A stretch of 50,891 nt of DNA, filler included, from Dirinaria sp. TL-2023a (GCA_051941275.1; 3 parts of 3 records of this genome joined end to end with filler, not necessarily neighbours in it); one strand, 5' to 3'. Shown: positions 1 to 50,891, counted from the whole stretch's first letter. Notes: generated by a model from the sequence alone, not told the origin. Made by a program: numbers and translations.

Positions 1-34
1 CTCGTTTCCTTTTTTCTTCTTCTTCTCTCTGTTT

Positions 35-1058
35 CTACTGGATGAACAACCCACCATCTACACCCACGACTTTATTCGTCACATACCCCGTCTTCACCAT
101 CCAGAGCACCGTCTCGGCGATTTCTTCGCATGTACCCAGGCGCCCGATTGGGATTTCTGCTGCTTGATTAGTTTTTTTTTTTTTGCTGTGGATGGTGGAG
201 GGGGGACATACTGGATCGGAGTTCTTCTGGGTTCCCGGGCAGCATGCTCGTTCCCGTGATTAAAGCGGGCGCAACACCGTTTATGGTCAGCCCTTTCGGG
301 CTATAGTATTGTGAAAGCCAGTGAACCAGACCGTGGAGAGCGGATTTCGAGGAGCTTTTTGACGGGAGAGGGGTTAGTTGGATTGAATGGAGGGTTAGGG
401 CTTTTGTAGGGGGGGTACTTGACAGGGGAGGGACTCACGCTGATTTTTTCGATGGAGGCTTAGAGTTTTGTTTTCAGGGTGTAAATTGAAATGGTATGAG
501 AAGGTTCAAAAAATATTGTTTCATGATTTATAGCATAATAGAAACGAACAAATAAGGAGATGGAAAAGACGAACCGTAATGCGGCCCCACAACCCCACCG
601 ATAAAGCCCGCTACACTCGAACAGAAAATCACCCTTCCCCATCCTTCCTTCACCATGGCAGGTAGACATAGCTGCGTTAACAAGAAACTGGTCCCGCAAT
701 TCGCTCGCCAGGTTTCTTCGAACATCTCAATCGATACCTCGCTAATGTCTTTGACACCGCTCTTCATTGTAATCCCTGCATTGTTGAATAGAATCGTCGG
801 ATGTCCCATCTTTTCCACCACTTGGCGATGCAACTCACGTACCCCATCGTAATTACGGAGGTCAGCTTGAAACCTCTCGGCTCGAATCCCCTTTGCACGG
901 AGGTCGGAGATCAGTGTCGACGCAGTATCCTCGGCGCTGTGGTAGTGCACTGCGATCGAGCATTTGAGTTCAGCGAGGGCGTGGCAGGTGGCGCGTCCAA
1001 TGCCTCCAGTGGCACCGGTGATTAGTGCAAGATGTGCTGTGAGGTCGGTGGTGAGCAT
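35..1058 (-). CDS. Short-chain dehydrogenase/reductase (FabG/3-oxoacyl-ACP reductase-like); exons 1058-575, 439 (1 nt), 354-212, 156-35
   Basis: TGATGGIG Rossmann motif and NNAG. Spliced product reads GPHYASSKSALHGLVHW...NGVAPALI...KIPIGRLG...VDGGLFIQ*. GT..AG introns read manually. Confidence 0.9.
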
Positions 1059-2534
1059 GGTTAATATCAGAGACCTTACATAAAGATTGTCCGGCCTTAT
1101 GCAGATCAGTGTGCAGATTCTGATAAGGAAATCAACGATCTAAATCAATGTTCAGTCGACGTCATAGATAGATCGCGAGGAACCCCGCACTAGGGAATCA
1201 TAAACTCATAGACTTTGGATAGATATATGGATTTAATTCATTTCAGTACGTACAATAAGTCAACGAAAATCGTCGAATGAGGAGTGTCTGAGAGGAAGAA
1301 TTGGGGGAAACCAATGTGAGAGGGGGGAGAAGTTCTGTAAGTTTGACACTCGGCTGCAGCCGAATTGATCTCAATTATCATGTCTGCACAGCAAGTGTGC
1401 GTCGATTTTTTTTTAGCGATGGTGCGTATATCCGTACCGCTGTTTTCTAGTTCACGGCCACTTAAAGTTTCCCACGAAACCGGTCCTGCAAACTAGCTAC
1501 TTAGCACCAGACTACAGCACCAACAAACCTTAAGATACGAGGCTTCATTGAAAGAATGCTTGGCCGCTCCCGCATAGGGAAGGCCGCAAATCAAAGTGAC
1601 AGAAGGAGCATATCAAGAACGACAGTCGTAGAGCAAAAATGAAAAGAAAAGCACGAGCCAACAGCGAGCTTCGTCGCTTCATCATACAAGACAATCACTT
1701 GAATATTTGTACAAATCGCTCTAATTTCTCTTCATGATGGTCTATGCTGAACTCGATACATGACTATCTGACACATAAGAGATGCTCATTAAGCCATTGC
1801 GGTATATTGGTTTCATGCTACAAGACTCATAGCACTTCCGCGTCGTATGCTCTGACTACCTACTTTAGATCTTCGTTAGACAATCTGGCGCGCTTCATCT
1901 CACGGCTGCACATCTGGCAAATCTCAAAAGGTCTTCTGTACCGAGAAGCAGACCTCATATCCGCTGCGAAGGACCTAACCCTGCAAAAGTTATATTAGTG
2001 CTATGGTCAGAGTCGTGGAAGATGCCGCAAAAGGGTCAAGCAAACCGGTGATCTGCTCCAAGCTACAGGCTATCAACGAATACAATGATAATTTGGACGC
2101 GGAGCTTGCGACAACCGTGTTTGCAGAAACAGCCTGCAGAGGTTGATACAAAGCCGCAGACGGCATTATTACTAACAACTGGCCCGGAACTGCAATTCAG
2201 TGTCAAGAGATGTTATCGGTACTAGATTGGGATGCTATGATGTGATTGGACCTGAGTCTATGAGGATTATGAATGGAATGGCTTATAAATTAGGCTATTC
2301 CAGTGAGAATCGTTCGACTTATACTTTGATGTTTCTTTGCCTGGAGTCCGTCTACAATCTGGGGAATCCTTGCGCTGGGTAAATGTTTGTTCTGACGCAT
2401 GACTCAAACAATGACAGCAGCAAAAGCAGAATGAGAGCAGGGTACTTAGCACTGCTATTCTCTCCGAATTGCAAGACTCCCAAGCAATTGTCATCTCTTC
2501 AGCGCAATATGGGGATCGGTGGAAAACATTTCGC

Positions 2535-3920
2535 TCTAGTAGTTGGCTAATAAAGACGCCAGTGGGACCCCACACTTTCTTCGGGTTTCGCAAACGAGCG
2601 AGTCTGTCCGTAGCTCTAGATCTCAACTCTATGAGGCTGATCCTCGTTTCGTTCTGATAATCAGCTCACTCATCAGTGTTAGAGCCGCGCATGATGGCAA
2701 GACATTCCTCGTTGAAAGAATCCACTTTGCTACGGTTGATGAGATCGGTGTAAGGAGGTGTCTTTACGGGTCTGAGATCTCACTGGAAGTTGAACGCTGT
2801 GTTGATGGCATCAGAACACGCCGCAGTCATCTCTCTCCACACTTATAAATTTCAAGAATGAGTCAATATCAAAACGCCGGAGACCAATGATCCCAAAGCG
2901 TTTGAAATCTCCCTTTGCGCCGATTGCTTCATGACCATCGCTAATCTTTTGAATAGGAACGCGCGAGCCGTTGACGACGAGAGGTTTGAGATCGTAAAGA
3001 GGCTTATAGGCTTCCTCGGCGTCCGCTGGATCGCCGGTATATCTGGCTGATATGATGATTGAAGGCTTCCCAGCTGACGGCGGTGCCATAGTCATGATCA
3101 GACCAGATTCTGCATGGCGACAGTCATCCATCAATGGCATCAATGGCTTCATCACATTTGCCACTTCCTTGGCACGGTCCAGGAGGAAAACAAAAATGTC
3201 CGCCTAAACAGTGCTATCTTCACTCTCCAGAGGCCTGAAAGGGTACGCTTTGATGATCAGTTGCGTTACAAGCCCGAAAAACTGGCCAGCTCCACGGAGC
3301 GCCCAGAGGAGATCGGGCTGAAATCCTTGGTCGACGTGCAATCAGTCCCCTTTCGCGATCACAACGCGGGCTGAGATGACCTAGTCGGACCTGAAGCCAG
3401 TAATCGAATTTGTGAGCGCAGAGCCACCGCCAAGCCCGTACTCAGTAACACCAACGACATTGTCGTTGCCCAATGCTTAGAGTTGTGTAAGCAATCATTT
3501 GTTTGGCTACAATGAACGAGTAGAGCACTCATCTGTGAACAAATACTCCTCCACCAAACGCACAGCTACTTGTTCTTGAAAAACTCCGGCCTGGATGGCT
3601 GCTACACGAGCCTTTCGATCAACCTCGACTGCTGAATAATGAATTAAGTCGATGATCACACCAGTCTTGCCAATGGTCGACCATTCGCTGCCTCCACCGC
3701 CCTTTGTAACAAAAGGGGTCGATAGATTGACAGCCCATTGATCGATGGGTTGGATATCCCGTTCCGTTTTTGGTAGGACAATAGCCGCCGGTATCCCACG
3801 ACCTATGTCAGTCCATCTTTTGTTATATTCTTGGAAAGTAGGCTTCGATGAGTCTGTCAGTATCTAACAGTCTGGCTCCACGAGCTGCTGGAGTGCTGGG
3901 ATCTGAGACAAGACTGACAT
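2535..3920 (-). pseudogene. FAD-binding oxidoreductase (BBE/6-hydroxy-D-nicotine oxidase-like) pseudogene; 3' end approximate
   Basis: Motifs PAAIVLP, KGGGGSEWSTIG, GLGGG and DLLWALRGAGQFFGLVT. In-frame stops at 3866-3864, 3383-3381, 3344-3342 and 3206-3204. Intron donor reads ATGAGT at 3532. Frameshift near 2840. Confidence 0.85.
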
Positions 3921-4171
3921 CCTGGTATCAGATGAAGCTACAAGGCGTGCGTTTTCAACCATTCCAAAAGTCAAACTTTCTGGGAGGAGATAGACGTTAT
4001 TCGAGCATGGTAGGTAGAATTACTTTATGTTATGTATTTTGATCTCCTGGTCTACATTGAGGTAAGGTAGGTAGGTAGGTACCTTAGGTAGGGTACTCGT
4101 ATTCACCTACTTTCTTGTCAGGGTTAGGGTTATACGCAGTTTTCACTTAGGGTTGATGGAAGGTATTTTCC

Positions 4172-4365
4172 TACCTTAGCGAAGATATACGATTCCCTGG
4201 GACCGAGAAAGCGCGGTGGCTCCTGAGAAACAGTATCGTAACGATTAATAAAGTGTCTGTACAGTATCTGCACGGTAATTTTCGACTAATAAGGGTGTCT
4301 ATACTGTTTTTCAGGAGCCACCGCGCCTTCTCGGTCCCAGGGAATCGTATATCTTCGCTAAGGTA
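4172..4365. mobile_element. MITE-like element: 65-bp inverted repeats (4172-4236 / 4301-4365) around a 64-bp spacer
   Basis: The arms match at 63/65 positions, the element is non-coding, and TA flanks either candidate pair of termini (Tc1/mariner-type TSD). Confidence 0.75.
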
Positions 4366-4788
4366 AGGTAAGGTATGGGGTGAAAAATAGCCTGTAACCC
4401 TAAATTTTACTTGGCATATATTCATATAGGTCTGGGCCAGAGCATTAAGTTCAATTGAGTATCTCTAAAGCCATCAGTAGGCATGGTCTGACCAGCAAAT
4501 CGATTTCTGCCCTGGTCCGCTTGTTCTATAGGGTTGCTAACGCCTCGTACACTTCGACTTACAACACCTCTGAGAAAACTACAAGTTTTTCTCTGCCAGG
4601 TGCGGTGGATGCTCTTGCCCACTGAAGAATATATGCGCTACCCTATGTGCAATTAGACGCCTTATCACAAAGCCCCTGTGCCTCCAGCTGTCAAGCAATA
4701 TACTCGGTAGGCGGCTATTCAGTTGTGAAAGTATACCCGCAGTATCCCGGGAGGCGTACAACCTTTCAAATATTTCACCTGCTCTGCA

Positions 4789-7700
4789 ATGGCTGGGGAA
4801 CCAGAAAGTTTATGGGAGAAGGCCTTTGCCTCTTTGAATGACGAAAACAAGTCGTTAGCCGGTCCTCGCGCACTCGACAAGCGAACTTTTCTCATCGACT
4901 TCACTAAAGTGGTTGAAGAGAAGCGTCTAAATTGTGCAAAGAGGGAGTGGAAATTCATACGCAATGGAAAGGAAATCTCAACCCGCGACATTTTCGGGCG
5001 AATGATTACCTGGATCAGCAAGTTTAAAGAGGTCGGCGACGTAGCCTCCCAATATGATTCTACTCACGCTGCACTTCCTTGGGCCGCAGTCCGTCTTGTT
5101 TTACAGGTGAGATGATTATTACTCACAATCACTAGTCCTTTGCAAGGAGCCTGCTTAGATGACTGTCGCCCCCTAGGCTATAGTGAATGAATATCAAACA
5201 AACGAATCACTGCTTGAAGGATTGGAATATATCACAAGCTTGATAGCTAGGTTTGCAATGGTTGAAGGCTTATATCTGAAAGGGCTTACTGTTGCGAGCA
5301 AACAGTTATCCGATACAATTATTCGCCTCTACAGCGCCATACTGACTTATCTTGCGAAAGCTCATAGGTTCTACTCACGAAATACTGCCGGTGATTTTGT
5401 GGCCCAATTCTGTTTTCCCGTGTAACTGGCTGACACTGCCTCGAAGGACGTTTCGTCAAAGCCGCCACCCAGCCCGTAGAGCTCAGCGTAGGTTCGTACC
5501 TTCAAAAGGTCCATGACGAGGAGACAAGGGTAAACGATCTAGCTCGACTGCTTGATGCCGACTGTACGTCCATTATATTCATTTCCTTAAAGACAGTAAG
5601 CCTACAGTAACATCTATTGTCTCGGATTACTTCAAAGATCGCTGGGCTTTGAGACAGTTTGCTGGACGATAACAAGTCAAGTTTCGTTGAAAAGGCTTCG
5701 TGCTGTAGGATCATGTGTCATCTCGTTATCATGTTTTGTTTTGCCAGGTAGAAATCGTGTCTAGGCGTACTGGCTTGCTCGAATTTCTACTTTCTTCGCC
5801 AGACTCAGAGCTTATTGTGACGCCTCTATCTTCAGATCTCCGGCAAATCTCGTCCTTCATGGAAGAACGGTTTGTGCGCTATGAAAATAAGCTCGATACT
5901 TTAGACCAAGGGATTCAAGGTCTGCAACTTACACTTAACAGTCGAATGTCTCCAATAGTCTCTGCAGAGCAGGTACTTGATTGGATAGCTGCGGTCTTCA
6001 CTAAGGAGGACTATGAGCAAGCATTGGCTGTTCGGACTGAGGGATCGTGCGACTGGATACTCAAACGTCCAGAGTTTGTTTCATGGAGAAGATCGAAGGC
6101 AAGAAGCAAGATGTCAAGAATATTGTGGGTCTATGGATCCGCGGGCTTTGGGAAAAGCATTCTCTGTGCCAGAACGATTCACTATCTGCAAACAGAGCTA
6201 CATAAGAGTGTTCCATATTTCTTCTGTTCTTTTTCCGACGAATCGAAGCGGCAGCCGCTTTCCATTCTCCGCTCGTGGATTGCGCAGCTAGTAATTCAGC
6301 CGGACGGCGCACATGAACTGGCCAAAACAGCGTACTCAAAGCGGCAGTCTCCTAAGGCGACAGAACAAGACCTCTGGCACCTTTTCACAGAAATAAATAC
6401 ACAAGTCAGGAATTCCGTATTCGTGGTTGACGGGTACGACGAATGTACCACCGAGGCTTCTAATTTGAAAACTCATGCAAGTTCGACATCACGAGTCGCA
6501 TTTCTCAAGAAACTTATTAGCTCCACAAAGGCCTCGGGTAGTCAATTACTCCTTGTGAGCCGAGAGGATCATGACATCAGAGAGCAACTTGCAGGCGTGG
6601 GAATAACATCGAAGACTCATGAAATCTTCAGGCTCCGCGTCACGCAGCATGATACTCGGGATGATGTGGCCTCTTTTTCAAAGTCCCTAATGGAACAAAG
6701 ACTACCTAACAAGACAGACGAGCTCAAAAGAGATCTTGCAATGACAGCAGCTGAAAAATGTGATGGTATGTTCCTTTGGGTTCGTTTACTGCACGAAAGG
6801 CTGTCCCCTGGCAAGAATGCTCGACAGCTCCTGAAAATGGTCGTAGACACGCCAGCAGGCTTGAACCAGGCCTATGAGCGGGAGTTGCAGGCGATCAATT
6901 ATCTTTCTCAGGATGAGAGAGACCGGGCGACAAAGATTTTGTGGTGGACATTATATGCTATCCGACCGTTGTGCGTGCAAGAGTTGACTGAAGCTTTGCT
7001 TATTGAACTGGATGACGAACAGGTTTGGTATCCGTTTGAAGAATTGCCTGATGCTTACGATGATTTTTACATTGCGGATCAGCTACGAAGATTATGTGGC
7101 TCCTTGATTGACGTGAGGCCTCGTGAAGGCTCTTCTGGTGTTGCCCAATATACAGTTCAATTTGTCCATTTCTCCGTCAAAGAATACCTCTCAGAAGCGC
7201 TTCAGCAATTCCTACCTTATAAAGTTCCGATGTCTGATGCTGCCAGTATTCATGATGTTCTCGCTCAGTACTGCCTTCAATATCTCTGCTACAATGACTT
7301 CATTCAAGAGTCGGTGTCTACAAAGGAAGAGTTTGACCAAAAGGTTCAAAAATACAATTTTCTCCGATATTCCAGCAGGGTATGGATAGCCCATGCATCT
7401 CGTGCGAACCCGCCGTCGTCAGACTTAGTAGAGCTAAGTAACAAATTGCACGACCGTCCAGGATACAGATGGAGATCGTATTCCGAAGTGCTCTTGAATG
7501 CGAGAAGACTCAAAGATTTTTCCAAATGCTTGGTCGAATACCGAGGGAGCTGGCCGGAGCCCTTGTATCTTGCCAGTGTGACTGGTATTACGGAAACCGT
7601 GAGATATGTCATCGGCAAGACAGCCAATCTAGATGATCAAGCTGGCGCTGAGCGGCGAACTGCGTTGTTTGAGGCCATCTACAGAAGGCATTTCTCAACG

Positions 7701-9239
7701 GCAATGCTTCTCCTAGACCAAGGAGCCGATGTCAACATTAGCACGGCAGATGGATATACCTGTTTACACAAAGCGGCCTCGACAGGTCAACTCGACATTA
7801 TGAGAGCATTGATTGGTAAGGGAGCGTCCATCGACGCCCAAGACATGGACGGTTACACCAGTCTTATTGACGTAATCCAAAAGGCATCTCCAGGTACAGG
7901 GGTTTTACAAAACCAGGTTGACGTGGTCAGAATCTTGATTGATAGAGGAGCGAAAGTGGATGTGCAAGACAAGTCGGGAGAGACCGCTCTGTTCAAAGCT
8001 TCAAGATTGGATCACACTGAGATTGTTACTATTCTGGTAGATAATGGTGCTGATCCAAATATTGCTACAAGAGCAGGACAGAACAGTCTTCTTATTGCCG
8101 CCGTGTCCGGTCATCCAAATGTGGTCGAGATACTCCTTCGGAAAGGAGCGAAAGTGAATGCACAAGATCGGTCGGGATGTACTGCTTTATACAAAGCGGC
8201 AGTCACGAGTCATATCGGGATCATTCGTATTCTGATAGATCATGATGCCAATCCAAATATCGCGGCAAAATCAGGATTAGGTGACACGCCACTGCATGTG
8301 TGTTGCGAAAACGGCAACGAAGAGCTTGCAGGTCTATTCCTTGACCACCGCTGCAATCTCAACGCTACAGATTACGTTGGCAGCACGCCTTTGATACGTA
8401 TGATAAGGCGAGGTCGACGATCTTCAGCTTTGCTATCAAAACTGCTAGTCGCCGGCGCCAAGGTTAACCAACAAGACTTCAGAGGCCAAACCGCTTTGCA
8501 TCACATTGTTCAATCGATTATAACGGACATCCTGAAGCGAATCGCAAGGAAGAAATCGATGGAGACTTCTCAAATGATTGAGGACGCCATAACAGCGCCG
8601 GTTCAGCTCTTTATACAGACTCTACTGCGAAATGGCGCTGATCCCTCACAGCGCGATCAGTACGGCTGGTCAAGCGCTGATTGGGCTTCCAGATACCCGA
8701 CTATACTGCGTCTTCTATTACCGCCAGGTACTATCTACCATCCACTCCATGAGACAGAAGTCACATACATAAGGCGCCATTCATTGAAGCCGGCAATAAA
8801 CCATCTCGTCCGCTTAGAGAACCTTGATGTGCCTGATACTTTGAGGTTCTGGTTCTCGCATGTCGGTCGCCTGTTACTTGCAAGCGGTCACCGCGAGGAC
8901 GCCCGGACAGCTCTCATGGCGTCTATGGTGGCCCGAGAATCCAGGGCGCAGCCCAAGTACACTCCCATCTGCGACATTTGCGCTGCTACTGTCGTCGGAG
9001 ATCGGTACATATGTGAGACCTGTGCCGAGACCGTTCTCTGTGGGGATTGTTTGAAACTGTACATGATGGAGCCGATGGCCCAGCCTGCGAGACTCAGTAT
9101 CATGCTGGGGAGTTGCACCGGTCATGACTTCTTCTACATCTCTGAAGAAGAATACCGCAAACTCCCTCAAGGAATGGTAAACGGGCGAGGAGAAACTAGT
9201 ACCGCATTTGTGAAACGCTTGGGGGAAACCTTTGCATAG
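4789..9239 (+). CDS. NLR-like STAND protein: N-terminal helical domain + NACHT + ankyrin repeats + C-terminal ZZ-type zinc finger; 3 introns (5107-5176, 5391-~5446, ~5563-5835)
   Basis: FKEVGDVASQYDSTHAALPWAAVR (common fungal NLR N-terminus), Walker A GSAGFGKS, Walker B VFVVDGYDEC, GMFLWVRL, FVHFSVKEYL. About 9 ankyrin units (G-T-A/P-L-H/F). CDIC-x9-CETC-x5-CGDC...C-x2-H at 8970-9131. Confidence 0.92.
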
Positions 9240-9824
9240 CTGGGTAAGAATACTGTAACGAGTGAGCGTCAGTAACAGACATTATCCAGCAGTACCACAG
9301 GACGGTCTAGGGGTCTGGACATACCAGCTCAACACTTTGTCTTTGGTTTCAATAGAAAGAATTTGATGACGGGCAGTCCGCTCGGTGCCTTGGAGCTAGA
9401 CGCCAAACCATTTGGTGTGTGCATGTGTGTTGCGAAATCTTGGCATTCAAAGTTCTTTCTCTCTCATACACGTCGCATTGATCACTATGATACTTATTGT
9501 CGTCTATCGATGTTTTTTTTTTTTTAATTAAGATTGCAAAAGTCATCTTTTTCTAGCGTCTTTTAGCATTTAACGATTTGACGATTTAACAGTGGCGCTT
9601 TCATGGAGAATCGATCCATCGACACTTCGTGAAACCGTTTTTGTGCTAAAATCCCGCTCTTTCGCTAGCGCTAAAAAGAAGCGATTACATTTGAACTTTA
9701 AGAGAGGAAAAGATCGAAGAGAATTCATTTGATAAATGAGAAGAACTGTTGACACTGAACGAGAGAGATGTGACGATAGTGGGATTTGTAAAAAAAGAAA
9801 ATCATTGCAGACTGCTACTAGTGA

Positions 9825-10797
9825 TCATGTCTGACTTCCGTAGACTGTGTTACGACCCTGAACACTAAGTAGTAAGATAGACAACCAAGTCGCTGACTCG
9901 GTTTGGGGTTGGTCTTTTGGTATATCACGGCCGGTGAGCAAAGACTTGAGGTGCGAGATCAGCTGCTCAACATTGCTAGCTCGGGTGCCTCCAGAAGCTT
10001 TGAAATGTCTGGGGAGAATGAGCAGCCGAACCCAGGCGAAATTGTTGCACTGCTTCGCAAGAGGCATTTCGCTGGCCTCGTCATGGTTCCCTTCAAGGTG
10101 AAGGGCCTGTCCTTTGCAGTAGAAGTCGATCTAATGGGTTTGATTAGTCCAGCTCACTTAGCTTCCTGAGTATGTGAGTGGGGAAACATTGATGGAATAG
10201 TGGCAGCGATCGCATTGACGCGTGCTATGACTCAGCAGCATTCTGGATGCAAAGATACCCAGCTAAGGGCAGAGAAATGACAGAAGTAACACAGAGAAGT
10301 GGGTGTTCGGGGTCACTTGACGCATACTATGATTGTGCAACTGAGGCATATTTGAAGCAAAGAGACCAGGGCGAGCCAAGGGCTGAGAAGTGATGGAATT
10401 GACAAAAGGCTCGAACAGGGACTGGGAATGCTTAACTGTAAAGGATCGGAATCCTTGGCGCCTGCGTTGACTCTGGGATCGCTGTAGTCTTTTGGCTTCA
10501 GCTCTAGCCTACAGCTTGCATTTTTCGTCCTGAGGAGAACCCGCATCAGCAATGGAAAGGTATTGGCAGTCTGCACTGGACTTACTTCTGGGCAATGTTG
10601 ACGTTGTAGTCGAAAACCACTGGACCCACGTTGGCATTTGTGGGTCCCTGCCCGCCCTTTTCGAGGGTGGTCCAATTGTCAGCCGGCAAAGGATCAACTC
10701 TTGCGACGGTGAAGGAAAGCAGCGCCCATTTTGCCTTGTAGCTGTATGGCATGGTGGCGGTGGAGGAAGGGCCGCTGATGACGGGCTTTGGAGGCAT
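9825..10797 (-). CDS. Orphan gene A (multi-exon, possibly pseudogenised); diverged paralogue of gene B
   Basis: ATG 10797; clean intron 10585-10530 (GTAAGT..GCTGAT..CAG); last exon 10130-9825 after CTAAT..TAG. Shares ordered motifs with gene B. The middle exon phases could not be reconciled. Confidence 0.55.
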
Positions 10798-10830
10798 CTT
10801 GGAGAAAGGAAGCGGAGGAAGTAGATAAAG

Positions 10831-10976
10831 TCAGAGTCTGTTCGAGGCCGGCGCCCTGGGTTGGGGGGAGGGGGGATGGGAATATCAGAGTCTGCTCGAG
10901 TCAGCGCCCTGGGAGCAATTATACCATTAGGACACGATCAAGTCGATTTACTATGTAGTATAACCACTAAAGAGAA
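10831..10976 (-). promoter_or_regulatory. Upstream cassette of gene A: two ~29-bp motif copies (10831-10860, 10885-10913) plus a 63-bp block shared with 14654-14716
   Basis: The reverse complement of 10885-10976 equals 14654-14745 at 88/92 positions. The cassette ends 34 bp upstream of the gene A ATG. The repeat is seen directly; regulatory function is inferred. Confidence 0.6.
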
Positions 10977-10977
10977 G

Positions 10978-11037
10978 GAAGAAGAAGAAGAAGAAGAAGA
11001 AGAAGAAGAAGAAGAAGAAGAAGAAGAAGAAGAAGAA
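10978..11037 (+). repeat. (GAA)20 microsatellite
   Basis: Perfect GAA run directly abutting the cassette. Confidence 0.97.
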
Positions 11038-11210
11038 AAAGAAAAGAGGGAGCGTGAGTCATGAGAGGCCCGAGATAAGGGGCGGCTACTTTGGCGCGAC
11101 CCACAATTCACCTACATATAAACTGCTCCCACGACGCAAATTCATCTTCTCCTCTTCAGATGTCACTTCGATGATAGACTTGATCTCATTTTGTTTTAAG
11201 TGCATCTCCT

Positions 11211-11345
11211 GGCAGGGCGTTGATTTGATCAAACCTCTGACTCCCCTTTTCCCTTCTCCCCTTTCCCCCACCCAGGGCGTTGACTTGATCAACCCTCTGA
11301 CTCCCCGTCCCCTAACCCTGGGCGCTGGCTTTGAACAGACTCTGA
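11211..11345 (+). promoter_or_regulatory. Three copies of the ~30-bp motif upstream of gene B (11211-11240, 11271-11300, 11316-11345) separated by C/T-rich spacers
   Basis: GGCAGGGCGTTGATTTGATCAAACCTCTGA, CCCAGGGCGTTGACTTGATCAACCCTCTGA and CCCTGGGCGCTGGCTTTGAACAGACTCTGA. GACTTGATC also occurs at 11178, as in the other cassettes. Confidence 0.6.
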
Positions 11346-11499
11346 TTAATCCCTCACACACGATCTTCTGCATCCATTCTTTGAGACACTTCATTGGGCT
11401 GCCCAGATACTGCTCATCGTGATGGAGTCAAGGAAATCCGAGTCGTCATTCTCATTCCATCCTCCAGTTGCTCCTGGTTCAGACCCTCAAAACCCTACG

Positions 11500-13035
11500 A
11501 TGGCTTCCCCCTCTTCTGGTCCGACTCGCAAAGGTACTGGAACTGCCAAGCCACCAAAGGAACGCCTTTGGCCTAAAGTTCGCGTGCAATACGCCCGCTT
11601 GTCATATCGAGACAGTGAAAAGCAAGACTGGAAAATTCTTGAGCGGAGCTACTGGCCAGCAAGAGCGAATCTCGACCTACCTGAGGCGTTCAATGTGGAG
11701 CAGGTAAATTTCACGTCTCAAGGTAAGTTTGCTTGTTTTTTGAGCCATGAGCCAGCTCTGAACGATCATCTCACCTTAATGGCCGGTTCTTCATGAGGTG
11801 TTGCTCCAGTCGAAAATGTATTTTCTGCTGATTAGTATTGCTCTATGATAGGCATTGAAATGAGGCAAGGCGACAAAGAATACAGCCCTCAAGTCACTGA
11901 ACGCAACAGGAAGTTCGTCACAGAGGCGAGCTGTAGCTGGATTCTTCAATTCCAGAAGATGTCGAACATCATACTCAGCGAGTACACGATGGACAATAGG
12001 ACATACGGCGTGATCCGCTTCATATGTGCCGAGCCTCCTGTCAATCGATCTGAGATTGACACTCCTGAAGATATGGAGGAAGCACAGGACGATGAGGTGG
12101 CCGCCGATGTCGACGTCGATCAGATGGAGACTTCGGAAACCAACACGCTTCCAGATCCAAGCTCATTCCCTCTTGCGGCACTGTGCAAGGATGCTAATTC
12201 AGTGGTTGGTAAAGAGTTTCGTCTGGGATTCATGCGCAAGACAGCAAGGCCCAAAGAGAGCTATGCCTTTATATGGCCTGCGGTGGTCCAATACTTAGGA
12301 GGGTTGGGATTCGTGTACAATGCTAAGCAGGAAGGGGAATATAGAAAGCCGTTGGACGCATGGGCAGTGGCGAACAGGGAAAGCCTACAACCATTTAGGC
12401 TCGAGGAGTATCGATCGGAGGATTCGGGGCGCCTCGAATGGCATCTGCGTCCCAAGGAGACTCAGTCAGTATTTGACCTGCTCATTGGAGCCAAAGAAGC
12501 TAGCATTTCACCCAGACAGGCGCCTGTGCCGGCTCCTTGGCCAGTCGCTTCTCTGCCGGCTGTCCCATCGCTCTCTCCTCGGCCGCCTACTTCGTCATTC
12601 GCTCTGCCGCAGGCTGCTTCACCATTTGCTTCTCTGCCGACTGTCCCATCGCTCTCTCCTCGGCCGCCTGTTTCGCCAACCGCCCCGCTGCCGACTCCAT
12701 CATCCGCCGCCCCGCCAACGATCCCCTCAGATACTCCGATGGCGGGTTCTACACCACTCCCAGAACCGTCCACAGAAAAGCGCGGCCGTGAAGAGGAAGG
12801 GGATCGCGTCGCGAATCTGGAAAACGTGGAGGAAACCCTTTATAACGCATGGCAGGATCGCATTGCAGTGATCAATGACATGCGACGAGTGATCGATGAG
12901 ACGCGACGAGTGGCGGACGTGACAAAGGACGCTGAATTAGACGCCAGAGCTGCAGAACAGGAAGCACATCGACGTCATTATGAAGCGTTGAAAGAGCTTC
13001 GCGAGCTCATGAAAGAGGAGAGGCGTAAGAGATAG
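11500..13035 (+). CDS. Orphan gene B: unassigned N-terminal domain, acidic linker, Pro/Ser-rich repeat, C-terminal coiled coil; exons 11500-11722 + 11852-13035 (alternative ATG 11422)
   Basis: Long open frame. The intron GTAAGT..CTGAT..TAG joins the exons in phase (SQ/G/IEMR). No family recognised. Confidence 0.75.
12547..12669 (+). repeat. 42-bp coding direct repeat (12547-12588 / 12628-12669), encoding ASLP[AT]VPSLSPRPP
   Basis: 41/42 identical, 81-bp period. Confidence 0.9.
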
Positions 13036-14196
13036 ATAAGCAGCTATCTACCTATCTAAATACAATTCTCTATTTCCCCCCGACTTCAACCTGTTTCACT
13101 TTCAGGGTCCCTACACTGCTCCCACAACCACGTACTTCTCACTTACTTTATCAATATGTCTCTCTCACGTTTCTTTTTTCTTTCTGTTGGAAATTGAGAT
13201 TTTTGATGACACTGAGGTCATAGAATTGCCAACCTAAACATGCCAAGACGCTAGGTATAAGCGAAATTCCAGCACTTTCTATTATCTTTAACCCTTCAAC
13301 GATTTTGCCTATTTGCATCATGGCGCACTCTGATGGTGAATAAGCTAGTTCCATCGTCACTTCGCTAATAAACCGTTCTTTGACTTGCGATCTCGCATCC
13401 TGCCTGTCAGAGCTAGAAAAAGGGGATATATACGTCATCTATAGCAATTCAAAGTGGTCGAATACCTTATGCATTATTACACGAGTGAGAAAAATGAGGA
13501 ACCTACCTTAGTAGTAGAGACAGTAGGTATGCCAGTAGACTGTGGGGTGGCGCGGAGGCAGTAGCGGGACCCTAGGTATCTTACCTTACCTTTATTGTTG
13601 TACGCCAGTGTAAGTGATATCTGGAGTGGGCCACTACTGCCGCACATGCGCAGCAAATACATATGGCATCGATAATAGCCTCGAGAGAGCACACACAATA
13701 TGAAGTGAAGCATTACAGTATGTACTGACTTCGATGGGTCTGGGCTAGGAAAATCTACAATATGACGCCCCACCCACCCTTGTGTAGCCACGCAAGACTT
13801 TGATAGAATCCTCGCTTTGGATCAACGCCGTTTGTAACTTGCTCTCCTCAAGGTTGTCGACTTTTCTTTTGTGCAATCATTTGGACTTTCAGTTCATGCT
13901 GTTTGCGACGTCAGTCTTGATCGTTGAATCATGAAGGCTCTTTTGCGCTGCTGAACGCCCTGACCTACAAACAGATTTGCTTGTTCCTGCTGTCAGACCC
14001 AAAAATCCATCCAAGCAGGGACAAGGGTATAGGGCATCATCAGGTTGGCCAAGTGCGTTGCGTATTCCAACGGACAATGAAGGATCGACGGTTCTCAGAG
14101 ATTCTCGGGACGACTGCGATGATGCTCAGGGATCTGAACACAAGCGAGAACTATTCGAGCCCTGGAAAACCTTAAGACAAACATGAGGAGGCCTAG

Positions 14197-14291
14197 TCCT
14201 ATAGAGAGTTGAAAGACTGTGAGGAAGTCTAGTCCTAGAGAGTGGCAACTAGAGGCTCGATCCTATAGAGACTTGAACAACTGTGAGGAAG
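14197..14291. repeat. 31-bp direct repeat (14197-14227 / 14261-14291) with a partial copy between
   Basis: TCCTATAGAGA[G/C]TTGAA..ACTGTGAGGAAG, 28/31 identical. Confidence 0.8.
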
Positions 14292-14653
14292 CCCCGCCCT
14301 GAACAACAAATGAGGCACCGTAAGGATGCTTAGTTCTGAAAAGCCTTGAGGCATCTGTGATAGTTCGGAAGCGTGCCACTTATACGACAAGGGGAACACC
14401 CCTAAGACAGCCATGAGGACGTTCAAAGGTTCAATGTAGGTCTAATAAGTAGCCAGTGGTTCACGAAATGTCACATCTAGCATTCGAGAAGGATCACAAG
14501 ATATATTTACATTTGTCACCAACTGAAGCCTCGAATGGCAACAGCAGAGCCATACCAAGAAAGGAACCGGCAGAGCCAGCCTAAGTTCCGAGTAGACGAC
14601 GACGTCAGCGAATACACTATAGACCAACGTAGGTCCCAGAACTTCTCTCCTCT

Positions 14654-14797
14654 TTCTCTTTAGCGGTTATACTACATAGCAAACCGACTTGATCGTGTCC
14701 TAGTGGTATAATTGCTCCCAGGGCGCTGACTCGAGCAGACTCTGACTTTCTCATTCCCCTTCCCCATCCCCAGGGCGCTGACTTGAGCAGACTCTGA
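14654..14797 (+). promoter_or_regulatory. Upstream cassette of gene C: shared 63-bp block plus two motif copies (14717-14745, 14769-14797)
   Basis: CCCAGGGCGCTGACT[C/T]GAGCAGACTCTGA twice; inverted copy of 10831-10976; followed by a CT-rich tract and ATG 14889. Confidence 0.6.
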
Positions 14798-14888
14798 TTT
14801 TCCTTTTCTCCAGTATACTGTACTGCTCTCGATATCGTCCCTTCTCGCTCCTCTCTTGTCCATCATCCCTTCTTCCATCGCAGCCAAC

Positions 14889-16550
14889 ATGCACATGTGG
14901 GAAGAGGCCAAAGAGGAGCGTAGATGGTCACAGCTGGTCCGGCAGCAGCAAGAAGTCGTCAACCGCACCGATGACCCACGAGAGCAAAGGTACTTTCATA
15001 GCCTGGTAAGACAGCTCGAGAATGCCAAGGCCAAGGTCAAAGCTCGAAAAGCCAGACAAGCCAAAGCACGACATCAGCCGCCGCCGCAGCAAAGCTCAGT
15101 CGGTAGGCCAAAACCAGAGCAATCCTCAATATCGGCGCGACCGACAAACAGAGAGGCGAGGGCCATTAAGGCTCGTGAACGAGTCGAGAAATTGCAAGGG
15201 CGGCTCGACGAAGCTCGGGCAGTCACTGCTAGCCGTCAAGAACAAGTTCAAGCTGCCGATTTCTTCAGGCTTGATTTATCAGCCCAGTTCAAGATCCTCG
15301 AGCAGGCAGCAAATGCCGCCAAGAATGTCGCCGACTTGGAGCAAGAACTTGGTCCAGCCAGAGAGCAAGTTGAAAAGACAGAGCGTTATGTTGCATTGGC
15401 TCACCAAAAAGTTCGGCAGCGAGAAGAGGAGAAAGAAGCTGCTGAGGCTGCCGAAGCTGCTGAGCAACAGCGACAAAAGGCTGCCGAGCAAGAAGCAATG
15501 GCACAGATCGAGGCTGATCGAAACACGGCTCTTCAATTAAAGGCCGAGGAAGATGATCTATCGCCCGATGTCGAAGAAGATGTGAACATAAGCCACACAG
15601 ATGCCGAGACTGACCTCAAATCTTGATCAGAAGTTCTCAAGCTCTGTCAAGAGAGTGAGGCGGGCAATGCGGTGGTAGATGATGCCGGTGAATTCACTGC
15701 ACTCCCAGGCACCACGAACCTAGACGACGAAGGAGTCAATCATGCCATAGCTGCTGTGATCGTCGGCATTGCCCAAGAGAATCTTAAGATGGGTATTGCA
15801 TCGGACGAGATGCAAATGCTGAGCCGCTTTCCTCTAGAGTCCCCGATGCCATGTCTCACGTCGCCGAACAACATGGTCATCCCAATCCTGTCGAGTGCAG
15901 CAATCCGCTCATGTGACGAGGAGGCGGTCGACGGCACTCGCAAGGAAGCATCGGAGGTCAACCAGTCATTGGCCACCAACCCAGGCAACAAGGGGGAATG
16001 GGTGGGTGACATCGGACACTGGATCCTGGCTGTCGCCACAAGAGACGACAGCGAAGTTGACCTCCGAATGATGAACAGTCTTCCAGGCGCGGGATCCAAA
16101 TCCGTCTGGCGAGCCATAGCACGCAGCATTGTTCGGAACTGTGGCTGGATGAAGGATACCCGGATCATTTTCCGGGAGGAGGACTAGTCAAGCGTCGCCA
16201 TGCAACAAGCTGGCAACACATGTGGCGTCCATGTGATCCTGAATGCATGGGCAGATATCCTGAAGCTGCAAATCAGCTCCTCAGCTCGTCCTCATGCCAA
16301 GTTCTACGATGAAGCCAAACTCTTGATCAACCGTGCCATGGCTGGCAAGACAACCACGAGGGAGATCCAGGCGTGGCTGTATAGCTCCAAGTACGTTGTT
16401 GGCTCCTACGAGGCTCGCAACGGACAAGTGGCCGCCGATCCAGAACTGGCTGCGATGATGCAGGCCAGGACCGCTCCAATGAACGATCGAAGACTGGGGG
16501 AGTATCTGGACAGCGAAGATGTGGTGCCGAAGAGATCTAGCCGCAGCTAA
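14889..16550 (+). pseudogene. Gene C: coiled-coil + Ulp1/C48-like cysteine protease, interrupted by two in-frame stops
   Basis: ORFs 14856, 15672 and 16200 are one frame broken by TGA 15624-15626 and TAG 16185-16187. The motifs GHWILAV...MMNSL...QQAGNTCGVHV match the HW/DS/Q-x5-CG pattern of clan CE proteases. Confidence 0.7.
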
Positions 16551-16903
16551 TAGGGCCCAAAAACGACCGCTCGGCGGAGGAAACGCGCGAGTGCACTAAG
16601 CTTTCACTGTTTGTTGTTCTTCATTTCGAGGTTTCCGAGCACTAATAGAGCTTGACAGTGTCAAAAATCTACCCTATCCATAACTATAAAAGTTCTCGTC
16701 GCCGAGGGAGAAACCAACGTCATTTTCACAACTTGTTTTCCACTGTCAAGGCCTCGGGGTAACGGCCGTTTGTGTTTGGTTTGTTTTTCAGGTGCAACGT
16801 GTCATTTTATTTTTTGATTTAAATTAGTTTAGTTTTCGTCGCATTCGTCATCGTCAAATTTTCTCACAAGGTGTCTTCACTATCCATATCCACAACCAAA
16901 AAC

Positions 16904-17003
16904 NNNNNNNNNNNNNNNNNNNNNNNNNNNNNNNNNNNNNNNNNNNNTTAATTAATTAANNNNNNNNNNNNNNNNNNNNNNNNNNNNNNNNNNNNNNNNN
17001 NNN
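16904..17003. other. Artificial contig spacer
   Basis: 44 N + TTAATTAATTAA (stops in all six frames) + 44 N. Confidence 0.98.
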
Positions 17004-20000
17004 GGCATGGCTTGTCGTCTTCCAGGTGGCCTAACGACGCCAGCAGACCTCTAGGAGTTCCTTCTCGCAAAGAAAGACGGTCGATGTCGTGTCCCGGAAT
17101 CGCGCTATAACATCTCCTCATATTACTCAGCGACCCCCAGACCAGGAATGCTCTCGACCGAGTACGGATACTTTCTCGACGAGAGCGTCGATCTAGGAGC
17201 GTTAGATACGTCCTTTTTCTCTTTACCGCGAAGCGAGGTGGAACGAGCCGACCCCCAGCAACGACTTATGTTGGAAGTCGCTCAGGAGGCATTTCAGGAT
17301 GCGGGTATCACTAAGTGGAGAGGAAAGACCATCGGTTGCTACATTGGCAACTTTGGAGAAGACTGGCTTGAAATGTTCGGAAAGGAAACCCAGCCATGGG
17401 GTATACATCGTATTGCTGGTACCGGAGATTGGGCAGTCTCGAATCGTCTCTCGTATGAGTTCGACATTAAAGGACCTAGGCATGTGCTCCTTTGGGGAAA
17501 TGTTGAGACATCCTTTGCTGATGTACCTTTAACAGTATGACGATACGCACGGCTTGTTCTTCTGCGCTGGTAGGACTAAACGAGGCTTGCTCCGCTATCA
17601 GCAGAGGCGACTGCGAAGCCGCTCTTGTTGGCGGGGTCAGTCTAATCTTAGCGCCAGGCATGACAGCTGCCATGCAAGAGCAAGGATTTATCTCGAAGGA
17701 CGGCTCGTGCAAGTCCTTCTCAGCAGAGGCCGATGGGTATGCGCGCGGCGAGGCGGTCACAGCGATTTATATTAAGCCGTTGGATGATGCCATAAGAGAT
17801 GGCAACCCGATCCGAGCCGTCGTCAGAGCCACATCGCACAATTCGGACGGAAAGACGTCAGGGCTATCGCAGCCGAGCACAGACGCACACGAAGCTCTAA
17901 TAAGGAGAGCGTACCAGCTGGGTGGTATCACTGACTATTCAAAAACGGCAATGGTTGAGTGCCACGGCACGGGGACGCCGATCGGTGACCCTATTGAGGC
18001 GAAAGCTGTCGCCCGGGTGTTTGGAGAGAAAGGGGTCTATATCGGATCAGTCAAACCCAACCTCGGGCACACGGAGGCTGCATCAGGCCTTGTGTCTCTC
18101 CTGAAGATGGTCATGGCACTCGAAAATCGCATAATCCCGCCTAACATCAAATTCAAAACTCCGAACCCGAACATACCTTTCGAAGCCGCCAAGCTAACGG
18201 TTCCCCTAGAAGCAACCCCTTGGCCTGATGATAGACTTGAACGCGTCAGCCTAAATTCTTTTGGAATCGGTGGCGCAAACGCTCATGTGATTCTGGAAGC
18301 TGACGCCGCCTACGACGTACCAATAGCTAGTTATGCAATTCCAGAGATTCCGCAGCTTCTATTGTTCTCGGCTAATTGCGCAAAGCCACTCACAAGAATG
18401 ATCGACAATTACAAGCCTTGGGTCGAAAAGAATCAAGACAAAATTGGGGATTTGGCGTATACTTTGGCTTGCAGGAGGGAGCATCTGTCTCACCGCGCCT
18501 TTGCTGTAGTCAACAGTGGGGTGATTGAAAGTGTATCACCTCACGCAAATTTAAAAACCGCGAAGAGGCCGAGCATAATCATGGTGTTTACGGGTCAAGG
18601 AGCACAGTGGCCTCAAATGGGCCGGGAATTAATGCACTCTAGCAAAGTATTCAAGTCCAGCATCCAATCCCTTGATCAATACTTGCAGGGCATTGACGGA
18701 GTCAAGCCTCAGTACTCGATTGAAGAGGAGCTAAGGAAGCCAGCCAGGAAGAGCCGACTGTCATCTGCGGAGCTCTCTCAGCCCCTTTGCACTGCTATTC
18801 AGATCGCACTGGTCGACACTCTAAAAGGTCTAGGGGTTGTGCCAAATGCTGTCGTCGGTCATTCTAGTGGCGAGCTCGCTGGCGCGTACGCTTCTGAGGC
18901 ACTCACGGCTAGAGAGACTATCATCGCCGCCCACCATCGAGGAGCTGTAACAACCAAACAGAGGAGGGCAGGATCTATGGCGGCGATCGGGCTGAGTTGG
19001 GAAGAGACCGAGAAGTATCTTGTCCCCAATGCGACGATTGCCTGCGACAACTCGCCCAAGAGCGTCACAATCTTGGGAGACGTCGAAGCAGTCCAAGCTG
19101 TTATTGCTAGGGTTAAAGAAGCACATCCACAGGCGTTGGCAAGGCCACTCCAGGTAGACAAAGCCTACCATTCCTACCACATGGCCGAGATAGGACAGGA
19201 CTATCTTTCCATGATTGGCCAGGAGGTGTTGGGAAGGCAACCGTCGACACTCTTCTTTTCCAGTGTGACTGGTAAACTCCTGGGACCAAAGCGCCGAATT
19301 GATGCAGAATACTGGCAGAACAATCTGGAATCGCCCGTCAGGTTCCGGGAGGCTGTCACAGCAATCTTGGAGCACGATGTCGCTAAGAATGCAGTCTTTC
19401 TTGAAGTCGGCCCCCACGCGGCGCTGGCAGGACCCCTTAGACAGATCCTCGCCCAATCAGCTTCTTCTGCTCCGTATGTCTCAGCTATGACCCGCCAACA
19501 GAATTGCACTACATCTTTCTTAACAGCGATTGGTAATCTTCAGTCGCTCAACGTCGACATTGATCTTAAAGCTCTGTTTCCAACTGGTTCATGCCTTCCA
19601 GATCTACCCAGATACCCATGGAATCATGAAGGCAGCTACTGGTATGAAACTCGTATCAGCAGTGAGTGGCGCCACCGGAAATACCCTTACCATGATCTTC
19701 TCGGTGCTAAAGTCGCTGAGAGCACCGAAATTGAGCCAATGTGGCGCAATCTGTTGCACATTACAAATGTTCCTTGGATTCGCGACCACAGAGTTGGTGA
19801 AAACATCGTTTTCCCTTTCTGTGGGTATGTTGCCCTAGCAGGCGAGGCTGTAAGACAACTCACCAAAATTGAGGATGGATTCAGTATTCGAAACATCATT
19901 GTCAGTACCGCTCTCATTCTGACTGAAGGTAAACCGACAGAAATGATGACCATGTTCCGACCACATCGCCTGACAAATTCTCTTGATAGCGATTGGTGGG

Positions 20001-23000
20001 AGTTCACTGTTTCCGCCTACAGTGGCCGCAACTGGGTAAAGCACTGCACAGGCGAAGTCTCGGCGCTGTCTTCGAAGGCTTCATCGGGCCAAGACCCAAA
20101 CGCTCTTCCTCGAGAGCTCAATGTTAGAAAGTGGTACGAAAATATGGCCAAGGGAGGTCTGGATCTGGGACCAAGTTTTCAAACACTAGACACGATGGCG
20201 ACCTCAAGTGGTTCAGAGAATCGTGCGGTTGGAAACGTTATCAACGGCAGGCAGGGAGATGAAGCTAACTATCACATTCACCCTACCGTGCTTGATGCAA
20301 CTCTTCAGTTGATGGGTGCGGCCGCAGTCAATGGCTATGCCCACAAAACAAGAAATTGGCTTCCAACAAGCATAGAGAGTTTTACTGTCTACAGATGCTC
20401 TTCAAACATGGTCACCAGCGTTTCCGCGAAGCTGTCGAGCAATCTTTCGATCGTTGGCGAAGGCAGTTGCATATCGGAGGGCAAGACAGTGGTTAAAGGC
20501 TCCGGCATAAAGTCTTCACTTGCAGACGGCGCCGGTGTAGTTGACATTCTCGATCCGCATGCATCGGCGCGGTGTGAATGGAGTCCTGACATCAACTTTC
20601 TTGATGTCACAGAGCTCATCCACGCGCCAGTGGGCCGTACTGACTACTTGAGACTCCTAGAAGAGTTAGGAGATATCTGTTTGCTCTTGTCTAAGCGGCG
20701 AATCTCTGTATCCGAGACAAGGTCACATCCACCCCATCTGCAGAAGTACATAATCTGGCTCACTTCTCGAGTGGAATCGGCAGCCGACATCCTGGCGTTG
20801 AATTTGAAGAGCCTCGATAATGAAAGTCTTTTAGCTCGAATCGATGATATAATGACCCGCCTGTCTGAAACTCCGGCGGCTACGGTCGCCAGTGCCATTC
20901 ACCAAGTCTACACGAAAATGGATCTCATCCTGTCAGGCCAGGACTTAGAAGATATTCTCCCAGAAACACATCAAATAAATCTCTATGGATTTATTGGACA
21001 GCTAGATCGGAGCCAATACATTCGCACCCTGAGTCACTCCAAGCCCAACCTGCGAATCCTCGAAATTGGAACTGGAAAGGGCTCGTTACACCGTAAAATT
21101 CTCAATGAATTGAAACGTCCGGATGGGGAGATACTCTGCTCCAAGTACACCTTGACTTCACCAGGTTACATTTTCGCGAAAGATGAAGAACAGTTGTTTC
21201 CCGACATGGAATATCTAAACCTAGAGATAACCCAAGATCCCTTCGAACAGGGATTCGAGGGCCGTCAGTATGATCTTATTGTTGCATGCAACGTCTTCCG
21301 GAAGACAATGAACCTCCAGATGACCCTGGATAACGTAAAGAAGCTTCTGCGTCCCGACGGCCGTTTGCTCTTGCAAGAAATTTGCTCGTCATCCAATTGG
21401 ATCACTTATGTGCTAGGAGTCCTGCCATCTTGGTGATTGGGGACCAGGGACAGCGAAATTGATGGGTTATACATTGGCAAAGAGGAGTGGAAGTCTCAGC
21501 TTGCCGCTGCAGGATTGGGCATTAGCGAGGATGTGGTTCTCGACGCCGAAGAGCCTCATCAACTCACAACAACCTTGGTCGTCAGACAAGCCTCATTTCT
21601 GAAGGCACCCGTGAAGCATATCACCGCTCTTTGCAACGAACAGGGGCCCGTGATTACGCAAGTATTGAGCCAGCTGGAAAGAGTCGGTTACCAGATCACC
21701 GTGTGCAAGTTGGAAGAAGTTCCGCCGGCTGGACAGGACATTATTTCCCTCTTGGATGTAGGGAAACCCTTTTTCGAGAATATGAATATTGAAGAAGCAC
21801 GGTACTCGACTTTTAAGACATTCATTCATTCCCTCCGCGCCCAGGGGATTTTCTGGGTAACTCATCTCACCGAGGTTAGCTGCCGCGATCCCCGATATGC
21901 TCAAGTTCTCGGCTTCTCTAGATGTATCCGCTCTGAGCAGCTAGCCGACTTAGCGACCTGCCAGGTCGATAGTTTCGATGACCCCAAGTCCATCGACAAA
22001 ATTACGCGGGCTCTTTCCAGGTTCCAACTCCGCCAAGGTGATGAAACGCTGAATCCAGACTTTGAATGGGCCATCTTCAACGACCGCATTCAGCTCCCGC
22101 GCTTTCACCCTTTCGTGCTGAGCGATGAGCTCTTGGTGTCAGAGCTGAATGAGAAGGCCACGCTGGATGTTCGCACGCCTGGGAGGGTCAACAGTCTTCA
22201 TTGGGCACGACATTCGCGAGAGAATCTCAAGGCTGACGAAGTTGAGGTTCAGGTACACTCGGCCGGATTGAATTTTAGAGCAAGTCGACTCCAAATCACT
22301 AGTCTCCATTCTCTGCCTGGAATTTCCGCAATTCCCTCTTTCGAGTACTGATATGCCATTTGTAGGACATTTTGGTCGCACTAGGCATAGTTGAGCTTCC
22401 CGTTCGTATGTTCGGGCTTGAAGCAGCTGGTATTGTCTCCCGTGTAGGAACAGATGTAAGCCCAAATGAGCTCAAGGTCGGTGATCGAGTGTTTTGCTTG
22501 TGCAGACACGATGGCCTTTCAACCCATATCATTACTCCAGCAGTTACCTGCGTTCGAATCCCTGACCAACTCAGCTTCGACCATGCGGGAACGATGCTTA
22601 TACCATATGTTACGGTGCTACATTCATTCATGAATGTCGGCCATGTTGCCAAAGGAAATGTAAGTGAGACAATACAACGTTCACCTATCCCGTGTAACCG
22701 TGCTAAAGATTCGCTCTATTTAGTCTATACTAATACATAGCGCATGTGGTGGAGTCGGCCTAGCCGCTATTCAGGTCGCGCAGATGCTGGAGACAGAAGT
22801 TTATGTTACAGTCGGCAGTAAGCAGAAGGTCGATTACTTGACTGATCACTACCACATACCGAGAAATCGAATCTTCAACTCTCGTGACAAATCTTTTGTG
22901 GAGGACGTGAAGCGCGAAACGGGAGGCCGCGGCATGGACTTTATCCTCAATTCTCTCTCTGGTGAACTTTTGCACGCTACGTGGACCTGCGTCGCCGAAT

Positions 23001-24605
23001 TTGGGACATTGCTCGAGATCGGAAAGCGAGATCTCATTGGTAATGGGAGACTCGACATGAAGCCCTTCCTGGCTAACCGCAGCTATTGCTGTGTGGATAT
23101 CGACGGGCTTTGGAAGAGGACTCATGTCTTTAGAAGGTCAGTCCCGTATCCAGATAGCATCGAGCCATATTCATTGATCTGGTTCATTTATCTGACATAA
23201 CCAAAACAACAGTCTGATGCTTGCAACCTTGGAGCACTACAGCAAAGGACATATTTCCCCTCTACCCATGGAAATCTTCACCGCAGCCCAAACACAGGAT
23301 GCATTCCGAATGATGGAAAAGGGACAACATATCGGCAGAGTCGGGATTTCGATCCAGCACCTTGCGGAGGGGAACGACCAGGCATTTGAAACCACCAAGA
23401 GAACCCGACCGATCGCCTTCAATGGATCTGCATCGTACCTCTTAGTCGGCGGTCTTGGAGGTATCGGCCGCGCGCTATCCACATGGATGGTAGATCATGG
23501 CGCCCGCGAGCTGATCTACATATCCCGGAGTGCAGGCATTAGCAGCCAAGACGACACCTTCGTCAGGGAGCTCCAGAGCATGGAATGTGACGTAAAACTC
23601 ATACGTGGAGACGTGACGAAGCTCGATGACGTAGAGAGGGCTATCGCAGCAGCCACACATCCATTGAAAGGAATTTTACAGATGTCTATGGTGCTCGCCA
23701 ACGAAAACTTCTCCAAAATGTCTTTCGACGAATGGGTGGCATCGGTAAAGCCCAAAGTTCAGGGGACCTGGAACCTTCACAACGCTTCGGTAGCTGCAGG
23801 GGTCCATCTGGATTTCTTTGTACTGTTCAGCTCGCTGTCAGGCATTGTTGGACAACCTGGCCAAGCGAATTATGCCAGTGCAAACACCTTTTTGGAAGGG
23901 TTTGCTCGGTACCGTAACGGCTTAGGTCTTGCAGCATCGGTGGCTAGCATTGGCGCCGTCAAGGACATTGGATACATATCTGAGCACCATGGCCTGATGG
24001 GCAAAATGCAGAAGACCGGCTTCAAACCTGTTTCGGAGCAGGAGCTAATGGACGCAATGGCGTTGTCTATGATGGTCCACAACAAGCCTACCGGGGAAAC
24101 GCTTGCCGGCCCGTCATCGGACAATTTTCGATCCGTGGATACCAAGTCTTTTATGCTCGGACTAGCTTCGCGGATTCCGTTGAATGATCCCAGTAATTAC
24201 ATCGTATGGAAGAAAGATCGTCGCATGGCCGCATACCACATTAAAACGATGAGCAGCGCTGTAGCAGCCTCCACGGACACATTTAAGACATACTTGAAAA
24301 GCGTTCAGGCGGACCCTGCTATTCTCAAGTCGCCAGAAGCTTCGAAACTCTTCGCGCTCGAAATCGGCAGAAAGCTCTTCGAGCTGCTTCTCAAGCCTCA
24401 GGACGAGCTGAATACCACTTGGCCGTTGGTCGATCTGGGCCTGGACTCATTAGTGGCGCTCGAGCTGCGTGCATGGCTCAAGCAGGTTTTCTCCTTCGAC
24501 ATTCCCATGCTCGAGATGTTAGGGATGGGGTCTCTCGATATACTTGGGAAATATGCCGCAGACGAGCTGCACAGAATTGTAACTGGGAATAGCGATGGTA
24601 GTTGA
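17004..24605 (+). pseudogene. Highly reducing iterative type I PKS (KS-AT-DH-degenerate cMT-ER-KR-ACP), 5'-truncated by the contig edge, two nonsense codons; introns 17480-17535, 22280-22365, 22660-22723, 23137-23212
   Basis: GMACRLPGG, TACSS, HGTGT, GHTEAASG (KS); GHSSG, AYHS (AT); HDLLG, WIRDHRV (DH); LEIGTG (MT); LIHSACGGVG (ER); GGLGGIG, NYASAN (KR); GLDSL (ACP). TAG 17052-17054 and TGA 21434-21436 both fall at conserved Trp positions. Confidence 0.9.
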
Positions 24606-26415
24606 TCTCAACGAACTCCTTTGTAGACGTCACTCTGGCGGTCGATAGTTATGCTTCGGGGGTCGTGAGTGGAGCAGATTTTCGAGCACTGCGTAAGCGA
24701 CGATGGCGGGAAGCGACAATTCTCATTCTCTGACAGAGGGCTTCCTGCTTATCACCCACAATTAAGCAATTGCAGCACTTTTAGCGCAAGATATAGGAGA
24801 ATACAGAGAATTTCGTCGAGCAAATTCGTGATATGAATTTATGAGCAAGTAACTAAAATTGACCAACCACATCATATCTTTGCTTTCTGAATCCAGTGAA
24901 TAGACCGTCCTGCATCTTCGTGCAAAATTATCTCTTTCACTGCTCCTATGTATTGCAAAGTTATTAGCGCTCTCAGAAAATCAAATGCGTGGATATCATT
25001 TATCATAAGCTACGACTATATCTCCTTTTGTGAATCTACGAAGTGCGATGCGATTCAAAATTTTCCTAGTTCAACGAAGAGTTTGAATGAGTTATACGGA
25101 AATCTTGAGCGGATTATCATATCAAAAGCTTTTTAGACTGATGATTGCATATATATGTCTAGAAATTCTTGGTAGAATGATTAATTTCTCGAGAATCTTG
25201 AATTCTATATCAACAATTGCTCATACAATAGTAGTTCAAGACATGATTCTCCGAAGCAAAAATCATTGCAATAAATAGCGCTATCCCGCACACCTGCCCC
25301 AGAATTTCTGTTATCTAGCATCGCTTATCCCATCTAAGTGTACGAGCTATATCTGATATAAGTAGGTTGGGCGAAGAAATGTAATCGAGCGCTATATCGA
25401 TTGCGATATCAAGGAATTGAATGCGCAGAGGAAGACGCTGAGGGGAGTTCGTTTCTTGCTACTATATCTTCTCGCAAATACTGTCGACTGCATTCGAGTA
25501 GTTACTGCGGCTCCCAATGCTGTATAGACGTCTGGTCAAGTGGAGAGGCAATGACAGTAGCTTGTCATCCAGACATATGAGACGGGGACGACAAAGAGAA
25601 ATCACCTGAAGATTCGGTGAACAATTCGAGGTGGTACCGACGCGTATGTCGTGACTGCACGTATGTCATAATATTTAAATACTATTCTTCGATCATGCTC
25701 AATCCTGCGATCGATAGATATTTCCTCATTCGTTCTATCTCGCAAAGAGTTTCTGAATCTTAATGTAAAGCTGTGGAAAGAGTGATCGCATTTGACCAAA
25801 TCACCCTTAGCGGAAAATGTGAAGTTATGAACGTCTCTTTCAAACGATAATGGAACGAAAATTCTAAGAGTGCGTGTGATATTGGCATTGACATTGCTGT
25901 GATGAATTATCATGAATACATACTATGAGCAAGTATTACTTTGCTAGTCTTCTTCACTACCACTAATAGACAACTAGCAAGCTAAGTTACTTTACACTCC
26001 TGGAAAAAATAAGTCGTTCGATTAGCTTTAAAGGATCCTTACTCTCCTATACCATCACTTGGATTTGGACAAAAAAAAAGGACCCATTTGGAACTTTCAG
26101 GGACTATACCATGCATCAGCTGATTGAACATTTCAAGGGCTTCCGATTTCTTTGCTGTAGTGGGCTAGAAGGTCAGCTGGTGGATGCTGCGAGGAGGTTA
26201 ATCGGAACCAACTGGAGACACTCAACTCTAGAGGCAGCGCAAAAATTGAAGGATACCGTGTACACGTTCCTTCCGGACATGGGATACTGTACACGCAATG
26301 TTCTTTTTATGATATGGGTCAATTTGCAACAATATCGCTCGTGGGATCTCGAAAGGAATTTAGCAGCCCAACTGCTCAGCCGCACCAGTATTTATCCTCA
26401 AACATTCACGCCCGC

Positions 26416-28314
26416 CTACTTGAGCTTTTCATCAAACGCCGTCTCCCGGAGACTTCCTTGAGGACTGTTGGTGGCCTCGTCGCTCCCAATCCTTCTCCCC
26501 TGCGCATCATGCTCCTGGTCCCACGCGCTCAGCTCCTCTAATGGCAATTTGACCAGCTTGTGCGTCACCTCCCCAGCTTCGAGCACCAATCTCACTTGTC
26601 GTAGGCGGTAATGTCCAAAGTAGGGTAGGATCCACACCCAGCATGCATAATAGATTGCGCAAGCGATTAGACTACGGTGATGATTAGATCAAATGATGGA
26701 CGGAGTAGAGAAAAAAGACTTACATTCCGATCCCAGTCACGACATAAGTCGCGTACCAGAAACTTACGTCTCCACCATCTTTCCCGCCGGGCGGCGGATA
26801 CCACGGCATGACCAGCAGGTAGAAGTTGATCAAGATCGTGATCAAGACCGCGACTTCCCAAGCGCGGAACCCGCCCTCGCGGCTCTTCAGGCGTGGAAGC
26901 CCGAGCTTTCGTCGTCGATAGCGCACAGAATACAGCCCGATTGCCATTAAGAGGTAGAAAAAGGAAGTGGGGTATTGGTTCAGATCCACGACGAAGTTGA
27001 ATGCGTCGCCCGCGGGTGGGGCTAGAATTAGAAGGATCGTCAAGGTCCATTTGAGAGCGTAGGGTCCAAGAGGAGTACCGAAGGGGCGGGTGGAGACCCA
27101 GAAAGAAGGAAAGGGTAGTGTGCCTTGTCTGTTACGGTTGTCAGCGAAGGGTCGGTGTGAGGGTTGGCAGATGATGAGAGATATGCTTACCGGCCGCATT
27201 CTCTGATAAGTCGGCTTTGGCCGATCAAGACAGCAACGAGATTCCCAAAAGCACTCAACGCGATGAGGAAATTCAGACCTTTCACCGCTCTCCCGGTTCC
27301 GAAAACATTCTCAAAGAACAGACTCGCCGCTATCTGCTTCGACTTCTTCAAATCTGCCTTAGGCACCGCGGAAAAGTAGGCGATGTTTGCCAGCATATAG
27401 AGAATGGCGACAATGAAGAGCGATAATCCGCCCGAATTCCGAATCGAGCGCACCGGGTTCTTCACCTCATTAACAACATTGAATGCATTCTCGTAGCCTT
27501 GATAGGAAAAAATAATCTTCACGAGACCATTGGTGATGCCATATGCAGATGAGGTGGTATCGTCAAATGCATTCTGGAAATTGGCTGTGGGGTTCTGAAC
27601 CGATGTGTGGCCACCAAGCACGACAAGGCCTGTAATAGCGACAAATACCAACGTGAGCAGCTTCACAATACCGATGGCATTGGAGAGATGATAGGAGAAG
27701 CGCGTCTGGAAGGCCAGGAGTAGAACTGCGACAGTGTAGCCTGCAACGGCTACGCCTTTAAGCTCCCACGCTGTCGGACTATGGCCGTTTATGCGAAAAA
27801 GATATTGTGCAAGGACGATGGCATTGGAGGAGCTGAAAGACAAAGCAACCGTCTGCACTGCGAAAGTGACCGGGAAAAGATAGCGCGGGCGCGGGAAAGC
27901 TTGCTCCAAGTACACGACTTCGCTGCCGGAACGGTTTGGAAAGTAAGACGCGAATTCCAGATAGACCGAGAGCGAGGAGGCGGCGATCAGGAAGCCGAAG
28001 AACCAATACATGAGTGAAAGGCCAACGCTACCGGTGTTCGTCAAGACGGAGGCCGGCGTGGAATACACGCCAGTACCAACCATTTTAGAGAGATTCAAGA
28101 AGACGATGGTGATAGGTCCTACATGGTAGCCTAGCGTTGAATGTTTTTCGATAGGGGCACCTGAGGCCTCTTGATAAGATGGATTGCTATTATTTTCGCC
28201 TTTCTCGAGAGCAAATTGAAGACCGCCTTCAGAGACGAAAGCGGTTTCGCTTTGATTAGCCTGATCATATGTCGGAAGAGACGCTGCGCGATGCCTCCAT
28301 GGAAGAGACGCCAT
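26416..28314 (-). CDS. MUP1: High-affinity methionine permease-like APC amino-acid transporter; 2 introns (~27191-27132, ~26724-26669)
   Basis: YQEASGAPIE, MVGTGVYSTPASV, PNRSGSEVVYLEQAFPRP, FSYQGYENAFNVVNEVKNP, RECGRQGTLP; many hydrophobic segments. Confidence 0.88.
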
Positions 28315-28439
28315 CAGGCAAAACTTGCTAGAAAGCTTCAAGACGGTGTTGGTCCAGGGAGCGATGGCAGATCAAAACCGCAGCTAAGTCGAGAACATGC
28401 AGAAGTTATAGCTCGCTGAGTATTCGGACAATTGCTGGA

Positions 28440-28708
28440 TTGGCGTCATCTAACCACGCGATGGTGAAGTGGAACACCAGGGAGTGCTAATTGTCGATCG
28501 CCGCTCTAAGTATATTGCCATGTCGTATAGAGCAGAGCGTTCTTGTCCTCCCTTGAAAGATCTGAGGTACCTCTATCTCTCCAGCCGTGCATATCGATGG
28601 CGCAATTCGCGGGACATGCAGGACCGTCATTCCTTTCTAGGAAGGTATGCTTGTTGTACGCTGTCGGCACAACAGATGTTTCGTGATTGGCAAAACAAAT
28701 TGCGCCAT
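28440..28708. promoter_or_regulatory. Three CYS-3/MetR-like bZIP sites upstream of the permease
   Basis: TTGGCGTCAT 28440-28449, ATGGCGCAAT 28597-28606 and ATTGCGCCAT 28699-28708, each 9/10 to the ATGRYRYCAT consensus. Confidence 0.55.
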
Positions 28709-28991
28709 TGGCCATAGATAGCAGAAACATCCAAGTAGTCGCACCATGTTAGATTATTAATATTAGCAAAAATCACGGAACAGCAGGGACCAGTGAATAA
28801 ATAAAACTAAAGCTGACAATAGAATTGTCGTAAGCGCTCAACAACTAATCTAGAGTGTGCCAAACAAAGCTGCTTGTAATTTAGCGCGTACGCTGTCGTT
28901 CTATTTCTTGAGGTTTGAAGATTCCATGGAACGTGTTCGGTTATGCCCGAAATAATCGAGCAGAATTTGAGCTACCTCGCGACGCCTAAAG

Positions 28992-30336
28992 TCAAGATGC
29001 GCTCTTCTCCGTGCCATTGCTGGCGCTCCTGACATATGGCTCAGGAGGAAATACTTCATCATCGGGGTTCGCATCACCGTAAAGCTGAGTCCATTTAGCC
29101 TTGAGTTGTTCTGGTGTCTCCCAAGCATTCTCGGGATCCCGGAGCCAAAGTCTGAGAAGATGGCGCCTAAAATGGACGCAGTCAGCTATTCAGAAAGGCG
29201 GTAGGAACTTATTGTACAGCACACTTACTGCTGTTCTGCGCTGTCTGTGAACCCATCGCGCGCGTGGAATATCGCTAGGTTGTTCACAAATTGTACATCA
29301 CCCTGTCGAAAGTCTAGGCCAATATTAAATCGCTCGCCCAGAAAATGAATTGCGTCAAGTGCTTCTGCTTGAGCTTCCGTGATGGGAGGAATGTCTCTCG
29401 AACGAGGTAGCGCCCCAAAACCTGTAAAAGTTCTGCGCGCATACTGCAGTATGACCCGCTCGGGTGATTCGGCCGTTGACGGTTGATAGAAAAGTAACGG
29501 CTTGGTTGTATATGCCTTTTTAGGATCGCCAAAGTTATCGGCGACCCAGTCCTCCGACAGTGTTTTGATTAAATCGGGTCGAGTCGCGGCCAACTCGTTG
29601 TACACCCTCCACGAACTCGCCAACCGACTTTTCCCACCCTCTGCAGCTGTACTGAGAGCAAACAAGGAGACGATATCACCAATGTCCGTATGGTACACCT
29701 GCTTATCGGTGGTATATGCCGGTGATCCAATGTGCTCTTTCTCGTGGCCCGTGCTCAGATCCTTGATGTGAGCCAGAACCACGGATGCTGGTCTCCCATC
29801 ATACCGAGTATCCTGACGTCCACGTAAACGAGAAATATGAGACGCGAGCCCCGTGTAGATAATTATATTGTCCTCGCGGGAATATCGTTCCACTGGAAGG
29901 CCTCGAATAACCTTGAACCCATGGCCAGAATGAAGTTCTCGAGAGACGTCCCGAAGGACATCATGCAAGGTTGGTAGAGGAAAAGTTTCCTGACTAATGT
30001 AGCCCAAGGGTTTCTCCGATGCTGATCCATCATCAGCACAGAGTGCACTAGGCACAGGACCAATAGGTGCTAACATTTGAAGTGCCTCAATGCCTGTTCC
30101 AGTTCCTCGACTTCTGACTCAGAGAGCACGTATGTCCAGTCGTACTTCTCTTTCAGTTCTTCGCCCTCCCAGACGAGGTCTGACACTAGTTGCTGTGGAA
30201 AGCCAGGCGGCAAGCCGATTTGACCTAAGGATTCATTCTGTAGGCGCGCTTTTGTTCGAGTCTGATACTTCTGGAAGTCTGGCTTATAGTCAATGTCTGG
30301 TTGTCGAGCAATTGTCTCGGTCGCGATCGAGCCCAT
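28992..30336 (-). CDS. TauD/TfdA (clavaminate synthase-like) Fe(II)/2-oxoglutarate dioxygenase; 2 introns
   Basis: QPDIDY, LPPGFP..LVWEG, facial triad YHTD...FHARDGF, last exon RHLLRLWLRD. Confidence 0.9.
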
Positions 30337-30745
30337 GACAACTGAAAGCCGAGCTTGACGGTAAAAAAAGGATGGATTACCTTTCAGTCTGTAGCAGATT
30401 TTGTCCATGCAAAGGTCCTCGCGCCATTGAAGTCTGAAATGACGTGTTCATTGCGGGGTTACCAGACAAACACCGCACACGAGAAGAGAATGTGTTCATT
30501 GTGCAGAAGGATTCCATCACTCGACAAGATTATGTCATCGAGACCTGCTCAATTGCAGGACATGGTGAGTAGGAAAGTCTGTTGGAAAGATTAAGGTAAA
30601 AGAAGTTCTTGTCACCGGTTGACCAGGCAACATCCACGCGGGTCACCAGTCTCGGCACTCTTTCCTGATCGGATTTAGCGTTAACACCGAACTCCCACAG
30701 CATCGCTGGCTCCTCCCCTTTCCCATCGACATTCAATAAGATGAT

Positions 30746-31162
30746 ATGATTGTTTCACTCCGCAGCCAATCCGAGGTAAGCCTCAGAACTTGCAATCGAA
30801 TGATAAATTACTATTGTTAACACGGCTCAGGTGCTCGAGCGTATTTCTTCAAGGCTCTCCTACACGATTTCGATGATGCAGCGAGCCGGTGTCTGCTGGG
30901 CAATGCAGTGGAAGCTATGAGCCCAGTGTCCTCGATCCTGATTGATGATTGGGTTCTCCCAGACGAGCGCGCCCCTGTAGCTGGGGGTACGTATGATCTG
31001 ATGATGTTGATACTTGTGTCTGGAATGGAGAGGACGGAGAGCCAGTGGAAGGCTCTCCTCCATTCCGTTGGGTTGGATGTTAAGAAGATTTGGCGAATGG
31101 ACCATGTAGGTGAGGCAGTGATTGAGGCCAAGAAGCGGTATCCAAATCAAGGGTACCGGTGA
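30746..31162 (+). pseudogene. O-methyltransferase (Methyltransf_2 type) C-terminal remnant
   Basis: YDCFTPQPIR/GARAYFFKALLHDFDD...ILIDDWVLP...DLMML...GMERTESQW with one clean intron. It is preceded directly by a stop, and no upstream DVGGG or dimerisation exon was found. Confidence 0.75.
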
Positions 31163-32102
31163 AGGCATAGATCTACATTTTTTATTTTTTTTGGTTGTCC
31201 ACGATGCGTGACGGCAGATTTGGCATGCTGTTCGCAAGCTGAGAATAGTACGACGACAAAGCACCAAGTGTCAATTATGCTCGAAACGCTAGACTAGAGT
31301 CTTTACCATGTCCTCAACCATTGACTAAATCACATGGTGCTTTTGATCGGCGACTAAAAGGCGACAAAGTCGAAGAATATGAAGTCACAGCACAAGGCGT
31401 ACGTTCACTACGCGCGGAAAATCCATCGAGCCAGACGAATAAGATGAAATAACCTTAGGGCTGTTCCAGCAGGATATCCCATGTTCCTAATTATGAGTCA
31501 CAATTTCTTCTCTTTGTCTGATTGACGGATTTTGATTTTCCATATTCAAGTCCGATAGGATTGGGCTTAACCCTGGCCGAGGTCGCTAGCTGCATCGACC
31601 CTTGGGCAAATCAGCGCTTCCAGCGCTTCTCTAACACCGTGAAAAAGCAGTTTCCGTGCAGGTGATTTCAGGTGCAGCAAGCCTGTCGGAATATCGAAGC
31701 CAACCGCTGTCGAAGCGTATTCAGTCCAATGGCTCAACGAAACCCCACATTCAACTCGAGCTATGTGACATGGCCGTCGATCTGTCCCTTATCCACGACG
31801 ATGGATTATAAATGTTTCGATTGACTGCGTACGAAAGATTACAATCCTTCCAAGCGATACATAGTTGCCAGTGGACTAGGATGCAATTCCAGGATTTGGC
31901 TTGGGGCCTAGGACATAGATATAATACAGTAAACGCCGAAAAAGCTGCATCTTAAGGTTTCGAGGATTCAATCATCTGCGTGCTGGGAGTTGCGAATGTG
32001 AATAGGGTGGCAAGCAGGCTTAGAGCACAGTATATTAATCGAGGAATCTGCACTGTCCTCTCAACGCTCTTAGACCTCGCCTCAATTCTGCTCGAATATA
32101 TT

Positions 32103-33432
32103 ATGGCTACTCACACTGGACTGACGGCCGCTGTGCTGGATTACAGGGCTCCGGAGGGGGTGGCGGTAGGATTCGAGGTCCGGCCAGATCGTGCCAATTT
32201 TGCGGACCCAACGAAGAAGTCGCTCTTATCGGGTGCAAGCAAAGTCGATGATTTGACACCATATATTGGGACACAACTTCATGGTCTGCAACTTTCCCAA
32301 TTGACCGACGTTCAGAAGGATGAGTTGGCCCTTCTCGTCGCCGAGGTAGTCTCAACGATCCCTTCTCTGATCAATCCAAAAGCTGATAATTTCCCAGCGT
32401 GGGGTGGTCTTCCTCCGAGACCAGGATCTAACCCTTGACCAGCAATATGATCTGACCACGCACTATGGCGATGTAAGTGCGCACGTGACAACCGAGGCCT
32501 TTCTGGGATTGAAGATATCTGTCGTAGCAAGACCGCGACCCTTATCAGCTCGATCCCAAACATGTCACCATCATCGGACGCGATATGTCAGTACCACGCC
32601 TGCCACGTGTAGAGGATTTGACTGAAGTGACAGTGATCGAGGATATGCCAACTTTGGCGCTGATTTCCACAACGACCATTCTTTCGAGGCAAATCCGCCT
32701 GCGTATACCATGCTCCGTATGGTCAAGGCTCCGCCAACAGGCGGGGATACGATTTGGACGAGCCAGGTTGCCTTGTTTGACAAGCTGAGTCCAGCCCTTC
32801 AACAATTATTCGAGGGTCTTCATGGTGTCCACAGCTCCGAGGTAGGGACTCCAAGTCTGGTGCTCTTCTTCTTCGCTCTCCTTTCAAACTGAACGATGGA
32901 TACGATAGGCATCATATATCAACGCAATCAATGGTGGAGGCCAGTCATTCAGACCTCCCGTACGTCGAGATCATCCACTGGTACATCTCTCCTGCTCAAC
33001 GTGGAAAACCACACCCCCTAAATCAGTGCATAGGTTCGGACACATCCCGTCACCAAACTCAAATCTCTGTTCTATAATCCGACCGTAATGATCCACATCA
33101 AGGAGCTCAAGGCTCAAGAGGGCGAGCACTTGCTGTCCTTCCTGCGCGACCATATGCACAGCGCCGATGATCTATCGGTCCGTTGGAGGTGGGAGCCCGG
33201 GTCGATCGCTATTTGGGATAATCGCACAGTGGCCCATCGAGCGGTGCCGGGAGGATACGACAAGACTTTACGAGAGGGGAAGCGCACGGCCATCTTCGGC
33301 GAACGACCTGCGTATGATCCCACTGGGCAGAGCTGGAGCGAGCGATACCAAAATGACGCCGCCAAAGCGCACAGCGTAAACAGCGGCCAAGAAGGCTTTG
33401 ATTACGCCCGAGTGGACAGCAACGCTCAGTGA
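32103..33432 (+). CDS. TauD-family alpha-ketoglutarate-dependent sulfonate/taurine dioxygenase; 5 introns
   Basis: LTPYIGT, ELALLVAE/RGVVFLRDQ, FHNDHSFEANPP, GGDTIW, HPL/VRTHPVT, IWDNRTVAHRA. Confidence 0.92.
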
Positions 33433-33898
33433 GTATCGTGGAAGAATTGGCTGGGCTTTCCTCTACCTCTGTTGGCAATGCCAAGTGCGCAGTAAATATT
33501 GACGACCAAGAACGACGCCACTCTATCAACAGCTCCTAGCCACATCTAATATCAGCGCTTGACGGGCGCTTCTTAAGAAGGAAGAAATGTTGATCAATTT
33601 CATGTAGCCCTGGGGCAAGTCCTTGTTCACCAAAGCTTTGCAGTAATCAGCTTCTCCTGTAGATCAGCCTATGAGATTCCCATGTACTTGCTTGGAGATG
33701 AATGGTCTTTTGCATTCAATGACCTAGAAGTACTGTACTGTAGACTCTAGAGGCCGTTACTTGCTTTACGCTTGCCGCCGCATAGTATGATTGATGTACA
33801 TGTTTTTTGTGAGTAGGTACTTGATCCAGCAGGGGTTCTCAGGCGGGGTCAACTGGGAACGGGTGGCTCGGGTGGCTTCCATGGGCTCGGGTTTTAGC

Positions 33899-33998
33899 NN
33901 NNNNNNNNNNNNNNNNNNNNNNNNNNNNNNNNNNNNNNNNNNTTAATTAATTAANNNNNNNNNNNNNNNNNNNNNNNNNNNNNNNNNNNNNNNNNNNN
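33899..33998. other. Artificial contig spacer
   Basis: 44 N + TTAATTAATTAA + 44 N, identical to the first spacer. Confidence 0.98.

Positions 33999-34049
<51 letters not shown>
33999..34049 (+). repeat. Poly(A) run at contig start
   Basis: 51 consecutive A; the likely cause of the assembly break. Confidence 0.9.
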
Positions 34050-34053
<4 letters not shown>

Positions 34054-35249
34054 ACACGCTAGCAGCTAGTATCATAAACTCACTATCCAAAAACCCCCAA
34101 ACACCAGCAAAAGCCCCAGTCCTTATTCAACAGGCAGACAGTGCCATACTTTCCTTGCGGCATACATATTCTCTATGTTGAGCGCCCACGATTACGAAAA
34201 CCCCTGTTCCTGGCAAATGGTACCCTGTACTAAAAGTGCCTCCTCACATTCACCCATTTCTGCATTTATAACAACGGATTTCTGTTCTGGCTCAAGCTCA
34301 TCGGTCAGCAAGTCTACTACAACCTCCCCTCTTTCACCTCCCCCCAACCTTCTTTCCAGCAGCAGACCACAATAAATGCGCCTATGGAACCTATCAGATA
34401 CCATATCCAAATGCGCTCTATCCCGTACCCAAACAGGGTATTCGTTTCAGGCGTCCCCACTTTAGGTTCTGTACGAAACCAATAATGAGTTGCTTCCAGA
34501 AAGTGCGATCATGATAAATGAAACGGAATAAAGATGGATTGGTACGCCATGAAAACCCCATTTTCGAATAGCTAGGTATGTATGTATAAAGCGGTAGAGA
34601 GGTAATTGCTGTATTACGGGAAAGAGAATCCCGGCCCAGAAACTCGTTCCACCACCTCCGAGCAGATTTGAGACGCTTTGGAGATAAGGAGTTTGATGCA
34701 GGTAATCATCTTTCGTGTACAATTTGAAGGCAAGTAGCAGCGAGTATTATTAGAGGCAGCTGAATAGATTAGATAGCAGGAATATTGAACCCCTGTGGTA
34801 AAGTCTTTGCGATGCAGCTCAGGCGAAAGCGTGAATTACTCTTACTGGTATGAGTTGTTGGAATTGAAAATGGAAAACGATCCGAATATAATTTTAGCGT
34901 ACGTTATTTGAAGCTGACTGAAGATAGGCCACATGGATGCGTAGACGGTCCCCCACTGTCTACTGTAAATGCAGATGCCATCTCAACTCTTTGAAGCGAA
35001 GAGTGAGGGATCAGGTAATAGTGTCAAGGTAAAGGAGCATGATAACGGCGCAAATACTATTGTAAGCACTTTGAGAGCGCCGCCAGCCCTCTAGAATGGA
35101 CAGTAACGTCGTGCAAACCGTCAATTCGTAAAAAAAAAAAATCTCCACAATACTAAAATGCGTAGATGCGTCTAGTATTCATAATTCGAAGCGCTCCGAA
35201 ATAAGGGTATCTGCTCTTAATGGGTATCATCTCGAATGCCAAAACGTAC

Positions 35250-37386
35250 CTAATTCATTCTTCTCCAAATCCCTACGAACGCTGCTCCAGCAGCCACCAC
35301 CGCTCCCAGCGCGATCCACAAATGCGTACGATCCGTCTCTTCTTCGTTACCTTTCGGGTACGCCCCTGAAGGCCACATCGCCGCCTCTGCGATCTGCACG
35401 AAGACTTCGCTTACACTGTTCCACGTCACACTGACGTGTAACGGTTTAGGCATCCCTTGCGTAGCCGTGTATTCCTCAGGCTGGACCTCGCTGCGCTGTG
35501 TGGTTTTGTCGTTGTCTGCCTTCAGCGCTACATACAACGAGGGGAGAGCATCAAGGTGAGGGTACGTGCTACGCAAGTGGAGAACGTGTGAGAAGGAATC
35601 CGGGTCGCTGGAGTCATACGTGTAGACAACGATGTCGCAGGTAGAGAGCTTGGACTCGTTCTCTAAGACAGCCGGTTCGAGCTCGCCTAGCTCTTCCAGT
35701 ATGAGCGTACATTGTTTGCCCCCCGGTAGCTCAACACTATTGACTGCTGTGCGAGGTTTGATAGTGGGGTGATAAATCGACGAAAAAGGCCGTGAGAGGA
35801 AAGCATCGAGAAGAGAGGATTTGCCAGAGCCTGATCCGCCTAGAATATACGCTAGGAGAACGTTACGTTCGACAGGAACACGCTTACGGCGCTTACGCGG
35901 TTTCGTGAGCTTAAGAGCAGAGGTTGTACCGGACCGAAGGTTGTTGGACGATGGCTCGAAGCCAAGGAAAGCAAGGTAGGCCAGCGTGGTGGAGGGATTG
36001 AAGAAGGTTGTCATGCTCCATTGAGCGAGCCAGCCTTGAAGGGTGATATGACCAGCTTCGTTCGAGACGGTAGAAGAGGGAAAGGATGAGTCGAGCCACG
36101 ACGGAGGCAGACCAGGAGTTGGCGCGAAGAGCGCAGTGAGCTCGGAGTTGTTGAGGCCACCATCTGAGTCTTTATCATGGACAAGGAAAAGGTCGACGAA
36201 GAAGCGGTAGCCGGCTGGGGAAAGTTCGGCTGACGTGTTGGGCGGGATATCAAATTTGGGGTGCAGAAAAGAATTATGTAAACTCAGGCTATTGGTATAA
36301 TGGAAGGTGCGGAGGATGAGCCTGACCAATTCTTCCAGGTCAGTATCTCTGTTCTAAGATGTCACCTAGTGACTAAGATGCTCCTCTAGAATGCAGCTCC
36401 TTGGGAGCAATATTTCCGGCCATAGCTGTTACGCCAAATGGAAAATAAGGGGGAGCGAAGACGTACCATACTGTTTCATGACGGCCTTTCTCAATGAAGA
36501 TTCTGTTGAGCATCAGGAAGCCTTCCTGTGTGATGCCACCTTGAGCAACATCTTGAGGGGAGTATTTTCCAATTGCTAGTTTGATATTATCCAAGTCGCC
36601 TTCTCCTAAAGGTTTACCGAAACATTTTATCTGAAAGTCGTGAACCTCTTCGTCATTCAGGAAACCATCTTGATCTCGATCGCATAGGTAGAAGATCCTT
36701 TGTAAAGCTGATACACAAGCCGGTTTTAGCGTCGACTCTTTCGAATCGAATAGCGGTGCTATAGGATCTGTGACTGCTTTTTGGCATAAGAAGAAGACTT
36801 CGTTGATGTTGTGATGTTCTCTGGCACTTGTCCGTATACAAGCATCAATCTCCTTGAATTCAGCCATGACCGGTAGCATCTCGTCCTCCACAATCTGATC
36901 AGTAGTTGTGTTTGCTGATGTGTCGGATTTGTTGGCGCATAGCACCACTGGTACGTTGACACCCAGAGATCTGAAATGGGGCATCCAGAAAAGCGCCACC
37001 CGCTCGTAACTGTAGTGGTCCGAATATACAAGCAAGATGACGTTACATTTCCGGATCTCTTTATTGAGCTCTGTCCGGTCGTGGGGAAGGGTTGAGGTAT
37101 CAACTATGGTGGTTGTAACATTTTCAGGAGTACCGATGCTAGGGGGAATGGTGACATGAGGAAGAACTGGCTGGATCTTGGTAGTGACGAAGACGTCTTT
37201 GACGAGAGATCTAAAAGAAGCATATTGTGGTTAATGTCGATCTTATTCAGGAGATTGAGCGACATACGTTATGAGACTGGACTTGCCAGTGCCGTCGTCC
37301 CCGCAAACACAAATGCGAACTAAAGAATCTTCATGTCAGGGAAAAGCCATGGTATGAAGCAGATGATACGACGAACCTGCTGCCAT
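35250..37386 (-). CDS. gem1: Mitochondrial Rho GTPase (Miro): GTPase-EF-EF-GTPase-TM; 3 introns
   Basis: [23 protein letters not shown] hands [12 protein letters not shown] and [12 protein letters not shown], second P-loop GGSGSGKS, C-terminal TM anchor. Confidence 0.97.
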
Positions 37387-38013
37387 GAAGAGGTGGTCGT
37401 GAGGCACTTCTTACAGGCGCAGTGCACACTTTGCGTACGCTACATCAGTTAAGAACTCGTCAGAGTGAAGTTGCCTTTTATCGCAGCTTTTTCTCAGTGA
37501 GGCTCCAGTTATTAAAGTATTTTCATTGGTTCAAGAAATGACGAAATCAGATTCCTTCACTGAAACAAACTTTACCGTTAGCCTGGACCCGAAGACGCCT
37601 AGATGCTAGCTCAACTAAGGTATCTTTAGCTGCCTCAGCCGCCAGGCACACTGGCACATGGACCTTACGGGTAAGGCCACCACCCAGATCTCAGGCATCA
37701 GCTGCGACTGTCACATGCCAAACGTCCCTAAAACACCCTGCAAAGCCTCCCGAGCTTCAGGCTTCAATGTATGTGTCCCACGGGCGATAAATGTATAGAC
37801 CAACTGGGCGGCTCCCATTTGTTGATACTTGAACACATCTTTGGCTCAAGGAAAATCCCAATACTTTCATAATCGTGTTGAGAGATTATTTCTCATTTCT
37901 TCTCATTTCTTCTCCAGTCGGCAGGACCACTATTTCTACAATTATAATGTTGTGAGTAGAAGCAGACATAGTTTTGTCGAACATCCATCCAATGAAATCG
38001 TACCGATGGACTA

Positions 38014-40193
38014 ATGCCCGTGGCAAGTGTCCTGCCCCCACCAACTCGTTATCCTATAAGTACGCCCCAAAATGTGCACAGCAACCCTGGACAAGGAGGC
38101 ATGGCCGCGCCAGTCGTCGAGACAAGCAATTCAATCAGCCATCCTACGGGGCCTGAGTATCAATTGGCCGTTGGCGAAGGTACTACAAGAACATAGAGTG
38201 CCCGAGTAAGGTAGCACAAGTCATGCTGAGCACTTCACAGGTGTCTACACTCTTCGTGACAATATCCACCTAGCTACTCCTCCTCCGCATCCGCATGAAG
38301 GTCCTACCGTCAGCGCAAATCCCTTAGCATCCACCTTGACCTCGGCAACCGCCGGAACAAAGCTCTCGCTATGCATTGTCAGCCCTCACAAGGTCTCTCC
38401 TCACATGTACAAGATCAGTACGAGCAGCACACTCTCCAATCTGGGAACCTATAGCATTAGTGAGAATGAAAAAGAGTCGAGAAGCTCTAGCGACGTTCTT
38501 GGCAATGGGAACACGCCTCAGAGCTTCAATCCTGGGACGCCCGGCAAAGTGCCCGCTTTTGGCGGAGACAATTTCCTTTTGTCCCCTCTAGGCAACAAGG
38601 ATAGCATAAAGCGCAGGAAGCCAAAGTCCAGTTTGATGAAAAGCAGTTCGACATATCTATCCCGAGTTATAGCAAATGAAGGCCTCAGCAAGCGGCTGCA
38701 AGAACATGATCCTGAAGGCCTCTTCGTATTCGCTAATATCAACCGGGCCTTCAACTGGCTTGATTTGTCGGCTTCTACGACTTCTAAGGTATTTCTCAAC
38801 GTTTTCACTCTCCAAATGTGATCCTTACCTTTAATTAGGCAGATCATCTGGTAAAGATCCTATTTTCCAAAGCACACATGCTATGCCATGACACGAATCA
38901 AGTCACCAAAAGCTCTGGTCATTTGGATGTAATCATGGGTTCATCGACCGGAGACATGATCTGGTTTGAAGCATATACTCAAAAGTACTTTCGTATCAAT
39001 AAAAACGTACGTCTGACTCCACGCAACGCTTCAAATCTTGTTCTGAGCGATTCAGGGCATCATTAATCCTACTGCTGTCACGGACATTCATTGGCTACCT
39101 GGCTCCGAGACGTTATTTTTAGCAGCTCATGTAGATGGTACCTTGATTGTCTATGATAAGGAACGAGAGGACGCTGCATTTGTGCCTGAAGAGAATAGCT
39201 TCCGTATCGGCGAAGCAAACGAGAATGAGAGCGAGCACAGACCATTGCACGTTAACAAATCAGTGAATTCAAGGAACCAGAAAGCAAATCCTGTTGCTGC
39301 CTGGAGAATATCGAATTCCCGCATTAATGGGTTCTCTTTCTCGCCGGATAGCTGCCATCTAGCCGTCGTGTCTGAAGACGGGTCATTAAGGATAATAAAC
39401 TATCTAAAGGAACAGTCAGTATATCCAGTGCAAACAAAGTACCATTAAGATTAATTAACATCCTGTAGATTAACTGACGTCTATACAAGCTACTACGGGG
39501 GCTTTACGTGTGTTTGTTGGTCGCCAGACGGCAAGTACATCCTGACTGGCGGACAAGATGACTTAGTCTCAATATGGTCTCTAAATGAACGTCGCATTGT
39601 CGCTCGCTGTCCGGGCCATCATTCTTGGGTCTCATGCGTTGCATTTGACCCCTGGAGGTGTGGCGATAGGAATTACCGATTCGGCAGCGTTGGCGAGGAC
39701 CGGAGGCTACTCCTATGGGATTTCAGTGTTGGCATGTTGCATAAGCCCAAGACAGTACGTCAAAGTTTTCCCTGCAGACCTAGCTTTTGCTGATAGAAAA
39801 AGGCCACAGTTCGACAGAGGGGCAGTATCGTATCCCATGCACCAACTCGAGCGCGCACGGAGAGCTTGGCCACCTCCCGATATCGATCGAACTCGAATTT
39901 AACGGCGAAAAGTGAAGAAGACGAAGATCTGATAGAACACCCGGTGGAATCAAGAACCATAACAGCTGAACTTCCTCCTGTCATGGCATGTCTTAACTTC
40001 CTAGAACCAAATCAAGAAGGCTGACTATTTACTTGTGTAGTCGAAGATAGTCGATGAAGACCATCCGATGTCCTGGATCGGATTCGATGAGGACTCTATC
40101 ATTGCCGCTTGTGCTGATGGCCATGTCCGAATATGGAACCGACCGCAGGACGGAGTCAATAGCAGTCAACTCGACCTGACTTTACCCGGATGA
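38014..40193 (+). CDS. creC: WD40 catabolite repression protein CreC (partner of the CreB deubiquitinase); 6 introns
   Basis: [110 protein letters not shown]. Confidence 0.93.
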
Positions 40194-41572
40194 GATTTTC
40201 ATTCATCGAAACGTGGGCAGAGTACGATTCACTATTTGTTCAGCACGACAATCCAGCTACAATTGACTGTACGGAGGATTTAAATTGCTCCTCACATCGA
40301 GGTTGCTTGCGGACATGGCTCCACGTCTTGCAGTTCAGTCTGCTCCCGCTTGCTCCCACACGTCCAAAATCAACATCAAAGAGTGGCCAGAAGTTGACTG
40401 CACCTGTGGACAATGCTAAAACAGGCGAACTTTGCTTATCGCTACAATGATAATGGCCCAGAGCACGCGCCAGCAGAGAGTGGAGAACTGACGTTCTCAA
40501 AAAGATTTGGTCATCTCAATCGAGTCCTCGAGACGGCAGAGCTCGCGAAAAATCAGGCAGCAAAAGTGTATTGGTCCGAAGCCATGCCCACTGACGAAAG
40601 ACTGTTAAACATACGAGATCCTGCATTGTGCACTGGCAAGTGTACACACGAGACTTCAGATTCGAAATTTCTATGTACATGCAATTTACGAGTGAGAAAT
40701 AGTTGCATCATTTCGACGGTCTTGACTACATACCGACTTGACCACAACAAGGAATTATTGTGAAGACTGTGGTGTGGGCTGAGAGACTTTTCAACAATTT
40801 TTGGAAGCGGATCTTATCGGTGCCAAGGCTTCAGTTATCTGATTACTTTGGAGTGGCTTGAAAGCATGAGCTACTTCTGAAATGTTGGGGTCCTCGGGTT
40901 ATCTGGTGGCGGCGATGGGCTCTTTCAACAATTCAAACACAATACACACTGCTTATCTTATGCTTCCGCAACCGGAGCGATGGATGGTCTAGAGGGACTG
41001 TGAGTCAGGCAGGCAGTATGGGATGGTTGGATAGCCTGATAAGTGATAACGTTTCGTGGGGTCATTATTGCGTTGAACTCGGGTGGGCGTTGCGGGCAGC
41101 TTCTAGCAGCATAAGGTACCTTATTTAGGCAGCATGTTTAAGTAGCTATGGGCGAACTATTACTGTGTGCTAAATGCTTACCTTGAGGTGATGTAAGATA
41201 TGGAATTATGTACCTTAGGTAAAGCATGTGACAAAAGCTTCACGCCAATAATGAAATATTTTATGTTTTCACCCGTGGTAGAACCGGCTTGCAGGGATGT
41301 GTCAGCGCTTGGCTCGGAAGTGACCCTAGAATGGTCCTGGAGTGGCCCTGACGATCATTAGTGCGTCACTTTACGTTCCTCGGTTCTGGCCAGCAATGAA
41401 TGGGAATTTAGCGGAATTTCTGTGCCCGATTGCTTGCAAACATGTTGTCAAAGGACCCTGGGAAGCTTGCTCTTCTAACATTTGAATATTCGATGCCCTG
41501 CCTTGCAACGATCCTGGCCCTTGATCCAGGATAACAGCATTCGAACCGTTTCGCTGAAATCGCTCATGGGCT

Positions 41573-43454
41573 ATGGCTCCTAGTATCCTCGGAAGCATTA
41601 CACCCACCACAAGCGCTGTTAAGTACTTCGAGATACGGTATGTACTGCGCGCTCTTCGGCAATTCGCTGGGTCAGCACAAGTCGCGACTGTGTCAGCTAA
41701 TAGATATACAATATAGATTGGATGAGCATCCGCTGATACTGCGAGGCGCTCCTAATACCGCATCCGGTATCTTATTAAAAGGGACAATCGTACTTTGCCT
41801 ATCAGAGCCACTTCGTATTCAAGGCATCCGCCTGCGGTTCACTGGCGACAGAAGATTCGAGTGAGCATACGACTGTGAAGCTCTCCATGAACCGACGTTG
41901 ACCTCAATGTTAGTTTCGCGCAGGCTTCTGGCTCTGGCGCTGGGTATCATAAAATTGAAGATCAGTTCATCAAGCATACATGGGACTTCGAAAAGGGCGG
42001 AAAGGTTCTACCCACCGATAACCATGAATGGCCTTTCGAACTCGCACTTCCTGGCACAGTCTCAGAGAGCATTGAAGGCTTGTCAAATAGCTGGATTATC
42101 TATCGGTTGAAAGCAACTATCGAAAGGGGTCTGATGCAGCAAAATGTCGTAGCAAGAAAGCACGTCCGAATCATCCGAACACTGGATCCTTCCGATCTTG
42201 AACTTTCCGTTGGAATGGTGAGTGCTGTGTACTCCAAATACCGACCATCCACTGACATGATGTAGTCTGTAGCTAACATCTGGACGAACAAAATCGACTA
42301 TCGAATTGAAACTCCATCGAAGGCAGCCCTGTTTGGTACGATCGTTACTGTCAATTTCAGACTAGTCCCCCTGCTTAAAGGCTTGTGCATCGAATTGGTT
42401 CAGACACGAGTAAAAGAAAGTCTGGAGTTGAAAATTGTGGAGAACGGCAGAGAAAACGCGCGCTGGAAGGGATTCCCACGAACCATTGTTGATGACACAT
42501 ACCGCGTGGCCGAGAACGCTGATGCTCAGGAAGTTTTCGATGACGAAGGATTCCCGAACGAAGGTTACATCTTCGTGAGAAGCCTTGATCTACCCAGGAA
42601 CCTACGGGAATGCATGCAGAGTGCTGATACAAACGGTTTCAAGATCAAACATTCATTAGAATTCAACATCCAGCTGCGCAATCCGGACGGTCACCTCTCA
42701 GAAGTGAGTAGGAAATATCTTGCGCCTGAAATCTACTAATGTACGATAGGTAAACGCTGCCATTCCTCTTCAGATATGTATATCACCTATGCTGGGAATC
42801 GACGAGAACAATAATATGACAACCGAGAATTCAAGGGCTCTGGACGCTGAAACCCTAAACGCAATGGCGCCACCAGGGTACGGCGAGCACCAAATGGATC
42901 AATTGTATGGCAGCGTCGATCTTAGTGGTTTCCAGACACCGGCAGCACTTGCGAGTGGGCCAGGAACTCCATTTAGCACCAGAAGTCGAGCGGCGTCAGT
43001 CGATAATTTAGCGTTGATCAACGGCATGGCCTCCAGCAGTGTGGTTGCAAATACTCTTCGAAATCGCCTCGATAACCTAAATACGACGGAAGACAGTCGT
43101 GCAATAAGAGAGCAAGTGCAGGCTACCGCGTCAACGAATGATAATCACGGGCTACTCAGGCCCGATGTTTGGAGAAGAGGCTCAGGCCACAGTCTGTCAC
43201 ACCGAACATCAGAGGAGGACTCCATACTTTCGGGGGTCCAAACGCCTTTGCAGCCCTCGATGACGCACGTTGAATATAGCGCTGAAGATCTCGCTCGAGT
43301 TCCCAGTTACACAACCGCCCTACAATCACGTCCTAATGTTCCAATCGACAACGCATTACCCAACTATCAGACTGCCGTTAGGACACCTAACCCGTCGCCT
43401 CCAAACCAAGCTCACCTCCCACCAAGGTGGTGCAGCAATATCCATGCTAATTAA
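41573..43454 (+). CDS. creD: Alpha-arrestin ubiquitin-ligase adaptor (CreD/ApyA/Rod1 family); 4 introns, 3' end approximate
   Basis: KYFEIRLD, LKGTIVLCLSEPL, HEWPFE..ESIEGL..IIYRLKATIERG, NIWTNKIDY, QLRNPDGHLSE; PY-type motifs PPGY, VPSY, LPNY. Orthology to creD rather than apyA is not certain. Confidence 0.8.
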
Positions 43455-44025
43455 ATACGACCACTTTGCAATACAACAGCCATATCATTTAGCGTCTTCG
43501 CGCCCACGACAGACGACAGCTTAGGCATTCGTTGACTCGCTGACGGCCATTTCTTGCATTAGCGACGGCGCAGGAGCATCTTGGAAATAAGTTGGTGTAA
43601 AGTACTCCGGCGGTGTTTTGATATCAATTCTGTCAGTTCATCATCTCGCGATCATGCGACGGTACTTTTTGACGATCTTAAAAGGCCTGGTATGTCTCCA
43701 TATAATAAAATCTTCACTTTCAAACATCTCAAGACTTGAAGGTCTTTACAGGAGTCTGAATGCATGCATCATCTTATCATATCTGATCTGGGAAACGGAC
43801 CTCGGGAATGACGTCGTGGCTTGACTTCATGATTTCCAGGTTTGAAATATCTTAGTTACAGATTACTACTGAAGCTTAGATACTGAATGTAAATCCGATA
43901 TTTCAATATTGATCCATACCCGTACAAGCAAAACAGTAGGTGCTTGCGCGACTTCAAAGTTCATTGTTTGCAGCGTTCACGACGTCAATAATCTGCCTTC
44001 CATCTAAGGAACTCACTGTAGCGAT

Positions 44026-45648
44026 ATGAGTGGCCAAGGGAATCTTCCGTATCGAGGAACTGGCGGTCTAGGTTTCGACGAGGAAGCCGTCCCAGACACC
44101 GATCCCAGTGATGTGGGTCTAAACCTGAAGATTTATATATATGCTGTGTCTGACTACTTCGATAGACTTCTAAGATCTTGCTTGAGCGCCTGCAAGCTTA
44201 CAAGCATGCATGTGGTTATCTGGAGGACTACATTTCCGCAACGGAGAAGGTGGAAAAAGCGCACGCGAAGGAGTACGAAAAGGTTCTAAAGGCAAGTAAT
44301 CCTTGCAGAATCCAACCGTTCGTGCACGCTAATTTTTTCAGACGGTCTCCGATCCGCTGAAGGAAGGGCAACATTTCGACCAAAGTTTGGGGGGAATTGC
44401 AGGGCTTTTCGAGAATATCCGGTCAAATACACAGGTTCACCCAAACTAGAGAAGACTTAAAGGAATTCACTCTCATCTTTTCGATAGGGTCTGTCCAACT
44501 CCCATCTTGAGACGGAGAAGAACTTGAAGGGCTCGGTCCTACCGATCTTGGGGCGCCTTCATGCAGAGATCAAGAACAAGTCCAAAGAGCTCTCAGGGGG
44601 TGCGGTCAAAGGCTCGAAAAATGTGGACAAGGCAAGGAACATAACCCAAAAACACATCGAGCTGCTTGGCCAGCACACTGCTTCATTCTCTTCTTCGGGT
44701 GGGAAAGTTGACGCCTCAAACGATCCCTATGTGCTCCAGCGTGGTGTGCACCATCGACTTGGGAAGCAGATCTTGGAGGAGAATAACAACCGTGACGACC
44801 TTATTGCCGTGCAAAATTCCTTTCAGGCATTTGAAGGCCATGTCATACAAACATTCCAGCAAGCGCTGTCAGCCTTCCAGCAATTTATGGGTAGTCAAAG
44901 CGAGCAGCAGAAGGGTATGTATTCTGACATGGTCGCTACGGCACAGCGGATTCCACCAGACTTTGAGTTTAAAGGGTTCGTGAAACGCAACAACCAATTG
45001 CTTATCGATCCGTCTGCCCCTAAGAGATCCGCTTCGAACATTTCTTTTCCAAATCAAAATCATGCATCGACACAGCCACTCATCGCTGGCACATTAGAAC
45101 GCAAGTCGCGCGCGGTGATCAAGGGCTTCAACACCCACTATTATGCCGTCACGCCAAGCAAATTCCTTCATCAATTCAAAGATGACGATGACTTCCGGAA
45201 CGACCCAACTCCAGAGCTGTCGCTCTATCTACCCGACTGCACGGTTGGCAGTGTCAGTGGGGAGAAGTTTAACGTTAAAGGCAAAGACGCCTCGAAGGGA
45301 AAGGTCGGCGGTGCTCTTGCGATGAGCCATGAGCTCGCTTTCAAAGCGCATTCGGCAGCGGATGCTCAGCGCTGGTGGAAGATCATTAGTGAGGCTGCTG
45401 GAGCCCACAACGTCACGAACGAGCTACCATCACCAACAAGTCCGGTGGAGAGCAGGAACGTATCGGGCCAACAGTATCCACCACAAAACCAGAAAGTAGC
45501 GCCAGTGCAGACTCAGGGCCTACCTCAAGGTGGCAGCGTGCCGAGTGCGGGCGCAACTCCAGCTTCAGCAACAGGAGGTGCTTACAGCGCGGGTGGCGTG
45601 AATAGTCCCGGTACTTCTGGCGTCTCTAGGGCGCCAGGTCAATACTGA
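44026..45648 (+). CDS. BAR + PH domain protein (Slm1/Ask10/Rgc1-like); 3 introns
   Basis: LLERLQAYKHACGYLEDY, DPYVLQRGV, PH segment GTLERKSR..YYAVTPSKFLHQF..PELSLYLPDC..FKAHSAADAQRWW. Confidence 0.88.
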
Positions 45649-47741
45649 GACGTGTTTGAGATATTCGTTCGCCTATTCTCGTTGTTGAAGGTGCTGCTGT
45701 CCCAGTTCTGCACAGTCAGCCTTTAATATTTCGATTGTTTTATAGTAGAATATTTATTAAGTAACGCGCATGAGTGCCTCGAGTATTGCAGTCCTTTGTA
45801 GCGCTTCCTGCCGCTATAGGCCCCTGAAGCTCGGAGCGAAGAAAGAAAACCGATTGCCAATCTGTGTCATGTGTTTCATAGTCCCCCAAAAAGTTCAACT
45901 TCATTCATCGAGATTATCAGTCCAAACCCTGCTACACTCCCCACGCCTTCTTTTTACGAGCACCATAGCCAGAAAGCACGCATAAACATATCTGTGCCGT
46001 TCTATGTTCCCAGCGAAGAATTTAATTCGGTCCCGCATTAGGTGCCATACGTACCACTCTTTTCCCTCAGTGCTGGCTGTCTTCTGACTGTCGATCATGA
46101 CATGGCGTTTGCTTTCCTAGAACTCCTCCCTCCACATAACAAGCGAAACTCTTCTGAGAGATTCCGCCGCGAACCCTTACCCGATTGACCGACCACCGTT
46201 CTGACGAAGTTCAGGTTTGGGATAATTTGCACAATTGTGGAAATCCTCGGACATTGTATTGGTGGTTGGGTGTTGCTATTTTCAGATGCGTGCTTGTTTT
46301 TGAGGTACTTTAGAATCCAGATACTGCTGGTTGCAACCTAATTACTTGAGATGGGTTGAAGCAGTAAGTTGCCTTCGTAGCGGAGGGTTTGGGAATCCTT
46401 AGAAATCGTGCTCGTTGAATGGTGGCCTAGATGCAAGCAATGGCACATTCTGTGGGGATCGTAGTCTGTTTATTTGAGTGCAAAATTCATCAAGCTCTCG
46501 GAATCATGGCTGGTAGGGAGTACCTGCTGCACGGCTCTCACAACAACAAAAAGGTAAATACCGTATCATGCTATTTTGATGGAGTAACCCCTTTGGGTAT
46601 CATTACCATATACCATGCAGTGAAGTGCAATGTTTTTAAGCACTATATCCTTCATTGTACTCGACCAGACGATGGCGACGCTATGAGCCGCAGATATCAG
46701 AGTTCATCAGGGCTATCTGATAAGTGAGTTTCCCATCTCATGCCTGATGTCGGTGACATTGCCGATACTTACTCCAGCACTATTTCGACGAATGTTCATG
46801 TTAAATCTTAGCGGTCCACAAGGTCACACATCCTTCCATTGTAGACAGTATCGCGCTTTAGCAACATCGGTTACACCGCGTCTGTACGAGCACTTCCACA
46901 TCCTCGTCCAGTTCCTATTCAGAGCTTTGAAATCTTCTTATCTTGGTTCGAGCAATCCTATCGGCGCTGGTACCGCATAAGGCCACTAGAGTCTACTGCT
47001 TCGTAGGCTCATGCACCTCAAGCTCATGAGGAGGTTACATCGCATGGAGCAGCGTTGCTGATGGCCGGCAGGCCAATGAAATGCCACCACAACCGCGTCT
47101 ATTGCTCTCCTTCTCTGTATTATGAACTCGACATCGAGCTAGCTCCTGGCGCGCGCTGGCAATCCTCCTTATGACTTGACTTGCTTCAGGTCTCTGTCGA
47201 CGCTCGATTGAAACATGGAGCAGTTAAGATGATGCAATTGAACAGATCCTTTCGCAATTGATCTGCAGGTACGAGCATTCTCCAGAATGGAAAAAAAAAA
47301 AAAAAAGAAAAGAGACAGTATCTTTCTTATCCTAACATGTTTTGAGAAATTTTCCTTACTTCTTGTATGTTTCAAGTTGCAAAATGATTTTCTTTGAGTC
47401 TCCTCAGTGGATGTCTTGGCCAAGAGGGATCTGCCAATTCGCTCCAATTGAGCTTAGCGTCTACACACCGGCTTCGGTCCGACAGCGTGGGTAGGAGTGT
47501 GCTAAGGCCTAAAGTGTGCCAGGGCCGCGGTTGGCCCCAAGTCCTCATAGGGTCACGGCAGATTCCATGACCCTCAATATGCTCATCCCAAGTCGCCTCT
47601 TTAGCATTTATATGATTTCGATCTGTATTATATCGGCGAGCAAGGATTGGAGCTGTGCCGCTGGCCACGGATAGATGGCTCTGGGGCTGCTTGTGCCCAG
47701 ACTGACACAAACGATTCACATTCTTTGACAAGACCTCCTTC

Positions 47742-50700
47742 ATGCAGGTAAGTTTGAGATCATGTTCTGCACAAAGTGATCAAAAGGAGTGGAACAGTCT
47801 CTTGCTAGTGAAGAAGATTTGTGCTTGATTCCAGAACCCTGTGTCGTCGTCATTGTTAAGCGTACCGTTCCCGTTATCATACACAGCCCTTCTCCTTCGC
47901 GCTTTTGGACCGCCTCAAACTGTTTGAACCTCATTGACAAATCAATCTGTATTAGACTACTACTAGAAGCCACGACCTCGCTGGACAATATGCAGGGAGG
48001 AAGGGGCATACTCCACAACTATCCATAAGTGATGATAGCCATCATGTAACAGAGGCAATCCACAGTATGTACGGGGATCACAATTATGGACAGCGGGAGT
48101 CCAGGGCGCCGAGCGACACCAGGGTTGCGAGCGATATCAGGGCTCCGATTATTGCTGCTACCCCTCCAACAGACTCTAGTCATCGAAGAACCTCATCCTC
48201 GAGAGCCGAAAACGCTCGAACCTCTACCCCTCGCAGCAACAAGACGGGGCCAAACCCTTCGAAAGAAAAACCAAGCTCACAAGCGAATGGGAAGCGACCA
48301 GTGATATCATCGAGGGCCTATTCTTTCGAGACTGATAATGCACAACTCTCACCGACTCGTTCGCCGCGATCACGTTCCAATTCAGATACGGCTAACTCTG
48401 CCTTTCCCCTGAACAACGTTGACTACGAGTCGGACCCAGCGGCAGTCGCACAAGAGTTGAGCAACCTCCAAGCACTTCGCAGGATGTCTATGGACGTCAA
48501 CGCTGCAAGCGATCCGGATCTGCCTTCTTTCAGCTCTAGCTTTGGCATACCAAACGCGCCACCCTCAGGCGAAACCGATGAAGATGATAAGGCTGGGATG
48601 TTCTGGGTGCCGGCACGCCTTCATCCTGAGCTTGCGCCTACTGAGTTTCAAACCTTTCTAAATAACAAGGTGGAGTCGATCAAGCGACGATCGGGTGAAT
48701 TCTCTCTTTCACCAAATGGCATACAACGTGATGGATCAGGCGGCGGGTTGAAAAGGAAGAAGTCGATGCTGTCGCGTCAGATCGATAACTCCGGTGGAAA
48801 AGGTGCAGACGGTTACAGAGACGGAGCGGAATTACTAGAACGCAAGAAGTCCTTGTCCGGGGCTGATGCCTTGAACACTGGGATTTCGAATCTTTCAGAT
48901 CTGGAGGTCCTCGTGAATGACTCGGAGGCTGTGATGCAGAAGCTGAGCATTGATACTGGACAGCATGTGACTGGTGGGGAAATCTTGCCCGGTGAAGACA
49001 TGCCGATTCTTCCTGCAGCACCTACTGGAGGTTCGCTGCGAAGGTCTACTCGGACTACATACCGGAAGGGCAGTCTCAAGAAAGGGGAGCGACTTCCGTA
49101 TTCTAAGCGTGCTGCAAGAGCCGTTGAAGCAGATGGCGATGAAGCGGCGGCCTCGCCGTCTGTGCAGACTGGGAACGACTCACCCCTTGCACGAGTCCAG
49201 ACCGAACCACTACCTCCAACGCCAAAGGTAGTGGAGAATTTCTCACGGCCAGGCAGACCAAACAGGCGTGTCGGATCTCCTCAAACCGCAAATCCGACAG
49301 CTCAAGAGCGGGCTTCGACTTTTGCCTCCAGGCCTGACGCTCGAGACCAGCCGGTCCCGGGCCTGCCGCCAAAGCATTTCGTTTCCCAGATCGCCTCCAA
49401 TGGCCGCTCCAGTATTTCACCCCAAGTCTTTGGCGTACCTCAAATAGTGGAAACGCCTCCACCACCAGACGAGTCAAGAGCCACTCCTAAGCAGAATTAC
49501 CTACCAGAACGGGTCTCCTCGCATGAGCCTCCACCCTCTCTTCCGCCTCAAGGCCACCTACCACACGTTCCTTCCGCAGCTCGTCGGCAAAAGCCCCCGA
49601 CCCTGGTACGACCTAGTCAAAATGACAAAGGCAACCAAACACTGAAAGAGATGGCGGCTCACCCTTCGCCCTTGCCGGGGAACAGCACCAGAACAGATAG
49701 TCTATCCTTTATACCCACCCTCGCGGATGACAGGAAGGGAGACAACAAAAAGGTAAAAGATCGTAAAGAGAAGGACACCGCTGCTGAAGGCCCGAGGAAG
49801 TCGAGCTGGAGCTGGGGCTCGTTGTTGGGCAACGAAGAAAAGGAAAAAGAAAAGCGGCGTGAGGAAGAGGCAAAGAAACCCAAGGCGAAGCTCACACGGC
49901 CCCCGGATAAAACACATGACAACACAAGGCTGGACTTGCTGCAGACTACCATGGAAGGAAGCCGCGGGCGAGAAAGTCTCGTGCTTGATCGGGGCGATCT
50001 CAGGCTTGAAGAAGAGCGAAAGAAGGAAAGCAACCGCAAGACGTCTGGCGGTGACAAGAAGGAGAAGGACTCAGGCTTGTTCTCGTCCCTCTTCGGCGCT
50101 AAGAAGAAGGGCGAAAAAGAAGCTGTCAACAAGAAGCATTTCTCGAGGGGATTATCTCCTGAACCGCCACCAAGGATACTCAAGCCGGACATTGACTACA
50201 TGTGGACACGCTTCCCCATACTCGAAGAACGAGCTATATATCGGATGGCTCATATCAAGCTTGCGAACCCGCGCCGTGCGCTACACTCTCAAGTCCTGCT
50301 GAGTAATTTCATGTACTCGTATCTGGCGAAGGTTCAGCAGATGCACCCTCAACAGATCCAATCGCCGGCTCAGAAGCAGGCCGCGCAGCACAAAAAGGCC
50401 GATCAGCCCGAGGAGTTCTATCAATACCAGAAGTACCAAGAGGTGTGTTCAAGCAAGTACTTTGTATTCAAGCTTTCCCGCACTGACAACAAAACAGCAG
50501 CAGGCTAAATTACAGCAACAAGAGGAAACCCAGTCCAATCTGCAACGACCGAATCCTCAGATGCTGCAGCACGACCCAGACAGCTTATCTGACGAGCCAC
50601 TGTTCGAACAAGACCAGCGCGATAGCGGCAGGTATCGACCACAGTCTCGAGCGAGCCAGCACAATGGCCTCCAGGACTTCGGCAATGGCCACCCTAATCA

Positions 50701-50809
50701 AGGCCACGGCAGCCATCACTACCGCACCAACGCGCAGCATTCTTCCCCTTACCAATTCCAAGAAACGCAATTCGACGAGCCCGGAAGGTCGGCAGACGAG
50801 ATGTGGTGA
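47742..50809 (+). CDS. zds1: Zds1-like protein (PP2A-Cdc55 regulator); exons 47742-47747, 47956-50442, ~50498-50809
   Basis: Zds_C motif WTRFPILEERAIYRMAHIKLANPRRALHSQVLLSNFMYSYL; FWVPARLHPELAP; ELSNLQALRRMSMD; ATGCAG|GTAAGT first exon in phase. Confidence 0.92.
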
Positions 50810-50891
50810 GAGAGAGAGGCCGTTCACCACGTGGTGGATTCGATCGGCCTTGTCCCAAGTTGCATAGTAATGCGATGCATGGAATTGGGGG

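What the first reader, a model, noticed from the sequence alone, without database searches (positions are those of the whole stretch)
10831..14797. A shared ~29-bp tandem motif cassette sits upstream of all three genes of an orphan island
Seen: seven copies of a motif of about CCCAGGGCGYTGRCTYGANCARACTCTGA. Two lie on the minus strand before gene A (10831-10860, 10885-10913), three on the plus strand before gene B (11211-11345) and two before gene C (14717-14745, 14769-14797). Every copy points toward the downstream ATG and copies are separated by C/T-rich spacers. A GACTTGATC box lies ~25 bp upstream of the first copy in each set. The A and C cassettes share 92 bp at 88/92 identity although the two genes are unrelated. 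The motif core holds short palindromes (CTCGAG, TTGATCAA). I did not see it elsewhere in the window. Inference: a portable, element-specific promoter that co-regulates a private gene set, as expected for a large mobile element or endogenised virus with its own regulator or recombination sites. I do not recognise it as a described fungal cis-element. The TIR alternative fits worse, because identity is highest at the inner ends, no TSD is visible and the genes read outward.
Basis: partly seen in the sequence, partly recalled or inferred. Interest (0 to 1): 0.85.

Follow-up and report, generated by a model that had tools for sequence, protein, structure and literature searches.

The report
Copied tandem-repeat promoter module, lichen fungus
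Three neighbouring, unrelated genes of a lichen fungus each sit behind two or three tandem copies of the same 28-letter DNA motif, most likely a locally copied promoter module of a kind already known in fungi; its function is untested.

Summary
The A and C cassettes form a 162-column inverted duplication at 86% identity. The B cassette shares only the motif units, at 73-74%.

The context needs correcting. The window is three contigs joined by linkers, so the "island" is seen only on a 16.9-kb contig of a lichen-fungus genome assembled from a metagenome, and the PKS is not shown to be adjacent. Gene A is an unannotated 71-codon frame. Gene B has no relative. Gene C has one relative in another lichen fungus and is cut short by a stop codon.

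Best reading (about 0.45): a promoter/5'-leader module copied locally onto three genes, similar to the tandem-repeat promoter of Magnaporthe PWL2 (PMC8035637).

Nothing supports a mobile element or endogenised virus: codon usage is host-like, no transposase, recombinase or viral gene was found, and there is no target-site duplication.

Genome-wide copy number and expression could not be tested, because no genome or usable RNA run was available.

The parts
10827..10987 (-). Cassette A (one arm of the inverted duplication). It holds the proximal copy A1 (10831-10860), the distal copy A2 (10885-10913), a TATAAT-like box (10918-10923) and a GACTTGATC box (10936-10944).
10582..10797 (-). Gene A: a 71-codon frame (P0006) with its ATG at 10797, 34 nt from copy A1. 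Its TAA stop lies inside a perfect GTAAGT, so this may be only a first exon.
   Evidence: translation; codon score +0.20 per codon, the highest among the short frames; not in the protein collection; no family found.
10975..11035 (.). (GAA)n microsatellite lying between the divergent A and B cassettes, at the inner edge of arm A.
   Evidence: sequence read
11177..11345 (+). Cassette B. It holds a GACTTGATC box (11177-11185) and copies B1 (11213-11240), B2 (11273-11300) and B3 (11318-11345). A TATAAA lies further upstream at 11117.
   Evidence: 73.8% to C and 72.6% to A over 84 columns.
11422..13035 (+). Gene B. Exon 1 is 11422-11722, the intron 11723-11851 and exon 2 11852-13035. The public annotation starts at the second Met (P0005, 468 aa). 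The protein has a Pro/Ser-rich repeat and a long C-terminal helix.
   Evidence: it finds only itself; only the C-terminal helix is modelled with confidence.
14642..14801 (+). Cassette C (the other arm). It holds a GACTTGATC box (14686-14694), a TATAAT-like box (14707-14712), the distal copy C1 (14717-14745) and the proximal copy C2 (14769-14797).
14889..16550 (+). Gene C: one reading frame with two in-frame stops. The TGA at 15624 lies in a plausible 60-nt intron (15582-15641) that the public model uses. The TAG at 16185 is the annotated stop, but similarity to the relative continues past it.
   Evidence: 118/278 identical, with the TAG aligned to a W in the relative.

Best explanation
The cassettes are copies of one promoter/5'-leader module. 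The module consists of a core box (GACTTGATC), a TATAAT-like box in A and C, and then two or three tandem units of 45-60 bp. Each unit is a conserved ~28-nt bipartite motif (CCCAGGGCG, about 13 variable bases, then CTCTGA) followed by a C/T-rich tract.

Local duplication placed the module directly in front of three adjacent, unrelated, lineage-restricted genes of a lichen-forming ascomycete: in inverted orientation between A and C, and in direct orientation and older for B. The inferred mechanism is that one sequence-specific DNA-binding factor recognises the repeated motif close to the transcription start, so the three genes are switched together and copy number tunes strength.

Shown: the repeats, their placement and orientation, the duplication, and its uneven conservation. 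Inferred: promoter activity, the binding factor and co-regulation.
For: All 7 copies lie in the three 5' regions, with none elsewhere in 50.9 kb and 0.00 expected by chance.

The last copy of each cassette ends 34, 77 and 92 nt before the ATG of a frame with host-like codon usage: +0.20 per codon for A and 0.02-0.19 for the exons of B and C, against 0.10-0.14 for control genes.

The sense strand is 64-67% pyrimidine. No ATG occurs in the 497 nt from first copy to start codon, against 3.9 expected (P 0.013).

In the A/C duplication the longest perfect run, 42 nt, is the TATAAT-like box plus the distal motif. The distal motif is 29/29 identical while the spacer is 16/25. Between the older B cassette and A/C, only the motif units and the box are still recognisable.

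There is a precedent in print. The PWL2 promoter of Magnaporthe oryzae has three 48-49-bp tandem repeats at -331 to -182. They are required for expression and vary in copy number between strains. Their 12-bp motif recurs in the same orientation upstream of other, partly co-expressed genes (PMC8035637; abstract and sections 9 and 12 read).
Against: There are no expression data. The two RNA runs I laid gave 0 reads, which is no test.

No genome was held, so copies elsewhere are unknown.

No transcription-factor gene lies on the 16.9-kb contig.

If the TATAAT box is functional, the motif copies lie at or after the transcription start, which is unusual for an activator site.

The 42-nt perfect run is only about P 0.05 on my rough estimate. 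The ATG depletion is inflated because the copies are not independent of each other. Orientation alone is a 1-in-8 event.

Gene A is unannotated. Gene C carries a premature stop relative to its only relative, so part of the 'regulon' may be decaying.
Confidence: 0.45

Rival explanations
1. The cassettes are pieces of a dispersed repeat family, such as a non-autonomous transposon or an LTR fragment with its own tandem repeats, that tends to land in or be kept in 5' regions. Any promoter role would be incidental or co-opted, as with mimp elements in front of Fusarium SIX genes.
For: The A and C copies share about 160 bp including non-motif sequence, which is more than a binding site needs. Earlier notes on this genome report many transposon relics (unchecked by me). 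The mimp precedent is in print: the abstract of PMC3599309 says a mimp is always present in those promoters, yet promoter deletions revealed no direct function in expression.
Against: I found no terminal inverted repeats within a cassette, no target-site duplication, and no TG...CA ends (sequence read). Homology fades into C/T-rich sequence instead of stopping sharply. There is no copy in the other 34 kb of the window and none in the scan's other indexed windows. There is no match in metagenome or viral contigs.
Confidence: 0.18
2. This is neutral local duplication: replication slippage and a small inverted duplication in a fast-changing region next to an NLR gene, with no regulatory meaning.
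For: The region is rich in other repeats: a (GAA)n tract, a 27/81-nt repeat inside gene B and a 64-nt tandem at 14188-14300. Gene C is truncated. Most A/C differences are transitions, 13 of 17.
Against: Three separate cassettes all end just upstream of start codons in the sense orientation. Conservation within the arms is uneven and favours the motif and the TATA-like box. The old B cassette keeps the motif but not the flanks.
Confidence: 0.12
3. The element works at the RNA level, with the cassettes transcribed as leaders. Each unit ends in CTCTGA[C/T], which fits the fungal branch-point form CTRAY (recalled from memory). In most cases a pyrimidine tract and then CAG follow, so the array could be a set of alternative 3' splice sites of a 5'-UTR intron, or binding sites for an RNA-binding protein.
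For: All 7 of 7 units end in CTGAC or CTGAT. A pyrimidine tract followed by CAG comes after A2, B1, C1 and C2; after C2 the CAG is at 14811-14813. ATGs are absent from the leaders. A GTAGGT lies at 14629-14634, just upstream of arm C.
Against: The leader shows no RNA structure signal: z-score +0.51, and 136 of 200 shuffles fold at least as well. Rfam gives nothing: the single match has E 0.28 and 23.7 bits against a gathering score of 79. The most conserved part, CCCAGGGCG, is not explained by splice signals. The B2-to-B3 junction has CTG, not CAG. No upstream exon is known.
Confidence: 0.1
4. One reading: the motif is the private promoter (or recombination site) of a large mobile element or endogenised virus that carries its own regulator.
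For: A long, oriented motif in front of every gene of a set resembles promoters of giant viruses or linear plasmids (recalled from memory). B has no relatives and C has one. The contig ends about 350 bp after gene C, so a larger element could continue unseen.
Against: Codon usage of B and C is host-like and GC content is ordinary. No transposase, recombinase or viral hallmark was found among the 28 scanned frames of the contig; the best such hit is a hAT dimerisation domain at E 0.058, 13.6 bits against a cut-off of 21.4. There are no PHROGs hits and no relatives in viral contigs. Ordinary fungal genes (SDR, FAD oxidase, NLR) lie directly to the left.
Confidence: 0.1
5. The two arms are terminal inverted repeats of a 3,975-bp DNA transposon (10827-14801) that carries gene B.
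For: A 162-column inverted repeat flanks a 3.65-kb segment.
Against: The outer ends are the least conserved part: proximal motif 25/30 and spacer 16/25, against 68/75 and 29/29 further in. The flanks GTAGAT and CCTTTT form no target-site duplication. Gene B matches no transposase family. The interior holds a third cassette in the same register with gene B.
Confidence: 0.04

Closest known systems
Tandem repeats in the PWL2 effector promoter of Magnaporthe oryzae (PMC8035637; abstract and sections 9 and 12 read)
   Same: Both have two or three imperfect tandem units of about 48-60 bp within a few hundred bases of the ATG. Copy number is variable. A short conserved motif inside each unit recurs in the same orientation upstream of other, unrelated genes.
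   Different: In PWL2 the function is shown by deletion and mutagenesis; here nothing is tested. The PWL2 motif is 12 bp with a different sequence. Here about 28 nt are conserved, the units lie closer to the ATG (-209 to -34), and a whole ~160-bp module has been copied between adjacent genes at 86% identity.
mimp (miniature Impala) elements in the promoters of Fusarium oxysporum SIX effector genes (PMC3599309; abstract read)
   Same: A portable, recognisable DNA block lies upstream of unrelated lineage-specific genes and can be used to predict them.
   Different: As I recall, mimps have terminal inverted repeats and many dispersed copies. The cassettes here have no such ends and no copies elsewhere in what I could search.
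Binding sites of cluster-specific regulators in fungal gene clusters, for example AflR-type sites (recalled, not checked here)
   Same: Neighbouring unrelated genes share an oriented upstream motif, presumably for co-regulation.
   Different: Those sites are short (6-12 bp) and are not embedded in duplicated flanks. A regulator gene normally lies in the cluster, and none is seen on this contig.
Promoter tandem duplications such as TR34/TR46 of Aspergillus fumigatus cyp51A (recalled, not checked here)
   Same: Tandem duplication of a promoter segment that holds a regulator binding site.
   Different: That is a single gene under drug selection, whereas here three genes share the module.

Membership tests
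Tandem-repeat cis-regulatory promoter module (PWL2 type) | Two or more imperfect tandem units within a few hundred bp upstream of the ATG, in the sense orientation | tested here: met
   There are 2, 3 and 2 units with start-to-start spacing of 54, 60/45 and 52 nt, lying 34-209 nt from the ATGs.
Tandem-repeat cis-regulatory promoter module (PWL2 type) | The same motif occurs upstream of other genes in the same orientation | tested here: met
   3 of 3 neighbouring frames carry it. Genome-wide occurrence is unknown.
Tandem-repeat cis-regulatory promoter module (PWL2 type) | The repeats are required for, or modulate, transcription | not testable with these tools
   No RNA holder was listed. The two RNA runs laid gave 0 reads, which is no test.
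TIR DNA transposon or MITE (mimp-like) | Terminal inverted repeats, best conserved at the outer tips | tested here: not met
   For the 10827-14801 unit the outer parts are 25/30 and 16/25 identical, against 68/75 and 29/29 for the inner parts. No inverted ends exist within a single cassette.
TIR DNA transposon or MITE (mimp-like) | Target-site duplication flanking the element | tested here: not met
   The flanks do not repeat (sequence read).
TIR DNA transposon or MITE (mimp-like) | Many dispersed copies in the genome | not testable with these tools
   No genome is held. There are 0 further copies in the window, 0 in the scan's other indexed windows and 0 in metagenome or viral contigs.
Virus- or mobile-element-specific promoter set | Hallmark genes of a virus or mobile element (capsid, polymerase, integrase, transposase, tyrosine recombinase) in the same unit | tested here: not met
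   Pfam on the 28 scanned frames of the contig, plus genes A, B and C, gives none above cut-off. PHROGs gives none. Only 16.9 kb is visible.
Virus- or mobile-element-specific promoter set | Base composition or codon usage distinct from the host | tested here: not met
   The codon scores of B and C equal those of control genes. GC is 0.45-0.58, against 0.41-0.53 for the rest of the contig.
LTR retrotransposon | Direct long terminal repeats flanking gag/pol | tested here: not met
   The well-conserved pair (A/C) is inverted. The B/C direct pair is only 74% identical over 84 columns. No RT, integrase or gag domain was found.
Ulp1/C48-like cysteine peptidase (gene C, side question) | Significant match to the family profile, or to the fold | tested here: not met
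   Pfam at E up to 10 returns no family for P0001, and at E up to 1 only two unrelated sub-threshold hits for P0004. The PDB profile search finds nothing relevant. The model has pLDDT 36, so I ran no fold search. The His...Asp/Asn...Gln...Cys order I saw is a resemblance recalled from memory only.

The most novel reading that the evidence does not exclude
The cassettes are the private promoter system of a still-unseen mobile or virus-derived element in a lichen fungus. In this reading, every gene of the element, whatever its origin, receives the same TATA-plus-tandem-motif module and is read by an element-encoded factor. Genes A, B and C would be the left edge of that element, which runs off the contig.
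Probability: 0.08. Interest if true: 0.75.

Novelty: new member of a known kind. Interest (0 to 1): 0.3.

Why it matters
If the module is a working promoter, it gives a ready-made, compact regulatory part from a lichen-forming fungus, a group with almost no characterised cis-elements. It would also be a clear example of regulatory wiring spreading by copying about 160 bp of promoter onto unrelated neighbours instead of by point mutation. The 28-nt motif would then be a handle for finding the rest of the regulon and its factor. If it is only a repeat relic, it is of local interest.

Tried and rejected
Whole genome: none is held for this window.

Sequencing runs: no RNA holder was listed. Runs X1 and X2 hold only 6-7 read-length contigs at 11918-14630, none of them over a cassette. 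RNA runs X4 and X7 gave 0 reads, which is no test.

Motif in public collections: 0 matches in metagenome contigs and 0 in viral contigs.

Relatives of gene C in metagenome contigs: 315 pattern matches, none confirmed.

Relatives of C, B and A in viral contigs: 34, 4 and 12 pattern matches, none confirmed.

The scan's own index: no look-alike of the cassette or the locus and no notes near this place. The word search gave only unrelated bacterial and viral cases.

Gene A homology, a slip of mine: and 36/44 used 10583/10586-10799(-), which is the wrong reading frame because the ATG is at 10797. In the right frame (P0006) I ran only these:
- Pfam: best hit PsaX, E 0.18.
- Exact look-up in the protein collection: absent.
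- ESM Atlas: recognition below threshold, hits are bacterial hypotheticals.
- PDB: none.
- PHROGs and NCBIfam: none.
- Viral loci: none.

Structure predictions: gene B gave mean pLDDT 46.6 and the gene C domain of the relative gave 36.1. Both are too poor for fold searches, so I ran none.

ESM Atlas for gene B: no usable hit.

Paralogy between B and C, suggested by a 35-nt match at similar spacing (repeat family D5): rejected, with BLASTP E 2.9 and 0.29.

RNA structure and Rfam: nothing.

Bacterial-type promoter scan: 3 sites against 3.7 expected, so chance.

Yeast Xbp1 (CTCGA-type site), recalled as a possible binder of the motif core: the one paper I opened did not give the consensus, so this stays an unverified recollection.

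Literature searches for a described equivalent in lichen fungi found none. They did turn up the PWL2 paper.
Full report
WHAT IS THERE

A loose pattern, C[AT]GGGCG, 10-18 bases, CTCTGA, matches seven times in the 50,891-base window on both strands:
- two on the minus strand at 10831-10858 and 10885-10911;
- three on the plus strand at 11213-11240, 11273-11300 and 11318-11345;
- two on the plus strand at 14719-14745 and 14771-14797.

There are no matches anywhere else. The other four differ by a one-base indel or by more substitutions (alignment).

The sub-motifs are equally confined. Exact CCCAGGGCG occurs five times and exact CAGACTCTGA five times, all in the cassettes. Exact GACTTGATC occurs four times: three are the 'boxes' 22-27 nt before the first copy of each set, and the fourth lies inside copy B2. 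The box is therefore the core of the motif itself, probably a worn extra copy.

The sense strand of all three leaders is 64-67% pyrimidine.

THE DUPLICATION

BLASTN aligns 10827-10987 with 14642-14801 in inverted orientation: 162 columns, 86.4% identity, E 2e-47.

Conservation along the arms is uneven:
- upstream block 68/75;
- distal motif copy 29/29;
- spacer 16/25;
- proximal copy 25/30.

Of the 17 substitutions, 13 are transitions and 4 are transversions.

The longest perfect run is 42 nt (14704-14745). It consists of GGTATAATTGCT, which occurs exactly twice in the window, once in A and once in C, followed by the distal motif.

Cassette B matches C at 73.8% and A at 72.6% over 84 columns, in the motif units only. 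It is therefore an older or faster-changing copy. B has a TATAAA about 96 nt upstream of its first copy instead of an adjacent TATAAT.

CONTEXT, CORRECTED

The window is not one molecule. N44-TTAATTAATTAA-N44 linkers at 16904-17003 and 33899-33998 join three contigs. The protein search reports a 16,903-base contig for genes B and C, from a metagenome-assembled genome named by its source as Dirinaria sp. TL-2023a. The reducing polyketide synthase that begins at 17004 is therefore not shown to be a neighbour.

On the 16.9-kb contig, the genes to the left are a short-chain dehydrogenase, an FAD-binding oxidase fragment and a NACHT-ankyrin NLR. None of the 28 further frames I scanned hits a transposase, recombinase or viral family above cut-off. 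The best such hit is a hAT dimerisation domain at E 0.058 and 13.6 bits, against a cut-off of 21.4.

THE THREE GENES

Gene A is a 71-codon frame with its ATG at 10797 (P0006).
- It has the best codon score of any short frame in the region, +0.20 per codon.
- It is not in the protein collection, so it is unannotated.
- It has no family match.
- Its TAA stop lies inside a perfect GTAAGT, followed 56 nt later by a CTGAT...CAG (read). It may therefore be only a first exon.

I made a slip with this gene. My first searches (and the single full-library job) used a start at 10799 and so ran in the wrong frame. Those blanks mean nothing.

Gene B has two exons, 11422-11722 and 11852-13035. In two word-indexed searches it finds only itself: 1 hit among 8000 scored candidates, and 1 among 1205. 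Only its C-terminal long helix is modelled with confidence.

Gene C is one frame from 14889 to 16550 with two in-frame stops.
- The TGA at 15624 lies in a plausible 60-nt intron that the public model uses.
- The TAG at 16185 is the annotated stop.
- The only relative is a 946-aa protein of Villophora microphyllina, with 118/278 identical residues (42%). It aligns straight through that TAG, which pairs with a tryptophan.

Gene C is therefore truncated in this assembly, and it is not an orphan.

B and C are not paralogues (E 2.9). Both score like host genes on codon usage: 0.02-0.19 per codon, against 0.10-0.14 for control genes. GC content is unremarkable.

HOW IT MOST LIKELY WORKS

The cassettes end 34, 77 and 92 nt before the start codons. 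Those start codons have a purine at -3 (read).

The 497 nt between first copy and ATG hold no ATG, against 3.9 expected (P 0.013). This figure is inflated because the copies are related to each other.

A TATA-like box sits immediately upstream of the first motif copy in A and C. C/T-rich tracts follow each copy. From general knowledge, this is the usual look of core promoters and leaders in filamentous fungi.

The part best preserved between A and C is the TATA-like box plus a motif copy. The part preserved between B and A/C is the motif.

I therefore read the cassette as a promoter/5'-leader module whose repeated bipartite motif is the site of a sequence-specific factor acting near the transcription start, copied locally onto three genes so that they respond together. 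I put this at about 0.45.

It has a close precedent in print. The PWL2 promoter of Magnaporthe oryzae holds three 48-49-bp tandem repeats at -331 to -182. They are required for expression and vary in copy number among strains. They contain a 12-bp motif that recurs in the same orientation upstream of other, partly co-expressed genes (PMC8035637; abstract and sections 9 and 12 read).

RIVALS

- Dispersed repeat or transposon fragment, 0.18. This cannot be excluded without the genome, but there are no terminal inverted repeats, no target-site duplication and no sharp ends. The mimp case (PMC3599309, abstract read) shows that such an association can exist without any demonstrated promoter function.
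- Neutral local duplication, 0.12. The region is rich in other repeats, but three-fold placement and uneven conservation argue against it.
- RNA-level element, 0.10. Every unit ends in CTGAC or CTGAT, which looks like a branch point (consensus recalled from memory), and most are followed by a pyrimidine tract and CAG. However, the leader shows no structure signal (z +0.51), Rfam has nothing, and CCCAGGGCG is left unexplained.
No hallmark genes, host-like codon usage and no viral relatives, but the contig ends about 350 bp after gene C.
- Terminal inverted repeats of a 4-kb transposon carrying gene B, 0.04. The outer ends are the least conserved and there is no target-site duplication.

WHAT COULD NOT BE DONE

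- No genome is held.
- The only runs holding the locus carry a few read-length contigs, none of them over a cassette. The two RNA runs I laid had no reads from this organism.
- The motif and the proteins have no matches in metagenome or viral contigs.
- The DNA around the Villophora relative could not be fetched.
- Both structure models were too poor to search with.

VERDICT

The mobile-element or virus half is unsupported.

As it stands this is a new example of a known kind of fungal promoter architecture. Its one unusual feature is that the whole module has been copied between adjacent unrelated genes. My literature searches found no description of such an element in lichen fungi.

Noticed in passing
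window 16904-17003 and 33899-33998: N44-TTAATTAATTAA-N44 linkers show that the window is three contigs joined artificially. Neighbourhood across these points, for example island to PKS, is not real evidence of linkage.
   Followed up: yes
window 16185-16187: The TAG that ends the annotated gene C aligns with a tryptophan in the only relative, and similarity continues for about 115 further codons to 16550. This is either a premature stop (decaying gene) or an assembly error. The residue order His...Asn/Asp...Gln...Cys reminded me of Ulp1-type peptidases, but no profile supports that.
   Followed up: partly
window 10530-10585 (minus strand): The stop codon of the 71-codon gene A lies inside a perfect GTAAGT. 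A CTGAT branch-like site and a CAG follow, giving a candidate 56-nt intron. The next frame has a poor codon score, so the true gene model is open.
   Followed up: partly
window 10975-11035: A (GAA)n microsatellite of about 20 units lies exactly between the divergent A and B cassettes. The inner end of arm C is also CTT-rich.
   Followed up: no
window 12528-12689: A coding tandem repeat (27/81-nt period, 60-81% identity) inside gene B encodes a Pro/Ser-rich repeated segment.
   Followed up: no
window 14188-14300: A 64-nt tandem duplication (78% identity) lies in the 1.6-kb non-coding stretch between gene B and cassette C. One run (X2) has a depth-88 contig from some other source touching 14243-14276.
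   Followed up: no
window 4729-9239: A NACHT-ankyrin NLR with NACHT_N/DUF7708-type N-terminal exons and a weak ZZ-finger hit at its C-terminus lies directly left of the three genes.
   Followed up: no
window 17004-24605: A highly reducing polyketide synthase (KS-AT-DH-MT-KR-ACP) starts truncated at the first base of the second contig.
   Followed up: no
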